This document shows positions 1-53,918 of a DNA stretch of 53,918 bases, one piece after another. The DNA is taken from positions 2,090 to 56,007 of the forward strand of contig JBBDTK010000018.1 in the NCBI GenBank assembly GCA_040904405.1, written 5' to 3'. A program made the translations under genes and the position numbers. The notes under the pieces are model-generated. The model made no database searches, was not told the origin of the DNA, and was given only the letters and a program-made list of their open reading frames with translations. Position 1 is the first letter of the stretch. Each line of letters begins with the position of its first letter. This DNA comes from Solirubrobacterales bacterium. Lineage in GTDB: Bacteria > Actinomycetota > Thermoleophilia > Solirubrobacterales > 70-9.

Positions 1-609
1 CTCCCCCGCGACAGGACCCGCGGGCCTACCCGCTTGGTCCCTGACCAGATGGTCCAACCGCTCCAACGTCAGCGCCAGGTGCGACCCGCGCTTGGACTGG
101 GCGACAGCGTGGATCTCGTCGACGATCACGGCCTCGACGCCGGTGAGGATCTCGCGGGCGCCGGAGGAGAGGATCAGGTAGAGCGACTCGGGGGTGGTGA
201 TCAGGATGTCGGGCGGCGTTTTGCGCATCGCCCGGCGCTCTTTCTGGCTGGTGTCGCCGGTTCGCAGCCCGACCGAGATCTCCGCCCCGATCCCGCGCAG
301 CGGCGCCCGCAGGTTGCGCTCGATGTCGTAGGAGAGCGCCTTCAGCGGCGAGACGTAGACCAGCTTGACGCCCTCCCCGAGGTCGGGGTCGCGCGAGAGC
401 TTGTCGATCCCCCAGAGGAAGGCGGCGAGCGTCTTGCCCGATCCGGTCGGGGCGCAGATCAGCGCGTTGGCGCCGCCGGCGATCGCCCCCCAGCCGCCCG
501 CCTGGGCGGGCGTGGGCTCCTCGAAGGAGTTCTCGAACCAGCGCCTGACCGGGGCGCTGAACGGGGCCAGCGGGTCAGGCTTCGCGCTTGCTTTTCGATC
601 GGCGGCCAA
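1..609 (-). CDS. lhr: Lhr-like DEAD/DEAH-box ATP-dependent helicase, N-terminal part (gene continues past window start)
   Basis: Absent from the ORF track because it runs off the edge. Minus-strand translation reads ...PDPLAPFSAPVRRWFENSFEEPTPAQAGGWGAIAGGANALICAPTGSGKTLAAFLWGIDKL...VYVSPLKALSYDIERNLRAP...ITTPESLYLIL...VIVDEIHAVAQSKRGSHLALTLE. This shows Walker A, TPESL and DEIH motifs in Lhr order. The TTG start at 609 is tentative. Confidence 0.75.
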   Translation of the reverse strand, partial: MAADRKASAKPDPLAPFSAPVRRWFENSFEEPTPAQAGGWGAIAGGANALICAPTGSGKTLAAFLWGIDKLSRDPDLGEGVKLVYVSPLKALSYDIERNLRAPLRGIGAEISVGLRTGDTSQKERRAMRKTPPDILITTPESLYLILSSGAREILTGVEAVIVDEIHAVAQSKRGSHLALTLERLDHLVRDQAGRPAGPVAGE

Positions 610-628
610 CCCACCGATCTTACGCCGC

Positions 629-1780
629 TCAGCCGGCGCGGCCGCCGGCGAAGCCGACGAATGCCCGCCAGGCCGGCTTCGGGATGAAGCCGTCGCGGAA
701 GAGCCCGGAGCCGTCGCAGAAGTTGCAGCTGCCCTCCTGGTCGTCGACCGAGAACCAGTAGACGCGCTGGACGCGCCAGGCGGGCTGCCGGTTGCGCAGC
801 AGGCGGAAGGCGCCGCGCAGCTGCGCGGCCTGGCCGCTGAGGCCTTTGGCGAAGCTGTTGCGGCGGTTCGGCCGCTGCGAGCTCCAACCGAGCTCGGTGA
901 CCCAGAGGCCCTTGCCGGCGTCCCGATGCGCCCGGAGCACCCGGCGCACTTCTTCGGTGTAGGGCACGAGGCGCTTGAAGTTGGCGGTGTACGGGTGCAG
1001 GGAGACGCCGTGGAACTTGGTCTTGATCCCCGGCGTCCGCTTGTACATCAGGTCGAGGAACTCAGAGGCGAAGTAGGCCTGTTTGGGACCGCGCCGGATC
1101 AGCGACTCGGCCGGGCGAGAGAAGAGACCGCCGAGAACGATCCGGGCGCCGCGATCGGCCGCCTTGACAGCCGCGTAGGAGAACTTCACCAGCTTGCCGT
1201 ACTCGGCTGGGTTGGGTCGGGTGACGAAGTATTTGAAGTTCGCCTCGTTCCAGATCTGCCAGACCCGGATCGGGCGCCTCGGCAGGCCGGGGTTTTCCGC
1301 CCAGAAGGTCCCCTGGGGGCCGTAGCGCCTGACCGCCTGGATCACGAACTGGCGCCAGCCGGAGCGCTGCCCGGCGTTGCGCACGGGCAGGAAGCGCGGC
1401 GCTTGTGCGGCCCCGCCAGTGCCGGGGACGGGGGCGTGCGGCAGAACCCAGCTCGGCGCCCAGAAGAGGAACGGCAGCACGTCGACTCCGGCCGCCGCCG
1501 CATCGGCGATCACCGGATCGGTCCCCGAGAAGTCGATCGGCGAGCCCGGGGTCGGCTGTACGACGCCCCAGGAGACCGGGATGCGAACGCTGTCGACGCC
1601 GTCGCGCTTGAGCCGTTCGAACTGCTCGAGCGTCGGCGTCGCCTGCGGGACAACTCCCCAGAAGTTGCCGGGGACCGCGATCGCCGGCGCTGCGGCGATG
1701 CCCAGCCCTATCGCGGCGACCGCCAGCGTGACCGTCCAAGCGCGCACCAGTGCTACCGGGCGAATCCGAGCGCTCCGCAT
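629..1780 (-). CDS. Secreted clan GH-A (TIM-barrel) glycoside hydrolase-like protein
   Basis: 383-aa ORF with an N-terminal signal peptide (…LAVAAIGLGIAAAPAIA). It has WQIWNEANF (acid/base NE motif) and WVTELGW (nucleophile Glu). The C-terminal motif is GSCNFCDGSGLF…KPAWRAF. It is a paralog of 31249-32358. Confidence 0.8.
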   Translation of the reverse strand: MRSARIRPVALVRAWTVTLAVAAIGLGIAAAPAIAVPGNFWGVVPQATPTLEQFERLKRDGVDSVRIPVSWGVVQPTPGSPIDFSGTDPVIADAAAAGVDVLPFLFWAPSWVLPHAPVPGTGGAAQAPRFLPVRNAGQRSGWRQFVIQAVRRYGPQGTFWAENPGLPRRPIRVWQIWNEANFKYFVTRPNPAEYGKLVKFSYAAVKAADRGARIVLGGLFSRPAESLIRRGPKQAYFASEFLDLMYKRTPGIKTKFHGVSLHPYTANFKRLVPYTEEVRRVLRAHRDAGKGLWVTELGWSSQRPNRRNSFAKGLSGQAAQLRGAFRLLRNRQPAWRVQRVYWFSVDDQEGSCNFCDGSGLFRDGFIPKPAWRAFVGFAGGRAG

Positions 1781-1784
1781 GAGG

Positions 1785-2348
1785 TCAGCCCGCCTCAGGC
1801 GAGACGGACGAGTCGGAGGAGTTCGATCCTGGAGCGGCTGGGTCGCCGCCGCGGCGGCGTTGCCTGGCCATGACGACGCCGACGGAAATCGCGGCGAGCA
1901 CGGCGATCGCGATCAGGATCGGCAGCAGCGGCGAGGAGCCGCCAGCGTCGGCGTCGGCCGGCTGGGCGATGCTGTCGATCGGCGTGCCGCCTCCGATCGC
2001 TCCCTTGCCGGAACCGCTGCCCGGGCTACCCTGCTTGTCGGCGTTGCCGTTGGCGCCGCCCGCCCCTGAGGAGGAACCCGAGCCATCGCCGGACGAGCCC
2101 GAGCCACCCGAACCTCGACCGGCGGCGCCACCGCCACCATCCGTGTTGGAGGAGCCGGCCGAGGGATCGCGGTCGCCAGGCGCCTTGCCTCCGGGTACCG
2201 TGGGCACCGCGTCCTCGTAGGTTGGGACCCCATTGGAAGCCGCCTGGGCGGCGATCGGGAAGCAAGCAGATGCGAGCAGAGCCAGCACTGACAGAACGAG
2301 AATCGGGCGGCCCGAAATCCGGGACTGGAGTCGATCGGTCGCAGGCAT
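1785..2348 (-). CDS. Secreted Gly/Ser-rich low-complexity protein with C-terminal transmembrane anchor
   Basis: Internal ATG at 2348 gives MPATDRLQSRISGRPILVLSVLALLASACFPIAAQA (signal peptide). A G/S-rich region follows, then the TM segment LLPILIAIAVLAAISVGVVMA and a basic tail. The longer ORF to 2585 is an Arg/Pro-rich extension. Confidence 0.6.
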   Translation of the reverse strand: MPATDRLQSRISGRPILVLSVLALLASACFPIAAQAASNGVPTYEDAVPTVPGGKAPGDRDPSAGSSNTDGGGGAAGRGSGGSGSSGDGSGSSSGAGGANGNADKQGSPGSGSGKGAIGGGTPIDSIAQPADADAGGSSPLLPILIAIAVLAAISVGVVMARQRRRGGDPAAPGSNSSDSSVSPEAG

Positions 2349-2434
2349 GGCGCGCAAGGTTAGAGCAAAGCGCGGCGCTGCTCGCACCAGCGGCTCTCGT
2401 TCTCGGCCTTGCCCTGCCGGGCGGGGGCTTCGAC

Positions 2435-4279
2435 GTGACGACCCGCCACATCGCCGGCCTCGCGGTCTGGCTGGTCGTGATTGCCCTGATCGTGCTCGGC
2501 GCTTCCTCGCGGACGGCGCTGGCACGGCCGTTCTACCTGACGGCGGGGCTGGTCGGCGGTCTTTCCCTGCTGGCTGCAATGTCATCCCTCTGGTCGGGGT
2601 CGGCGGAGCTGAGCGTGATCGAGGCGGACCGGCTGCTGGTCTACCTCGGGGCCTTCCTTGCCACTTTCCTCATCGCTCAAACCGGCAAAAGGCGCCAACG
2701 TTTCGCTGAAGGGCTGACGATCGCGATTGCGCTCGTCGCCCTGCTGGCGCTGGGGAGCCGCCTGGCGCCGGGGCTGATCGAGGCCGGGGTCGAAGGCGAA
2801 GGGGCGCGCCTGCGCTATCCGCTGCGCTACTGGAACGCCGACGGGGCGCTCTTCGGCATCGGCGTGGCACTGCTGCTCTGGAGCAGCCGCAGAGCCGCCT
2901 GGGACGCCCTGCGCCGGCTCTCGGTCGCGGCGATCCCGGTGCTCCTGCTGGCGCTCTACTTCACCTACTCGCGCGGCGGCGTGCTGGCGCTGGCGATCGC
3001 CGCCGGCTGCACGATCGCCCTCTCCCGCGACCGCCTCTGGATCCTGGCGACGCTGGCGATCGGCGCGCTCGGCGCCCTGCCGGCGGTGCTCGCGGTGCAG
3101 GCGCGCCGCGAGATCGCCGACAACGTCGCCGGCCAGGCGGCGGTCGACCAGGGCGTCACCGTGCTGCTCTTCCTGCTCGCCGGCGTCGGGCTCGCCCTGG
3201 CGCTGTTCGCGGCCCTGCGCCGGCTGGAGGCGCGTGGAGGCGGGCGGACCCGACGCGCGATCGAGCTCTCACGCGATCCGCGCCTGCTCCGTGCCGTCGC
3301 GGCGGCGGCGGCCGTGGTCGCGATCGGGGTGACGATCGCGATCGGCGGCCGCGCCTGGGACCAGTTCAACAGCACCGACATCCAGTTCCCGGACCGGCCC
3401 GAGCAGCACTTCTCCAACCTCAGCGGCGCCGGCCGGGGCGACTTCTACCGCGTCGCGATCGATGCCTTCGGCGAGAAGCCGGTCCTGGGCAGCGGCGCCG
3501 GCACCTACGAGTTCGCCTGGGAGCAGAACCGCACGATCGAGATCCCCCTTCACGACGCCCACTCGCTCTACCTCGAGGCCTTCGCCGAGCTCGGCCTGCT
3601 CGGCGGCCTGCTCACCCTGGCCCTGATCGCAACCGTGCTCTGGACCGGCTTCGCGGCCTGGCGCGCCGCCGCCCACCCTCAGCGGGAGCTCTATGGAGTC
3701 CTCTTCGCGGCAGCGCTTGCCTTCGCCGTCGGCGCCGGGCTCGACTGGTTCTGGGAGATCGCCGCCCTCGGCGCCGTCTTCCTGCTTCTCGCCGGCCTGC
3801 TGGTCGCGGCCCGATGCGCGCAGCTCGTGCCCGGAGCGGAGCAGAGCGCCGCGGCGCCGGACTCGGGTGAGGGCCGTTTCGGCCTCGCCGTCGCCGGCCT
3901 CGCCGTCGCCTGGATCGCGATGGTGGCGCTGATCGGCCCGCTGCTGGTCGAGCGCGAGCTCGATGCCAGCCAGAGCGCCGCCGCCGAGGGCAACATCGCC
4001 AAGGCGATCGACCACGCCGAGACGGCCCGCTCGATCGAGCCCTTCGCCGCCTCGCCCTACGTGCAGCTGGCGCTGATCGCCGAGCTGCAGGGAGACTTCG
4101 CGGCCGCGGCCGAACGGCTGACGCAAGCGATCGACCGCGAAGACCGGAGCTGGCAGCTCTACTACCTACGCTCTAGAGTCGAGGGGGAGGCGGGGAACGC
4201 CGCCGCCGCGGGCGCCGACTTCGCGCAGGCCCGGCGCCTGAACCCGCGCGCCCCCGAGCTCCAGGCAGGCCGACCATGA
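2435..4279 (+). CDS. O-antigen ligase/polymerase-like (Wzy_C) polytopic membrane protein with C-terminal TPR domain
   Basis: Multi-TM ORF with YFTYSRGGVLALAIAAG and GSGAGTYEFAW…HDAHSLYLEAFAELGLLGG (Wzy_C-type loop). The C-terminus has TPR-like repeats. Start is uncertain. The ORF opens at 2222, but that would overlap the divergent gene ending at 2348. The first canonical start after 2348 is GTG 2435. CTG 2378 would keep an extra hydrophobic helix. Confidence 0.8.
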   Translation: MTTRHIAGLAVWLVVIALIVLGASSRTALARPFYLTAGLVGGLSLLAAMSSLWSGSAELSVIEADRLLVYLGAFLATFLIAQTGKRRQRFAEGLTIAIALVALLALGSRLAPGLIEAGVEGEGARLRYPLRYWNADGALFGIGVALLLWSSRRAAWDALRRLSVAAIPVLLLALYFTYSRGGVLALAIAAGCTIALSRDRLWILATLAIGALGALPAVLAVQARREIADNVAGQAAVDQGVTVLLFLLAGVGLALALFAALRRLEARGGGRTRRAIELSRDPRLLRAVAAAAAVVAIGVTIAIGGRAWDQFNSTDIQFPDRPEQHFSNLSGAGRGDFYRVAIDAFGEKPVLGSGAGTYEFAWEQNRTIEIPLHDAHSLYLEAFAELGLLGGLLTLALIATVLWTGFAAWRAAAHPQRELYGVLFAAALAFAVGAGLDWFWEIAALGAVFLLLAGLLVAARCAQLVPGAEQSAAAPDSGEGRFGLAVAGLAVAWIAMVALIGPLLVERELDASQSAAAEGNIAKAIDHAETARSIEPFAASPYVQLALIAELQGDFAAAAERLTQAIDREDRSWQLYYLRSRVEGEAGNAAAAGADFAQARRLNPRAPELQAGRP

Positions 4280-5775
4280 CCAGCAAGGCCGAGGAGACCA
4301 AATCGTCAAAGGCAACGCCGCCGCAGCGGGCGCAGCCGGGCCCGCGCGGACGGCGCGGTCGCGCCGCGGCCGGCGAGCACGGGGCGGCTGCTGCCCGCCG
4401 CCGCGGCTCGCTGCTGCGCCGGTTGATGGCGGCCAGCGATTGGCTGACCCTGCTGGCGACGCTCTGCGTGGTCACCGCCGCCAGCCCCCAGACCGACGTC
4501 GGCACGCTCTTCTTCGCGGCGATGTTCAGCCCGGTCTGGATCCTGGTCCTGAAGCTCCACGGCCTCTACGACAACGACCATCGCCGCATCCGCCACAGCA
4601 CCCTGGACGAGATCTCCAGCCTGATCTCGGCCGCCGCGCTCGGCACCCTCGCCCTCGACGGCCTGCTGGCGCTGAGCCCAGCCGGCCCGCTGGCGGCCAC
4701 CAGCGCGATCGGCGTCGGCGTCGGCGCCCTGTTCGGCAGCTTCGTCTCGCGCGCCGTGCTGCGTTCCCTCTGGCACCGCTTCGCCGGCGTCGCCACCGGC
4801 CTGGTGATCGGGCCGGCCGCGGCGGTCGCGGTCGTCGCCCGCCGCGTCGCCACCCATCCGGAGACCCGCCTGCACCTGGTCGGCTACCTGGCCCCGCGGG
4901 AGGAGAGCGAGCGCGCGGCGAGCGGTGAGCTGCCGCGGCTGGGCTCGGTCGACGACATCGCCAGGGTCGCGCGCGAGGAGCGGGTCGAGCGGGTGATCGT
5001 CACCGAGCAGGAGATGAGCGAGCCGGCGGCCGAGCGGCTGATCGAGGAGTGCAAGCGCGCCGGCCTGGCGCTCACCTTCCTCCCCCAGCACTACGGCCTG
5101 CTCGGGCCCGGGATCGAGCTGAACCGGCTGGCGGAGCTGCCGGTGCTCGACTTCCGCTTCTCCGATCCGCCGCGCTCGACCGTGGCGCTGAAGCGCGGCA
5201 TGGACCTGACGATCGGGGGCACGCTGCTGGTCGCGCTCTCACCGCTGCTGACGGCGCTGGCGGCGCTGATCCTGCTCGACTCCGGCCGTCCCGTCCTCTT
5301 CCGCCAGCGGCGGGCGGGCAAAGACGGCAGGCCGTTCACGGTGCTGAAGTTCCGCACGATGATTCGGGGAGCGGAGGAGCAGCTGGGCGAACTGGTCGAC
5401 CTGGAGAAGCTCGACGAGCCGGCCTTCAAGATCGCCGACGATCCCCGCGTCACCCGTGCCGGGCGCTTCCTGCGGCGCTTCAGCCTCGACGAGCTGCCGC
5501 AGTTCATCAACGTCGTCCGCGGCGACATGTCCCTGGTCGGACCGCGGCCGGAGGAGGAGGCGGTGGTCGCGCTCTACGACGAGCGACAGCGGATGCGCCT
5601 CGCGGTGAAGCCGGGGATGACCGGGCCGATGCAGGTCTACGGCCGCGGCGACCTCACCTTCGAGGAGCGGCTGGCGATGGAGCGCGACTACCTCGACAAC
5701 ATCTCGGTCGCCGGCGACCTGGCGATCCTGCTGCGCACGCCGACGGCGATCGTCCGCGGCGACGGCGCCTACTGA
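4276..5775 (+). CDS. Polyprenyl-phosphate glycosyl-1-phosphate transferase (WbaP/CpsE-type bacterial sugar transferase)
   Basis: ATGA overlap with the upstream gene. N-terminal TM helices and a central linker are present. The C-terminal domain is RPVLFRQRRAGKDGRPFTVLKFRTM…DPRVTRAGRFLRRFSLDELPQFINVVRGDMSLVGPRPE. Confidence 0.9.
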   Translation: MTSKAEETKSSKATPPQRAQPGPRGRRGRAAAGEHGAAAARRRGSLLRRLMAASDWLTLLATLCVVTAASPQTDVGTLFFAAMFSPVWILVLKLHGLYDNDHRRIRHSTLDEISSLISAAALGTLALDGLLALSPAGPLAATSAIGVGVGALFGSFVSRAVLRSLWHRFAGVATGLVIGPAAAVAVVARRVATHPETRLHLVGYLAPREESERAASGELPRLGSVDDIARVAREERVERVIVTEQEMSEPAAERLIEECKRAGLALTFLPQHYGLLGPGIELNRLAELPVLDFRFSDPPRSTVALKRGMDLTIGGTLLVALSPLLTALAALILLDSGRPVLFRQRRAGKDGRPFTVLKFRTMIRGAEEQLGELVDLEKLDEPAFKIADDPRVTRAGRFLRRFSLDELPQFINVVRGDMSLVGPRPEEEAVVALYDERQRMRLAVKPGMTGPMQVYGRGDLTFEERLAMERDYLDNISVAGDLAILLRTPTAIVRGDGAY

Positions 5776-5787
5776 GCTCGCTCCGCT

Positions 5788-6768
5788 GTGACCTATCCGC
5801 ACACGACGGGGCAGAGGAACAGGGCAGCGGGGGTGGACCTGGGGGTCGTCATCGTCGCCCACGGAGCCGAGGGGCTGCTGCGGCGCTGCCTGCGCTCGCT
5901 CGAGCGGCACCCGCCGGTGGGAACGATGCGGGTGACTGTGGTCGACAGCGGCAGCCCCGACTCGACCCCGGAGATGGTCGAGCGCGAGTTCCCTGCGGTG
6001 CGGCTGATCCGCCGCGGGAACATCGGCTTCTCCGCCGCCAACAACCTGATCCTGCGCGAGCACGAGGCGGACGCCTACCTGCTGCTTAACCCCGATACCG
6101 AGGTCTACGCGGGGACGCTCGACGCCGCGCTGGCTCGGCTGCGCGGCGAGGAGCGGATCGGCATGGTCGGGGTCAAGCTGGTGACCGAGTCGGGTGAGCT
6201 CGACCACGCCTGCAAGCGTTCCTTCCCGACCCCGCTCTCCGCCCTCGCCCACTTCGCCGGCGTCGGCCGCGGCGAGGGCGCCGGCCCGGCGTTGAGCCAG
6301 TACCGGGCGACCCAGCTCGGCGACGACGAGCCGGGCGAGGTCGACGCGGTCAACGGCGCCTTCATGCTCTGCCGGGCGCAGGCGGTGCGCGAGGTCGGCC
6401 TACTCGACGAGGGCTACTGGCTCTACATGGAGGACCTCGACTGGTGCCGCCGCTTCTGGGACGCGGGCTGGCGGGTCTTCTACGAGCCGGCCGGCACCGC
6501 CCTCCATCTGAAGGGCGGCTCCAGCGCCGGGCGGCGGGCGCCGCGCCAAGAGATCGCCTTCCACCGCGGCATGGGTCGTTTCTACCGTCAGCACGAGGCA
6601 GCCGAACACAACCCGCTGCTGAATCTCGCCGTCTACGCCGGGATCGGCGCCAAGCTCGCCACCAGCCTCGCGATTACCGCAGTGCAAACCGCTAAGGCTA
6701 GAAACGACAAGACCCGCCGAAGCGGGTCGAGTCTGGCGAAGCGGGGAACCACCCCCGCGGACGGCTGA
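5788..6768 (+). CDS. Family 2 glycosyltransferase
   Basis: GTG start. Motifs are VVIVAHG…VVDSGSPDST…NIGFSAANN…LLLNPDTEV…GAFMLCR…YMEDLDWC, a GT2/rhamnosyltransferase-like pattern. Confidence 0.85.
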   Translation: MTYPHTTGQRNRAAGVDLGVVIVAHGAEGLLRRCLRSLERHPPVGTMRVTVVDSGSPDSTPEMVEREFPAVRLIRRGNIGFSAANNLILREHEADAYLLLNPDTEVYAGTLDAALARLRGEERIGMVGVKLVTESGELDHACKRSFPTPLSALAHFAGVGRGEGAGPALSQYRATQLGDDEPGEVDAVNGAFMLCRAQAVREVGLLDEGYWLYMEDLDWCRRFWDAGWRVFYEPAGTALHLKGGSSAGRRAPRQEIAFHRGMGRFYRQHEAAEHNPLLNLAVYAGIGAKLATSLAITAVQTAKARNDKTRRSGSSLAKRGTTPADG

Positions 6769-6831
6769 CACCCGTAGAACCTAGGCTACCACGGACCGCC
6801 CTGACTCGACCCACCTCTTTGGATCTATCTG

Positions 6832-6920
6832 CGGAGGGCGCCGGACTCGAACCGGATCCGCTGGTAAGGCGGACAGACGGATGTCAGCCGTCCGGGCACA
6901 CCTGTGCGCCTTCACCCTCC
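6832..6920 (-). tRNA. tRNASec-like / allo-tRNA-like gene, 8/4 acceptor-T architecture, anticodon GAC (no encoded CCA)
   Basis: Minus strand reads GGAGGGTG-AA-GGCGCA-CAGG-TGTGCC-CGGACGG-CTGACAT-CCGTCTG-T-CCGC-CTTACCA-GCGG-AT-CCGG-TTCGAGT-CCGG-CGCCCTCC-G. The fold has an 8-bp acceptor, a 6-bp D stem with a 4-nt loop, and a 7-bp anticodon stem with a 7-nt loop (U33, GAC, A37). It also has a 4-bp variable arm, a 4-bp T stem with a canonical TTCGAGT loop, and discriminator G. Folded by eye only. Confidence 0.55.
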
Positions 6921-7005
6921 TGCAGCCGAAGCTAACAGTGAAATCCGGCCAAAAACCGCACTGCACCGAATTGGCACACTAATTTTTCACTTTCGCTTGT
7001 AAGCC

Positions 7006-7021
7006 GTCACAAGTATGTGAC
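7006..7021. promoter_or_regulatory. Palindrome GTCACA-AGTA-TGTGAC in the AT-rich spacer between the rmlC stop and the tRNA-like gene
   Basis: Perfect 6-bp arms with a 4-nt spacer, 8 nt after the rmlC TAA stop. It sits in the only AT-rich stretch (6921-7028) of this region. It could be a weak terminator hairpin or an operator. Confidence 0.3.
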
Positions 7022-7028
7022 TTTTGAC

Positions 7029-7577
7029 TTAAAAGGGAAGAGTCTCGGCGACCTCGGCCAGCCTCGGGGCCTGCTTGTCGCGCTCAGAGAGGAGGGGTTC
7101 CTCGACCGGCCACTCGACGCCGACGTCGGAGTCGTCCCAGGCGATGCCGGCCTCGGTCGCCGGGTCGTAGGCGCTGGAGAGCAGGTAGGCGACGTCGGCG
7201 ACGTCGCTGAGCACCGCGAAGCCGTGGCCGAAGCCGGCCGGGACGAAGAGCTGGCGGTGGCGCTCGTCGTCGAGCTCATGGCCCTCCCACTGGCCGTAGG
7301 TGGGCGAGTCGCGCCGCAGATCGACGGCGACGTCGAAGACCCGCCCGCGCGGGCAGCGGACCAGCTTCGCCTGGCCCGGCTCGGTCTGGAAGTGCAGCCC
7401 GCGCAGCGTCCCCCTCGCCGAGCGCGAGTGGTTGTGCTGGACGAACTCGACCTCGACCCCGAGCTCGGCCCAGGAGTCGCGGCGGTAGGTCTCGACCATG
7501 AAACCGCGCTCGTCGCCGTGCACGGCCGGCTCGAGCAGGACGACGCCGTCGAGCTTCGTCGGCAGCCGCTTCGGCAT
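7029..7577 (-). CDS. rmlC: dTDP-4-dehydrorhamnose 3,5-epimerase
   Basis: ATG at 7577 overlaps the rmlB stop (ATGA). Sequence is MPKRLPTKLDGVVLLEP…HGDERGFMVETY…RGTLRGLHFQ…QAKLVRCPRGRVFDVAVDLR…FVPAGFGHGF. Confidence 0.9.
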   Translation of the reverse strand: MPKRLPTKLDGVVLLEPAVHGDERGFMVETYRRDSWAELGVEVEFVQHNHSRSARGTLRGLHFQTEPGQAKLVRCPRGRVFDVAVDLRRDSPTYGQWEGHELDDERHRQLFVPAGFGHGFAVLSDVADVAYLLSSAYDPATEAGIAWDDSDVGVEWPVEEPLLSERDKQAPRLAEVAETLPF

Positions 7578-8560
7578 CAGCCGAGCGCCTGGCCGTACTG
7601 CTTCTCGTAGTACTCGCGATACTCGCCGGAGCGGATCGGCCCCCACCACTGCTCGTTCTCCCGGTACCACGCCACCGTCCGCTCCAGGCCCTCGGCGAAG
7701 TGGACCTGGGCCTCCCAGCCGAGCTCCTCGCGCAGCTTGTCGGAGGCGAGCGAGTAGCGGCGGTCGTGGCCGGGGCGGTCCTTGACGTACTCGATCAGCG
7801 ACTCGTCGGCGCCGGTCAGCTCGATCACCCGCTTGACCACCTCGATGTTCTCGCACTCGTCGGGGCCGCCGACGTTGTAGGCCTCGCCCGGGCGGCCCTC
7901 GAGCAGCACCGTGTGGATGCCGCGGCAGAAGTCCTCTACGTAGAGCCAGTTGCGCACCTGGCGGCCGTCGCCGTAGACCGGCAGCGGGTCGCCGTGGACG
8001 GCGTTCAGGACGATCAGCGGGATCAGCTTCTCCGGGTACTGGCGCGGGCCGTAGTTGTTCGAGCCGCGCACGATCGAGGCCTCGATCCCGTAGGTGTGGA
8101 CATGGGCGGTGACGAGCAGGTCGCCGGCCGCCTTGGTGGCCGAGTACGGCGAGGAGGGGTCGAGTGGCGAGGTCTCGGTGAACGAGCCGGACTCGATCGA
8201 GCCGTAGACCTCGTCGGTGGACACCTGCAGGTAGCGGGCGACGCCGAGCTCGCGGGCGGCGTCGAGCAAGGTGCCGGTGCCGATCACGTGGGTGCGGGCG
8301 AAGGCGTCCTGGTCGTCGATCGAGCGGTCGACGTGGGACTCGGCGGCGAAGTTGACGACGGCGTCACAGCCCTGCATCGCCTCGCGCACGACCGCCGGGT
8401 CCTCGATCGCCCCCTCGACCAGGTCGGTCCCCTCGGGCAGGTTCTCGCGGCGGCCGGCGTAGGTGAGCTTGTCGAGCACCCGCACCTGGTGCTCGTCGCC
8501 GAGCAGGCGCACGTAGGTGGAGCCGATGAAGCCGGCGGCGCCGGTGACGAGGATCTTCAC
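7577..8560 (-). CDS. rmlB: dTDP-glucose 4,6-dehydratase
   Basis: GTG at 8560 overlaps the rmlD stop (GTGA). Sequence is VKILVTGAAGFIGS…SHVDRS…STDEVYG…PYSATKAAGD…DRPGHDRRY. Confidence 0.92.
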   Translation of the reverse strand: MKILVTGAAGFIGSTYVRLLGDEHQVRVLDKLTYAGRRENLPEGTDLVEGAIEDPAVVREAMQGCDAVVNFAAESHVDRSIDDQDAFARTHVIGTGTLLDAARELGVARYLQVSTDEVYGSIESGSFTETSPLDPSSPYSATKAAGDLLVTAHVHTYGIEASIVRGSNNYGPRQYPEKLIPLIVLNAVHGDPLPVYGDGRQVRNWLYVEDFCRGIHTVLLEGRPGEAYNVGGPDECENIEVVKRVIELTGADESLIEYVKDRPGHDRRYSLASDKLREELGWEAQVHFAEGLERTVAWYRENEQWWGPIRSGEYREYYEKQYGQALG

Positions 8561-9411
8561 GCCGCGGCCTCGCTCTCGCTGCGGCGCTGGGCGAGGTAGG
8601 CGGCGAGGCCGTCCTGCCAGGAGGGCAGCTCGATCGGGTGCTGGCGCTGGCTCGCCAGCGCCGAGAGGGCGGGCCGCGGCGCCGGGCGGCCGAGCATCTC
8701 GGTCGTCGCCGACATCACCTTGCACTCGACTTTCGCCTGCTCGAAGATCTCACGCGCGAACTCGTACCAGGAACAGGCGCCGGCTGCGGCCATGTGGTGG
8801 ATGCCGAACTCGACTCCCTCGATCAGGCGGACGATGCCGTAGGCGAGGTGCCAGGTGTAGGTGGGGGAGCCGACCTGGTCGCGGACGACCAGAACCTCGC
8901 CGTGGTCGGCGGCGAGGCGCAGCATCGTCTCGACGAAGTTGGGGCCGGCCGTGCCGAAGAGCCAGGAGGAGCGGACGACGAAGTGGCGCTTGTTGGCGGC
9001 CCGGGTCGCCTCCTCGCCGGCCAGCTTGGAGCGGCCGTAGGCGGAGAGCGGCGCGGTCTGGTCGGTCTCGACATAGGGCGAGTCCTTGCTGCCGTCGAAG
9101 ACGTAGTCGCTGGAGACGTAGACGACCGAGGCGCCGACGGCGGCAGCCGCGGTGGCGACGTTGCCGGCGCCCCCGCCGTTGATCTCCGTCGCCTCCTCCT
9201 CGTGCTCCTCGGCGCCGTCGACGTCGGTCCAGGCGGCGCAGTTGATCACCACGTCGGGCCGCTCGGCCTCGATCTTCGCCGCGCACGTCTCCGCCTCGGC
9301 GACGTCGAGCTCGTTGTGGCCGAAGCCGACCACCTGGTGGCCGGCGTTGCCTGCGGCGAGCATCACGTCGCGGCCCAGCATGCCGGCGGCCCCTGCCACG
9401 AGCAGCTTCAT
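8557..9411 (-). CDS. rmlD: dTDP-4-dehydrorhamnose reductase
   Basis: ATG at 9411 overlaps the rmlA stop (ATGA). Sequence is MKLLVAGAAGMLG…VINCAAWTDVDGAE…VYVSSDYVFDG…YGRSKLAGE…VVRSSWLFG. Confidence 0.9.
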   Translation of the reverse strand: MKLLVAGAAGMLGRDVMLAAGNAGHQVVGFGHNELDVAEAETCAAKIEAERPDVVINCAAWTDVDGAEEHEEEATEINGGGAGNVATAAAAVGASVVYVSSDYVFDGSKDSPYVETDQTAPLSAYGRSKLAGEEATRAANKRHFVVRSSWLFGTAGPNFVETMLRLAADHGEVLVVRDQVGSPTYTWHLAYGIVRLIEGVEFGIHHMAAAGACSWYEFAREIFEQAKVECKVMSATTEMLGRPAPRPALSALASQRQHPIELPSWQDGLAAYLAQRRSESEAAA

Positions 9412-10487
9412 CAGATGATCTTGATCTCGGACTTGTCGCCGACCAGCATCCGCAGGGTCTTCGGCATCCCCTCGCTGCGGGTCAGCTTCACTTCGCGGCC
9501 CAGCAGGCTGGCCTCCATCCGCGTGCCGAGGTCCTCGACGACCGAGCCGGCGAGGACGATCGAGTGCTCGATTTCGGAGCGGCAGATGCGGACGTTCTCG
9601 CCGATCGAGGTGTAGGGGCCGACATAGGCGTTCTCGATCCGGGCGCCGGCGCCGATCACGGCCGGGCCGCGCACCACCGACCCGGTCAGGACCGCGCCGC
9701 TCTCGACCACCACCCGCCCCTCGACCCGCGAGGCCTGGTCGACCTCGCCCTCGATCCGCAGTTCGATCTCCTCGAGGACGAGCCTGTTCGCCTCCAGCAT
9801 GTCGGCGAGCTGGCCGGTGTCCTTCCACCAGCCGCTGACCACCTCCGAGTTCACCTTGTGGCCGTCCTCGATCAGGGCCTGGATCGCCTCGGTGATCTCG
9901 TACTCGCCGCGCCAGGACGGCTCGAGCGCGCGCGCCGCCTCGAAGATCGCCGGCTGGAAGAGGTAGACGCCGACCAGGGCGAGGTTGGAGGGCGGCTCCT
10001 TCGGCTTCTCGACCAGGCGGACGATGCGCTCGCCGTCGAGCTCGGCGACCCCGTAGTGCTCGGGGTCGGCGACCGGGGTGAGCAGGATCAGCGCGTCGGG
10101 CTCGTCGCGGCGGAAGGCCTCGACCAGGCCGCGCAGCCCGTCGGCGAGCAGGTTGTCGCCGAGGTACATGACGAAGGGCGAGTCGCCGATGAACTCCTCC
10201 GCGGTCAGCACCGCGTGCGCCAGCCCGGCCGGCTTGTCCTGGACGATGTAGGTGATCTCGGCCCCGAAGCCGGCGCCGTCGCCCGCCGCGGCGCGGATCT
10301 CGTCGCCGGTCTCCGGCGCGATGATGATCCCGATCTCCTTGACCCCGGCCTCGACCAGCGCCTCGATCCCGTAGAAGAGCACGGGCTTGTTGGCGACGGG
10401 CACCAGCTGCTTCGCCGAGGTGTGGGTGATCGGGCGCAGCCGGGTGCCGGCCCCGCCGGAGAGGATCAGGCCTTTGAGCGGCTCCAT
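9411..10487 (-). CDS. rmlA: Glucose-1-phosphate thymidylyltransferase, long form (~358 aa with C-terminal left-handed beta-helix)
   Basis: ATG at 10487. Sequence is MEPLKGLILSGGAGTRLRPITHTSAKQLVPVANKPVLFY…VQDKPAGLAHAV…YLGDN. The C-terminus has hexapeptide-like repeats. Confidence 0.88.
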   Translation of the reverse strand: MEPLKGLILSGGAGTRLRPITHTSAKQLVPVANKPVLFYGIEALVEAGVKEIGIIIAPETGDEIRAAAGDGAGFGAEITYIVQDKPAGLAHAVLTAEEFIGDSPFVMYLGDNLLADGLRGLVEAFRRDEPDALILLTPVADPEHYGVAELDGERIVRLVEKPKEPPSNLALVGVYLFQPAIFEAARALEPSWRGEYEITEAIQALIEDGHKVNSEVVSGWWKDTGQLADMLEANRLVLEEIELRIEGEVDQASRVEGRVVVESGAVLTGSVVRGPAVIGAGARIENAYVGPYTSIGENVRICRSEIEHSIVLAGSVVEDLGTRMEASLLGREVKLTRSEGMPKTLRMLVGDKSEIKII

Positions 10488-10604
10488 GCGAGGCTGCAAC
10501 CCTACTGCGCCCACCGCAGCCAAGCCCTCGCCATACAGTTTCACGGACCCTTACCAGCTCATTTCACGGAGGCTTGCTCCCCAGAGCTACCCAAATTCTC
10601 TCGC

Positions 10605-11534
10605 ATGCGACCGGCGATCTACATCCCCCACCACAACGGCGCCGAGCGGCTGGCTCGGGCGCTGCGCAGCCTGCGCGGGCAGAGCCGGCCGGTCGACGTG
10701 GTCGTCGTCGACAACGGATCCTGCGACGGCTCGCGTGAGCTGGCTCGCGAGGAGTTCCCCGAGGTCGAGCTGGTCGAGCTGGGACGGAACCTGGGCTTCG
10801 GCCCGGCGATCAACCGCGCGGTCGCGCAGCACCCCGCCGACCCGCTGATCCTGCTCAACGACGATGTCGAGTGCGAGCCGCGCTTCGTCGAGGCGCTGCT
10901 CGACGCGGCCGCCGAGGGGGCCGAGTCGGTCGCCGGAGTGCTCACGCAGGAGACCGCGCCGGGGCTGATCGACTCCGCGGGGGTCGTCGCCGACCGCACG
11001 CTGATGGGCTTCGACTACCTGCACGGCGAGCCGGTCGCGGCGGCGGACTCGGCGCCCGACCCGCTCGGGCCGAGCGGCGGCGCGGCGCTCTACCGGCTCG
11101 ATGCCTTCCGCGCCGCCGGCGGCTTCGACGAGCGCATCTTCCTCTACTACGAGGACCTCGACCTGGCGCTGCGGTTGCGCGCCGCCGGCGCCCACTGCCG
11201 CCTCGCCCCCGAGGCGCGCGCCGTCCACGCCTACTCGGCCAGCCTCGGCGCCGGCAGCGGCGGCAAGTACGCCCACACCGGCTGGAGCCGCGGCTACATG
11301 CTGCGCCGCTACGGCGTCCTCTCGAGCCCGCGCCGGGCGCTGCGGGCGCTCGCCGCCGAGGCGGCGATCTGCGCCGGCCAGCTGCTCGCCGACCGCACCG
11401 CGGCCGGCCTGACCGGCCGCCTGCGCGGCTGGCGCGACGGCGGAGGGCTGGAGCGGCGCGACGCGGGCGAGGCCCCCCTGCTCGAGATCTCCCTGCGCGA
11501 GGCGTTGGCCCTGCGCCGTCGCCGACGGGAATGA
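10605..11534 (+). CDS. Family 2 glycosyltransferase
   Basis: ATG 10605. Sequence is MRPAIYIPHHNGAERL…VVVVDNGSCDGS…NLGFGPAINRA…LLNDDVE…GGAALYR…YYEDLDLALR. The upstream part of ORF 9564-11534 is antisense to rmlA. Confidence 0.85.
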   Translation: MRPAIYIPHHNGAERLARALRSLRGQSRPVDVVVVDNGSCDGSRELAREEFPEVELVELGRNLGFGPAINRAVAQHPADPLILLNDDVECEPRFVEALLDAAAEGAESVAGVLTQETAPGLIDSAGVVADRTLMGFDYLHGEPVAAADSAPDPLGPSGGAALYRLDAFRAAGGFDERIFLYYEDLDLALRLRAAGAHCRLAPEARAVHAYSASLGAGSGGKYAHTGWSRGYMLRRYGVLSSPRRALRALAAEAAICAGQLLADRTAAGLTGRLRGWRDGGGLERRDAGEAPLLEISLREALALRRRRRE

Positions 11535-11555
11535 TTCGCTAATCTTCTAGCGAAT
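11534..11555 (+). promoter_or_regulatory. 8-bp-stem hairpin (ATTCGCTA-atcttc-TAGCGAAT) spanning exactly from the GT2 stop to the Fic start codon
   Basis: The left arm begins with the last base of TGA (11532-11534). The right arm ends with the AT of ATG (11554-11556). The stretch is AT-rich, and no Shine-Dalgarno sequence is visible upstream of the fic gene. Confidence 0.35.
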
Positions 11556-12759
11556 GCTATTACCTTTCGATCCCCGCCAGTTCCACGACGACGTCGTCGA
11601 GCTCGACGCCTGGTACGAGCGGCTTGCCGCGCGTCAGACCTGGGCCGAGCGAGGCTGGCCGCAACGGCTGCGGCGTGAGCTGGAGGCCGAGGCGATCGCC
11701 CACTCGACCCGGATCGAGGGGGTGCCGGTGACCGTCGACCAGGTGCGGCGCATTCTCGGCGGCGACCCGCCCGCGGAGGTGGCGGCTTCCGACCGGGATC
11801 TCGTCGAGGGGTACCGCGACGCGGTGGTCCTCGCTCAACGCCGCGCCGACGATCCCGGCTTCGTCTGGCATCGTGCCGAGCTGATCGCACTTCAGGGCAG
11901 CGCGATGCGCGGCACCCCGGTCGCGGGGGCGCTGCGCGGCGGCGAGGTCTACATCGCGCGGGGGAGCGAGGTCGTGTTCACGCCGCCCCCGGCCACACAG
12001 GTGCCCGCCCTGCTGGACGCCGCCTGCGAGCGGGCAGAGGCGCTCGGCGCCGGCGCGCACCCGGCGCTCGCGGCAGCCTGGATCCATGTGGCCGTCGCGG
12101 CGATCCACCCCTTCGCCGACGGCAACGGCCGCACGGCGCGGCTCTGCACGACGCTCGCGATGTGCCGCGGAGGTCGCCCGGCGCCGTTCGCCTCCTCGCT
12201 CGAGGAGTGGTGGGGCAACCACACGACCGACTACTACGCCGCGTTCGGGTGCCTGGGCAGCCGCTTCGACGACGACGCCGACGTGACTCCGTTCGTCGCC
12301 GCCCACCTGCGGGCGCAGCTCGCCCAGGCGCGGGCGCTCGACCTGCGCGAGGCGGCCGAGCGTCGCCTCTGGCGGCTCTGCGCTGTCCTCGCCGAGAGCC
12401 ACAGCCTCCCCGAGCGGGCCGGCAACGCGCTCTGGGAGGCGTTCTTCGGTCGCGAGGTGTCGGCGCGCTACTACGGCGAAGTCTGCGACGTCAGCCCGGC
12501 CACGGCTCGCAACGACCTCGCGGCGTTGGTCGCCGCGGGTGCGTTCGAGGCCTCCGGGCGCACCCGGGGGCGGACCTACCTGCCCACAGGGATGGCGGTC
12601 GGCGCGATCGCCGAGCGCCTCGACGTCGATCCCGGCGAAGACGAGACCGCCGCGCTTCGCCACCGTGCGCTGGCCGCCCTCGCCGACCGGGTCCGCGCCG
12701 AGGCGTCCCCCGCCCCCGGCCCGCCGGAGGGGCGGGGGCGGATATCGTCGCGGCGGTGA
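11554..12759 (+). CDS. Fic-domain protein (class II, N-terminal inhibitory helix; C-terminal winged-helix-like region)
   Basis: Exact Fic motif HPFADGNGRTAR. Upstream STRIEG matches the inhibitory (S/T)xxxE(G/N) motif. The C-terminus SPATARNDLAALVAAGAFEASGRTRGRTY is wHTH-like. Confidence 0.88.
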   Translation: MLLPFDPRQFHDDVVELDAWYERLAARQTWAERGWPQRLRRELEAEAIAHSTRIEGVPVTVDQVRRILGGDPPAEVAASDRDLVEGYRDAVVLAQRRADDPGFVWHRAELIALQGSAMRGTPVAGALRGGEVYIARGSEVVFTPPPATQVPALLDAACERAEALGAGAHPALAAAWIHVAVAAIHPFADGNGRTARLCTTLAMCRGGRPAPFASSLEEWWGNHTTDYYAAFGCLGSRFDDDADVTPFVAAHLRAQLAQARALDLREAAERRLWRLCAVLAESHSLPERAGNALWEAFFGREVSARYYGEVCDVSPATARNDLAALVAAGAFEASGRTRGRTYLPTGMAVGAIAERLDVDPGEDETAALRHRALAALADRVRAEASPAPGPPEGRGRISSRR

Positions 12760-13574
12760 GCACGACTCCCGACCCGCCGGCGGTCGACGTGGCGATCGTC
12801 AACTGGAACACGCCCGAGGCGGCCGGCGCCTCGGCGCGGGCCTTCCTCGCCTCCACCGACGTAACGCCGCGGCTGACCGTGATCGACAACGATTCCGCGG
12901 CCGACGCGAAGGCCGAGCTCGAGTCCCGGCTGCCGGCGCAGGCGCGGCTGATCCTCAGCCAGGCCAATCTCGGCTTCGGCGCCGGGGCGAATCTGGCCCT
13001 GCGCGACGGCGATGCCGAGCTGGTCTGCGTCAGCAACGCCGACGTGGTCCCGGAGCCCGGCGCCCTCGCCGCCCTGGCAGAGGCTTCCGCCGAGCGCCGC
13101 GACGCCGGCATGGTCGGCCCCGCGTTCGCCGACGAGAGCGCCTACCACGCGCGGCTGCCCTCGCCCGGGGCGCTGGCCCTGAGGCCGCTGATCGGGGGCT
13201 TCCGCCACCGCTCGGTTCGCTCGCCCGGCAACGGCAGCTGCATCGAGGTCGGGCAACCGGCCGGCGCCTGCTTCCTGATGCGGCGGCGGACCTGGGAGCA
13301 GGTGGGCGGCTTCGACGAGGGCTTCTTCCTCTGGTATGAGGACGTCGACCTGGCCCGCCGGCTGCGCGACGCCGGGCTGCGCAACTACGTCTGCGGGGCG
13401 GCCGTGGTCAGCCACAGGGGAGGCCTCGCCGCCGACTCGATGAGCGACGCCGAGCGCCAGGCGGCGCGCCTCGCCGGGCTGCGCCGCTATCTCGAGAAGC
13501 ACCACCCGCGGACCGGTCGCCTCAGCGCCCCGCTGTTCGCGCTCGGCCAGCGCCTCCGGGTCGGGCGATCGTGA
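12756..13574 (+). CDS. Family 2 glycosyltransferase
   Basis: GTG 12756 overlaps the Fic stop (GTGA). Sequence is VDVAIVNWNT…VIDNDSAD…NLGFGAGANLA…VSNADV…GACFLMRR…WYEDVDLARR. Confidence 0.85.
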   Translation: MSTTPDPPAVDVAIVNWNTPEAAGASARAFLASTDVTPRLTVIDNDSAADAKAELESRLPAQARLILSQANLGFGAGANLALRDGDAELVCVSNADVVPEPGALAALAEASAERRDAGMVGPAFADESAYHARLPSPGALALRPLIGGFRHRSVRSPGNGSCIEVGQPAGACFLMRRRTWEQVGGFDEGFFLWYEDVDLARRLRDAGLRNYVCGAAVVSHRGGLAADSMSDAERQAARLAGLRRYLEKHHPRTGRLSAPLFALGQRLRVGRS

Positions 13575-14422
13575 CCGGGCCGGACCGCCGCGGGCGGACC
13601 CGGGCGCAGGCGATCTACGTCGCCAAGGCGGCGGGGCGGCGGCTCGCCTGGGCGCCCGCTGACCTGCTCCGGCTGCTTCGCGCCGACGGTCGGCGGCTGC
13701 CCCCGCGCGGGCTCTCGTTCGTCGGCCGCAGCGATTTCGAGCAGACCGGCGCCGAGTTCCTCGCGCACTTCCGGGAGCTGGGCGGGCTGGCCCCGACCGA
13801 CCGGGTGCTCGACGTCGGCTGCGGGATCGGGCGGATGGCGATCCCGCTCACCGGCTACCTGCAGGGGGGCTCCTACGAGGGGTTCGACGTCGGTCGCGAG
13901 ATGATCCGCTGGTGCCGGCGCCACGTGACGCCCCGCCACCCCGACTTCCGCTTCACCTGGGTGCCGATCTACAACCGCAAGTACAACCCCTTCGGCTCGA
14001 TCTCTGCGACCGAGTTCCGCTTCCCCTACGACGACGACTCGTTCGACTTCGCGCTGGCGACGTCGCTGTTCACGCACCTGACGCCGGCCGACGCGCGGCA
14101 CTACCTCGGTGAGCTCGGTCGCGTGCTGCGGCCCGGCGCGAAGTCGCTTCTCACCTTCTTTCTCGTCACCCCGGACTCGCAACGGGCGATGGAGGCGGGG
14201 CGCGCCGCCTTCCGATTCCAGCCCGACAGCGACGGGGCGCTGACGATCGACCCCCGCCTGCCCGAGGAGGCCGTCGCCTTCTCACTCGAGCAGATCGAGC
14301 CGATGCTCGGCGAGGCCGGCCTCTCGGCGCTCGAGCCGATCCACCCCGGCGAGTGGGCCGGCACGCCCGGGGCGCGGAGCTTCCAGGACATCGTGATCGC
14401 CCAGGCGCGGAACCGGCAGTGA
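13571..14422 (+). CDS. Class I SAM-dependent methyltransferase
   Basis: GTGA overlap with the upstream GT2. Motif I is VLDVGCGIGRMA. FDFALATSLFTHL and LRPGA are also present. Confidence 0.85.
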   Translation: MTGPDRRGRTRAQAIYVAKAAGRRLAWAPADLLRLLRADGRRLPPRGLSFVGRSDFEQTGAEFLAHFRELGGLAPTDRVLDVGCGIGRMAIPLTGYLQGGSYEGFDVGREMIRWCRRHVTPRHPDFRFTWVPIYNRKYNPFGSISATEFRFPYDDDSFDFALATSLFTHLTPADARHYLGELGRVLRPGAKSLLTFFLVTPDSQRAMEAGRAAFRFQPDSDGALTIDPRLPEEAVAFSLEQIEPMLGEAGLSALEPIHPGEWAGTPGARSFQDIVIAQARNRQ

Positions 14423-14479
14423 TTCGACGACCGCCCGCCCGGACCTCGCCGAGGTGCCGGTCTTCGTCGCTCCCGAGGG

Positions 14480-15787
14480 GTGGACGATGACCGTTTCCTG
14501 CGCCCGCCTGGGCGCACCGACGAACCGCGACCAGGCTACGCCCGTCGTGCGGCCGCGCTAGCGTTTCGCGCCGTGCCGTCGCCTGCGACAGCCATCCAGG
14601 TCGAGGGACTGCACAAGGCGTTCCGCATCCCGACGCACCGGATCGACTCGCTGAAAGAGCGGGTCGTGAGGCCCTTCGCGCCGCGCGAATACCGAGAGCT
14701 GCGCGCCCTCGACGGTGTCTCGTTCGAGGTTGCGCGAGGCGAGTTCTTCGGAATCGTCGGCCGCAACGGCTCCGGCAAGAGCACGCTGCTGAAGCTGCTC
14801 GCCAGCATCTACCGGGCGGACGCCGGCAGGATCCGCATGGCCGGGCGGCTGGCTCCGTTCATCGAGCTCGGGGTCGGCTTCAACCTCGAGCTGACCGCGC
14901 GCGAGAACGTCGTCATCAACGGCGTGATGATGGGCCTCACCCCGCGGGAGAGCCGTGAGCGGCTCGACGCGATCCTCGATTTCGCCGAGCTCGGCGAGTT
15001 CGTCGACCTGAGGCTGAAGAACTACTCGTCGGGCATGCTGGTCCGGCTCGCCTTCTCCCTGCTGATGGAGGTCGACGCCGACGTGCTGCTGATCGACGAG
15101 GTGCTGGCGGTCGGCGACGCCGCCTTCCAGCAGAAGTGCGGCGATGCCTTCCGCGAGATGAAAGCGCAGGGCAAGACGATCGTCCTGGTCACCCACGACA
15201 TGTCGACCGTCGAGCGCTTCTGCCACCGGGCGATGCTGATCGAGGACGGCCGGGTCCAGCATCTCGGCGAGCCGTCCGAGGTCGGCAGGCGCTACCTGCG
15301 GCTCAACTTCGAACGCGGCAGCGAGGTCGTCCCCGGGGCGACCGCGGAGGCGAGCGGCGAGGTCCGCCTGCTCGAAGTCTGGATCGAGGACGCCGACGGC
15401 GCCCGTCAGACGAATGTCGAGCACGGACAGCCGGTTCGGCTGCGTGTCGGGCTGGAAGCGCTGCGTGACCTGGACGGAATCGGCCTCGGCTTCATCCTTG
15501 CCAACGCCGACGGCGTCGGCGTCTTCCAGTTCGGCGTCGGGGTGCACCGTGCCGACGGTTCGCAGAATCTGGCCAAGGGGGAGCACGTCAACGTCAGCGT
15601 CGACCTCGAGAACCCGCTCGCTCCCGGGCGGTACTTCTTCCACACCGGCGTCAACAAGGTCGACAATGCCGGCGTCGCGCTCTATGTCCACAACGCGGTC
15701 GATTTCATCGTCTTCGGTGGCGAGTCGCAGTCGCGCGGGATCGTCTCGATCCCGTTCTCCGGCTCGGCCGTGGTCGAGGAGGCCTGA
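14480..15787 (+). CDS. wzt: Polysaccharide ABC exporter ATP-binding protein (Wzt/TagH type) with ~170-aa C-terminal extension
   Basis: Motifs are GIVGRNGSGKSTLLKL, YSSGMLVRLAFS and LLIDEVLAVGD. The C-terminal beta-rich domain (EVRLLEVWIED…GRYFFHTGV…) resembles glycan-cap-binding Wzt C-domains. An alternative start is GTG 14573. Confidence 0.9.
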   Translation: MDDDRFLRPPGRTDEPRPGYARRAAALAFRAVPSPATAIQVEGLHKAFRIPTHRIDSLKERVVRPFAPREYRELRALDGVSFEVARGEFFGIVGRNGSGKSTLLKLLASIYRADAGRIRMAGRLAPFIELGVGFNLELTARENVVINGVMMGLTPRESRERLDAILDFAELGEFVDLRLKNYSSGMLVRLAFSLLMEVDADVLLIDEVLAVGDAAFQQKCGDAFREMKAQGKTIVLVTHDMSTVERFCHRAMLIEDGRVQHLGEPSEVGRRYLRLNFERGSEVVPGATAEASGEVRLLEVWIEDADGARQTNVEHGQPVRLRVGLEALRDLDGIGLGFILANADGVGVFQFGVGVHRADGSQNLAKGEHVNVSVDLENPLAPGRYFFHTGVNKVDNAGVALYVHNAVDFIVFGGESQSRGIVSIPFSGSAVVEEA

Positions 15788-16641
15788 TGGCTGACGCAGC
15801 ATCCGCCACGGATCCAGAGCTGCGCGAGGTGCACGGCCCGTCGGCGCTCGGTGGCGGCCGGCAGCGCTTCCTCGACCTGCTCTGGCTGATGTCCGTGACC
15901 GAGTTCAAGCGCGTCTATTTCGGCACCGTGCTCGGTTACCTGTGGTCGCTGGTTCGCCCGCTGATGCTGTTCGGGGTGCTGCTCTTCGTCTTCACCCAGA
16001 TCTTCCGCATCGGCAGCCAGGTGCCCAACTACCCGGTGCTGCTGCTGCTCGGCATCGTCCTCTTCACCTTCTTCTCCGAAGCGACGCAGAACTCGGTCGG
16101 CTCGGTGGTCGCCCAGGAGGGGATCGTCCGCAAGACGCAGTTCCCGCGGCTGGTGATCCCGCTGGTCGTGGTCCTGACCGCGGCCTTCAACCTCTCGCTG
16201 AACCTGCTCGTCGTCTTCGTCTTCATCCTTGCCTGGGGAGTCGACCCGACCTGGACCTGGCTGCTGCTCGCCCCCGCGCTGGTGTTCCTCTTCGCGATCA
16301 CCACCGCGATGAGCATGCTGCTCTCGGTGATGTTCGTGCGCTTCCGCGACGTGCTGATCATCTGGGCGGTCGCGGCGCAGGTCCTCTTCTACGCCACGCC
16401 GATCCTCTACCCGATCGAAATCGTCCCCGAGAGCTACCAGCAGTGGCTCTTCGTCAACCCGCTGGCGGTGATCTTCGAGCAGATCCGCGTCTGGGTCCTC
16501 GACCCCAGCGCCCCGACCGCCGTGGACGTGGTCGGCGGCGTCGCGGGACTGATCCCCGCCACCGCGATCTTCGTCGGCGTCTGTGTGCTCGCGGTGTGGG
16601 CCTTCAACCGCGAGGCGCCGCGCATCGCCGAGAACCTCTAA
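15787..16641 (+). CDS. wzm: ABC-2 type polysaccharide exporter permease (Wzm type)
   Basis: ATGA overlap with wzt. About six TM helices are present. Sequence is LWLMSVTEFKRVYFGTVLGYLWSLVRP…VLFYATPILYP. Confidence 0.9.
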   Translation: MADAASATDPELREVHGPSALGGGRQRFLDLLWLMSVTEFKRVYFGTVLGYLWSLVRPLMLFGVLLFVFTQIFRIGSQVPNYPVLLLLGIVLFTFFSEATQNSVGSVVAQEGIVRKTQFPRLVIPLVVVLTAAFNLSLNLLVVFVFILAWGVDPTWTWLLLAPALVFLFAITTAMSMLLSVMFVRFRDVLIIWAVAAQVLFYATPILYPIEIVPESYQQWLFVNPLAVIFEQIRVWVLDPSAPTAVDVVGGVAGLIPATAIFVGVCVLAVWAFNREAPRIAENL

Positions 16642-16645
16642 CGGC

Positions 16646-18301
16646 CTAACGGCAGACGCGAACGGCCTGGGAGGCCTCGACCTGGAGGCGCCAGGGCTGC
16701 GGCGCGCGGTCGGGAGGAACCCGCAGCAAGGTCACCGACCCACCCGGGGCGCCTTCGGTGGGCACGGGGTATTCGCCGGTGGCGAAGCGGCGCAGCGAGA
16801 AGATCGCCTGAGGGCCCGGCGCGACCTCGATCCGAGTCGGGCCGGGGGCGAGCCGGATCTCGCGGGCCGGTGCGGCGGCGGGGGCGAACTCGACGCAGTT
16901 CTCGCTCCCGCCGCCGGGGTCGTAGGCGTCGCGATCGGTCGAGGTCGAGAGCGGCAGCGCCTGCGAGAGGACGATGTCGGCCTGGCGCCGTCCGTAGTCG
17001 GGCGCCTCTCCCAGCTCTTCGGGGCTGTAGGCGGGCGAGCCGTACTCGTCGACCGCCGTCAGGTACTTGCGTGCTTGCACGTCGATCAGCGTCGTCGTGC
17101 CGGCGACCTCGGGGCTGAGCCGGAACTCAGGATCCACCGATCCCCTCGCGATCTCGATCGCCGCGAGGTCGGACTGGGTCAGAACGGATTGCCGCAGCAG
17201 CGAGTCCCTGCCGTTCTCCAGAACCACCAGATTGACCGACACGGCGACGACGGTAACGCCCGCCCCGACCACCAGCGCCCGCCTGCCGAAGCGCACGCCT
17301 TGGAGCAGGTTGGCCAGCAGCAGCAGCACCAGCACGCCGCCCATGTACTGGTAACGGCTGGAGGTCGGGTCGCGGCCCGGGATCTGGTTGAAGGCGGTCA
17401 GGAACCAGTTGGCCGCGGCGGCGGCGGCCACTGGCCAGAAACCGACGGCGAAACCGGGCTTGCGCACCTGGCGGTAGGCGAAGGCGGCGACCAGCGCGAC
17501 GAGCAGCGCCCGGCCCCAGACGGGGTCCGTCGAGTTGTCGAACGGGTTGGTGCCGAGGCCGAATACCGAGCCGGTCGCGATCGCCGCCGACTCGAGCACG
17601 AAGCGGGGCGAGGCGAGCACGTTGCGCAGCGAGACATGCGTCTCCGCATCCGAGCCCCAACCCAGATACCAGAACGCGTAGAGCACAACCGGGAGCGCGA
17701 CGAGGTAGGCGCGCCGCAGACCGCGGCCGCGTCGTTTCTGCACGACGTCGACCGCCGCCGCCGCCGCGAAGGGGAGCGCGACGCTGGAGAAGCCGAAGGA
17801 GAGGAGCAGGAACGCGCAAGCGGCGAGATCGCCCTTTCGGTCGTCTCGGTCGAGTGCCAGCAACATCGCCAGTCCGAACAGGACCGAGCCGACGAAGCTG
17901 AGCTCGAACGGCCACAGCAGGACCTCCCAGGCCGGGCCGAGGAAGAGCAGCAGGACGGCGGCGAACAGCGCCGGCCACGCTCCGAGGCGACGCCTGACGT
18001 AGAGGAAGAGCAGCCAGGCCGTGGCCGCCAGAGCGACCGCCAGCAGCACGTATTCCGGCGTCGCGTCGCTCATCCCGAAGAGCCGGATGAGCAGCTGCTC
18101 GATCGCGACCGGGATCACGACGATGTGCTCGTTGTGCGGCGCCAGCAGCGAGTCGGCGGTGACCTGGCGGCGGTTCATCAGGAACTCCCAGGTGTCCTGG
18201 ATGAACGTCATCTCCCGGGTCAGGTAGACCAGCAGCGCCACCGAGAAGGCCATCGCGAGGCCGAGCAGCGCCGCGGGAGCGTTGCGATTGATCCTCTCCA
18301 T
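16646..18301 (-). CDS. Uncharacterised polytopic membrane protein (candidate GT-C-type glycosyltransferase) with C-terminal extracytoplasmic domain
   Basis: 551-aa ORF with roughly 10 or more hydrophobic helices followed by a ~170-aa soluble tail. No diagnostic motif was recognised. The function is inferred from context only. Confidence 0.7.
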   Translation of the reverse strand: MERINRNAPAALLGLAMAFSVALLVYLTREMTFIQDTWEFLMNRRQVTADSLLAPHNEHIVVIPVAIEQLLIRLFGMSDATPEYVLLAVALAATAWLLFLYVRRRLGAWPALFAAVLLLFLGPAWEVLLWPFELSFVGSVLFGLAMLLALDRDDRKGDLAACAFLLLSFGFSSVALPFAAAAAVDVVQKRRGRGLRRAYLVALPVVLYAFWYLGWGSDAETHVSLRNVLASPRFVLESAAIATGSVFGLGTNPFDNSTDPVWGRALLVALVAAFAYRQVRKPGFAVGFWPVAAAAAANWFLTAFNQIPGRDPTSSRYQYMGGVLVLLLLANLLQGVRFGRRALVVGAGVTVVAVSVNLVVLENGRDSLLRQSVLTQSDLAAIEIARGSVDPEFRLSPEVAGTTTLIDVQARKYLTAVDEYGSPAYSPEELGEAPDYGRRQADIVLSQALPLSTSTDRDAYDPGGGSENCVEFAPAAAPAREIRLAPGPTRIEVAPGPQAIFSLRRFATGEYPVPTEGAPGGSVTLLRVPPDRAPQPWRLQVEASQAVRVCR

Positions 18302-18339
18302 GGCGGGGCGGGAGTGTATTGGCGGGACCCCCCGTCAGC

Positions 18340-20049
18340 TCAGGGCGAGGCTTTCCGCAAGGCGACCGCCGCGAACGCCGCGAGGCTGATGGCGGCAAGC
18401 ACGGCGGCTGACGCCGAGTAGGACGTCCCTGGCTGCGGGGTCAGCGCCGGCAGGTAGAGGATCAGGACCAAGAGAGCGTTGAGGCCGACCATGCCGACCG
18501 CCAGGCGAGGATCCACCGCGTAGGCGCCGGCGACGCAGGCGCAGATCGCCAGCAGCGGCAGGGTCAGGGTGCCGACGTGGATCAGGGTCGGGGACTCGGG
18601 GTTGCCGAACATCAGCAGCGCCCAAGTGGCAGCGGCCAGCGCGCAGTAGCCGAAGGAGAGCAGCGCGAAGCGCCACTCAGGCCCGTCGCGAGGTCCGCGC
18701 AGACGGGCCACGAGCATCGCCACCGGTGCGACCAGCAAGATGCCGAGCAAGGGCAACAGCGAGAAGAACCGGGGCAGCCGCAGGGCGGTCAGGGCTTCCC
18801 CGGCGTCACCTTCCTCGATCCGATCGGCCGCGCCGGCGAACGCCCCTTCGACGTCCCCCTGACCGACCAGTTTCGTCACGTTCCCCCACTTGTTGGCAAG
18901 CGTGCCGTCGACCCCCTCTTCCCGGTATCCGTCGACGATCGTCTCCAGGGCGCCGCGCTCGTCGATCGCCAGCGAACCCCCCAGCTGCCACTTGACAAGC
19001 CGGTCGCCGGGGGGATCGGCGAACCTCTGGTAGGCCGTCCAGGGGCCGAGCAGGACGATCCCGACCAGGGCGGCGATCCCGAGCCAGCGCCAGGTCGGAA
19101 GGCCGCGCAGGGCCGCCACCAAGAGCAGCGGCAGGATGCCGAAGGCGCTGGCGCCGTGGGCGAGCAGCGCCAGGGCGCAGAGCGCCGCGAAGAGGATCGC
19201 GGCATAGGGGCTGCTGCGCAGGCGCGGCCAATCTTCGGAGAGGACCATCGCCAGCGCGCCGAGGATGAAGGCGGCGGCGATCAGCTTCGGCCAGACGAAG
19301 AACCCATGCACGATCGCGATGTCGCTGACCATCGCCGCCAGGATCGCCAGGCCCCTGGCGAGCGGCCGCAGCCGGGCGGCGCAGAGAACGGCCCACATGC
19401 CGACGATCCAGAGCTGCTGGACCACGACCCCGAGCACCTGGTAGTGGAGCCCGTCCCCGTCCCAGCCGAAGGGTCGCTGCGCCAGCACGTAGCCGATCTG
19501 CAGCGGCGGCCGATCGCTGGAGAGCCAATCCCCGAACAGAGGCGCGAACGACGGCGGGCCGACCCCACTGCCGCGATCGAAGAACCAATCGGCGAAGAAG
19601 AGTGGGATTTCGTTGTCGGTTGGAAGCTGATGCGAGAAGCGAGTGGTGGCCACCGCCAGGGGCTGATCGGCGCCGCCGTGGAGGAAGCCGAGGTAGAGAA
19701 CGAAGGCGCTGCCCAGCGCCCACAGCGCCGCCGGCGTCGCCAGCTGCCGAAGGACAGCGCGATCAAGCCGGTCGGGGCGCGCCAGGACGATTCCCTGGAT
19801 CGAGCCCAGCACGACGACGAACGCGACGACCTGGCCGATCAGCGGGTCGGCGTAGAAGGCCCAGAAGGCGAGCATCGCGGTTGCCCCGGAGACGGCGAGC
19901 GCGATAGCGAGCAGCAGAGGCAGGTTGCGCAAGCCGCGCCGCATCGCCACGAAGACCGCCAACGCCGCCGGCAGCGCGGTCAGCGCCAGGTGCTCGACCA
20001 GCAGTCCGAGCAGCTCGAGGTTGGCGCTCATCGACAGCTGGGGCCCCAT
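18340..20049 (-). CDS. Uncharacterised polytopic membrane protein (candidate GT-C-type glycosyltransferase)
   Basis: 569-aa ORF, hydrophobic throughout, with one central soluble loop (…WQLGGSLAIDERGALETIVDGYREEGVDG…). It lies in the same orientation as 16646-18301. Confidence 0.7.
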   Translation of the reverse strand: MGPQLSMSANLELLGLLVEHLALTALPAALAVFVAMRRGLRNLPLLLAIALAVSGATAMLAFWAFYADPLIGQVVAFVVVLGSIQGIVLARPDRLDRAVLRQLATPAALWALGSAFVLYLGFLHGGADQPLAVATTRFSHQLPTDNEIPLFFADWFFDRGSGVGPPSFAPLFGDWLSSDRPPLQIGYVLAQRPFGWDGDGLHYQVLGVVVQQLWIVGMWAVLCAARLRPLARGLAILAAMVSDIAIVHGFFVWPKLIAAAFILGALAMVLSEDWPRLRSSPYAAILFAALCALALLAHGASAFGILPLLLVAALRGLPTWRWLGIAALVGIVLLGPWTAYQRFADPPGDRLVKWQLGGSLAIDERGALETIVDGYREEGVDGTLANKWGNVTKLVGQGDVEGAFAGAADRIEEGDAGEALTALRLPRFFSLLPLLGILLVAPVAMLVARLRGPRDGPEWRFALLSFGYCALAAATWALLMFGNPESPTLIHVGTLTLPLLAICACVAGAYAVDPRLAVGMVGLNALLVLILYLPALTPQPGTSYSASAAVLAAISLAAFAAVALRKASP

Positions 20050-20150
20050 GCCCCCACGGAAAAGGTCCTCGGGCGGAGCAACATGGCCGGAAAGCTTCCC
20101 ATCGCTGTCAAACCCCGGGCCGCACGAGGGTGGCGGCTACACTGCGCGCG

Positions 20151-20435
20151 ATGTCCGACCCGACCACTTCGGCCGAGCCTAGCCCGGGGGCAGAGGAGTC
20201 GACCGACACCGAGCTGCGCGAGAAGCTTGCGCGCCAGGATGCGGAGATCCTTCGCTTGCGCGACCTGTTGATCAGCAAGGACGTCGAACTCGGCGCCGCG
20301 AAGGGTCGCCTGGCCGAGCTCGACGATCGCTCCGCGCGGCTCGCCAGCCTTGCGGCGCGGATCGAAAACCGCGTGCCTGGATTCGGCCGATTGGTCGGCG
20401 CGGCGGTGCGGGCGATGCGCAGCCAGCGACGCTAG
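20151..20435 (+). CDS. Small coiled-coil protein
   Basis: Sequence is MSDPTTSAEPSPGAEESTDTELREKLARQDAEILRLRDLLISKDVELGAAKGRLAELDDRSARLASLAARIE, which is heptad-like. It ends 8 nt before the dual GT2 gene. An alternative start is GTG 20130. Confidence 0.5.
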   Translation: MSDPTTSAEPSPGAEESTDTELREKLARQDAEILRLRDLLISKDVELGAAKGRLAELDDRSARLASLAARIENRVPGFGRLVGAAVRAMRSQRR

Positions 20436-20443
20436 GCGCGCTG

Positions 20444-22099
20444 ATGGCCGCGCCGCGCTTCTCGATCCTCACCCCTGTCTACGAGACCCCGGCCGAGGTG
20501 CTGCGCAAGACGCTGCGCTCGGTGCGGCGGCAGAGCTACGGCGACTGGGAGCTCTGCCTCGTCGACGACGGCTCGCGGCAGCCGCAGGTGCGTGCCCTGC
20601 TCGAGAAGGCCGCGGCCGAGGATGCGCGGATCAGGGTCGAACACCGGGCGCAGAACGGCGGCATCGTCGAGGCCTCCAACGACGCGCTGGCGATGGCGCG
20701 CGGCGAGTTCGTCGCCCTGCTCGACCACGACGACGAGCTGCACCCGGACGCGCTGGCGCTCGTCGCGGAGGCGCTCGAAGCCAACCCCGAGGCCGACTAC
20801 CTCTACACCGACGAGGACAAGATCGACGGCCGCGGGCGCCACTCCGCCGCCTTCTTCAAGCCCGACTGGTCGCCCGAGCGGATGCGGACCCAGATGTACA
20901 CCTGCCACCTCAGCGTGCTGCGCCGCTCGCTGGTCGAGGAGGTCGGTGGCTTCGACCCCGGGCTCGCCGGCGCCCAGGACTGGGACCTGGTGCTCAAGGT
21001 GACCGAGCGGGCCCGCGCGATCGTCCACGTCCCGCGGGTGCTCTACCACTGGCGCATGCTCGACAGCTCCGCCGCGAGCGCTGCCGAGGCCAAGCCATGG
21101 GCCTTCGAGGCGGGCAGGCGGGCGGTGCAGGCGCACTGCGAGCGGATCGGCCTGCCCGCCGAGGTCGAGCTCGACGGCGCCGATCCGGGCGTGCTGCACC
21201 TGCAGCCCAAGCTCGAGCGCCAGCCGCCGGTCAGCATCGTGATCCCGACCGGCGGCCAGGTCCGCGACGTCCGCTTCGAGCCCGTCGTGCTGATCGCCAA
21301 CTGCGTGCGCAGCATCATCGAGCGCTCCTCCTACGAGAACTACGAGATCGTCGTCGTCGTCGACGAGGGAATCGACCCCGAGACGATCGAGGAGCTGCGC
21401 GCGATCGCCGGCGAGCGGCTGCGGATCGTCGAGTTCGAGGGCGAGTTCGACTTCTCGGCCAAGGTCAACCGCGGCGTCGTGCAGAGCCGCGGCGAGCACG
21501 TGCTGCTGCTCAACGACGACATCGAGGTGACCGCGCCCGAGTGGCTCCAGCGCATGGTGATGTACTCCGAGCGCGAGGAGATCGGGGTCGTCGGCGGGCG
21601 GCTGGTCTGGGGCGACGGTCGCCTCCAGCACGTCGGCGTCAGCTTCGAAAACGGACTGCCCGGACACCTCTACCGGGGCTTCGCCGGCGACTTCCCCGGC
21701 TACATGAACGCCGTGCTGATCGCGCGCAACTGCCTCGCGGTGACCGGCGCCTGCCTGATGACCCGGCGCGACGTCTTCCAGGAGGTCGGCGGCCTGACCA
21801 CCGAGTTCCCGGTCAACTTCAACGACGTCGACTACTGCCTGAAGGTCCACCGCAGCGGCAGGCGGATCGTCTACGACCCCGACCTGATCCTCTACCACTT
21901 CGAGTCCTCGAGCCGCTCGCCCGAGGTCGAGAAATGGGAGTTCGAGCTGCTGACCGAGCGCTGGCGGCGCTTCGCCGCCGTCGACCCCTTCGGCAACCCG
22001 AACCTGCACCGCGGCGTGCCCCGCCTCAGCGCCCCGCTCGCCTGGGCACGGCGCAGGCTCCCGCGCCCGCTCAGGCTCGCCGGTAGTCGCCGCGGCTGA
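20444..22099 (+). CDS. Two-domain family 2 glycosyltransferase
   Basis: The first GT2 module is FSILTPVYETP…LVDDGS…LLDHDDEL…AQDWDL. The second is VSIVIPTGG…VVVVDEG…LLNDDIEV…GACLMTRR…NDVDYCLK. Confidence 0.88.
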   Translation: MAAPRFSILTPVYETPAEVLRKTLRSVRRQSYGDWELCLVDDGSRQPQVRALLEKAAAEDARIRVEHRAQNGGIVEASNDALAMARGEFVALLDHDDELHPDALALVAEALEANPEADYLYTDEDKIDGRGRHSAAFFKPDWSPERMRTQMYTCHLSVLRRSLVEEVGGFDPGLAGAQDWDLVLKVTERARAIVHVPRVLYHWRMLDSSAASAAEAKPWAFEAGRRAVQAHCERIGLPAEVELDGADPGVLHLQPKLERQPPVSIVIPTGGQVRDVRFEPVVLIANCVRSIIERSSYENYEIVVVVDEGIDPETIEELRAIAGERLRIVEFEGEFDFSAKVNRGVVQSRGEHVLLLNDDIEVTAPEWLQRMVMYSEREEIGVVGGRLVWGDGRLQHVGVSFENGLPGHLYRGFAGDFPGYMNAVLIARNCLAVTGACLMTRRDVFQEVGGLTTEFPVNFNDVDYCLKVHRSGRRIVYDPDLILYHFESSSRSPEVEKWEFELLTERWRRFAAVDPFGNPNLHRGVPRLSAPLAWARRRLPRPLRLAGSRRG

Positions 22100-22802
22100 G
22101 CGTGCGCTCCAGCCAGACGTAGAGCACGATGAAGAGGTAGCGGCTGCCCATCTCTTTCATCGCCAGCTTCGCGACGCCGCTGGTTCGGTTGGTCCAGGAG
22201 GTCGGGATCACCTCGTAGCTGTGCCCGCGGACGATCGCCTTCAGCGGCATCTCGACGGTCAGGTTGAAGTGCTTGGAGAGCAGCGGCTGGATCGTCTCGA
22301 TCACCTCGCGCCGGTAGCCCTTGAAGGCGTTGGTCGTGTCGTTGTAGCGGTGGCGGAAGAGGACCCGGATGAACCAGTTGGCGAGGCGGTTGATCGTCAG
22401 CTTCAGCCGCGGGTAGTCGTGGATCTCGGCGCCGGGGACGAAGCGCGAGCCGAAGGCGCAGTCCCAGCCCGCTTCGAGGATGCGGTGGTAGCGAGCCAGG
22501 TCCTCCGGGTCGTCGGAGGCGTCGGCCATCGTGATCACCACCGCGTCGCCCTCGAAGACGTCGAGCCCGGCGCGGATCGCCATCCCGAAGCCCTTTTCGT
22601 AGTGCGAGGGGTGGCAGCGCACCCGCGGGTTCCCGGCGCCGATCGCTTCGACCACGGCGGCGGTCGAGTCCTCGCTGCCGTCGTCGACGACCACCACCTC
22701 GTAGTCGACTCCCTCGCGCTCGAGCACGGCGACGACGCCCTCGACCGTCTTGCCGACCGAGCCCTCCTCGTTCTGGGCCGGGATGACGACCGAGAGCTTC
22801 AC
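22071..22802 (-). CDS. Family 2 glycosyltransferase, polyprenyl-phosphate sugar synthase-like (DPM1/GtrB type, soluble form)
   Basis: GTG 22802 overlaps the upstream SDR stop (GTGA). Sequence is [16 protein letters not shown]…[12 protein letters not shown]…[12 protein letters not shown]…NAFKGYRR. Confidence 0.85.
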
Positions 22803-23872
22803 GCCGCTGCCGCGGTCCAGCGCTCGAGGTTCTGCTCGTGCATCTCCTCGAGGATGTCCTCGATCCCGTAGCGCAGCTTCCAGTCCGGGTAGTCGGCCTG
22901 GAACGGCGCCAGGTCGGAGATCCACCAGCGGTGGTCGCCGATCCGCGGCTCCTCGCCCATCTTCCACTCGAGCTCGCGGCCGGCGATCCGCTCGCAGATC
23001 TCGATCGCCTCCAGCATCGAGCAGTTGCTGGCGCGGCCGCCGCCGATGTTGTAGACGGCAGCGGGGCGGGGCGCTTTGTGGAAGGCCTCGAAGGCGGCGA
23101 TCAGGTCGGCGCTGTGGATGTTGTCGCGGACCTGCTTGCCGGCGTAGCCGAAGACGGTGTAGGGGGTGCCGGTGACGGTGCACTTCATCAGGTAGGCGAG
23201 GAAGCCGTGCAGCTTGGCGCCGGCGTGCTGGGGCCCGGTCAGGCAGCCGCCGCGGAAGCAGACGGTCGGCATCCCGAAGTAGCGCCCGTACTCCTGCACC
23301 AGCAGGTCGGCGGCCGCCTTGGAGACCCCGAACAGCGAGTGGGTCGAGTTGTCGATCGTCATCGAGGTGTCGATCCCCTTGAAGTAGGGATGCGACTCAG
23401 GCAGCTCGAGGCGCTTCTCGAGGTCTTCCAGCGGTAAGCGGTTGGGGGTGTCGCCGTAGACCTTGTTGGTCGAGCAGAAGACGAAGGTCGCGTCGGGGGC
23501 GTGGGCGCGAGCCGCCTCGAGCAGGTTGAGCGTGCCGTTGGCGTTGACCCCGAAGTCGGTCTGGGGATCGCTCGCCGCCCAGTCGTGCGAGGGCTGCGCC
23601 GCCGTGTGGACGATCAGCTCGATCTGGCCGGCGCGCTCGCGGAAGACCTTGTCGACGGCCTCGCGGTCGCGGATGTCGACCTCGCGGCTCTCGAAGCTCG
23701 AGTGGGTCTCGACCAGGCGCTCGGTGACATGGGCGGTCGAGGCCTCGGGGCCGAAGAAGCTCGCCCGCATGTCGTTCTCCAGCCCGACCACGTCGAATCC
23801 TTGGGCGACGAAGTGCTCGACGGCCTCCGAGCCGATCAGCCCTCCCGAGCCGGTGACGATCGCAACCGGCAT
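22799..23872 (-). CDS. Extended SDR, CDP-paratose-2-epimerase-like family, with FxxxK in place of catalytic YxxxK
   Basis: Motifs are [18 protein letters not shown] and [12 protein letters not shown]. The Phe codon is at 23330-23332, where the family normally has Tyr. Confidence 0.85.
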
Positions 23873-23878
23873 CCGTAT

Positions 23879-24970
23879 CTACTCCTTCCCCCCCGCGGGG
23901 GTGTCGATTTCCAGCGCCGCGGCGATCCGCTCCGGATCGGTTTCGACCCACTCGTGGATGTCGGCCAGCACACGCTCGGCGCTGCGCCGCGGCCGCCACT
24001 CGTCGAGGCCGAACAGCTTCGCGCAGTCGGAGAGGTATACCGGCACGTCGCCCGCCCGCGTCTCCTCGACCGGCTCGATCGGCACCTCGTTGCCGCTCAG
24101 CTCGCGGCAGAGCGCGGTCGTCTCCAGCAGCGAGAGGCTGCACTCGCGGCCGCCGCCGACGTTGAGGACGCGGCCGTCCCAGCCCTGGGGGTCGAGCAGC
24201 TGGCGCTCGACCAGGTCGACCAGGTCCTCGACGTGGAGCAGGTCGCGGACCTGCTTGCCGCGCCCGCCGAAGCCGATGTACTTGAGCGGATTGCGGAAGC
24301 GGTGGGCGAGCATCCAGTGGGTGAACACGCCCTGGTCGACCTTGCCCATCTGCCAGGGCCCGGCGATCACGCCGCAGCGGTCGACGACGGCGCGCAGGCC
24401 GAAGGCCGCCCGGTACTCCTCGATCAAGAGCTCGGCGGCCAGCTTGGTCGTGCCGTAGAGCGTGCGGGCGCCGCCCAGCGGGAAGCCCTCGGAGATGCCG
24501 GCCGCGGAGACCCCTGCCACATCCTGCTGGTCGAGCAGCTCGAAGCGCGTCTCCTCCTCGCTCAGCCTCAACCCCACCTGCGGCTCGACCGGGTAGACGC
24601 GGCTGGTCGAGAGGAAGACCATGAAGGCGCCGTCGCGGCGGGCCAGCTCGAGGCAGTTGTAGGCGCCGGTGAGGTTGGTGTGCAGGAGGTAGGAGGTGTC
24701 GCCGTCGACGCCGCTCATCACCGATGGCTCGGCCGAGCACTCGATCAGGACCGAGACCTGCGGCAGCCGGCGCAGGTCGTCGGGCTCGCGCACGTCCCCC
24801 TTGACGAACTCGACCCCGGCCTGCTCCAGCCGCGGCAGGTTCAGCTCGGAGCCCCGGCGGTAGAGGTTGTCGAAGGCGAGAACCTCCCAGTCGGGGTGGC
24901 GGCCGGCGAGCGAGACCGCGAGGTTGGAGCCGACGAAGCCGGCGCCGCCGGTGACGAGCAGGGTGTTCAT
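23879..24970 (-). CDS. Extended SDR NAD-dependent epimerase/dehydratase (CDP-paratose-2-epimerase-like)
   Basis: Motifs are VTGGAGFVGSN, LSTSRVY and a canonical YGTTKLAAE. Confidence 0.88.
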   Translation of the reverse strand: MNTLLVTGGAGFVGSNLAVSLAGRHPDWEVLAFDNLYRRGSELNLPRLEQAGVEFVKGDVREPDDLRRLPQVSVLIECSAEPSVMSGVDGDTSYLLHTNLTGAYNCLELARRDGAFMVFLSTSRVYPVEPQVGLRLSEEETRFELLDQQDVAGVSAAGISEGFPLGGARTLYGTTKLAAELLIEEYRAAFGLRAVVDRCGVIAGPWQMGKVDQGVFTHWMLAHRFRNPLKYIGFGGRGKQVRDLLHVEDLVDLVERQLLDPQGWDGRVLNVGGGRECSLSLLETTALCRELSGNEVPIEPVEETRAGDVPVYLSDCAKLFGLDEWRPRRSAERVLADIHEWVETDPERIAAALEIDTPAGGKE

Positions 24971-26943
24971 CGGCGCGCCCGCGCAACCCGCTGCCGGGGC
25001 AGCATGAAATCGAAGTTGGCCACCTGGTCTACGGAGACGAAATCGTCAAAGATGTAGCGAACCAACGGCGTGTCAGGGGGCGGCTCGCCATGCAGCCATA
25101 GCTCAGCCCGTTCATCGCTGCGAATCACGCAAGGCCGGGGCGAAGCGCGCATCGCGTCCACCGTGCGTTGCTGCTGCTCGGGACCGACAGCGTTCAACCA
25201 GCCACCGGGCGACGACGGCGGCGGCGGGTCTATGCCCGACCAGATGTAGAGGCTGTTTATGTTCGGATAGCCGATGAAGGTGGTGCAGCCGTAGCGTTGG
25301 AGCAGATCGACGAGCGAAACATAGGTTTCGACTTCGCCTTCGGACAGGCGCACGAGCGTGGCCCCCTTGAATGGCAGCGGTGTCAGCTCACGGTAGGCGG
25401 CAGCGGCGGTGATTCCGGGACGCACGATCTTGTCCAGCCCGAGTTGGGCGAAAAGCGCGAGAGTGAGAATGGTCGCCACAGTGCCGAAGCGGCGCAGCGC
25501 TTCCGGGCCGCGCGAGGCGGCCCAGGTGCGCAGCGAGGTGAGGGCGTCGCCGAGGCAGAGCGCACCGACGGCTATGTAGGTGACAGCCGCGAGGCCAGTC
25601 TGGCTGCCCGCCACCGGATAGACCTGCAGCGTCTGCGCCACCGCAATTAGCGGCAAGAGGACACGCAGAAATCGCTTGTAGGAAGTCTCGTCGGCGCCGG
25701 CCGGAGGGATCGTGGCGACCCACGCCAGCATGAGCGGAACTACGTCGGGGTTTTCGGCCGAAGGCCCGAGAACTACCGGAGCGGCCCTTGCCGCCGAGTA
25801 CCAGATCGCCAAGCCGGCTGCTGCGCGCAACAGCCCGGGCCATGGCGAGGGCGCTCCCACGCTCGCCGCCGAGCGCAGCGGGATCGAGAGTGCCGCGGCG
25901 GCCACTGCGGCGATCCCCCAGTCCACCGCGGACCTGGGGAACGGCAAGCGGAGCAAGAGCACGTCGCGGATGCCAATTGCCTGCTGGACGACGCCGTTGT
26001 ACACGTCGGCTGGCGTAGGCCCGGTGAGAAGCACCGCCGCGAGGATTGCAAGGGCAGCAAGGACGAAGCCACCGGCCGCCCCGAGCAGCCACCGCACCAG
26101 CTCACTGTGATCCTCTCCGCCGCGCGGACGGAGGGGCCAAGCGGCGACGATTACCGCCGTGGCTCCGAGCGCCTCCAACAGCACCAGATCACGCACCCAG
26201 TCCTCTCCTAGGTCGCGAGCCATTATGTAGACCGGCATGAACAGGAAGGCAGCGATCGTCGGCCAGCGCACCCAGCGCCGCCGCTGCAGGGGCTCAACTG
26301 TGAGCACCGCGGCAAGGGCGACTGCGGCAACCGCCAAGCAGCCGAGGTTGACCTTGGTCAGAGTGAGTGCGGCGAGAGTGGCGCCGCAAGCGATAGCCAC
26401 CCAGACCCCCCGGCCGCCTAGGCCCGTAACGGCAAGCAGCGTAAAGAGCGAGAGCAGCAGCGCCGACAGTCCCAGCGGGTGCATCGGCTCGTTGACGAGA
26501 ACCTGGAGGATCCCGAAGGAGGCGATCATTGCAGTCGCACCGAGCAGCAGGTTGCCGGTCAGGCGCTGGCAGGAGAGGCCAAGCAGGAAGCTGCTGAGCA
26601 CCCAAACCACGATCACCACGGTCCGCCCGTTGTTGGTGTCGACGCTCAACCCAAAGACCTCGAAAATCCCGCCGAACAGCTCGAAGTAGAAGGGTCCATA
26701 CGCCGACCAGATGTCGCGATACAGGGCGTCGCCTTCGACGAAACTGAGCAGCCGGACCAGGCTGGTGCCCTCGTCGTCGTAGGGGGCAAAGTAGGCGAAG
26801 ATCGCGAAGTAGGCGGCGAGCACGGCGCCGACCGCGACCAGCGCGTAGAGGCCCGGGGCGGCGAGCGCGGGATCGGCGAGCGCGGCGCGCCATCCGTGCT
26901 GTCCCCCCCGATCGGCACGGGTTGCGGTGCTGTCAGCCCTCAC
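24967..26943 (-). CDS. Uncharacterised polytopic membrane protein with C-terminal soluble domain (candidate GT-C-type glycosyltransferase)
   Basis: The stop overlaps the SDR start (ATGA-type overlap at 24967-24970). More than 12 hydrophobic helices are followed by a ~150-aa tail. The start is set at GTG 26943. GTG 26961 is also possible. The ORF to 27117 would overlap the divergent gene start. Confidence 0.7.
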   Translation of the reverse strand: MRADSTATRADRGGQHGWRAALADPALAAPGLYALVAVGAVLAAYFAIFAYFAPYDDEGTSLVRLLSFVEGDALYRDIWSAYGPFYFELFGGIFEVFGLSVDTNNGRTVVIVVWVLSSFLLGLSCQRLTGNLLLGATAMIASFGILQVLVNEPMHPLGLSALLLSLFTLLAVTGLGGRGVWVAIACGATLAALTLTKVNLGCLAVAAVALAAVLTVEPLQRRRWVRWPTIAAFLFMPVYIMARDLGEDWVRDLVLLEALGATAVIVAAWPLRPRGGEDHSELVRWLLGAAGGFVLAALAILAAVLLTGPTPADVYNGVVQQAIGIRDVLLLRLPFPRSAVDWGIAAVAAAALSIPLRSAASVGAPSPWPGLLRAAAGLAIWYSAARAAPVVLGPSAENPDVVPLMLAWVATIPPAGADETSYKRFLRVLLPLIAVAQTLQVYPVAGSQTGLAAVTYIAVGALCLGDALTSLRTWAASRGPEALRRFGTVATILTLALFAQLGLDKIVRPGITAAAAYRELTPLPFKGATLVRLSEGEVETYVSLVDLLQRYGCTTFIGYPNINSLYIWSGIDPPPPSSPGGWLNAVGPEQQQRTVDAMRASPRPCVIRSDERAELWLHGEPPPDTPLVRYIFDDFVSVDQVANFDFMLPRQRVARARR

Positions 26944-27108
26944 GGCCGGCTGACGATACACAGCGGAGCGGTCCGGACCGAGGCCTCCCGGTCCGCAGCT
27001 ACCGCGTGGGGTCACCCCGACCTTCGCCTCGGGACGACGAGGACACAGGGCACCCCGCCGGCCGGGGTCGCGCCGCCACCTGGTGGCGATACTCTCTCCG
27101 CCCGCCCC

Positions 27109-28140
27109 ATGGCGCACCCCAGAATGCAGGCCATCAAGCTATCGATCGTCGTCCCAGCCCTCAACGAGAGCGAGGCTCTGCCCGGGCTATTGGGGGAAAT
27201 CGCGCAGGCCTGCGAGTCGCTTGGCCTCGGCTGGGAGGCGATCGTCGTCGACGACGGCTCGACCGACGGCTCGATGGAGCTGGTAGAACGGTTGGGGGCG
27301 CAGCGCCCCGAGGTCCGCGGCATCCGACTGCGGCGCAACTTTGGCAAGTCCGCTGCATTGGCCGCCGGCTTCAACTACAGCGCCGGCGAGACGATCGTCA
27401 CGATCGACGGCGATGGCCAGGACGACCCGGCCGACATCCCGGCGTTGCTCGACGAGCTGAGCCGGGGAGCCGATCTGGTCAGCGGCTGGAAGCGCCAGCG
27501 CCGCGACCCTCTGAGCCGGCGCCTCGCCTCGCGAGTCTTCAACCGTGTTACGAAGTGGCTTACCGGCGTCTCGATGCACGACATGAACTGTGGCCTAAAG
27601 GCCTACCGGGGAGATTGCGCCCGCTCGCTCAACATCTATGGGGAGCTGCACCGCTACGTGCCCGTCCTCGCCGTCCAGCAGGGCTGGAGGGTCGCTGAGC
27701 TGCCCATCAATCACCGCTCCAGGCGTCATGGGCGCTCGCGCTTCGGGGTGGAGCGCTACCTCCGCGGCGCCCTCGATCTCCTCACGGTCATCTTCATCGG
27801 CCGCTACCAGTACCGGCCGCTCCACCTCTTCGGGGGGCTAGGCATCGGGGCCACGGCGCTGGGCGCGGCGATCAGCCTCTACCTCACGGCCCTCAAGATC
27901 GGCGGCGAGGCGATCGGCGATCGCCCGCTGCTATTCCTCAGCGTGCTCCTGATCGTCGTCGGCATCCAACTTCTCACCTTCGGCCTGCTCGCCCAGATGG
28001 TGGTCCTGGCCCGACAGGACCGTGGCGCTGCGGCACTCAGCGCCGCTCAGGTCGAGAGACTGGTCGGCTTCAGCAAAGCCGATGACAACCTCAGCGGCGA
28101 CAGTGCGCGATCAGCCACGGCATCGACCGCACCAGGCTGA
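27109..28140 (+). CDS. Family 2 glycosyltransferase, polyprenyl-phosphate sugar synthase type with two C-terminal TM helices (ArnC/GtrB-like)
   Basis: Sequence is MAHPRMQAIKLSIVVPALNE…VVDDGSTDGS…NFGKSAALAAG…TIDGDGQDDP…RRHGRSRFG. The TM helices are LFGGLGIGATALGAAISLYL and LLFLSVLLIVVGIQLLTFGLL. Confidence 0.88.
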   Translation: MAHPRMQAIKLSIVVPALNESEALPGLLGEIAQACESLGLGWEAIVVDDGSTDGSMELVERLGAQRPEVRGIRLRRNFGKSAALAAGFNYSAGETIVTIDGDGQDDPADIPALLDELSRGADLVSGWKRQRRDPLSRRLASRVFNRVTKWLTGVSMHDMNCGLKAYRGDCARSLNIYGELHRYVPVLAVQQGWRVAELPINHRSRRHGRSRFGVERYLRGALDLLTVIFIGRYQYRPLHLFGGLGIGATALGAAISLYLTALKIGGEAIGDRPLLFLSVLLIVVGIQLLTFGLLAQMVVLARQDRGAAALSAAQVERLVGFSKADDNLSGDSARSATASTAPG

Positions 28141-28672
28141 CCACCTCAAGCCGAGTCTCAAGGAAGGCCCTCAACGTGGTCGGGGTCCAATGGTTGAGAT
28201 GCTCGGGATGGTTGCCGAATCCCCTCAGGTACTTGCCACGCAACAGGCTCCCCGCCCTGAACCACGGTTCATGCGGGACAGAGACCACGATGTCTTTGCT
28301 CGCCACCCGGCCAAGCTCCGCGAGCGCTGCCCGGGGGTCGGTCAGGTGCTCCAAGACCTCCAAGCAGACGACAAGATCGAAACTTTCGTCGCCAAAGGAC
28401 AGGTCGAGGATGCTTTGGCGCGTAACTTCGACCTGCGAGAACCGCTTCGCCGTGAAGGCGACGGCCTCTGCGTTGAGGTCGACCGCGGCTGTTCGCGGCG
28501 GCAACGGCGCGGCGATCCGGGCGAGGGTCTCGCCCTCACCGCATCCCGCGTCCAGCAGCGAGGCGGCGCCCAGTGAATCCACGACCTCGGAGAGGCGCCC
28601 GTAGAAACGGTCGATCAGCCGGCGCACAACCGGGTTCCCCGTCTGGAACTTCCTGTAGTTGGTGCTCTCCAC
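28091..28672 (-). CDS. Class I SAM-dependent methyltransferase
   Basis: Motifs are LLDAGCGEGE, FDLVVCLEVLEHL and IVVSVP. It overlaps the convergent GT2 gene by 50 nt. Confidence 0.85.
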   Translation of the reverse strand: MESTNYRKFQTGNPVVRRLIDRFYGRLSEVVDSLGAASLLDAGCGEGETLARIAAPLPPRTAAVDLNAEAVAFTAKRFSQVEVTRQSILDLSFGDESFDLVVCLEVLEHLTDPRAALAELGRVASKDIVVSVPHEPWFRAGSLLRGKYLRGFGNHPEHLNHWTPTTLRAFLETRLEVVSLVRSMPWLIAHCRR

Positions 28673-28688
28673 CTCGATGGGCGCCAGT

Positions 28689-29894
28689 CTACGAGTCGCG
28701 GCGCCGCGCGAACCGCTTGCGCAGTCGGGCGAGCGCCCGCACCGGCCGGGTCAGGCGCCAGCTCGCGCTGGACTCGAAGCTCTGCCGCAGATCCTCGACC
28801 CGCTCCTCCTGGTGGGCCGCCTGCTCGCGAGCGGCGGCGGCCTGCGCCTCGCTCTCGCGCAGCCGCTGGCGCAGCTGCGCGTTTTCGTGCGCCAGCCCGA
28901 AGTTCTCCAGCCGCGACCGCCACTCGAGCCGGACCAGCCGCGCCATCTCCTGCAGCGGCCCTCGGGGGTGTGGGGACGGCTGCGCAAGGACGTCGAAGAG
29001 CGCGACCAGCTCCTGAGCGTGAACATTTGCCCTGTGATGCATCGCCACCAAATCGTGGTTGATCGGCCCCATCGACGGGACGTAGCGCCGCAGCTGCTCT
29101 CCCAGCCGGTCGATGCCGATCGCGTCGACAGCGGCCCCGCCGGCGATGCCGTCCGCCTCGATCGCTTCGTAGGTCTCCGCGGTGACCCACCCGTTGCCGC
29201 CTTTCCAGTCGTAGACGAAGGCTGCGCGGCCCATCGCCATCCCCTCTAGGATCGACCGGCCGTAGCCGATCACCACGTCTGCGGCGGCGATAGCCGGCCT
29301 GACGTCGGTTGCGTGCCCGGACGGACCGCCGAGCCTCGCAAGCTCCAGGCCAACAGTGACACAAGCCCTCCGAAGCATCTCGAGCCGATCCTCGCTTGGG
29401 GTGTTGCTGAGCAGGAGCGCCGTTCGCGGCCTCTCCGGAAGTTCGCCCCGGGGAGCAAAGCGCTCGATATCGATCGGCTGCCGCAGGCGCACCACATCGA
29501 CCTTGCTTGAGTAACTCCTCATCCTCTGCGCAACCCGGTCATTCAGCGCGACGATCTTGCTGACCACCCCATCGAGCTGCGGCGGCGCCTGCAGGTCGAA
29601 CTTGGCACTGTGCGCGACGAACAGCTGCGGCAGACCCGGACAGCGATCGGCGATCTGGAGCGAGACCCCGGCGTCCTGGACCAGCGAAGCGTCGTAGTCG
29701 CCGTCGAGGCCGCCGAGGCCGCCCTCGTCGAGGACCGGGATGCCCATCTCGCGCGCGATCCCGGCCCCCTCCCCCGGTTCGGGCGCGTAGATGGCGACCT
29801 CGTGCCCGAGCCGGTCGAGCTGCTCGGCGACGGTGAGCAAGTAGGACTCGCTGCCGCCCAGACCGAGGTGATTCGTGGCGAGCAGGAGCTTCAT
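28689..29894 (-). CDS. GT-B fold (GT4-like) glycosyltransferase with C-terminal coiled-coil extension
   Basis: Sequence is MKLLLATNHLGLGGSESYLL…GHEVAIYAP with ILEGMAMGRAAFV. The last ~70 aa (LENFGLAHENAQLRQRLRESEAQAAAAREQAAHQEERVEDLRQSFE…) are heptad-like. Confidence 0.8.
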   Translation of the reverse strand: MKLLLATNHLGLGGSESYLLTVAEQLDRLGHEVAIYAPEPGEGAGIAREMGIPVLDEGGLGGLDGDYDASLVQDAGVSLQIADRCPGLPQLFVAHSAKFDLQAPPQLDGVVSKIVALNDRVAQRMRSYSSKVDVVRLRQPIDIERFAPRGELPERPRTALLLSNTPSEDRLEMLRRACVTVGLELARLGGPSGHATDVRPAIAAADVVIGYGRSILEGMAMGRAAFVYDWKGGNGWVTAETYEAIEADGIAGGAAVDAIGIDRLGEQLRRYVPSMGPINHDLVAMHHRANVHAQELVALFDVLAQPSPHPRGPLQEMARLVRLEWRSRLENFGLAHENAQLRQRLRESEAQAAAAREQAAHQEERVEDLRQSFESSASWRLTRPVRALARLRKRFARRRDS

Positions 29895-29946
29895 CGCGTC
29901 CTAGCCTAGGCGAGCGAGGACGCCCTGCGTCGAGCAACCTTTCATT

Positions 29947-29962
29947 AGTTAGTCTGCTAACT
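29947..29962. promoter_or_regulatory. Inverted repeat AGTTAG-tctg-CTAACT in the AT-rich leader of the ATPase gene
   Basis: It lies in the 108-bp AT-rich spacer 29895-30002. That spacer also contains TTAATTAA and an AGGAGG 10 nt before GTG 30003. Confidence 0.3.
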
Positions 29963-30002
29963 TTAGGTTCTTGCCTTAATTAAGCCAGGAGGCTAAGCAA
30001 CT

Positions 30003-31220
30003 GTGAGCCGGCCCGAATTCAAGAACCCGTACCGCCCCGGAGCGGGTCATATGCCGCCCCACCTTGCCGGTCGTGAGCGCGAGTACGCCGAGTTCGACCG
30101 GCTGCTGGATCAGGACGAGATTCTCGAGAACCTCGTCCTGACCGGTCTGCGCGGGGTCGGCAAGACGGTGCTTCTGGAGACTTTCAAGCCTCGTGCTACC
30201 CAGCGTGGCTGGCTCTGGGCGACCGCCGACCTCTCCGAGTCGGCGAGCATCAGCGAGGCCACGCTGGCCGAACGCCTGCTGGCGGATCTCGCGCTGATCA
30301 CGTCCTCGACGACGGTCGCGGCGCCGGACAATCCGGTCGGCTTCGGAGCGGCTGACGAGCCGCGGCAGGTGCCGCTGAGCCACGAGGTTCTGGCGGCGGT
30401 CTACGCGCGAACGCCGGGACTCACCTCCGACAAGATCAAGGGGATCCTCGAGTTTGCCTGGGAGCACCTGCGCCGGCAGGGCCAGCACAAGGTGATCTTC
30501 GCCTACGACGAGGCCCAGAACCTCTCCGACCACGCGAGCAAGGACCAGTTCCCGCTTTCGGTGCTCCTGGACGTATTCCAGTCGATCCAGCGAAAGGGAA
30601 TCCCGTTCATGCTGGTGCTCGCCGGCCTGCCGACGCTGTTCCCAAAGCTGGTCGACGCGCGGACCTACGCGGAGCGGATGTTCCGGGTGATGACTCTGAC
30701 GAAGCTGTCCGAGGAGGAGAGCCGCGAGGCGATCCTCAAGCCGATCGAGGTCGCGGGATGCCCGCTGAGCCTCACGCCCGACTCGGTCGAGACGATCGTC
30801 CACGAGTCGGCGGGCTACCCGTACTTCATCCAGTTCATCTGTCGAGAGGTCTACGACGTCTTCATCCGCCAGCACGCCGACGAGGAGTCGAAGGTTGTCC
30901 CGATCGAGGCGATCCAGCACAAGCTGGATGCCGACTTCTTTGCGGGACGCTGGGCAAGGATCACCGACCGGCAGCGAGAGCTGCTCTGGGTGGTTGCCCA
31001 GCTGGCGACCCCCGGCGACGAATTCACGATTCGCGAACTCACCGAGAAGGCAAGGTCCCTTCTGCCCAAGGCCTTCTCCCCCAGCCACGCAAACCAGATG
31101 CTCGCCAGCCTCGCCGAGCGAGGGATGATCTACAAGAACCGGCAGGGGAGGTACTCGTTCGCGGTGCCGCTGCTGGGGCGATTCATCCGCCGGGCTTACG
31201 AGCCCGAGGGTCCTCGATAG
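30003..31220 (+). CDS. Stand-alone AAA/STAND-type ATPase (Arch_ATPase/ORC-like) with C-terminal winged helix
   Basis: The N-terminus is NPYRPGAGHMPPHLAGREREYAEF. Walker A is GLRGVGKT and Walker B is VIFAYDEAQNL. The C-terminus is ELLWVVAQL…FTIRELTEKA…LASLAERGMIYKNRQGRYSF. Confidence 0.8.
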   Translation: MSRPEFKNPYRPGAGHMPPHLAGREREYAEFDRLLDQDEILENLVLTGLRGVGKTVLLETFKPRATQRGWLWATADLSESASISEATLAERLLADLALITSSTTVAAPDNPVGFGAADEPRQVPLSHEVLAAVYARTPGLTSDKIKGILEFAWEHLRRQGQHKVIFAYDEAQNLSDHASKDQFPLSVLLDVFQSIQRKGIPFMLVLAGLPTLFPKLVDARTYAERMFRVMTLTKLSEEESREAILKPIEVAGCPLSLTPDSVETIVHESAGYPYFIQFICREVYDVFIRQHADEESKVVPIEAIQHKLDADFFAGRWARITDRQRELLWVVAQLATPGDEFTIRELTEKARSLLPKAFSPSHANQMLASLAERGMIYKNRQGRYSFAVPLLGRFIRRAYEPEGPR

Positions 31221-31248
31221 ACCCAGGGCGCCGCGGCGCCGGCATCCG

Positions 31249-32358
31249 CTACGGCCGCACGCGGCCGCCGCTGATGCGGACGAAGGCGCGCCAGGCGGGC
31301 TTCGGCTTGAGCCGGTTGCCGCGGCGGAAGAAGCCGGTCGAGTCGCAGAAGTTGCAGGAGCCGGCCAGGTCTTTCCAGGTGAACCAGTAGGCGGACTTGA
31401 GGTTGAGCCGACCGCGGTTGCGGAGCATGTAGCGGTAGGCGAGGCGCATCTCCCGCAGCTGGAAGCGGACCCCCTGCTCGAAGCTGACCAGGTTGGGGTT
31501 GTTGTCTGACCCCCAGCCGATCTCGGTCATGTAGAGGCCGGCGCGAGGGTCGCGGTTGCGGATCATCACCCGCCGCATTTCCTCGCTCATCCGCGCCATG
31601 TCCGTGGCGCTTTCGGCGTAGGGGTGCAGGGCGACGCCGTCGAAACTGGCCTTGATCCCGCGGACGCGGTAGAGGCGGTCGAGGAAGGCGACGGCGTCCA
31701 TCGCGTTCGGCGGCTTCGCGTTGGGCTCGGCGAAGAGGCCGGTGAGGATCACCTTGGCGCGCGGATCGGCCCGCTTGATCGCGCGGTTGGAGATCTTCAG
31801 CAGGCGCGCGTAGCGGCCCGGCGAGGCCGGCTGGGCGAAGTAGAAGAAGTTGGCCTCGTTCCAGACCTGCCACTCCTTCACCGGCAGCTTCGGCACGAAG
31901 TCGCCCGAGGCGCGGTTGTGCTCGCGCCAGAACTCGCCGCGCGGGCCGTAGCGTTCGACCGCGGCCCCGACGAAGGCAGACCAGCCGCGCCGCTGGCGGG
32001 CGTTGTCGATCGGCAGCCGGGTGTACTTGCCGGCGATCCAGCCGGGGCTGCCGTAGAAGAAGGGGAGGACCCGCAGCCGCTGCCGCGCCGCGGTGGCGAC
32101 GACCTCGTCGTATCCGGACCAGTCGTAGCCGGAGGTGGGGCTCGGCTGCACGGCTTCCCAGCCGAGCGGCCAGCGCACGCTGCCGATCCGGCCGGCGCGC
32201 ATGTATTCGGCGTCGGTGTCGGTCAGCACGTGCTGGGGGGCGATGCCGAAGAAGCTGCGCGGGGCGGCCTGGGCGACGCCGGGGGCGGACAGCGCGGTGG
32301 CGCCGGTGAGGAGGGCGGCCGCGGCGGCGAAGGCAAGGGCGATCGTGGCGCTTCTCAT
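31249..32358 (-). CDS. Secreted clan GH-A glycoside hydrolase-like protein (paralog of 629-1780)
   Basis: It has a signal peptide. Motifs are WQVWNEANF, YMTEIGWGSD and a C-terminal GSCNFCDSTGFF…KPKPAWRAF. Confidence 0.8.
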   Translation of the reverse strand: MRSATIALAFAAAAALLTGATALSAPGVAQAAPRSFFGIAPQHVLTDTDAEYMRAGRIGSVRWPLGWEAVQPSPTSGYDWSGYDEVVATAARQRLRVLPFFYGSPGWIAGKYTRLPIDNARQRRGWSAFVGAAVERYGPRGEFWREHNRASGDFVPKLPVKEWQVWNEANFFYFAQPASPGRYARLLKISNRAIKRADPRAKVILTGLFAEPNAKPPNAMDAVAFLDRLYRVRGIKASFDGVALHPYAESATDMARMSEEMRRVMIRNRDPRAGLYMTEIGWGSDNNPNLVSFEQGVRFQLREMRLAYRYMLRNRGRLNLKSAYWFTWKDLAGSCNFCDSTGFFRRGNRLKPKPAWRAFVRISGGRVRP

Positions 32359-32379
32359 GCTCGTCTCCCTCTCCTTGTC

Positions 32380-32964
32380 TCAGTAGGCGCCGCCGAGCTT
32401 GCGGTGGTCCCAGCTTGCCACCCGCAGCGGCTTGAACTGGATCGCGACCCGTTTCGGCGCCTGGGCTTCGAGCGCCGCCTTGGCGTCGCCCTCGACCGAG
32501 GAGATCCCCTCCGCGTAGCGCACGGTCAGCTCCTCCGCAAACCCGATCACGGTCTCGAAGTCGCGGTGGATCTGCGCCTCGGCCTCGATCGCCGCTCCGC
32601 GCAGCTCGCCGTACTCGTGGCCGGCCTCGAACAGCACCGTCGCCCGCGGATCGCGTTCGAGGTTGCGGACCTTCTGCGACTTGGCGTAGGTCCAGATCCA
32701 GACCTCGCCGTCGCGGGGCACGAACCAGAGCGGCATCGAGTGCGGCCACCCGTTCGGGCCGTTGGAGGAGACGACCGCGATCCGCTCGCCCTCGAGCAGC
32801 TCCAGCAGCTCCACCTCGCTCAACCTGATCTGATCCCGCCGGCTCACCGGGGCGAAGATTGACTGATTCGCGCGCTTGCCGCCGGCAGATTGTTCCCCTG
32901 CGCGCACCACCCGTGCATCGGCGCCGGCTACGGTGGCCGAATGGAAGTCGTCAAGCATCGTCAT
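32380..32964 (-). CDS. Pyridoxamine 5'-phosphate oxidase (PPOX) family / F420-dependent-type split-barrel protein
   Basis: Sequence is …RRDQIRLSEVELLELLEGERIAVVSSNGPNGWPHSMPLWFVPRDGEVWIWTYAKSQKVRNLERDPRATV…. ATG 32964 follows AGGGGAGGG. A shorter form from GTG 32847 is also possible. Confidence 0.78.
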   Translation of the reverse strand: MTMLDDFHSATVAGADARVVRAGEQSAGGKRANQSIFAPVSRRDQIRLSEVELLELLEGERIAVVSSNGPNGWPHSMPLWFVPRDGEVWIWTYAKSQKVRNLERDPRATVLFEAGHEYGELRGAAIEAEAQIHRDFETVIGFAEELTVRYAEGISSVEGDAKAALEAQAPKRVAIQFKPLRVASWDHRKLGGAY

Positions 32965-32988
32965 GCCGCCCCATCGCCCTCCCCTGCT

Positions 32989-33025
32989 ATCGTACGTATT
33001 GGTAGTCACGACAACGTACGTACGC
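32989..33025. promoter_or_regulatory. Two copies of the palindromic motif CGTACGTA (32991-32998, 33015-33022) upstream of the phd/vapC module
   Basis: The second copy extends to the perfect 10-nt palindrome CGTACGTACG. Both copies lie 20-50 nt upstream of the antitoxin ATG, which is typical operator geometry for autoregulated type II TA loci. Confidence 0.35.
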
Positions 33026-33042
33026 TTCGACCGGGGACCGAC

Positions 33043-33288
33043 ATGGCGATCAGCGCATCGAAACTACGGGCCAACATCTACCGCCTTCTCGACGGGGTGC
33101 TCGAGACGGGTGAGCCGCTTGAGATCAAGCGAAAAGGCGAGACTCTTGTGATTTCCCCCAAAGAGCCTAGAAAGGACGACGCGTCCTTCTGGGAGCGGCT
33201 GCCGCGCCGGGAGGGCTTCATCGTCGGCGATCCCGACGAGCTGATCCACATGGATTGGTCCTCGGAGTGGAACCCTGATCCAAATTGA
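33043..33288 (+). CDS. Type II antitoxin, Phd/YefM family
   Basis: Sequence is MAISASKLRANIYRLLDGVLETGEPLEIKRKGETLVISPKE…. It is small and is immediately followed, with overlap, by a PIN gene. Confidence 0.85.
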   Translation: MAISASKLRANIYRLLDGVLETGEPLEIKRKGETLVISPKEPRKDDASFWERLPRREGFIVGDPDELIHMDWSSEWNPDPN

Positions 33289-33652
33289 CACCCACATCGT
33301 CGCGTGGCTCTACGAGGGCAATGAGCGGCGCATCCCGACGAATGCGCGCGCCCTGCTGGCGGCGGGGCCCGTTTCGGTCTCGCCGATCGTCGAGCTGGAG
33401 CTGACCTATCTGTATGAAGTCAAACGGGTGTCGGAGCCGCCTTCGACGCCGTTGTCAGCACTGAGAGCGTCCATCGGCCTCGAACTCGCCGACGCGCCCC
33501 TGAGCGAGCTCGTCGCCGCCGCGCGAGATCTCTCCTGGACCCGCGACCCCTTCGACCGCCTGATCGCGGCCCACGCGATCCTCGCCAACGCTCCGCTGGT
33601 GACCGCCGACGAGACGATCCGGAAGCACCTCTCGCTGGCGGTCTGGGACTGA
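33275..33652 (+). CDS. PIN-domain (VapC-like) toxin with no canonical start codon upstream of the catalytic Asp
   Basis: The frame opens after TGA 33242-33244. It reads LIQIDTHIVAWLYEG…SPIVELELTYL…TRDPFDRLIAAHAILANAPLVTADETI. The first ATG/GTG/TTG in frame is GTG 33428, downstream of the DTH and E motifs. CTG 33275 is used here as a tentative start. Confidence 0.7.
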   Translation: MIQIDTHIVAWLYEGNERRIPTNARALLAAGPVSVSPIVELELTYLYEVKRVSEPPSTPLSALRASIGLELADAPLSELVAAARDLSWTRDPFDRLIAAHAILANAPLVTADETIRKHLSLAVWD

Positions 33653-33681
33653 GTTGGGCGGGCGCCGCGGCGCCGTCGCCG

Positions 33682-35397
33682 CTACCTCAGCCTGACCACG
33701 CGCACGGCGCGCCCGCCGGGGATCGCGATGACCAGCTTGGCGGCCAGGCCCGGGCGTTCGGCGGCCAGCTTGCGGCCACGGGCGCCGAGCGGGACGCGGA
33801 AGGCATGGGAGCGACCGCCGACGAGGCGGAACTGCCGCCGGGCGATCGCCCGGGTGACCGCCCTGCTGCGGAACCGCCGCCGGCCCTGGCGCCGCACCGC
33901 GAAGCGCTCCCGGATGCGGGCGCGGACGAGGATCTGCCCCGGGCACTGGGTGCCCTGCGGCCACAGGCAGTGGACGTTGACCCGGACCGAGTTGCCGGCC
34001 TGACGGATGCCGGCGAGCGCCAGCGGCACCGGCACGCCGATCGAGCGGCAGCCGAGCAGGCGGTCGGCGCCGCGGCCGATGTTGAGCGCGTAGACGCAGA
34101 CCCGCTGCTTGCCGCTGCCGACGATCGGGAAGCTGGCGTCGAAGCCCGGCGCCGCCGCCCGCGGATAGCTGGCCAGCAGGTCGGTGCGCGGCCCGCCGGC
34201 GACCGGCCCGAGCTCGTAGCGACCGCCGCCGCGCCCCTTGGCGCCGGCGGCCCGGGCGCGGATCGCGAGCGGCTTGCGCGGCGCGTTCGGGTCGAAGGCC
34301 CAGCCGGAGACCCTGACCTGCCCCGGCAGCGGCGACTCGACGATCTCCAACGCCCCCTTGGGGTCGTCAGGCGAGGGCGCCGAGGAGCCGGCGGTCGCGC
34401 CTTCGACGTAGTTGTTGTCGATGTTGATCGTCACCCCGCCCCAGGTCTCGTCGTGACCGCCGTGGTACTGGTGGATGCGCTGGTGCTGGCTCCAGGCGCT
34501 GGCGGGGACGAAGGGGTCGGCGGTGTTCTTCTGCCCGTTCCAGTTGGCGGTCCAGATGTCGTCGGGCTGCGGGTAGGGGGTGCCGATCCGGCTGACCAGG
34601 TCGCGGATCCCCGAGGCGCTGCTGCTGTAGACGCCGGAGTCGTAGCCGAGCGCGTGCAGGCGGGTGGTCCAGGCGGCGAGGAAGGCGAGCGTCGCGCTGG
34701 TCGCGCTGGAGGTGCGCGTGTAGCTCTCCATGTCGTTGTAGATCGGGCTGCCGGGGCCGATCCCGATCGCCTTCGCCTGCGCAACCGCGTCGTTGGCCGC
34801 GGCCGTGCCCTGCAGCGTCGCGCTGGAGGGGCTGAGCTTGGCGCAGGAGGTGCAGCTGGAGGTCGGCGCCTGCAGGCCGACGTAGGTGGGGATCAGGTGC
34901 CAGCCGGCGGCGACGTGTTCGGCGACCCACTTCGCGGTCAGGCTCGGCTGCGAGCAGGCGCGGTTGAGCCCGCCGATGTAGACGCCGACGGCGCGGTAGG
35001 GCGAGGACCTCCAGGCGGTCATCGAGCGCCGCGAGGGCGCCGTGCAGGCGTCGAAGCCGAGCCCGGTGTACTGCGAGGCGGCCGAGATTCGCGCCGGCCG
35101 GACGCGGCTCGCCTGCGCGGCGGCGCGCGAGGCGCGGGCGGCGGCCCCGGGGTCGACCAGGATCGCCCGCCGGCGGCCGATCGCCTCGGCCGGGCAGCGC
35201 TGCGCGGCGCGCGGCCGTCCCAGGTAGACCGCCTTGCGATCCAGCCGCACGCAGGTCCGCGGCCGCTGGTCGAGCCTGATCACCGGCCAGCCCGCGGGCA
35301 CGGCGACATGCTCGCCCTGGAACTGGACGGTTTTCGCGCCGGCGCTCGCGGGCAGAACCGTGGCCAGCGCCAGCACACATATGGCCAGGCGCCGCAT
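33682..35397 (-). CDS. Secreted DUF1906 (Rv2525c-like glycoside-hydrolase-like) domain protein with C-terminal beta-rich extension
   Basis: ATG 35397 is preceded by GGGGGAGAG. The signal peptide is MRRLAICVLALATVLPASAGA. The core is YTGLGFDACTAPS…AVGVYIGG…WHLIPTYVG…YNDMESY…GYDSGVYSS…IWTANWNG…. Confidence 0.8.
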   Translation of the reverse strand: MRRLAICVLALATVLPASAGAKTVQFQGEHVAVPAGWPVIRLDQRPRTCVRLDRKAVYLGRPRAAQRCPAEAIGRRRAILVDPGAAARASRAAAQASRVRPARISAASQYTGLGFDACTAPSRRSMTAWRSSPYRAVGVYIGGLNRACSQPSLTAKWVAEHVAAGWHLIPTYVGLQAPTSSCTSCAKLSPSSATLQGTAAANDAVAQAKAIGIGPGSPIYNDMESYTRTSSATSATLAFLAAWTTRLHALGYDSGVYSSSASGIRDLVSRIGTPYPQPDDIWTANWNGQKNTADPFVPASAWSQHQRIHQYHGGHDETWGGVTINIDNNYVEGATAGSSAPSPDDPKGALEIVESPLPGQVRVSGWAFDPNAPRKPLAIRARAAGAKGRGGGRYELGPVAGGPRTDLLASYPRAAAPGFDASFPIVGSGKQRVCVYALNIGRGADRLLGCRSIGVPVPLALAGIRQAGNSVRVNVHCLWPQGTQCPGQILVRARIRERFAVRRQGRRRFRSRAVTRAIARRQFRLVGGRSHAFRVPLGARGRKLAAERPGLAAKLVIAIPGGRAVRVVRLR

Positions 35398-35471
35398 CTC
35401 TCCCCCCAACCATGCCAGCCGCCAAACGTTTCGGCCTCCATCCAGCTACCGCCGCAAGAGATTTGCCGGGA

Positions 35472-35586
35472 CGGGGCCGTCCCGGTAGGGGTGGAACGTC
35501 TTGTACTTTTTTTGCGAAACCGTTCTCGGACGGCTGACAACTGTCTTCAAAAAAAGCTAAGTGGAACCCCTACCGGGACGGCCCCG
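35472..35586. repeat. 115-bp hairpin repeat, copy 1 (21-bp perfect terminal inverted repeat, inner T7/A7 stem)
   Basis: CGGGGCCGTCCCGGTAGGGGT…CTTTTTTTG…CAAAAAAAG…ACCCCTACCGGGACGGCCCCG. It has the same length and orientation as 38929-39043. The right arm supplies the last five codons and the TAG stop of the acylase gene. Confidence 0.85.
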
Positions 35587-37954
35587 GCACAAGGTCCAAC
35601 TCCAGCCAGGGGCCCTCGCCGGCCATCGGCTGCGTGCGGCCGTCGAGCCAGTCGGCCTGCAGGTCGTCGTAGTGGGGGCTGGCCGGGTGGCCGGACTGGC
35701 CGGTGAACATCTGCCAGCGCGAGCGCTCGGGATCGGTCGGGTCGGCGACCATGCGCCAGCTCGGCGCCCAGACGGCCTTGTAGGGGTCGTTGGGGTCGTA
35801 GGCGATCTGGCTCACGGTCTCCTGCGCGCCGCCCGCCCTGAGGCGGCGGTTGAGCAGCCTGCGCAGCAGCGGATTGGCCTCGCCGAGCGGGTGCGGGAAC
35901 TCCATCTCATGCACGTGTCCCCAGCGCCAGGCCTCGGGATCGGGGCCGAAGCGCTCGCCGAGATCGTCGAGCGCGCCGGCCAGAGCCTCGAGCACGAGCT
36001 CATCCCAGGGCCGGCCGATCAGCTCCTCGTCGCCCTCCGCCCAGAGGCCCATCAGGTGCGAGTGCCAGCGCCAGGGCGAGGTGACGTGCGGCGTGAAGCC
36101 GTTGTCTGCGCGGTCGAGCCAGCGCTCGCAGAGGTCGCGGTCGCCGATCGCCGCGCGGGCGACCTCGCGCGCCAACCGCAGCAGGAAAGCCTGGTAGATC
36201 GTGCCCGCGATCGAGTCGGGGTCGAGCCGGCCGTCCCAGCTGCGCAGCCGCTCCAGCGCGCTCAGCTCGCGCTGCCCCTGCGGCTTCAGCCGGCCGAGCC
36301 GCCGCGCCGCCTCCAGCCCGGGCAGCGAGAGGTTGTCGGACTGCATCGCCTCGAAGCCCTCGATGTCGTGCTCGCCGCCGGCCCGCAGCAGTTCCTCGAT
36401 CCGGCGCGCCCGGAAGCCGTCCAGCCACTCGCTGGTTATGTGGTGCGGGTACTCGTCGCCGACGATCCGGTTGTTGGCGGTGATCAGGTAGCCGCAGGCG
36501 GGGTCGACGACCTCCGGCAGCTCGGCGTAGGGCACCGTCCCCTCCCACTCGAACTCGCCCGTCCAGCCGGGCTTCGGCAGGTCCGGACAGCCGCCCTTGC
36601 GACGCGGCAGGCGGCCGATCAGCTTGTAGCCGATCGAGCCGTGGCGGTCGCCCCAGACGAGGTTGCTGGCCGGCGCCGTGTGGCCCTCCAGGGCTGCCAC
36701 CAGCTGCGACCCGGAGCGGATCCCGTGCAGGTCGAACATCCCCTTGAAGGCGGTCGGCTCGTCGAGCGCGGTCCAGCGCAGGGCGAGCGGCTCCGCCTCG
36801 TCGGCGCCGAGCGCATCGTTGACCAGCGGGCCGTGGTGGGTGAGCCGGACGTCCAGCAGCTCGGGCGCGTCGCGGCCCTTGACCGCGATTTCCTCGCGGA
36901 CCAGCTCCAGCGGCCGCCAATCGCCCTCGAAGAGGTAGCGCCCGTCATCGACCCGCTCGACGAAGAGATCCTGGACGTCGGCCATCACGTTGGTGAAGGT
37001 CCAGCAGACGTCGTTGTTCTGGCCCATGTAGACGCCGGGCATCCCCGGCAGCGAGGCGCCGCGGACGAAGCGATCGCCGAGCGTGAGGCCGACCTGGTAC
37101 CAGATGCCGGGCATGCTCGGCGGCAGGTGCGGGTCGCCGGCGACCAGCGGCGAGCCGGTCGCGCTGAGCGCGCCGCTGACCGCCCAGTTGTTGGAGCCGC
37201 TGGCCTCGGCGGCCATCCCGATCGAGCGCCGCACGGCGTCGATCTGCTCGGCCAGCCCGAGTCCGTCGCCGCTCCACGGTTCGTGGGTCACGATCGGGTT
37301 GTCGGCCGGATAGCCGGGGTCGAGGCGGGCGGCCAGGTCGGGGCCGAGGGCCCGGGTCATGTCGGAGCGCAGCAGCTCCTTCTCCCAGTTGGTCGAGAGG
37401 CCGAAGGCGAGCAACTTGCCGAGGCCGAGGATGTCGGCCGGCCGCCAGGGGGCGAAATCGAGCCGCAGCAGCTGCATCTCGAAGGGCGGCGCCTGGGCGC
37501 TCCCGGCCGCCGCGTTGACGCCGGCGCAGAAGCGCTCCAGCAGGGCGAGCAGCTCGGGGTCGAGTTCGGCCGCCTCGCGCTCGGCCGTGCGCCGCATGCC
37601 CAGCGTCCGCATCAGGCGATCGACCGGAAGCCCCTCCGGGCCGGCGAACTCGGAGACCCGACCGGAGAGGACGCGACGGTAGAAGTCCATCTGCCAGAGC
37701 CGGTCCTGACCGTGGCAGAAGCCCTCGGCGAACCAGAGGTCGGTCGCCTCCTCGACCTCGACGTGGGGCACCCCCCAGCGGTCGCGCCGCACCCGCACCG
37801 GCCCCTCCAGACCGTTGAGCTCGATCGTCCCCTTCGTTCGCGGCAGCGGTCGCCGGGCGAGGAAGTGCCAGGCGACGGCGGTCGCCGCCGCGGCCAGGCC
37901 GGCTCCCGCCGCTCCGGCGAACAGACCCGCACGCGCTGCGCTTCTCCCACTCAT
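35570..37954 (-). CDS. Penicillin acylase family (Ntn-hydrolase, peptidase S45) protein
   Basis: Sequence is WGVPHVEVEE…WFAEGFCHGQDRLWQMD…, with SNNWAV as the processing-site Ser. GDPHL is present. The N-terminus has a hydrophobic anchor or signal. Confidence 0.9.
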   Translation of the reverse strand: MSGRSAARAGLFAGAAGAGLAAAATAVAWHFLARRPLPRTKGTIELNGLEGPVRVRRDRWGVPHVEVEEATDLWFAEGFCHGQDRLWQMDFYRRVLSGRVSEFAGPEGLPVDRLMRTLGMRRTAEREAAELDPELLALLERFCAGVNAAAGSAQAPPFEMQLLRLDFAPWRPADILGLGKLLAFGLSTNWEKELLRSDMTRALGPDLAARLDPGYPADNPIVTHEPWSGDGLGLAEQIDAVRRSIGMAAEASGSNNWAVSGALSATGSPLVAGDPHLPPSMPGIWYQVGLTLGDRFVRGASLPGMPGVYMGQNNDVCWTFTNVMADVQDLFVERVDDGRYLFEGDWRPLELVREEIAVKGRDAPELLDVRLTHHGPLVNDALGADEAEPLALRWTALDEPTAFKGMFDLHGIRSGSQLVAALEGHTAPASNLVWGDRHGSIGYKLIGRLPRRKGGCPDLPKPGWTGEFEWEGTVPYAELPEVVDPACGYLITANNRIVGDEYPHHITSEWLDGFRARRIEELLRAGGEHDIEGFEAMQSDNLSLPGLEAARRLGRLKPQGQRELSALERLRSWDGRLDPDSIAGTIYQAFLLRLAREVARAAIGDRDLCERWLDRADNGFTPHVTSPWRWHSHLMGLWAEGDEELIGRPWDELVLEALAGALDDLGERFGPDPEAWRWGHVHEMEFPHPLGEANPLLRRLLNRRLRAGGAQETVSQIAYDPNDPYKAVWAPSWRMVADPTDPERSRWQMFTGQSGHPASPHYDDLQADWLDGRTQPMAGEGPWLELDLVPGPSR

Positions 37955-37966
37955 CCACCCAGATTA

Positions 37967-37982
37967 CTGGCTGGCCAGCCAG
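37967..37982. promoter_or_regulatory. Perfect 16-nt palindrome CTGGCTGGCCAGCCAG, 13 nt upstream of the acylase start codon
   Basis: Seen directly in the sequence. It could be an operator or a 5'-UTR hairpin. Confidence 0.3.
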
Positions 37983-38000
37983 GATCCCTCCCAACGGAAA

Positions 38001-38046
38001 CGCATCCGACATTGACCACACCTGAATGGGGTCAATGTCGGATGCG
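38001..38046 (-). terminator. 17-bp-stem hairpin downstream of the MBL gene, followed on the minus strand by TTTCCGTT
   Basis: CGCATCCGACATTGACC - 12-nt loop - GGTCAATGTCGGATGCG. It lies 27 nt after the MBL stop codon. The U-tract is weak. Confidence 0.5.
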
Positions 38047-38072
38047 CGTGAGACGGTGGAGCGATCTCTCCG

Positions 38073-38912
38073 CTATTCAGTGATCCCGCCGGGCAGGCGG
38101 TTTTCGGCCGCGAGCTTCTGCAGGTGCGCCTCCATCACCAGGGCGGCGGCCGGTCGCACCTCCGCCGGAGCGTCGTCCCAGACCTCGGCGAGCAGCGCCC
38201 CCCGTGAGCGCTCGCCGCGGTCGAGGGCGGCGAGCAGGCGGCGCTCGCGCATTTCGCGATGCTCGACGTACTCGGCCAGCTTCGCCGCCGGGTCGATGAT
38301 CCAGGGGCCATGGCCGGGACAGATCAGCTCGGGGGCCTCAGCCTGGACGGCGCGGAGCGAGTCCATGTAGGCGGCGAGCGAGCCACCGTCGGGCGGGACG
38401 AAGGTCGAGCCCTCGCCAAGCACCAGGTCCCCCGCAAAGCAGACCCCGTCGTCGGTGAACAGGCAGACGTGGTCCGCAGCATGACCCGGCGTAGCCAACG
38501 CCCGCAACCCGTGGCGCCCCTCGCCCACGGGCAGCCCCCCGGATCCGTGCTCCGACCAATGCTGGAGGTCGCCTCCACGCTCCTCGTCACCCGCAGGCAG
38601 GACGACCGGCGGGCGGACCCCGCCCCTTGCCTCGACCGCAGTCGCCAGCGGCTCGGCCCCGTCCGCATGGTCGCCGTGGCTGTGCGTCAGCAGCACCACC
38701 CCGATCCCACCGCGTCCCTCGGCAGCTTCCCGCACGGCCCCCAGGTGCCCGGCGTCGTCCGGCCCCGGATCGATCACCACACAGGGATCCGACCCATACA
38801 AATAGGTATTCGTCCCATCCAAGGTCATCGGCCCCGGGTTCGGCGCCACGAACCTCAGAATCTCCGCGTGCCCGGGCGCCGCGGTCACATCATCTCCGCC
38901 AGCCTGCGTCAC
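38073..38912 (-). CDS. MBL-fold metallo-hydrolase
   Basis: GTG start. Motifs are TNTYLYG…VVIDPG and LLTHSHGDHADG (HxHxDH), with ATPGHAADH and PGHG downstream. The C-terminal region is helical. Confidence 0.85.
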   Translation of the reverse strand: MTQAGGDDVTAAPGHAEILRFVAPNPGPMTLDGTNTYLYGSDPCVVIDPGPDDAGHLGAVREAAEGRGGIGVVLLTHSHGDHADGAEPLATAVEARGGVRPPVVLPAGDEERGGDLQHWSEHGSGGLPVGEGRHGLRALATPGHAADHVCLFTDDGVCFAGDLVLGEGSTFVPPDGGSLAAYMDSLRAVQAEAPELICPGHGPWIIDPAAKLAEYVEHREMRERRLLAALDRGERSRGALLAEVWDDAPAEVRPAAALVMEAHLQKLAAENRLPGGITE

Positions 38913-38928
38913 GTCGCCGGGCTCTCGA

Positions 38929-39043
38929 TGGGCACGTCCCGGTAGGGGTGGAGCGTCTTGTACTTTTTTTGCGACGACATCCTCGGACGACCACCAACTG
39001 TCTTCAAAAAAAGTTAAGCGGAACCCCTACCGGGACGTGCCCA
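38929..39043. repeat. 115-bp hairpin repeat, copy 2
   Basis: TGGGCACGTCCCGGTAGGGGT…CTTTTTTTG…CAAAAAAAG…ACCCCTACCGGGACGTGCCCA. It lies between the MBL start (38912) and the PafBC-like stop (39056). Confidence 0.85.
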
Positions 39044-39055
39044 GGGGCCGAGTCC

Positions 39056-41116
39056 TCACGCAACGCTCGCTGCGACTTCCGCGGCAATAGCCTCGCGCGC
39101 CTCCGCCGGCTCCAGCACGACCAGGTCGCCGGCGCCGCGCAGCACCTCGCGCACCAGCCACGACGTGCCCGCATAGGGAAGCTCGACCACGACCGCGCCG
39201 TCGGCCAGCTCCTCGACCACGGTGCGCTCCTCGCGCAGCCAGCGGGCGCGCTCGGGCGAGACCCAGACGCGGGCGACCTGCGCGGTCGGCACCTCGCCGT
39301 CGCTCATCCAGCCCTCGACCCCGGCCAGCTCTTCGACCTCGGGCCGCGGCTCGTAGGCCTCCGCGGTCGCCGTCGCCTCCTTGACCCGGTCCAGCTTGAA
39401 GTGGCGGATTCCCTCTTTGGTCAGGTCGAAGCACTCGACGTACCAGCCCTCGCGCCCGTTCTCGAGCCGGTAGGGCTCGACCCGGCGCTTGGTGAACTGG
39501 TCCTCGTTCTCCTTGTAGTACTGGATCTCCAGCACGCGGCGGGCGGCGATCGCATCGTTGACCGCCCGCGCCACCTCGACGTCGCCACCGCCGCCCGAGG
39601 CGATCTCCAGGCCCTCGTGCGAGGGATCGTGGCCGAGCGCCTTGACGATCTTCTCCCGGGCGCTCTGCAGGCCGCCCTGCGGCAGGTGGTCGCCGAAGAG
39701 GTCGATCGCCGCCACCAGCGCCTTCGCCTCCAGCGGCAGCAGCCGCGCCGGGCGGGCGAAGTTGTCGCCGTAGGGCTCGGAGTCGACCGAGATCTCGTCG
39801 CCGAGGACCTCGGCGTAGAGCACGTAGGTGCCGCCGCCGAAGTTGACCACGTTGAGCAGGTCGATGTCCTCCTGCAGCTCCTCCGCGGTCAGCTCGAGCC
39901 GCTGGCGCAGATCGGTGACGCTGAGCCGCTCGCCTTTCTTGGCCGAGTCGATCAGCATGCCGGCGAGGGTGACCAGGCGGGCGAAGCGCTCGGGCCGGAT
40001 CGCCGCCTCGCCGCGGCCGTTGGAGCGCGTGCGCGGCGGCGGCTCGCGCAGCGGCCGGTCGACGACCTCGGCCGGCTCGAAGTCGCTCTGGTGGCGATCG
40101 TGGAGCAGGTCGAGCCGTTCGCGCGCTTCGCTGCTCAGCTCCTCGGGCTCGAGCACGTCGGCGTGTTGGCGCCAGCGCAGGACCCAGGCGATCAGCTCGC
40201 GCGGCGAAGCGTAGTCAGTCTCGAAGACCGAGCCCTTGCCGGGGGCGTCGTCGGCCTTGCGCGCCGGCCGCAGCTCGCCGTACTCGCCGAAGTCGCGCTC
40301 GATCAGCCAGGCGATCCGGTCGCGGACGAAGATCTTCGCGGTGCCGCGGATCTCGCCCAGCTGCCAGTCGGCGCGCTGACCGTAGTCGCGGCGGTCGAAG
40401 TCCTGCGGCGGCGAGAAGTCGTGCTCGGCCTTCGACCCGTAGCCGACCTTACCCTGGATCCGCGAGAGGCGGAAGACCCGCACCGCATCGCGCTCGTGCG
40501 AGTGGCCGATCAGGTAGAACTGGCCGGAGCGGAAGACCAGGTGGTAGGGGTCGACCTTGCGCTTCTCGGTCTCGTCGCGCTCCATCGTGTAATAGGTGAA
40601 GTCGATCGTCTTGCGGCGCGATATCGCGGTCTCGATCTTGGAGAGGCGCTGCGAGAGGTCGCGGCCGCCGGCGGAGGCGGTCATCGCCAGCTCGACCGGG
40701 GCGCGCTCGCCTTCGCTGATCGGGTTGGGATGTCCCCAGGCGACCTGCTGCAGCGCCAGCCGCAGCGGCTCGGCGTAGGCGAAGCCGCCGTCGGTGAGCA
40801 GCGAGAGCGCCGTGCTCAGCGAGGCCAGCTCGTCGTCGGCGAACTCGATCGGGTCGAGGTAGAAGTTCTCCGGCGGCAGCGAGTAGAGCTCGGCCTCGAA
40901 GAACCCCTCGCCCGGTTTCTCCACCCCGAGCTCGATGCCGAGGCTCTCCAGCTCGGCCCGGTCGGCGTAGAAGCGGCGCGCGAAGGCGTCGTCGTTCATG
41001 TCGCTGTAGCCCTCCACCTCGCGCTTGATCTCCAGCGCCGAGACCGGTCTGCCCTGCGCCATCAGGAAGGAGATCAGCGAGAGCTGGCGGATCAGCTTCT
41101 CGGTGTCCTTTGCCAC
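39056..41116 (-). CDS. Fused PafB-PafC-like transcriptional regulator (two HTH-WYL-WCX modules in one polypeptide)
   Basis: The N-terminus is VAKDTEKLIRQLSLISFLMAQGRPVSALEI (HTH). The first WYL-type core is TIDFTYYTMERDETEKRKVDPYHLVFRSGQFYLIGH. The second module is LEIQYYKENEDQFTKRRVEPYRLENGREGWYVECF. The ORF opens at 41170, and GTG 41116 is preferred as the start. Confidence 0.82.
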   Translation of the reverse strand: MAKDTEKLIRQLSLISFLMAQGRPVSALEIKREVEGYSDMNDDAFARRFYADRAELESLGIELGVEKPGEGFFEAELYSLPPENFYLDPIEFADDELASLSTALSLLTDGGFAYAEPLRLALQQVAWGHPNPISEGERAPVELAMTASAGGRDLSQRLSKIETAISRRKTIDFTYYTMERDETEKRKVDPYHLVFRSGQFYLIGHSHERDAVRVFRLSRIQGKVGYGSKAEHDFSPPQDFDRRDYGQRADWQLGEIRGTAKIFVRDRIAWLIERDFGEYGELRPARKADDAPGKGSVFETDYASPRELIAWVLRWRQHADVLEPEELSSEARERLDLLHDRHQSDFEPAEVVDRPLREPPPRTRSNGRGEAAIRPERFARLVTLAGMLIDSAKKGERLSVTDLRQRLELTAEELQEDIDLLNVVNFGGGTYVLYAEVLGDEISVDSEPYGDNFARPARLLPLEAKALVAAIDLFGDHLPQGGLQSAREKIVKALGHDPSHEGLEIASGGGGDVEVARAVNDAIAARRVLEIQYYKENEDQFTKRRVEPYRLENGREGWYVECFDLTKEGIRHFKLDRVKEATATAEAYEPRPEVEELAGVEGWMSDGEVPTAQVARVWVSPERARWLREERTVVEELADGAVVVELPYAGTSWLVREVLRGAGDLVVLEPAEAREAIAAEVAASVA

Positions 41117-41197
41117 GAGCCCAGAATAGTGAGGGCGGGGCGGCGGGCTCCCCGCCCGGACCGCCCTCAAGCCGCACTTTGCGGCCCGGCTGGAGGC

Positions 41198-42289
41198 TCA
41201 GGCGGCTTCGCGCGCGCCGAAGTAGGCGGAGCCGGACAGCGCCCGGTCGAAGCTCGACCAGGACTCGCCGGCGGGCAGCTCGCGCTCGAGCCGGTCGAAG
41301 CTGCCGAGGCGGCCGCCGAGGTTGTCGATCATGTGGACGAGGACGGCCTCGCGGGTGGCGGGGGCGACCGGCGAGCCGAACTCGAGCGAGCCGTGGTGGC
41401 TGAGGATGATGTGGAGGACGGCCTGGGCGAGGCCGGGATCGAAGCCGGGGATCTCCTCGATCTCGCGGCGCACCGTGTAGTAGCCGAGCGGGATCTCGCC
41501 CTGCAGGCGGCCGGCGTCGGTGAGGTCGATCGCCAGCGGGTCGTCGTTGTAGGCGATCGTCTTGCCGAGGTCGTGCAGGAGCGCGCCGGCGACGGCGATC
41601 TCGCGGTCGATGCCGGGGAAGAAGTTGGCCGCGGCGCTGACCGCCTGCGCGACCGAGACGGTGTGCTCGAGCAGGCCGTGGCGGTAGGCCTGGTGGTAGA
41701 CCTTGGCCGCTGGCGCGTCGCGGAAGCGGGCCCAGATCGGCGAGGCCTCGCCGAAGAAGCGGTCGAGCAGATCGCGCAGCTGGGGATCCTGCACGGTCTC
41801 CAGCAGCTGGCGCAGCTTGCCCTCGAGCTGCTCGAAGGAGACCTCCGACTCGGCCGCCAGGTCGGCGGGGTCGTAGGAGCCGGGATCGGCCTCGCGCAGG
41901 TCGGCGAGCTTGACCTTCGCCCCCCAGCGCTCGCTGATCTCGAAGACGCCGCCGACCCGGACCGCCTTGCCCGGCGCCGCGAGCGCGTAGAGCTCCTCGG
42001 CGCCCTCCCAGGCGACCGCCTCGGCGCTGCCGCTGGCGTCGCCCAGCACCAGCCGCAGCCAGGGCTCGCCGTTGCGCTTGCGGCGCAGCGCCCGCTCGCG
42101 CACGGCGTAGACGCCGGCGACCCGCTGGCCGTCATCGAGCTCGCGCAGCGGCACCCGGGCGGGCGGCGCGGCGGGCTCGCGCTCAAGCGCTGCGGCCGAG
42201 GTCTCGGGCGGCGCCTCGGGCGCGGCGACAGGCTCCGCCAAGGCGTCAGCGAGCGGCTGCTGCGTCCCGTTCAGTGACTGCTGGGTCAT
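41198..42289 (-). CDS. OB-fold + HD-domain protein (YhaM-like 3'-5' exoribonuclease family)
   Basis: The OB region is VAGVYAVRERALRRKRNGEPWLRLVLGDASGSAEAVAW. The HD region is YRHGLLEHTVSVA…LLHDLGK…SHHGSLEFGSP. Confidence 0.8.
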   Translation of the reverse strand: MTQQSLNGTQQPLADALAEPVAAPEAPPETSAAALEREPAAPPARVPLRELDDGQRVAGVYAVRERALRRKRNGEPWLRLVLGDASGSAEAVAWEGAEELYALAAPGKAVRVGGVFEISERWGAKVKLADLREADPGSYDPADLAAESEVSFEQLEGKLRQLLETVQDPQLRDLLDRFFGEASPIWARFRDAPAAKVYHQAYRHGLLEHTVSVAQAVSAAANFFPGIDREIAVAGALLHDLGKTIAYNDDPLAIDLTDAGRLQGEIPLGYYTVRREIEEIPGFDPGLAQAVLHIILSHHGSLEFGSPVAPATREAVLVHMIDNLGGRLGSFDRLERELPAGESWSSFDRALSGSAYFGAREAA

Positions 42290-42373
42290 CCTGCGACCAA
42301 GGTAGAGGCGGGGGCGGACGCCGCAACGCCTGCCGAGCAGAACTGTCGGCTAGGGTCCGCAGCCATCAAGCCG

Positions 42374-43009
42374 ATGCGCTACATCGCCCTGGCCGAGGCG
42401 ACCAGCTTCATCGCGCTGCTGATCGCCTCCGTGGTCAAACGGACCGGCGGCGGCGAGCTCGGCGTGCACGTCCTCGGACCGATCCACGGCGGCCTCTTCA
42501 TCGCCTACGTCATCGTCGCCCTCAACATCCGCTCGCAGCTCGGCTGGTCGGGCAGGACCACGTTCTGGGTGCTGGTCGGCGCGGTCGTGCCCTTCGGCGG
42601 CTACGTAGTCGACTGGTGGCTGATCCGGGAGTCGCGGCAAAGGGCAAAGCGTGACGTGACGGCGCCCGAACGAACCGACGATCGGGCAGTCGGGGTCGAG
42701 CTGCTCTGGTGGTCGGGCTGCCCCAGCTGGGAGCGGGCGGTCGGCATCGTCCGCGAGGAGATGGCCGCGGCGGGGCTGGACCCGGAGCGGCTCGAGGTGC
42801 ATGAGCTGCGAACCGACGAGGATGCCGAGCGGGAGGGGTTCGTCGGATCGCCGACGGTCCGGGTCGATGGGCGCGACATCCAGGACCCCGGCGGGGAGCC
42901 GGTCGGGCTCAGCTGCCGTGTCTACCGGCTGCGCGACGGGCGCACGTCCGCCCTGCCGGACCGGGCGGACGTCCGCGACGCGCTGCGGCCGGCGCCGCCG
43001 GCTCGCTAG
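42374..43009 (+). CDS. DUF3817-type membrane domain fused to a thioredoxin-fold-like C-terminal domain
   Basis: The N-terminus has three or four TM helices (…IHGGLFIAYVIVALNI…VPFGGYVVDWWLI). The C-terminus is VELLWWSGCPSWERAV…GFVGSPTVRVDGRDI. Confidence 0.72.
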   Translation: MRYIALAEATSFIALLIASVVKRTGGGELGVHVLGPIHGGLFIAYVIVALNIRSQLGWSGRTTFWVLVGAVVPFGGYVVDWWLIRESRQRAKRDVTAPERTDDRAVGVELLWWSGCPSWERAVGIVREEMAAAGLDPERLEVHELRTDEDAEREGFVGSPTVRVDGRDIQDPGGEPVGLSCRVYRLRDGRTSALPDRADVRDALRPAPPAR

Positions 43010-43080
43010 CGTGAGGCGCGAGATGTGTTGGTCCCGGAGCGGGCGGGAAGCAGCTACGTAGACGGTCGAAGGAGGCTGGG

Positions 43081-43620
43081 ATGAGTGCGGATGGGATTGG
43101 GATCGGCGACGCTGCGCCCGAGCTGGCGCTGCCGGACACCGAGGGCAACAGCACCACACTGCCGGCGCCCGGCGAGGCGCAGGCGACGGTGATCGTCTGG
43201 ACCTGCAACCACTGCCCCTACGCGCTTGCCTGGCACGACCGGCTGACCGCCGCGGCCCGCGAGTACGCCGCTCGTGGAGTCCGCTTCCTCGCGGTCAACT
43301 CCAACGACGCCGAGCGCTACCCGGCCGACTCGCCGCGGGCGATGGCCGAGCGCCACGACGCCGACGAGTGGGGGATGCCCTACCTCCACGACGCGACCCA
43401 GGAGGTCGCCAGGGCCTACGGCGCGCAGACCACGCCAGACCTCTTTGTCTTCGACTCCGAGCTGCGCCTGCGCTACCGCGGCGCGCCCGATGCCGACCAC
43501 CAGGACCCGTCCCTTGGCGCGGCCTGGCTGCGCTCGGCGCTGGAGGCGGTCCTGACCCGCTCCGAGCCCGACCCCGCCGAGACCGAGCCGGTCGGCTGCT
43601 CGATCAAGTGGCGCACCTGA
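43081..43620 (+). CDS. Thioredoxin-fold redoxin (AhpC/TSA-like) with CxxC
   Basis: Motifs are GDAAPELALPDTEGN, VIVWTCNHCPYA and TPDLFVFD. Confidence 0.85.
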   Translation: MSADGIGIGDAAPELALPDTEGNSTTLPAPGEAQATVIVWTCNHCPYALAWHDRLTAAAREYAARGVRFLAVNSNDAERYPADSPRAMAERHDADEWGMPYLHDATQEVARAYGAQTTPDLFVFDSELRLRYRGAPDADHQDPSLGAAWLRSALEAVLTRSEPDPAETEPVGCSIKWRT

Positions 43621-43640
43621 GTGGCCTACCGAGGCGCTTC

Positions 43641-44297
43641 TCAGCGTCGGCGAGGATCGGGCTGCGGAGCGGGCGGCGAGGTCCCGAGCAGCCGTATCGA
43701 CACCGCGACCAGCAGCAGAACCGCCGGCCCGAGCAGCACCCGGGACAGCGGCGTCATGAACGCCAAGCCGACGGCGAGCAGGATGAGCGCGGCCCAGCGG
43801 GGCAGAAATGCCGACCCGCGCAACGCGACCGCAGCGGTTGCCAATAGGAAGATCCCTATGCCCACCCCAGCGCCGTTGTACCCGAAGACGTAGGAGATCT
43901 CGAACAGGGCTCGGCCCAACTCAGGGCTGAGCTGGCCATCGTCGGCTCGCATCGCCCCGACCATGTTGATCGTCTCGGCGGCGAGGCCGGCCGCCAAGAG
44001 GAGGAGGGCGCCGCCGAACGCGACGGTCGCGAACAGGTCATCGCCCTCGTGCTCACGCAGGATGCTCCGAACGCCGCTGGCGAACAGGACGAATAACGCA
44101 ATCGAAAAGAGACTGAGGCTGCCACCGATGATGATCCAGGTGGAGGTGTCGGCGTAGAACGTGACGACCTCGCGCGCAGGAGCGCCGGCATCGGGTTGGT
44201 CGAACGCCCACAGCGCATTGCCGACGATGAACAGCGCCGCCGCCCCCAATCCGGCGAGGCCGGTTGCCCTGCGCGTTGCAAGTCTCTGATCCGCCAT
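43641..44297 (-). CDS. Uncharacterised membrane protein (~6 TM)
   Basis: ATG 44297 (MADQRLATRRATGLAGLGAAALFIVG…). The longer ORF to 44489 is Cys/Arg-rich and overlaps the divergent GNAT start. Confidence 0.68.
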   Translation of the reverse strand: MADQRLATRRATGLAGLGAAALFIVGNALWAFDQPDAGAPAREVVTFYADTSTWIIIGGSLSLFSIALFVLFASGVRSILREHEGDDLFATVAFGGALLLLAAGLAAETINMVGAMRADDGQLSPELGRALFEISYVFGYNGAGVGIGIFLLATAAVALRGSAFLPRWAALILLAVGLAFMTPLSRVLLGPAVLLLVAVSIRLLGTSPPAPQPDPRRR

Positions 44298-44387
44298 CGA
44301 CGATCCGGACTGTATCCCCCAGCGGTCCCGGCTATCGCACCTGGAAACGAGGCGGAATATTGCTTTGGCCGGTCGGTTGCGGGGAGA

Positions 44388-44903
44388 ATGTCCGCCATGC
44401 CTCAACCGAACGGAGCAACCGTGCGAAGCGCAACACCCGCCGACGCAGAGGCGATATGCCGCATCTACAACGCCGCGCTGTCGGAACACAAGTCAACGTT
44501 CGAGACTGAGCTGCGCTCGCCTCGGGAGTTCGAGGGTCGGATCGACGATGTGCGGTTACCGCTCCTGGTCGCGGATGCCGAGCGAGGAGTCGTCGGCTGG
44601 GCCGGACTCGCCCCCTACAGCGCCCGCCCCTGCTATACGGGGATCGGCGAGTGCAGCGTCTACGTCGCGGTCGAGGCGCGTGGCCGGGGCGTCGGCACTT
44701 CGCTGACGGAGGCGCTTGCCGGAGCTGCACACAGCAGTGGCTTCCACAAGCTGATCGGCAAGCTCTTCACCGACAACACCGCCAGCATCCGATTGACAGA
44801 GCGCTGCGGCTTTGAGTCTGTTGGTCGACATCGCCGCCATGGTCAACTCGACGGCGCCTGGCGCGACGTGCTGGTCGTCGAGCGGCTGCTGGACGCGGAA
44901 TGA
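44388..44903 (+). CDS. GNAT N-acetyltransferase (phosphinothricin-acetyltransferase-like)
   Basis: Sequence is VRSATPADAEAICRIYN…GWAGLAPYSARPCYTGIGECSVYV…ARGRGVGTSL…KLIGKLFTDNTASIRLTERCGFE. Confidence 0.85.
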   Translation: MSAMPQPNGATVRSATPADAEAICRIYNAALSEHKSTFETELRSPREFEGRIDDVRLPLLVADAERGVVGWAGLAPYSARPCYTGIGECSVYVAVEARGRGVGTSLTEALAGAAHSSGFHKLIGKLFTDNTASIRLTERCGFESVGRHRRHGQLDGAWRDVLVVERLLDAE

Positions 44904-45109
44904 GCAGGGGCCAATCGGACGAGCCGATCCAACTTGTTCCCCACGACCCGTCTTGGCCTGACAGATTCGACCAGGAGGCGGCCGTCCTGAAGCCCCGAAA
45001 CCTCGGGTCCAGCTTCAGGGGATCGGCTGCCAGCTTGGAGCGGCGTCTCCTATTGCTCCGAATCCAGCCGAGGGCGCAATCTGGGAGACAATGCGAGAAA
45101 CCGGGCTGA
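44900..45109 (+). pseudogene. 5' fragment of a grpB-like gene (duplicate of the start of 46616-47131)
   Basis: ATGA-coupled to the GNAT stop. Residues DEPIQLVPHDPSWPDRFDQEAAVL match the GrpB N-terminus at 46616. After 44991 the reading frame becomes unrelated and lies antisense to the PD40 gene. Confidence 0.6.
44917..44991 (+). repeat. 75-bp direct repeat, copy A (74/75 identical to 46627-46701)
   Basis: GGACGAGCCGATCC(A/G)ACTTGTTCCCCACGACCCGTCTTGGCCTGACAGATTCGACCAGGAGGCGGCCGTCCTGAA, aligned by eye. Confidence 0.9.
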
Positions 45110-46013
45110 AGGCAATCTTGGAGCTTTCGTCCGAATAGACCGTGTAGGTGATCCACCCACCGTCAGGCGAGTAGGTCGGCGAACCGAGTTCGGTGCCGCA
45201 GACCGATTTGACGTGGCGCAGTTGGCCGGTGTCGAGAGACATGGTGTCGATCTCGCTGCGCAACCTGTTCTCCCCGCACCTGCTTTCTCGAAGGAAGACG
45301 ATGCTGCGCCCATCCGGAGAGAACTTGGGCTCGGTGCCGGTCGTTACACGACGGCCTCCCCGACCGTCCGGTCGCCCTATGTAGATATGGGGTACGACAC
45401 GGCGAGATTCGCGCCACTGGACCCAAGCAAGGCGTCGACCGTCCGGCGAGTAGCTGGGGCTGAATGCAGACACCTTGCCCCGCTGAGGGACGAGGACCCG
45501 GCGATGCCCACCGCCAAACGCGACGCGCTCGATCTGCCGTCGTCCGCTGCGCGACTCGGCGGAGAATGCGACCCAGCGGCCATTCGTGCTAAACGAGGGC
45601 GACTCGGCCGCTAGTTCGCCCCGGCCCTTGGTGAGTCGCCGCAGCCCCTTGCCGTTCGGCCGGATCGCCCAAATGTTGAGGCGACCCCTGGGGAGGTCGC
45701 TGACAAAAGCGATCCAGCGGCCGTCGGGCGAGAAGTCGGGAGAACGGCTATAGCCGCGGTGAGTCAAACGGCGCGCTTCGCCCGTCTGCCAGTCGAGCAC
45801 CCAGATCGCGGACGTGTTACCGGAATCAAGGGAGCGCTGGACGGCGATCAGCCCAGGTGAACCGGGGAATGCAGCTCGAACCGCTGGTGAAAGGCCGACG
45901 CAGCAAGCCAGGGTAGCTGTGAGCAGCACGCTAAAGACGGTCAGAAGTGCCCGACCTGATGTGACCTGCTCCCCTGCCAAGAGATTCAAGTCTACCGGCG
46001 ATTTCTCAGACAC
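45015..46013 (-). CDS. PD40/TolB-like beta-propeller repeat protein with N-terminal membrane anchor
   Basis: Repeated …SPDFSPDGRWIAFVSD…, …SPSFSTNGRWVAFSA…, …SPSYSPDGRRLAWV…, …PKFSPDGRSIVFL…, …SPTYSPDGGWITYT…. GC content is visibly lower than in the flanking genes. Confidence 0.8.
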   Translation of the reverse strand: MSEKSPVDLNLLAGEQVTSGRALLTVFSVLLTATLACCVGLSPAVRAAFPGSPGLIAVQRSLDSGNTSAIWVLDWQTGEARRLTHRGYSRSPDFSPDGRWIAFVSDLPRGRLNIWAIRPNGKGLRRLTKGRGELAAESPSFSTNGRWVAFSAESRSGRRQIERVAFGGGHRRVLVPQRGKVSAFSPSYSPDGRRLAWVQWRESRRVVPHIYIGRPDGRGGRRVTTGTEPKFSPDGRSIVFLRESRCGENRLRSEIDTMSLDTGQLRHVKSVCGTELGSPTYSPDGGWITYTVYSDESSKIAFSPVSRIVSQIAPSAGFGAIGDAAPSWQPIP

Positions 46014-46098
46014 CCGGAACCCGAGGGGCCGCAGTTCCGGGAAGAGCGACGGCCAGGGAGATCGTCAGGGTGCTCTCGCGGAACCGTGATCAAGGGCT

Positions 46099-46617
46099 TC
46101 AGCGCACCTGAAACGAGCCGGAGTCGAGATAGACGGACAACAGCTCAAGCGCATGGACGCTAGGGGAATGCGCAGGCTCGGGGACGTTCCCCGGCTTTAT
46201 GAATTTCGCCTCGGTTGACTCGGCCCCGTCGGCGCGCGGTTCTCCCTCCCACTCCCGCGCCAGGAAGCAGAGAGCGAAGCAGTGCGTCACGTCACCGTTC
46301 GGGTAGTGGATCGTGTGCGCCTCGGCCTCCGAGAGACAGGCGAAGGGAATCAGGTCGTCCTCGGAGAGAGCGATCCCAACCTCCTCACGGACCTCCTCGA
46401 TCGCCGTACGGGCGAAGCTCCCGCCCACCTCCGCGGCACCAGCTGGTAGGCACCAGCTGCCATCGTCGGTCCGTTTCGTCATCAGGACTCGGCCGTCGGC
46501 GTGTTGCAGCACGACCATCGCCCCCGGCATAAGGATGAGCGCATCGCCGATCTCCTGACGCAGCCGCCAAAGGTAGGACCCGGCGAAAGGCATCGGTGGA
46601 GAATACGGTCTGGCCAT
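46099..46617 (-). CDS. NUDIX hydrolase
   Basis: The Nudix box is GAAEVGGSFARTAIEEVREEVGI. The start codon overlaps the divergent grpB start within CATG. Confidence 0.88.
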   Translation of the reverse strand: MARPYSPPMPFAGSYLWRLRQEIGDALILMPGAMVVLQHADGRVLMTKRTDDGSWCLPAGAAEVGGSFARTAIEEVREEVGIALSEDDLIPFACLSEAEAHTIHYPNGDVTHCFALCFLAREWEGEPRADGAESTEAKFIKPGNVPEPAHSPSVHALELLSVYLDSGSFQVR

Positions 46618-47131
46618 GCCCCGCCTGGACGAGCCGATCCGACTTGTTCCCCACGACCCGTCTTGGCCTGACAGATTCGACCAGGAGGCGGCCGTCCTGA
46701 ATGCGGCGATAGGGGGTTGGGCTACGGGTGGGATTCACCACGTCGGCAGCACCGCAGTCCCCGGTCTCGACGCCAAGCCGATCATCGACATCCTCGTCGG
46801 CATCGATGATCTCGGAGCCTCCCGAGCCTGCTTCGACTCCCTGGCAAAGCTCGACTATCGCTACGCGCCGTACCGGCCCGAGGAGATGCACTGGTTCTGC
46901 AAGCCGCACCCGAGCCGGCGAACCCATCACCTGCATCTCGTCCCGACCGATTCGGAGCGATTCCGCGAGGAGTTGGCCTTCCGCGACCGGCTGCGCTCTG
47001 ACCGGACGGCCGACGACGAATACGCGGTGCTGAAGCACGACCTGGCGCAGCGGTTCGCCGACGACCGCGAGGCCTACACCGAGGCCAAGGCGGAGTTCAT
47101 CCGCCGCGTCCTCGCGAACGGATCCGGATAG
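46616..47131 (+). CDS. grpB: GrpB (UPF0157) family protein
   Basis: Sequence is LVPHDPSWPDRFDQEAAVL…HHVGSTAVPGLDAKPIIDILVGI…HHLHLVP…. Confidence 0.88.
   Translation: MPRLDEPIRLVPHDPSWPDRFDQEAAVLNAAIGGWATGGIHHVGSTAVPGLDAKPIIDILVGIDDLGASRACFDSLAKLDYRYAPYRPEEMHWFCKPHPSRRTHHLHLVPTDSERFREELAFRDRLRSDRTADDEYAVLKHDLAQRFADDREAYTEAKAEFIRRVLANGSG
46627..46701 (+). repeat. 75-bp direct repeat, copy B
   Basis: See 44917-44991. The two copies are spaced 1710 bp apart. Confidence 0.9.
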
Positions 47132-47136
47132 CCCGC

Positions 47137-47802
47137 TCAGACGACCAAAGCGATGGCGAAGCCGTCGTAGCCCTTGCCGCCCACCGTCTGGATCGTCGTC
47201 GCCTCGACGCGGGGCTCGGCGGCGAGCATCTCGTGCAGACGGCGCTGGGCGCGGATCTTGGGATCGGCGCTCTGCTCGTCGGCAAGCTCGCCCGCACGGA
47301 CCACGTTGTCAGCGACGATGAGGCCACCGGGACGGGAACGATCGAGTGCCCATGCGAAGTACTCGGGGCTGTGCTCCTTGTCGGCGTCGATGAAGGTCAG
47401 GTCGATCGGGTCGGCGTCCTCGGAAGCAAGCTGGGGCAGGGTGTCGAGGGCAGGCCCGACCCGCATGTCGACGAGGTCGCCGAGCCCGGCCCGGTCGATG
47501 TTCTGCGCCGCCACGGCGGCATAGCCCGGATCGGCCTCGAGCGTGATCAGGCGGCCGCCCTCGGGCAGGGCCCGCGCCAACCAGATCGTGCTGTAACCGC
47601 CCAGCGTGCCGAACTCCAGGATCGTCCTCGCACGGATCGCGGCGGCCAGCAGATAGAGCAGCTTGCCCTGCGGCGGCGAGACCTGGATCGGCAGCAGCCC
47701 CGCCCTCTCGCTCGCTTTGAGCGCGGCGTCAAATGCCGGGTCGTGCGGCGCCAGCAACCCCTCTACGTATCGGTCAACCGCCGTCCATTGCTCCTGACCC
47801 AT
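47137..47802 (-). CDS. Class I SAM-dependent O-methyltransferase (family 3, caffeoyl-CoA OMT-like)
   Basis: Motifs are ILEFGTLGGYSTIWLA, ITLEADP, FIDADKE and GGLIVADNV. Confidence 0.88.
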   Translation of the reverse strand: MGQEQWTAVDRYVEGLLAPHDPAFDAALKASERAGLLPIQVSPPQGKLLYLLAAAIRARTILEFGTLGGYSTIWLARALPEGGRLITLEADPGYAAVAAQNIDRAGLGDLVDMRVGPALDTLPQLASEDADPIDLTFIDADKEHSPEYFAWALDRSRPGGLIVADNVVRAGELADEQSADPKIRAQRRLHEMLAAEPRVEATTIQTVGGKGYDGFAIALVV

Positions 47803-47907
47803 GGCCTGTGTCTATCAGCGCAGTTAACCCAAAGCGAGGCAAAGAAGGGCCTCGCCCCCTACATTCTTGAAGGTGGGCTGTCCCGGCTGCCCGCATTTGT
47901 CGTGTTA

Positions 47908-47936
47908 TTGCATTTCTGTCCGTAATATCCTATATT
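47908..47936 (+). promoter_or_regulatory. Sigma-70-like promoter: TTGCAT - 17 nt - TATATT
   Basis: It lies in the AT-rich 170-bp spacer 47803-47972. The -10 element ends 36 nt before ATG 47973. An AAGGGG Shine-Dalgarno sequence is at 47963-47968. Confidence 0.45.
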
Positions 47937-47972
47937 GTCCTCAAATTCAAACAAAGGCCGGTAAGGGGCAAA

Positions 47973-48242
47973 ATGGCTACCACTGCTGCGCGACCCCAGC
48001 TACTCACCGTGAATGAAGCTGCGACCTTGCTCAACGTCAACGAGCGGACGGTCCGACGGTGGATCGACGCCGAGTCGATTCCCTACCTGGAGCTGCCCGG
48101 CGGCTCCTACCGGATTCCCCAAGGTGCACTGGTCGCCTCGCTACGAGGCAACTACGACCTCGCAGCGGAGCTTCGCGAGCTCGACGAGCGCAACGCGACG
48201 TTGACCGACGAGCAGGTCAAAGCCGCACTCGCAGACAAGTAA
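47973..48242 (+). CDS. Excisionase-family (HTH_17/MerR-like) DNA-binding protein, probable antitoxin
   Basis: Sequence is LLTVNEAATLLNVNERTVRRWIDAESIPYLELPGGSYRIP. A PIN gene follows 36 nt downstream. Confidence 0.8.
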   Translation: MATTAARPQLLTVNEAATLLNVNERTVRRWIDAESIPYLELPGGSYRIPQGALVASLRGNYDLAAELRELDERNATLTDEQVKAALADK

Positions 48243-48278
48243 TCTCGACGACAGGTGCGGCGCATAGGCTCCCGCGCC

Positions 48279-48953
48279 ATGCCATTCGTCGTCGTCGACA
48301 CGAGCGTCTCCTTGCCGGCCACCCTGAGCCCGGGCGGCATGATGCGCCGCTTCTGGGTCGTCTTGGCGCTCGGCGCGCTGACCTACGAGGTCGAGCATAG
48401 CCAGCTCGAACTCGACGAGCTATCTCAACGAGCCGAGCGGGAGGGGGGCGTTGTTGGCGGCCTGAAGGAGGTCCGAGATCGCGTCGAGGAAGCGAGAAAT
48501 CGGCGAGCCGCGCTCATCGAGCTGCTCCCGGACGGAACGCCCGACGATTGGGTGGCGATCGGGTCGGTGCCCCTCTTCGACGAGTACGAGCGCAAGCTGC
48601 GAGAGATCGGCCAGGGGCTCGATCCCGCCCTGCGCGAAAAGGACATTCCTCCCCTTCGCCGCCAACTCGAGGTGGTCTGCACAATTGGCGCTCCGCCCTT
48701 TGACCGAGACGCCGTGCCGGCCCTCACCCCCGACCGGAAGGACGACGCCATTCTCTATACCGCCCTTCTTGCAGACGCCGACCTGCTGATCTCCGACGAC
48801 AAGCACCTCGTTCCCGACCGTCACGAGTATCACTGGGAGCACGAAGGCAACACCGTCGTCTCCGTCACCTTCGACACGCTCGTCAGCGAGCGGCTCGACG
48901 CCGCGAACCTGAATGAGATCGACGGCTCATGGCTGGCCATCGCGCACGGCTAA
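48279..48953 (+). CDS. PIN_3-type PIN-domain protein with a large internal helical insertion
   Basis: The N-terminus is MPFVVVDTSVSLPATLSPGG. The C-terminus is DRKDDAILYTALLADADLLISDDKHLV. These two conserved blocks are separated by ~130 aa of charged helical sequence. An alternative start is GTG 48255. Confidence 0.68.
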   Translation: MPFVVVDTSVSLPATLSPGGMMRRFWVVLALGALTYEVEHSQLELDELSQRAEREGGVVGGLKEVRDRVEEARNRRAALIELLPDGTPDDWVAIGSVPLFDEYERKLREIGQGLDPALREKDIPPLRRQLEVVCTIGAPPFDRDAVPALTPDRKDDAILYTALLADADLLISDDKHLVPDRHEYHWEHEGNTVVSVTFDTLVSERLDAANLNEIDGSWLAIAHG

Positions 48954-48966
48954 CCCAGCGACGTCC

Positions 48967-49575
48967 TCAAGCCAACAGCGGCTCCATCGCGGCCGAAACG
49001 ACCGAGGCGATTCGCAGCTGGCGGGCCAGCGCCAGCAGCTCGCCCGGCTTGGCATCGTTGCCCTGCAGGTACCTGCGCAGCGCGCCCAGCGCCAGATCGC
49101 GGCCCACGCGAGAGCGGAGGCGCATGAGATCGATGACCGTCCGCTCCTTGGAGCTGATCGCGATCGTCTCAGCCGAATCGATCTTCTCCATTTCGCGCCC
49201 GAGCGAGAACGTCGTGGCTGCGAAGACATGGACTCGCGTCGGCGGGTAGGCGATCCTCGGGCGATGCTTCCCGCGAGCAATCGCCAGATGGACCGCGTCG
49301 GGAATCTCATCGCTCAGGTCCCAGAAGCTGGCGGCGGAGTTGAGGCAGATCATCCCCTCCGGCGCCCGGCGGCACACGGCCACCAGGTCGAGGTGCGCGG
49401 TCGCTGGAGCATCGGCGACGCGGAACACGCCGCGGGAGAGCTCGATCAGCTCCCCGCTGTCGCGCAGCCGGTACAGATCGTCCCAGCGGGCGCCGCTCTC
49501 GATCAGCTCCGTAGCCGAGGAGATCCCGCCTGCGCTGCGCGCGAGGTCGAGCACTTCACTCGGTCGCATGCCCAA
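48967..49575 (-). CDS. AbiEi-family antitoxin-like transcriptional regulator (orphan: no adjacent AbiEii)
   Basis: Sequence is …ELIESGARWDDLYRLRDSGELIELSRGVFRVADAP…MICLNSAASFWDLSDEIP…. Start is TTG 49575 or ATG 49569. The palindrome CATGTACATG lies upstream at 49597-49606. Confidence 0.75.
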   Translation of the reverse strand: MGMRPSEVLDLARSAGGISSATELIESGARWDDLYRLRDSGELIELSRGVFRVADAPATAHLDLVAVCRRAPEGMICLNSAASFWDLSDEIPDAVHLAIARGKHRPRIAYPPTRVHVFAATTFSLGREMEKIDSAETIAISSKERTVIDLMRLRSRVGRDLALGALRRYLQGNDAKPGELLALARQLRIASVVSAAMEPLLA

Positions 49576-49644
49576 AAAGTCTACACACTTAGGAGCTACA
49601 TGTACATGATTTCATCCACCGGAGACCTCGAAGTAGCGCTACGA

Positions 49645-49767
49645 CTACGACAACAGGGGAAGCGAGCGCACCCGGATGCGGGATGGCTCGATCACTGCGT
49701 CGTGACCGGCCTCCACCAGCCCCTCCGCAAGCCGCGGTGAGAGCGCGTCGTCGATGAGGAACTTCAC
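49645..49767 (-). pseudogene. Truncated DUF5615 (PIN-like) gene remnant, 40 codons
   Basis: GTG 49767 overlaps the DUF433 stop (GTGA). The sequence VKFLIDDALSPRLAEGLVEAGHDAV then diverges and stops at TAG 49645-49647. Full-length family members are roughly 110 aa. Confidence 0.5.
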
Positions 49768-49994
49768 CCGGAGGCGGCAAGCGGCAGCTCGCGCTCCCCC
49801 ACGGCCTCGGCTGCGAACCGCATCGCCTCACGCACGTCGTCTGCATCCAGATCCGGATAGGCCTCGACGATGTCGGTCTCGCCCATGCCGTCGGCGACCA
49901 TTCCGACCACGGTCGCGACGGGGATTCGCAGTCCCCGAAGACACGGGACTCCGCCCATCTGGTCAGGTCGCACAGTTATCCGCGTGAAGCTCAT
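49764..49994 (-). CDS. DUF433 domain protein (antitoxin-like)
   Basis: ATG 49994. Sequence is MSFTRITVRPDQMGGVPCLRGLRIPVATVVGMVADGMGETDIVEAYPDLDADDVREAMRFAAE. Confidence 0.8.
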   Translation of the reverse strand: MSFTRITVRPDQMGGVPCLRGLRIPVATVVGMVADGMGETDIVEAYPDLDADDVREAMRFAAEAVGERELPLAASG

Positions 49995-50149
49995 TCGCTC
50001 AGGGTACCGCGCAGGAGTCGGAACCCAGTAGGCCCGGACACCCTGGGCGGCGCCGTCCGCTACCCGATGCCCATATCCATCATCTGCCATCGCTCACGCT
50101 TGTAAATGTCGGCGCCATGGTCTCAGCGAACCTGAGAATACGGCCTTTC

Positions 50150-50168
50150 GTACCCTTACGTAGGGTAC
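50150..50168. promoter_or_regulatory. Hairpin/inverted repeat GTACCCT-tacgt-AGGGTAC in the AT-rich divergent spacer upstream of abiEi
   Basis: It lies 80 nt upstream of TTG 50248 and is a candidate AbiEi operator. Confidence 0.3.
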
Positions 50169-50247
50169 TGCGAATTAGCTCAATCTTGAGGTAGTTCGCA
50201 GGTTGATTTGCTTGGATTGCTGCGAAATAGGTTGAAACTGATATGTT

Positions 50248-50967
50248 TTGCATCTGCAAACCACGACCGCCAACAAGCTCGCCAGCATCGCTGAGGACCA
50301 GTGGGGGCTGCTCACCCGCCGCCAGGCAGAAGCGGCGGGGGTCTCGGCCGCTACCCTACAGCGGCTGAGCAGGCCCGGCGGCGTTCTCGAGCGCACGGCC
50401 CACGGCGTCTACCACCTGGCCGGAGCGCCGCTGCCCCCCCACCCAGGCCTGCGCTCGGCCTGGCTGGCCTTAGCGCCAGGAACCCTTGCCTGGGAACGAA
50501 AGCCCGCCCAAGGCACCGTCTCCCATCGCTCCGCCGCCGCGCTTTGGGGACTCGGCGACCTGGCTCCCGACCGACACGAATTCACCCTTCCTGAGCGCCG
50601 CCAGACCCGGCAGCGCGGCGTCCGCCTGCATCGCGGTCAGCTCGGCGCAGATGAAACCGCGATCCTTGGCGGCCTCCCTGTCACCTCGCCCGCTCGCACC
50701 GCCAGCGACCTGCTCGCGGACAAGGAGGGCCCCGAAGCCGTCGCCCGGATCATCACCGAGGCGCTGCGCGAGAAAAAGGAGTGGGTGGGCAACCTCCCCT
50801 CCGCGCTGGCGCCGCGGGCCGCGGGGGTCGGCTTTCGCCGCGACGACTGGCGGGCAGTGCTCGCCTGGCTGCTCGACCTGAGTGGCGACCCTGATCCCGA
50901 GCGCTGGCTCGAAGAGGCCGAAGCGAAGTCGACCGACATCACCCTGCCCAGCCTGGACGTTCCCTGA
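50248..50967 (+). CDS. abiEi: AbiEi-family antitoxin (type IV TA / abortive infection)
   Basis: TTG start. Sequence is …EDQWGLLTRRQAEAAGVSAATLQRLSRPGGVLERTAHGVYHLAG…VSHRSAAALWGLGDL…. An AbiEii gene follows directly. Confidence 0.8.
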   Translation: MHLQTTTANKLASIAEDQWGLLTRRQAEAAGVSAATLQRLSRPGGVLERTAHGVYHLAGAPLPPHPGLRSAWLALAPGTLAWERKPAQGTVSHRSAAALWGLGDLAPDRHEFTLPERRQTRQRGVRLHRGQLGADETAILGGLPVTSPARTASDLLADKEGPEAVARIITEALREKKEWVGNLPSALAPRAAGVGFRRDDWRAVLAWLLDLSGDPDPERWLEEAEAKSTDITLPSLDVP

Positions 50968-50971
50968 GCCG

Positions 50972-51862
50972 ATGGCGGCGCGAGGCTATGCCAGCCCTGC
51001 AGCGTTCCGGCGAGCGCTGACCGACAAGCTTGCCACGGTCGCGCGAACCGGTAAATGGTCGCTGCCCCAGTTGCAACGCCAGATCTCCTACGACCGTCTG
51101 CTGGAGCGCCTGTACGCGGTCGACGACGGCTGGGTCGTCAAGGGCGCCACGGCACTGCTCGCTCGTGACCTCGGCGTCCGCGCCTCGATCGATGTCGATG
51201 TCTTCCGAGCTGCAGCGCTCGAGGTCGCCGAGCGCGAGCTGCGCGAAGCCGCCGCGCTCGACCTCGGTGACTGGTTCGTCTTCGAGGTGGGCCCAGCGCA
51301 GCCGGCCAGCGACGGCGCAGCCGGGCTACGGGTGCCGAACCGCGCACTCATCGGCCCCACCGAGTGGGCGAGCTTCCACATCGACCTGGTCGGCAACGAG
51401 GTGATGATGACCGGGGTGCCGGAGCAGATGCCGGCGCTGGCGCGGGTGATGATGCCCGACGTCGAGCAGCGCGGCTACCGGGTCTACCCCTTGGTTGACC
51501 ACGTGGCCGACAAGATCGCCGCCACCTTCGCCCGCTACGGCAAGTCCCGCTCCCCCTCGACCCGCTACAAGGACCTGGTCGACCTGGTGGCGATCGCCAG
51601 CGCTGCCTCAGTTGAGGCCCAGGCCCAGATCGTCGCCCTGCACTCGGAGGCGAAGCGCCAATCGATCGAGCTGCCAATCGCCTTCGCGGTCCCAGACCTC
51701 AAAGCCTGGAAGCGAGGATATGAGGCAGAAGCAGCGCGCTCGCTACTGGAACTGGCCACCACGCTGGAGGAGGCACTGGGGCTGATGACGCGCTTCGCCG
51801 ATCCGCTACTGGACGGCAGCGCGCGCGGCACCTGGGATCCCAGCGCCGAAACCTGGCGCTGA
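50972..51862 (+). CDS. abiEii: AbiEii/AbiGii nucleotidyltransferase toxin (DUF1814)
   Basis: ATG 50972. Motifs are VVKGATALLAR, SIDVDVF (DxD) and TRYKDLVDLV. Confidence 0.85.
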   Translation: MAARGYASPAAFRRALTDKLATVARTGKWSLPQLQRQISYDRLLERLYAVDDGWVVKGATALLARDLGVRASIDVDVFRAAALEVAERELREAAALDLGDWFVFEVGPAQPASDGAAGLRVPNRALIGPTEWASFHIDLVGNEVMMTGVPEQMPALARVMMPDVEQRGYRVYPLVDHVADKIAATFARYGKSRSPSTRYKDLVDLVAIASAASVEAQAQIVALHSEAKRQSIELPIAFAVPDLKAWKRGYEAEAARSLLELATTLEEALGLMTRFADPLLDGSARGTWDPSAETWR

Positions 51863-51984
51863 ACTAACGACGCCCGTGCTGGGGTCGCGCCCCACCGGAG
51901 ATCCAGCGCGTCTGGGACACGGTGGCGCAAACCAGCGCTATCACTCAGGATCATTCAATACAACGGTGACAGGAAAAACGTCAA

Positions 51985-52057
51985 TGGCGAGGGTGGGAAT
52001 CGAACCCACGACACCACGATTTTCAGTCGTGTGCTCTACCAACTGAGCTACCTCGCC
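51985..52057 (-). tRNA. tRNA-Phe (anticodon GAA), CCA not encoded
   Basis: Minus strand reads GGCGAGG-TA-GCTC-AGTTGGTA-GAGC-A-CACGA-CTGAAAA-TCGTG-GTGTC-GTGGG-TTCGATT-CCCAC-CCTCGCC-A, a canonical 7/5 cloverleaf. Confidence 0.95.
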
Positions 52058-52094
52058 CCGGATGGCGGCGGAATCGCTGCCGACGGATGGAAGG

Positions 52095-52616
52095 CTAGAT
52101 GATTCCCGACAGCATTCGCTCAATCCTCTCGAGCTCGCTGGATGGCATTGGCAGATCTGCGCTGCGGCGCTGTAGCTCGTCCGGATCGACCAGCCCATGA
52201 CGCAGGGCTTCCCTGGCGAACTCCCAGTCGCGCTCACGACCCGCCGCACACTTGGACAGGACCAGATCGTGCGCCTCCAAACACCAGCCCGTCGCGCCCC
52301 CCGTGTTCTCGCTCCGGACAGGCACGAGCCGTCCCTCCCAGCCGGCGGGGGCCTTGGCGGTCTCGGGCCCAACCGCGTGAGCGTAATAGCCAAACGACGA
52401 ATCGAAGTAGGAGCCGTCGCCAAGGCTGCCCTCGATCTCGTCGGCTTGCTCGGGCCGATTCTTGGGATAGATGTCCGCCTCGCGGGAGGTGAGCATCTGC
52501 TCCGGCGCCTCGGGAAACTGCCCGAGGATCGCTTGGCTGCCCACGACGACCAACTCGTCATCGCCGGCCACCTCTGCGGCAGCCCGAATGATGTGTTCGA
52601 GCTCCACCCTGCGCAT
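52095..52616 (-). CDS. Minimal nucleotidyltransferase-like protein (DUF6036-like)
   Basis: Sequence is …DDELVVVGSQAILGQF…SREADIYP… (GS…D.D-like). The family assignment is from memory of similar proteins and has not been searched. Confidence 0.6.
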   Translation of the reverse strand: MRRVELEHIIRAAAEVAGDDELVVVGSQAILGQFPEAPEQMLTSREADIYPKNRPEQADEIEGSLGDGSYFDSSFGYYAHAVGPETAKAPAGWEGRLVPVRSENTGGATGWCLEAHDLVLSKCAAGRERDWEFAREALRHGLVDPDELQRRSADLPMPSSELERIERMLSGII

Positions 52617-52618
52617 TG

Positions 52619-53320
52619 CTATCGCACCGCCTCGATGATCCGGCGGCGCTCTTGCTCGTTGAGGACGCCGGCGAAGGGGGAGTTCTGGCGCAGGTCGCGG
52701 GCGTCCTGGTCGCCCGCCGTGATCGCCTCGGCGATCTGATCGACCGGCAGCGCCAGGACTTGGCGCCAGCGTTCCGCGTAACGAGGGTGCAGGTGACCCT
52801 CCTCGGCGAGGCGGTCGATTCGCTCGCGGGCCTCCGCCACCAAGCGGTCATCGAGACGCTTAGCCACCACCTCGTGGTACGCGAGAGCGCGGCGCTCGGC
52901 AGTCCGGTGATCGTCGGGGACGCGGCTGGCCGGCTCTCCACCACGCTGCTCGAACGAGAGGCGCTCCGCGCGCGTCCGGCGCTCGCGAAGGGCGGCGGCC
53001 AATGGATGTCGGGTAACTCCCTTGCGCTGCATCTGGTCGATCTGCTCCCGAAGCTCGATGATGAGCTGGCGGGGGACCTGGCGCCGTCCGTCGCGAGTCG
53101 TCACAGTCGGAACCTCTCCCACGCCGATCCAGCGGTCGAGAGCAGTTTGGCTGACGCCGAGCACCCGGCTTGCCCGTGATCGGGAGAGAGTCGGGCCCAC
53201 CTGGGATTCGAGGCCCCGTCGCACCGGCATGACATCGTCGGCGACGCCGGGAACGCACTCGGCGCGGCGCAGCCGGACGATGTCCTCGATCAGCCCTGTG
53301 GTCTGAGCCACGCTTGCCAT
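52619..53320 (-). CDS. HTH DNA-binding protein with C-terminal helical domain, partner of 52095-52616
   Basis: The HTH is SRASRVLGVSQTALDRWIGVGEVP. The C-terminus is …DARDLRQNSPFAGVLNEQERRRIIEAV. A 2-nt gap separates it from the downstream gene. Confidence 0.68.
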   Translation of the reverse strand: MASVAQTTGLIEDIVRLRRAECVPGVADDVMPVRRGLESQVGPTLSRSRASRVLGVSQTALDRWIGVGEVPTVTTRDGRRQVPRQLIIELREQIDQMQRKGVTRHPLAAALRERRTRAERLSFEQRGGEPASRVPDDHRTAERRALAYHEVVAKRLDDRLVAEARERIDRLAEEGHLHPRYAERWRQVLALPVDQIAEAITAGDQDARDLRQNSPFAGVLNEQERRRIIEAVR

Positions 53321-53367
53321 GACACAAAGATAGATGATGTTTAGGAAAAAGGGCTGATTTCCTCAAT

Positions 53368-53918
53368 ATGAAAGCGATTTTCCTGACAGTTGCGATCTTG
53401 GCGGCGGTGGTCTCCCTCTCGGGCGGGTCGGTCACCGATCCACCGCTGCCGCGGGGCTTTCCCGGGCCGGTCCCCGTGTTCATGCTGGAGGGGACGGAGC
53501 GCCTCGCCGGGTCGCGTAGCGCGATCCGGGCAGTCGACATGGCCGGCGGGCCCGGGTCGCGTGGCGCGATCCGGGCGGTTGGGGTGGAGGACGTGGCCGG
53601 CGGGCCGGGCGCGATCCGCCGGGGCGGCGCCGGCGGCTCCGCGCACCGCGAGCGGCGTTGGCTGGCCCGGGCACGGCCGCTCGGCGCCGGGGCGCCGGCC
53701 TGGGCGCGGCGCATGCACCGGCGGTCGCTGCTGGTGCTGCGGGCGCTGACCGACCCGCGCAGCGGCGCGTCGGTAGCCGGGGCGCGCGAGGGCTGGGCCT
53801 ACGTCTGGCCGCGCGACGCGGGCACGGCGGCGATCGCCTTCGCCGCCGCCGGCTACCGGCCCGAGGCGCGGCGGGTCGCTCGCTTCCTGCTCGGCCTCGC
53901 CCTCGACGCCGCCGCCCC
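53368..53918 (+). CDS. Secreted GH15 (glucoamylase/trehalase-like) family protein, 5' part (continues past window end)
   Basis: Absent from the ORF track because it runs off the edge. ATG 53368 gives MKAIFLTVAILAAVVSLSGG (signal or lipoprotein-like). Later comes …RSLLVLRALTDPRSGASVAGAREGWAYVWPRDAGTAAIAFAAAGY, a GH15-type W.Y.W.RD block. Confidence 0.65.
   Translation, partial: MKAIFLTVAILAAVVSLSGGSVTDPPLPRGFPGPVPVFMLEGTERLAGSRSAIRAVDMAGGPGSRGAIRAVGVEDVAGGPGAIRRGGAGGSAHRERRWLARARPLGAGAPAWARRMHRRSLLVLRALTDPRSGASVAGAREGWAYVWPRDAGTAAIAFAAAGYRPEARRVARFLLGLALDAAA
53509..53622 (+). repeat. Imperfect tandem repeat within the GH15-like N-terminal region
   Basis: The core GGGTCGCGT(A/G)GCGCGATCCGGGC(A/G)GT…GGCCGGCGGGCC occurs twice and is followed by a partial third GGGCGCGATCCGCCGGGG. 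It encodes GSR(S/G)AIRAV…AGGPG. Confidence 0.5.

Follow-up and report, generated by a model that had tools for sequence, protein, structure and literature searches.

An allo-tRNA-like gene family of Thermoleophilia and a candidate antisense small RNA directed at its anticodon arm

RNA antidotes are known from several classes of toxin-antitoxin (TA) systems, such as the trans-encoded type I pair tisB/istR-1, type III ToxIN, and the type VIII systems CreTA and SdsR/RyeA. T-box riboswitches (RF00230) read a tRNA by pairing with its anticodon, while a terminator competes with an alternative helix. In Streptomyces and Kitasatospora, tRNAs for deliberate mistranslation (tRNAProX), which act with ProRSx, are reported to have been described by Vargas-Rodriguez et al. 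in PNAS in 2021. In shape, the nearest described molecules are bacterial tRNASec (selC; RF01852) and the 8/4 and 9/3 allo-tRNAs, which Mukai, Soll and co-workers reported in NAR in 2017 from Clostridia, Proteobacteria and Acidobacteria (PMC5389517). According to the main text of that article, the 8/4 species allo-tRNA(GAG) was lethal to E. coli and led to Ser insertion where Leu is encoded, and one 8/4 species with a Val anticodon was present in the metagenomes (PMC5389517).

Here, we present a computational analysis of a tRNA-like gene lying in a stretch of 53,918 nucleotides of a Solirubrobacterales genome, hereafter the window. This gene and its relatives share with allo-tRNAs an 8/4 branch of 12 bp, a D arm that resembles that of tRNASec in its long stem and tetraloop, a long variable arm, G73, and sense anticodons unrelated to Ser. 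Unlike the allo-tRNAs treated in the main text of the published survey, they form a clade of Thermoleophilia (Actinomycetota), they carry mostly the anticodons GAC, GAU and GAG where UAU, GCG and GUC predominate in that survey, and about 97% of the copies come with a co-varying anti-anticodon small RNA (sRNA) gene; the words "antisense" and "complementary" are absent from that main text (PMC5389517). Bacterial tRNASec has the same 8-bp acceptor stem, 6-bp D stem with 4-nt loop, long variable arm and G73, but the present genes differ from it by a 4-bp T stem without the 51a bulge (12 versus 13 bp) and by the lack of a UCA anticodon; the 13 bp of tRNASec are divided 8/5, or 8/4 plus that bulge. 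Like tRNAProX, they are extra actinobacterial tRNAs with a presumed mismatch between anticodon and amino acid and presumably conditional expression; tRNAProX folds canonically (7/5) and works with a dedicated synthetase, whereas the allo-tRNA module proposed below has an RNA partner and no protein partner.

An allo-tRNA-like gene with a 12-bp branch and its family

The gene of the window (Table 1) reads GGAGGGUG-AA-GGCGCA-CAGG-UGUGCC-CGGACGG-CUGACAU-CCGUCUG in its 5' part (minus strand from 6920) and UCCGC-CUUACCA-GCGGA-U-CCGG-UUCGAGU-CCGG-CGCCCUCC-G in its 3' part (to 6832), the G at position 73 being followed by CAG. Its minimum-energy fold consists of an 8-bp acceptor stem, a 2-nt linker, a 6-bp D stem with a 4-nt loop, a 7-bp anticodon stem, a 5-bp variable arm and a 4-bp T stem (-45.7 kcal/mol, z = -3.0), with none of 200 shuffled sequences as stable; this is exactly the non-canonical cloverleaf that an earlier note had drawn from the sequence. 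In the family alignment, the window copy is drawn with a 5-bp D stem, C14 bulged and a 6-bp anticodon stem, which is equally valid. The molecule has a canonical T loop, GG in the D loop and purine 37, together with the marks of a Ser-type tRNA (G1-C72, G2-C71 and A3-U70 in the acceptor stem, G73 and a long variable arm), and the canonical tRNA-Ser of a related metagenome-assembled genome (MAG) has GGAG.../G73 in common with it.

The ARAGORN and Rfam scans that the earlier note had recommended were run. ARAGORN calls tRNA-Val(gac) at 6831-6920(-). At Rfam gathering thresholds, the scan of the whole window missed the gene and found tRNA-Phe only, while a local E-value scan gave tRNA-Sec (RF01852) as best match with 42.4 bits (E 2e-7), below the gathering score of 47. 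A covariance model built for the family scores the window gene at 86.6 bits (E 4e-15) and finds no second copy in the window.

The gene is one member of a large family found among Thermoleophilia of soil. A 23-nt search pattern gave at least 120 matches in metagenomes and at least 120 in species-representative genomes, nearly all of them Thermoleophilia MAGs, and all family sequences are MAG- or metagenome-derived. Counting as full length every copy with at least 60 bits against the covariance model, we obtained about 225 copies in 245 loci among the matches listed. The alignment of relatives, likewise proposed beforehand for compensatory changes, revealed preserved pairing: across 81 diverse relatives, 95.4% of cells pair versus 78.3 ± 0.5% after shuffling, a value reached by none of 500 shuffles, and slid controls gave 38-52%. 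In the D, anticodon and variable helices, double changes are present at each pair, among them all ten pairs of the D and variable helices (pairing 97% and 98%, respectively), and a syntenic copy (L003) also carries compensatory changes. The search pattern fixed the 3' halves of the acceptor and T stems, which are thus both invariant in the sample; because these columns were fixed, the 8/4 split rests on pairing logic rather than covariation, in that G8-C66 pairs and U49/C65 cannot. G8-C66 is paired in 75 of the 81 sequences and is G.U in the other 6, a fifth T-stem pair would be U.C, and the minimum-energy fold and the family model alike divide the 12-bp branch into 8 + 4. Window positions 6920-6832 of the minus strand hold a real, conserved 12-bp-branch (8/4) allo-tRNA-like gene, and the proposal that it is neither an ordinary tRNA gene nor selC is supported.

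Among 98 model-aligned genome copies, the anticodons are mainly GAC (43), GAU (25), GAG (16), CAG (8) and CAC (4), and UCA is absent; one "TCA" reading from a hand parse (L060) is an apparent loop-register error. G73 accompanies these non-serine anticodons in 99 of 100 aligned matches. The anticodons match the commonest hydrophobic codons: GUC, rightly presumed to be among the commonest codons, runs at 48.5 per 1000 (66% of Val), and the matching codons GUC, AUC, CUC, CUG and GUG run at 22-58 per 1000 here. Canonical tRNA-Val(GAC), tRNA-Leu(GAG) and tRNA-Ile(GAU) were looked for in the loci, which contain only seven canonical tRNAs of any kind. The anticodon loop always has 7 nt, with a purine at 37 in all 98 copies and G34-A35 in about 85%. 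U33 is near-universal in decoding tRNAs, and is found here in only 77 of the 98 species-representative genome copies, 17 others having C33; furthermore, the first anticodon-stem pairs are often mismatched among the 81 relatives. Both features hint at a relaxed decoding constraint.

Table 1. Features of the tRNA-sRNA cassette in the window (all on the minus strand)
Feature	Position	Strand	Remarks
Conserved far-upstream motif GAAAGTGAAAAATTAGTGTGCCAATT	6969..6994	-	putative regulator or UP-type site of the tRNA promoter
P1, extended -10-like box TGtTAGCTT	6929..6937	-	ends 8 nt before tRNA nt 1
8/4 allo-tRNA-like gene	6832..6920	-	anticodon GAC 6885-6883; discriminator G 6832; CCA not encoded
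H1, 5' strand GGGTCGAGTC	6803..6812	-	exact reverse complement of 6733-6724, overlapping the terminator stem
Trailer strand GGGCGG	6796..6801	-	in read-through RNA, able to form a helix with 6764-6759 (seed, 3' part)
P2, extended -10-like box TGgTAGCCT	6783..6791	-	putatively for the sRNA; fixed spacing to the seed
Predicted sRNA, ~75 nt	6701..6775	-	5' end predicted from P2 geometry
Seed GGGUGUCAGCCGUCCG	6758..6773	-	complementary to tRNA nt 26-40
sRNA GC hairpin	6758-6741	-	fold of the sRNA alone
sRNA single-stranded linker CUUCGCC	6741-6735	-	fold of the sRNA alone
Intrinsic terminator of the sRNA	6728-6711	-	fold and terminator scan
U-rich tail of the sRNA	6710-6701	-	3' of the terminator

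A predicted small RNA gene complementary to the anticodon arm

Two -10-like boxes stand at fixed positions in the cassette. A TANNNT hexamer (P1) starts -20 to -13 (mode -14) before G1 of the tRNA in 116 of 127 unique cassettes, with a modal gap of 8 nt to G1, and is nearly absent elsewhere within +/-60 nt; in the window, too, the gene has a promoter-like -10 box of its own. In 120 of the 127 cassettes, a second TANNNT (P2) begins 18-11 nt (mode 14) upstream of the anti-loop; it is nearly absent elsewhere and has the same geometry relative to the seed as P1 has relative to the tRNA. The TGn extension is present in 74 cassettes (62%) at P2 versus 22 of 116 at P1. Since actinobacterial promoters may consist of a -10 element only, it is expected that a scan for E. 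coli-type -35/-10 pairs found no promoter, and the argument for promoters rests on the positional enrichment of TANNNT. Farther upstream, motifs related to that of the window (GTGTGCCAATT, GAGCCAATTCAGTAAC and GTGCCGATT) recur 5' of the tRNA in all subfamilies, and roughly half of 121 loci contain a word of the G(T/C)C(A/G)AT type, with peaks at -55 and -68 relative to the first tRNA nucleotide.

From the P2 geometry, the predicted sRNA would start about 55 nt after the tRNA. Its profile was found behind 229 of 237 tRNA matches, 11 of the 16 pairs of its consensus structure show compensatory changes, and its single-stranded linker is conserved as YUUCACC in the family. It corresponds to no catalogued Rfam family, a local scan at E <=10 giving only weak, terminator-driven matches to isrK and rsmX. 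No terminator was found between the tRNA and the seed, and in a short-trailer subfamily the tRNA is followed by P2 and the sRNA only. RNAalifold on 13 trailers predicts a 6-bp helix (6801-6796/6764-6759) with double changes at 5 of its 6 pairs. The H1 strand is present only in transcripts from P1, and other loci have compensatory variants of H1 detected by eye (TCGAGC/GCTCGA, TCGGG/CCCGA). RNAalifold does not predict H1, because the terminator wins; a possible antiterminator role of H1 is a by-eye observation.

The seed is complementary to tRNA nt 26-40, from the 5' anticodon-stem strand through the entire loop to 2 nt past it, and in the window it is an exact reverse-complement match with one G.U pair. 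Family-wide, the 15 seed positions pair at 95.9%, versus 69.5 ± 0.8% (maximum 71.9% in 1000 shuffles) when seeds are shuffled among loci. At anticodon base 36, base and partner change together (C:G 62, G:C 26, U:A 10, U.G 4, G.U 1, and a single C.C mismatch). At 131 of 150 loci, the tRNA's own trailer contains a site that pairs with at least 13 positions of a 15-nt anticodon-arm probe, the median in non-cognate trailers being 11, and in genomes with two cassettes the best fit of each seed is its own tRNA. For the window, RNAcofold predicts a 14-bp intermolecular helix (ddG -8.4 kcal/mol), and the family means are -8.2 for cognate versus -1.1 for non-cognate pairs; within the window, the seed matches only the tRNA and a further site that is no better than chance. 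In the predicted fold of the read-through RNA (-121 kcal/mol, z = -5.3), seed and anticodon arm are paired with each other. In addition, the sRNA linker can pair with tRNA nt 5-11 and co-varies with nt 7, a second-contact signal that is real but small and stands outside the main claim.

The covariation proves that this pairing is selected, whether it acts in trans or in cis and whichever RNA regulates the other; together with the predicted energies, it suggests that the sRNA pairs with the tRNA. Of the roles considered beforehand for a tRNA reading so common a codon, tight control thereby gains strong indirect support, in the form of a dedicated, co-varying antisense sRNA gene 3' of the tRNA.

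A T-box riboswitch also pairs with a tRNA anticodon and also opposes a terminator hairpin to an alternative helix, here H1. The pairing in this cassette nevertheless extends over about 15 nt (the whole loop and a stem strand) instead of 3-4, the tRNA is encoded in the same cassette and the next gene in the window is convergent. The T-box was rejected as a candidate, with no Rfam match even at E = 10 and with downstream genes that are unrelated and often convergent.

A proposed two-gene module and its alternatives

We consider it moderately probable, on the grounds of comparative sequence analysis, that these elements make up an RNA module of two genes, one for a Ser-type missense tRNA and one for a dedicated antisense sRNA that sequesters it; in the best reading, the compact module spans window positions 6994-6701 (minus strand). 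The first gene would encode an intact 8/4 allo-tRNA whose anticodon GAC reads the dominant Val codon GUC, transcribed essentially leaderless from its own -10-type promoter. The second would produce, from another and usually stronger (extended -10) promoter, the terminator-ended sRNA of ~75 nt, whose unstructured 5' end would pair with all seven anticodon-loop bases and the 5' anticodon-stem strand of its own tRNA, probably docking on the loop before invading the stem. The resulting duplex of 14-16 bp would take the tRNA out of decoding and possibly mark it for a double-strand RNase, while P1 read-through transcripts, which hold the same complement in cis, are predicted to misfold and silence themselves. 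The tRNA would then be free only when the sRNA supply drops. Charging by SerRS and activity on the ribosome are argued for indirectly, by the shared G1-G2-A3-G4/G73 marks and by the E. coli precedent of allo-tRNAs. SerRS ignores anticodons, for which reason the tRNA, once free, would insert Ser where Val is encoded, or where Leu or Ile is encoded in the relatives, and the module would consequently resemble an RNA toxin with its RNA antidote, or a switch for conditional mistranslation.

Several observations invite comparison with RNA-antitoxin TA systems. In the L002 locus, the tRNA is deleted while promoter and sRNA are retained. Among L004-L100, the sRNA is kept in 9 of 10 loci with a degraded tRNA and only about 3 intact tRNAs have no sRNA, an asymmetry biased by a search pattern that required the tRNA 3' half; it is antidote-like, as circumstantial evidence. 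As in those systems, two small genes lie adjacent, a seed of ~15 nt on the RNA antidote is specific and complementary to the partner RNA, the antidote promoter looks stronger, the antidote outlives the decay of its partner, and cognate specificity is kept in multi-copy genomes. Unlike in those systems, the part of the toxin would fall to a tRNA instead of an mRNA, a protein or an RNA that sequesters tRNA, both genes lie in tandem on the same strand and end at a shared terminator, the module sits on the chromosome in conserved synteny with apparently vertical inheritance, and toxicity is presumed. Only tentatively, and with less confidence than in the module itself, do we propose an RNA-only TA system or conditional-mistranslation switch, in which a seryl-accepting 8/4 tRNA would be the toxin and a short-lived sRNA against its anticodon arm the antidote; a falter in transcription (phage, stress, starvation) would free the tRNA, which would, if this holds, flood the proteome with Ser-for-Val, Ile or Leu errors. 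Such a system would be of a so far undescribed kind, and its tRNA the first natural one under the control of a dedicated anti-anticodon sRNA.

The seed complement might instead act only in cis, within the P1 read-through precursor. In such a "pro-tRNA", misfolding would affect the anticodon arm and extend through the CUUCGCC linker to the inner part of the acceptor stem, the trailer box would be no promoter, and RNase P, RNase Z or the CCA enzyme would yield mature tRNA only under some condition. This would suit the missing terminator between tRNA and seed, the paired anticodon arm in the minimum-energy fold of the precursor, the linker complementarity to tRNA nt 5-11, and the H1 and 6801-6796/6764-6759 helices, which exist only in read-through RNA and carry compensatory changes. 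We hold it to be unlikely, given that a fixed-distance, often TGn-extended TANNNT precedes the seed in nearly all cassettes with P1-like geometry, that the short-trailer subfamily keeps box and seed without H1 and the masking helix, and that sRNA genes remain where the tRNA is deleted or degraded. Rather improbable, in turn, is a tRNA-shaped RNA that does not decode, its shape being kept for RNase P, the CCA enzyme, an aminoacyl-tRNA synthetase or another tRNA-binding protein, with the tRNA-sRNA duplex as the functional unit of some other regulatory device (a sponge/titration pair, a sensor). C33, A33 or G33 in about 21% of copies, the often imperfect anticodon stems and the conserved single-stranded YUUCACC linker of the sRNA speak for such an RNA, as do allo-tRNA(UAU) variants that were inactive in translation and for which, within the main text of the survey by Mukai et al., regulatory roles are suggested. 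The constant 7-nt loop with its purine 37 and frequent G34-A35 speaks against it, as does the strict retention of the Ser-type acceptor and G73, and the confinement of the anticodons to abundant hydrophobic codons would be hard to explain without decoding.

The earlier note had suggested, as one option, an aminoacyl donor for envelope chemistry, an explanation that we find very improbable. The context itself is as that note described it, with a GT2 gene (5788-6768(+)) on one side and rmlC, rmlB and rmlD (7029-9828(-)) on the other, and the flanking of the copy by the rml operon and by GT2, Bac_transf and Wzy genes, a synteny shared with L002 and L003, would fit a role in the glycan chemistry encoded by the locus. 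This rml/glycan neighbourhood is nevertheless confined to one Solirubrobacterales sublineage; elsewhere the cassette adjoins ion-channel, acetyl-CoA synthetase, MFS, RmuC and other genes (identities Pfam-checked for the window's own representatives and judged from sequence for the others). Clustering 900 neighbouring ORFs from 242 loci gave no constant protein family, the most frequent being an ion channel at 34 loci, and no aminoacyl-transferase of the Fem, MprF or GNAT type is a constant neighbour; moreover, an anticodon-directed antisense RNA would have no obvious role for a mere aminoacyl donor. The same clustering, which shows no general family, led us to reject a dedicated cis-encoded synthetase or transferase. 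Hardly credible, finally, is a variant of selC through which GUC would be recoded to selenocysteine, or else a selC pseudogene in decay, although tRNA-Sec is the best Rfam match and, according to the main text of the published survey, (8/4) tRNASec species exist in Actinobacteria (PMC5389517). The segment U-CCGG-UUCGAGU-CCGG contains no bulge and gives a 12-bp and not a 13-bp branch, the score is below gathering, the anticodon is GAC here and UCA in none of the 98 copies, no selA, selB or selD was detected among the window ORFs scanned against Pfam, and the stems are kept by compensatory change, which is not decay. What is supported of the earlier interpretation is a real conserved gene with Ser-type marks and its own promoter-like box, an abundant codon and the idea of control; the envelope donor and the Sec/Cys-pathway role are not supported. 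A phage origin was also rejected, IMG/VR giving only 2 matches, both fragments or weak. The chromosomal sites of the module are conserved, many Solirubrobacterales having it behind rmlC, and viral contigs almost lack it, unlike typical mobile TA or defence cassettes.

Implications for tRNA control

Antisense pairing would suit the silencing of a potentially mistranslating tRNA, and no report of tRNA control by a dedicated antisense RNA was found in the literature searched. If true, the preferred reading, that is a missense tRNA sequestered by its own sRNA, would provide a new mode of tRNA control, in which tRNAs are switched by dedicated antisense RNAs; it would also offer synthetic biology an orthogonal tRNA with a programmable RNA off-switch. 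For genome annotation, ARAGORN labels such as tRNA-Val, tRNA-Ile or tRNA-Leu may be wrong as to the amino acid. These findings bear on the open question of programmed mistranslation, or of tRNAs as toxins, in bacteria, which becomes testable with two genes of ~80 nt and obvious compensatory-mutation experiments. Should the pairing work as we infer, natural missense-suppressor tRNAs would be no rarity but a lasting component, under RNA control, of an entire bacterial class common in soils.

The tRNA gene and its relatives

The window encodes on its minus strand an 89-nt cloverleaf (see table), whose minimum-energy fold (-45.7 kcal/mol, z = -3.0) reproduces exactly the non-canonical structure drawn in the earlier note. 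ARAGORN calls it tRNA-Val(gac), and the local Rfam scan matches it to tRNA-Sec (42.4 bits, E 2e-7), below the threshold of 47; the scan at gathering threshold misses the gene. Its identity marks are of the Ser type, common to a canonical tRNA-Ser of a related MAG. The gene does not qualify as a tRNASec or a T-box, and neither sel genes nor SerRS occur within the window. As the earlier note had supposed, GUC is among the commonest codons of the window genes (48.5 per 1000; 66% of Val codons), as are the other matching codons (CUC 43, AUC 37.5, CUG 58 per 1000). Structurally, the gene belongs to the allo-tRNA kind; the original description names Clostridia, Proteobacteria and Acidobacteria, and the clade and phylum of the present family are not on that list (PMC5389517).

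Features of the cassette and its surroundings in the window
Feature	Position	Strand	Description
Upstream motif	6994-6969	-	about 50-70 nt before tRNA
P1	6937-6929	-	-10-like box before tRNA
tRNA	6920-6832	-	G at position 73, then CAG
Acceptor stem	in 6920-6832	-	8 bp, GGAGGGUG/CGCCCUCC, single U.G pair
Linker and D stem	in 6920-6832	-	AA, then 6 bp closing CAGG
Anticodon stem	in 6920-6832	-	7 bp closing CUGACAU
Variable arm	in 6920-6832	-	5 bp
T stem	in 6920-6832	-	4 bp closing UUCGAGU
P2	6791-6783	-	-10-like box before sRNA
Predicted sRNA	about 6775-6701	-	
Seed GGGUGUCAGCCGUCCG	6773-6758	-	complement of CGGACGGCUGACAUCC, 6894-6879 (-)
sRNA linker CUUCGCC	6741-6735	-	complementary to tRNA nt 5-11 GGUGAAG, 6916-6910 (-)
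GGGTCGAGTC	6812-6803	-	upstream of P2; exact reverse complement of GACTCGACCC, 6733-6724 (-)
Trailer strand	6801-6796	-	resembles tRNA's own anticodon-stem strand; pairs with seed 3' half, 6764-6759 (-)
Wzy-like, Bac_transf, GT2 genes	end at 6768	+	GT2 ORF 5788-6768
rmlD, rmlB, rmlC	end at 7029	-	
Hairpin GTCACAAGTATGTGAC	7006-7021		T-rich tail on + strand, directly after rmlC stop
Fic/DOC-family gene	11554-12759		
AbiEii-type nucleotidyltransferase toxin gene	50882-51862	+	adjoins tRNA-Phe
Canonical tRNA-Phe(GAA)	51985-52057	-	

RmlC homologues (85-92% identity) are labelled Solirubrobacterales, and three syntenic loci were retrieved. One of them (L001) lacks the locus. The tRNA is also present in L003, where a C-G pair of the anticodon stem has become U-A by compensatory change and the acceptor U.G pair has become C-G. 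In L002 (6630-6745), only tRNA nt 1-13 remain, the tRNA promoter box being joined straight to the P2 region, with the upstream box, ~100 nt downstream and the sRNA gene kept. The pattern CCGGTTCGAGTCCGGNNCCCTCC recovered at least 120 matches in JGI metagenomes and at least 120 in species-representative genomes, the latter, as listed, all MAGs. Solirubrobacterales form the majority of the matches listed, followed by Gaiellales, Thermoleophilaceae, Conexibacteraceae and unclassified Actinomycetota. A lone 'Chloroflexota' contig (L160), with trailer and flank near-identical to Conexibacteraceae/Solirubrobacterales contigs (L044, L092, L225), is probably mis-binned. Several closed ~2.5-Mb chromosomes each harbour two widely separated copies.

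This family was sampled by one fixed 3' pattern and its counts hold for the MAG and metagenome matches listed; because the pattern is fixed, acceptor and T stems do not vary and carry no covariation evidence. When the window copy was aligned with 80 diverse relatives, 95.4% of cells were paired against 78.3 ± 0.5% in shuffles ignoring phylogeny (0/500 equal), with 416 double-change cells against 150; slid controls gave 38-52% pairing. Compensatory changes occur at all pairs of the D, anticodon and variable helices. A covariance model derived from the alignment gives the window copy 86.6 bits and identifies about 225 full-length and ~17 degraded copies in the 245 loci, among the matches listed. 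Within the listed genome set, anticodons are GAC (43), GAU (25), GAG (16), CAG (8), CAC (4) and GCC (1), position 37 is a purine throughout, G73 occurs in 99 of 100 aligned matches and U33 in 77 of 98 copies (C33 17, A33 3, G33 1).

In L053, L067, L078, L082, L091, L110, L084 and L096, and in L244 and L245, what is left of the tRNA is its 3' ~45 nt (variable arm, T arm, acceptor 3' strand), fused to unrelated 5' sequence, an arrangement resembling integration-site (att) remnants. IMG/VR, which yielded two fragmentary matches only, has two such fragments on its contigs.

A predicted small RNA complementary to the anticodon arm

Within the 165 nt following each copy lies a segment, ~50 nt downstream (only ~20 nt in the subfamily with short trailers), whose sequence is the reverse complement of the tRNA's own anticodon-stem 5' strand and anticodon loop. 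A 15-nt anticodon-arm probe finds at least 13 pairs in its own trailer at 131 of 150 loci (the full 15 at 70), versus a median of 11 in non-cognate trailers (15 in 7/741). Across the 120 unique pairs, the paired share of positions is 95.9%, against 69.5 ± 0.8% (maximum 71.9% in 1000 shuffles, phylogeny ignored) when seeds are shuffled among loci. Anticodon base 36 and its partner follow suit (C:G 62, G:C 26, U:A 10, U.G 4, G.U 1, one C.C mismatch). Position 33, which is C, A or G in 21/98 copies, an unusual state for decoding tRNAs, likewise co-varies with its own partner base in the sRNA. RNAcofold predicts a 14-bp intermolecular helix for the window pair (net -8.4 kcal/mol) and family means of -8.2 ± 4.0 for cognate versus -1.1 ± 2.3 kcal/mol for non-cognate pairs. 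In two-cassette genomes, the best seed match is the own tRNA.

Sequence features indicate that a small gene of its own opens with this complement. In 120 of the 127 unique cassettes, the anti-loop is preceded by a TANNNT hexamer whose start lies 18-11 nt (mode 14) away and which is almost absent elsewhere within ±60 nt; the same motif precedes tRNA nt 1 at equal spacing in 116 of 127. At both boxes, the hexamer most often ends 8 nt short of the functional 5' nucleotide. With TGn extensions at 74/120 sRNA boxes versus 22/116 tRNA boxes, the sRNA promoter looks the stronger. In 5' to 3' order, the predicted sRNA comprises an unpaired seed at its 5' end, a GC hairpin, a YUUCACC linker that is conserved and single-stranded, and an intrinsic terminator, with compensatory changes in 11/16 consensus pairs. 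Its profile matches behind 229 of the 237 tRNA hits whose flank is long enough; the gene is kept behind 9 of 10 degraded tRNAs among L004-L100, and only about 3 intact tRNAs lack it.

The conserved upstream motif, with the forms GTGTGCCAATT, GAGCCAATTCAGTAAC and GTGCCGATT and often present as two direct repeats, recurs at the same place in L003-L243, in subfamilies with differing tRNA bodies, and looks like a transcription-factor site.

Proposed control of the tRNA, and rival readings

From these data we commit to reading the cassette as a putative module of tRNA and antisense sRNA, in which the sRNA would sequester and unfold the anticodon arm of a tRNA otherwise free to act. An (8/4) allo-tRNA(GAG) inserting Ser at Leu codons killed E. 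coli (PMC5389517), so the natural reading is a device that keeps in check a missense tRNA with the potential to be toxic. Circumstantial support comes from sRNAs outlasting deleted (L002) or degraded tRNAs, the scarcity of intact tRNAs without sRNA, the stronger-looking sRNA promoter and the cognate fit in two-cassette genomes, whereas syntenic, apparently vertical inheritance and the variable U33 argue against a simple toxin-antitoxin picture.

The main rival is a cis-acting 'pro-tRNA' switch. In its favour, the predicted fold of the P1 read-through RNA joins anticodon arm and seed, and two helices exclusive to this RNA have compensatory changes. One, joining GGGTCGAGTC to GACTCGACCC, which overlaps the terminator stem by 5 nt, would be an antiterminator-like alternative for tRNA-promoter transcripts only; its compensatory variants were seen by eye in other loci, and RNAalifold did not recover it. 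The other, between trailer strand and seed (double changes in 5/6 pairs), would mask the seed in read-through RNA or show the anti-loop as an internal loop. The sRNA linker may make a second contact, also opening the acceptor stem: its target spans the inner acceptor stem and 8-9 linker, pairing in an anchored test is 81.5% versus 78.4 ± 0.5% shuffled, and tRNA nucleotide 7 and its partner are U:A 88, C:G 19, U.G 18 and C.A 1.

The window gene map confirms the GT2 and rml neighbours described in the earlier note. Its suggested role in envelope chemistry loses its only support, since this rml/glycan context is confined to one sublineage, and clustering 900 neighbouring ORFs in search of a protein partner found no general one. 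The AbiEii-type and Fic/DOC genes are likewise not kept beside the cassette elsewhere. The GT2 ORF extends ~68 nt into the sRNA/terminator region on the opposite strand and its L003 homologue ends before the terminator, so the last ~25 residues may be either a spurious C-terminal extension or a genuine antisense overlap. The hairpin behind rmlC may act as terminator of rml transcription or be part of the tRNA upstream regulatory region.

No sRNA devoted to the anticodon arm of a tRNA was found in the main text of the Mukai paper (PMC5389517) or by full-text literature searches. We consider it possible, rather than probable, that the cassette represents a new class of RNA-RNA toxin-antidote or mistranslation switch.

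Follow-up and report, generated by a model that had tools for sequence, protein, structure and literature searches.

Why should two intergenic stretches of one genome differ in sequence and still pair perfectly with themselves? The window, by which we mean the whole 53.9-kb stretch of DNA that was analysed (69.9% GC), was predicted to hold two 115-bp copies of a structured repeat in the same orientation, at 35472-35586 and 38929-39043, and re-measurement gave the same coordinates. The copies are about 85% identical to each other, and each carries the perfect 21-bp terminal inverted repeat that had been described (CGGGGCCGTCCCGGTAGGGGT...ACCCCTACCGGGACGGCCCCG in copy 1 and TGGGCACGTCCCGGTAGGGGT...ACCCCTACCGGGACGTGCCCA in copy 2). 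Also as described, the three left-arm differences between the copies (C/T, G/C and C/A) are each accompanied by the complementary change in the right arm, and the inner stem CTTTTTTTG/CAAAAAAAG is unchanged. Long A/T runs had been called unusual here, and indeed the window has just four runs of 6 or more bases, all within the two copies (0.19 runs of 7 or more bases would be expected). The 14-mer of the core occurs four times exactly in the window; with up to 2 mismatches allowed the count is five, where 0.32 would be expected from that search. As RNA, both copies fold on either strand into one long hairpin of about -65 kcal/mol (z about -8); as DNA, they reach about -38 kcal/mol on either strand (z -6.7 to -8.6), and the strands fold equally well. 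The parts of the element and the genes around it are listed below; the plus polarity is defined by the arm bearing the GTC bulge being the left one, and R1 is a covariance model of the family.

35472..35586, plus strand: copy 1 of the 115-bp hairpin element, between the 3' end of the amidase gene and the start of the Rv2525c-like gene; R1 gives 118 bits on the plus strand and 60.5 on the minus strand
38929..39043, plus strand: copy 2, same polarity, between the stop of the PafBC-like gene (39056) and the start of the MBL-fold gene (38912); R1 gives 121.4 bits on the plus strand and 57.5 on the minus strand
35472..35481, unstranded: left arm of the variable outer stem of copy 1, pairing with 35577-35586 (copy 2: 38929-38938 with 39034-39043)
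35482..35492, unstranded: conserved stem core CCGGTAGGGGT of copy 1, pairing with ACCCCTACCGG at 35566-35576 (copy 2: 38939-38949 with 39023-39033)
35493..35504, plus strand: asymmetric interior of the left arm of copy 1
35493-35495, plus strand: GGA internal loop of copy 1, opposite GGA at 35563-35565
35496-35497, plus strand: 2-bp helix of copy 1, pairing with 35561-35562
35498-35500, plus strand: one-sided GTC bulge of copy 1
35501-35502, plus strand: TT of copy 1, pairing with AA at 35559-35560
35503-35504, plus strand: unpaired GT of copy 1
35505..35513, unstranded: A/T-rich inner stem of copy 1, pairing with 35549-35557 (copy 2: 38962-38970 with 39006-39014)
35514..35548, plus strand: variable apex of copy 1, in which the GNCRGCC motif of alignment A2 reads CGGACGGCT (copy 2: 38971-39005)
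39056-41170, minus strand: PafBC-like WYL/WCX gene, first in transcription order and followed by copy 2
38073-38912, minus strand: MBL-fold gene, after copy 2 in transcription order
35570-37954, minus strand: penicillin amidase gene, after the MBL-fold gene and followed by copy 1
35570..35572, minus strand: TAG stop of the penicillin amidase gene, inside the right core of copy 1
33682-35409, minus strand: Rv2525c-like gene, after copy 1 and last in transcription order

All window genes near the copies lie on the minus strand. The stop of the amidase gene is the TAG of the core CCGGTAGGGGT, and its last codons (…PGPSR*) are element sequence; in relatives without the element, the amidase ends in …LVPA* at a native TGA. 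The element rewrites gene ends, supplying both the last codons and the stop of the amidase in this genome.

The copies belong to a large family, as a search for further copies, one of the checks suggested with the original prediction, made clear. A pattern that held nothing but the inner 11 bp of each arm constant, run against one genome per species, gave at least 116 stretches. Among the matches listed, 114 stretches from 77 assemblies come from Solirubrobacterales/Thermoleophilia; the assemblies bear the label Solirubrobacterales, Thermoleophilia or Conexibacteraceae, apart from a few given simply as Actinomycetes or Actinomycetota. The other two of the 116 are gammaproteobacterial and have the 11-mer in common but different interiors. 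These two hairpin repeats (L051:5356-5461 from a Steroidobacter MAG and L104:673-766 from a Gammaproteobacteria MAG) have exact CCGGTAGGGGT/ACCCCTACCGG arms and complementary flanks around interiors unrelated to the family, and their 11-mer arms could be due to chance or to a common recognition word. An nhmmer search added about a dozen full-length copies in 0.95 Mb of locus DNA, and R1 found 17 copies in 0.85 Mb chosen without regard to the element; extrapolation from these 0.95 and 0.85 Mb suggests tens of copies per 2.5–3 Mb genome. A search of a plasmid collection gave no match to the element, and our literature search found no account of repeat families in Solirubrobacterales/Thermoleophilia, which are abundant in soil and seen almost solely through metagenomes. 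On balance, we consider this to be probably a new family of dispersed hairpin repeats of about 115 bp, specific to Solirubrobacterales/Thermoleophilia and of the MITE/REPIN kind. Truncated or tandem partial copies abut full elements in several places (L005:7313-7343, L014:5016-5042, L062:97-107, L011:5722-5748), and pairs of elements lie 100–180 bp apart in L045, L069 and L070, which suggests insertion beside or into existing copies, or local duplication.

Pairing is what these copies have in common. Alignment A2 comprises 115 oriented copies, and the invariance of the core in it is a product of the search pattern. Family-wide, the outer stem is Watson-Crick paired in 87–98% of copies at positions 1–9 and in 69% at position 10, while complementarity in the flanks from position 11 outward is 26–43%, about the chance level, so the stem ends sharply at 21 bp. 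Covariation was observed in all 10 outer stem pairs of A2; pair 7/121, for instance, is GC in 35 copies, CG in 32, UA in 32, AU in 11 and broken in 4. Considering the whole structure of the 115 copies, 97.6% of stem cells are paired, and 453 cells are altered on both sides as against 121 ± 15 in shuffles, none of which (0/500) reached 453. Sliding the partner by 1–3 columns as a control lowered pairing to 35–58%. More copies could have turned up arm mismatches without compensation; instead they extend the compensatory pattern seen between the window copies to the family. The pattern scan aside, 24 copies were found without the core pattern, and in these the core is altered on both arms together (GTAG becomes GCAG in L182, L129 and L059, GATAG in L174 and GGGGAAGGGGT in L069/L070). 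Conservation of the stem tapers gradually outward from the core, with the consensus C-T-N-A-G-G-G-C-C-N-R-T-C beside it, symmetric on both flanks. The conserved property is pairing, strictly Watson-Crick, rather than sequence.

Inside the stem, the structure is asymmetric. From base to tip, the element consists of the 21-bp stem, a symmetric GGA/GGA internal loop (present in 66/115 copies), 2 bp, a one-sided GTC bulge (114/115 copies), another 2 bp, a 2x1 loop, an A/T stem of at least 9 bp and an apex of about 45 nt. The RNAalifold register for the interior, which needs two G·U pairs, was superseded by one that is all Watson-Crick, in which pair 25-103 is AT in 60 copies and GC in 55, with 0 unpaired. 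The interior asymmetry gives the element a polarity, with R1 scores that differ between the strands (about 110 bits versus about 50). The centre had been described as loop-like, which calls for a small correction: it is not simply a loop, as the A/T stem continues through more covarying pairs (its top two are CG 80, UA 16, GC 11 and GC 84, UA 15, CG 10), and the apex itself holds the semi-conserved motif GNCRGCC.

We then considered where the copies lie, using gene calls from a GC3-based method for 116 oriented copies. Of these, 48 are between convergent genes, 40 between tandem genes and 15 between apparently divergent ones. For genes reading toward an element, the stop overlaps the element edge 46 times, and 28 times it is the core TAG. 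Some sites are occupied in many species: among the matches listed, the hemA|hemC junction carries the element in 11 species and the ku|ligD junction in 5, with the orientation constant at each site. With moderate confidence, gene 3' ends and operon junctions are where copies either land or survive, and there they are able to replace the native stop.

Comparison with relatives indicated that the element comes and goes at these sites. A metagenome scan with the amidase protein yielded 80 syntenic loci (77–89% identity). The element is present at the amidase 3' site in 2/80 relatives (L129 and L182) and at the PafBC|MBL junction in 13/66 relatives compared, in the latter always in the orientation seen in the window. 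A clean empty PafBC|MBL junction reads GCGTGACCCAGG, where the PafBC TGA overlaps the MBL GTG and there is no palindrome; since the empty junction lacks a palindrome, the outer arms came along with the element, which here splits a pair of genes that overlap stop to start and are coupled in relatives. In the filled junctions of L168, L174 and L141, CGTGACC flanks arms of about 12 bp on both sides, and this could be a 7-bp target-site duplication or a stop/start arrangement that was there before. Other junctions look like deletion footprints: L126 equals L142 minus the element interior, L117 retains both CGTGACC motifs and L127 retains 9 nt of the left arm. At copy 1, an imperfect 7-bp direct repeat spans the element (CCGGGAC at 35466-35472 and CCGGCAC at 35584-35590), possibly a decayed target-site duplication, and the left edge of this copy overlaps a local palindrome, CCGGGAC-GGGGCC-GTCCCGG (window 35466-35485). 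Fixed-offset and flexible tests for target-site duplications on the 116 oriented copies gave no excess over shuffled controls. The arms themselves are inverted rather than direct, and together with these tests this agrees with the earlier view that they are not target-site duplications. The same view had taken the hairpin pattern as an argument against simple transposon scars. We do not set the hairpin against mobile DNA, as the element is a dispersed repeat that is carried by some close relatives and absent from others, with footprints.

The history of individual sites is less simple. In a tree built from the flanking genes, the filled alleles lie scattered between clean junctions and ones that hold other hairpins, and the flanks of filled loci are 85–88% identical to one another, all about equally diverged; with this scatter and equal divergence, repeated loss and gain, allelic exchange and divergence in situ are not separable. 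Loops at different sites of the same genome are more alike (similarity 0.546, n=52) than loops that occupy one site across genomes (0.442) or pairs drawn at random (0.446; p = 7e-7, Mann-Whitney), which indicates continuing copying or conversion within a genome. The outer arms do not follow the loops, as in L023 and L098, two copies of the same genome whose loops are 85% identical and whose arms are GCGGAGTCCC and AGAGCCGATC, and a simple master-copy model fails to explain this.

Several other palindromes occupy the same two sites. At the amidase 3' end of relatives without the element, a hairpin of about 60 bp lies about 10–90 nt past the stop (L117, L119, L124, L125, L127, L139 and L160; compare window 35410-35470). 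Its arms read ACGTGCCGGT…ACCGGCACGT, and the loop between them varies around ATATGG. A third hairpin family, GAACTGCATCAACTT(loop)AAGTTGATGCAGTTC, was observed at this gene end in L141, L152, L153, L154, L161, L165 and L176. The PafBC|MBL junction carries a hairpin of about 40 bp, for example TTGGCGAGTTAGTCGC-ATATGT-GCGACTAACTCGCCAA, whose stem differs between genomes by matched changes (L122, L133, L135, L145, L146, L175, L184, L191 and L195/L196; compare window 38913-39055), and about 2/3 of relatives have a hairpin of some kind there. It seems that several families of palindromic repeats contest the same sites at gene ends.

How does the element compare with known repeats? REPINs are hairpins of about 100 nt made of two invariant inverted blocks and a spacer, with compensatory changes being common (PMC3116915), and are mobilised in Pseudomonas and Enterobacteria by RAYT/TnpA-REP Y1 transposases (PMC3116915, PMC8266576). 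The substrate of RAYTs is the folded single-stranded REP; they require GTAG and a bulge in the stem, and cleave at a CT next to the hairpin (PMC8266576). Our element resembles REPINs in being an intergenic hairpin of about 100 nt with two conserved inverted blocks, a less conserved spacer, compensated changes, a conserved stem bulge and a GTAG in the conserved block, as well as in its tens to hundreds of dispersed copies, long vertical persistence and lack of a clear target-site duplication. However, its halves are not small palindromic REPs, the arms having no internal palindrome, and its GTAG is neither unpaired nor invariant, as it lies within the 21-bp duplex and, in copies not selected on the core sequence, can be replaced by GCAG, GATAG or GAAG on both arms. 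It also differs from REPINs in the extra variable, covarying 10-bp stem outside the conserved block, and in that no RAYT was found in the 1.74 Mb examined here. REP-type repeats more generally are units of 20–40 bp with an unpaired tag and, as reported, frequent G·T pairing in their stems; they lie at most 20 bp from ORF 3' ends and often donate a TAG stop (PMC3733652). The GTAG/CGTC REP families and their head-to-head dimers (Di Nocera et al, 2013, PMC3733652) likewise lie between convergent or unidirectional ORFs near 3' ends; their TAG is often the stop, their dimers can form one large stem-loop and several families occur per genome. Our element, in contrast, is a single 115-bp hairpin that has the tag-like words (GTAG, CGTC) inside its structure and no G·T excess. 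The host clade, of actinobacterial lineage, is absent from the taxa named in the abstract of that 2013 REP survey, and 'Actinobacteria' does not appear in its text (PMC3733652).

In size (100–150 bp), in long inverted ends that fold as a hairpin, in intergenic position with co-transcription with neighbours, in presence in some strains and absence from others, and in the ability to alter gene ends, the element is also like a Correia or ERIC element. MITEs with long terminal inverted repeats such as the Correia elements of Neisseria and the ERIC/IRU of enterobacteria have a defined target-site duplication (TA) and sequence-conserved termini, whereas the terminal 10 bp of our element vary freely yet stay paired, and we found neither a consistent duplication nor a partner IS. 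It is a small non-coding unit with terminal inverted repeats (115 bp, 21-bp termini, no ORF), dispersed in at least 116 stretches and present or absent among relatives (13/66 and 2/80). Integron attC sites, which are conserved in structure over sequence, are recognised as folded single strands and derive their polarity from one-sided extrahelical bases; the element is similar in size, in its place at ORF 3' ends and in structure-based polarity, and this likeness concerns the working mode only. Its consensus is without R''/R' boxes (RYYYAAC/GTTRRRY), and its copies form no integrase-linked arrays but are scattered through housekeeping operons in which gene order does not depend on the presence of the element. 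As it lacks two features of REP/REPINs and fits the description of a MITE save for a proven target-site duplication or partner IS, we filed it as a new family under no named one. The original prediction had not recognised it as a known MITE, and no named family does fit, although it behaves like a MITE or REPIN. We class the element as a small hairpin-forming mobile intergenic repeat, an already known phenomenon in a new clade.

Searches for a partner enzyme covered 1.74 Mb. An autonomous partner from a known IS/MITE family would have overturned the original prediction; the 1.74 Mb yielded neither an IS with matching ends nor arm pairs set far apart. The genes beside elements include no recurrent family except orthologous housekeeping genes, and no recurring transposase or RAYT. 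The RAYT signature (HUH plus Y-x3-NP) had no match in six-frame translations of the 1.74 Mb, which is a weak test. Since the halves of the element are not REPs and its GTAG is not invariant, a link to RAYTs is unproven. An IS1595-family IS was considered as a partner and rejected, as its ends are unrelated to the element. It lies at L008:1380-2600 between two oppositely oriented elements, encodes a 309-aa transposase (PF12762 E = 3e-28, PF12760) and has a perfect 23-bp palindrome as one of its own ends (1551-1600).

Whether the hairpin acts as DNA or as RNA can be approached from its imperfect pairs. Among 1610 variable-pair cells, 1495 are Watson-Crick, 23 are G·T, 34 are A·C and 58 are other; read in transcript sense at tandem genes, there are 9 G·U as against 15 A·C. 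If selection acted on RNA from a single strand, G·U should be much better tolerated than A·C, so the lack of a G·U excess points to a constraint on DNA or on both strands. The orientation of the element relative to transcription at tandem sites is not tied (26 versus 14). Scans of both window copies with terminator and promoter consensus models gave no terminator-like or promoter-like call and no U tract; the flanks read CTNAG and lack the T runs that an intrinsic terminator, a short GC-rich hairpin with a U tract right after it, would need. The original prediction knew of no RNA family for the repeat, and Rfam 15 agreed: at the gathering threshold there was no match to the element in the window, where a tRNA gene (51985-52057, minus strand) was the sole gathering-level match, and the best permissive match on the element was mir-969 (25 bits versus a 61-bit threshold, E = 0.089). 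Considering the absence of a G·U excess, the free orientation and the lack of a U tract or Rfam match, the constraint falls on DNA or on both strands equally. We infer that the importance of the hairpin lies in its folded DNA form, be it single-stranded or a cruciform, or in both strands alike; it may have an additional role in RNA, including a two-sided one at convergent genes. Of the selection on an RNA or cruciform hairpin that had been proposed, the hairpin and its compensation thus stand for the family as a whole, and the RNA option is without specific support.

Our preferred explanation is that the element is a non-autonomous repeat, in effect one long imperfect palindrome, that would spread to, or survive at, gene ends, with copies being lost again by deletion and some sites staying occupied across many species. 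Its propagation or retention would most likely depend on a protein that reads the folded form, in the manner of REPINs and RAYTs, and intrastrand template-switch correction could help to keep the arms matched. Points against this are that neither a transposase nor a RAYT recurs beside the elements in the 1.74 Mb examined, that the 116 oriented copies show no general target-site duplication, that the 7-bp duplication at the PafBC|MBL junction may predate the element, that the halves are not REPs, and that copies of the same genome differ in their arms. An unlikely alternative is a structured RNA that the host selects at mRNA 3' ends, where it would act as a terminator lacking a U tract, as protection from exonucleases or as a site for RNase III, and the repeat would spread or persist through this punctuation of transcripts. 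Such action was proposed for REP-type repeats (PMC3733652), and it would suit a very stable RNA hairpin (-65 kcal/mol, z about -8) that sits at convergent and tandem gene 3' ends with stop codons at its foot. The presence of some hairpin at the PafBC|MBL junction in about 2/3 of relatives is also in its favour, and two-sided transcription, expected at most convergent sites, could alone enforce pairing that is Watson-Crick only. However, G·U is not in excess even at transcript-oriented tandem genes, orientation is not fixed relative to transcription though the interior is strongly polar, and U tract, terminator-like call and Rfam match are all missing. Moreover, the element breaks up a junction at which relatives have translational coupling (GTGA in GCGTGACCC), and so looks tolerated rather than designed.

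A purely mutational account deserves the same scrutiny. The correction of quasipalindromes by template switching is well established as a source of mutation in bacteria, and the element could be an ordinary DDE-type MITE with a functionless hairpin whose arms are matched merely because replication switches templates at quasipalindromes. We judge this quite improbable. The few half-changed pairs and a G·T count about equal to A·C are what strand-symmetric correction would yield, and the direct duplication of the 7-bp CGTGACC at the PafBC|MBL junction (L168, L174, L141) and the imperfect 7-bp repeat at window copy 1 would be in keeping with DDE transposition; yet unchecked correction should erase asymmetries, while the GTC bulge survives in 114/115 copies and the GGA/GGA and 2x1 loops persist too, and it should lengthen the palindrome outward, while complementarity halts at 21 bp. 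Nor did the 116 oriented copies show a general target-site duplication, or the 1.74 Mb an IS with matching ends. Very improbable, finally, is that a 95-bp element inserts in the middle of short palindromes already in place, terminator stems for instance, with the outer arms being the differing targets. The T. roseum GTAG-23 REP family, reported inside small GC-rich target palindromes (PMC3733652), is a precedent, and the outer arms of our element do vary greatly between copies. This was rejected, as it is contradicted by empty sites without a palindrome (GCGTGACCCAGG at the PafBC|MBL junction and …GTGCCGGCCTGAGCG… at the amidase site) and by the scarcity of arm-like palindromes, of which 0.95 Mb held 5 short ones as against about 130 elements. 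The fixed stem length of 21 bp and the gradual fading of conservation from the core, with no sharp break, are further points against it.

Returning to a repeat whose folded form is read by a protein, a more specific version combines the strict Watson-Crick covariation, the GTC bulge, the GGA/GGA loop and GNCRGCC into a folded single-stranded DNA site recognised by a dedicated hairpin-specific enzyme or binding protein in Thermoleophilia. This is tentative, and we consider it rather unlikely; if true, the element would be a counterpart of REPIN/RAYT or attC/IntI in an actinobacterial lineage, with a different architecture. The outer 10 bp might be rewritten at each move, which would explain unrelated paired arms beside near-identical loops. 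The element offers a starting point toward finding the protein that would read the hairpin. With more than 100 copies, some positions that show all four Watson-Crick pairs, and hardly any intermediates, the family is an unusually clean natural dataset. It lends itself to the question of how palindromes in bacteria stay perfect, be it by selection on folded DNA or by template-switch correction. In genomes, the element marks operon junctions of fast turnover, and it is a likely cause of assembly breaks.

Two further stretches of the window were noted. The intergenic region at 6940-7040 is AT-rich for a 70% GC genome and has AAAAA and TTTTT runs; the pair at 6951/6983 was considered as a further hairpin and rejected, being an AT-rich spacer only. 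A 75-nt direct repeat, 99% identical between 44917-44991 and 46627-46701 (1.7 kb apart), probably represents the 5' ends of two tandem paralogous genes.
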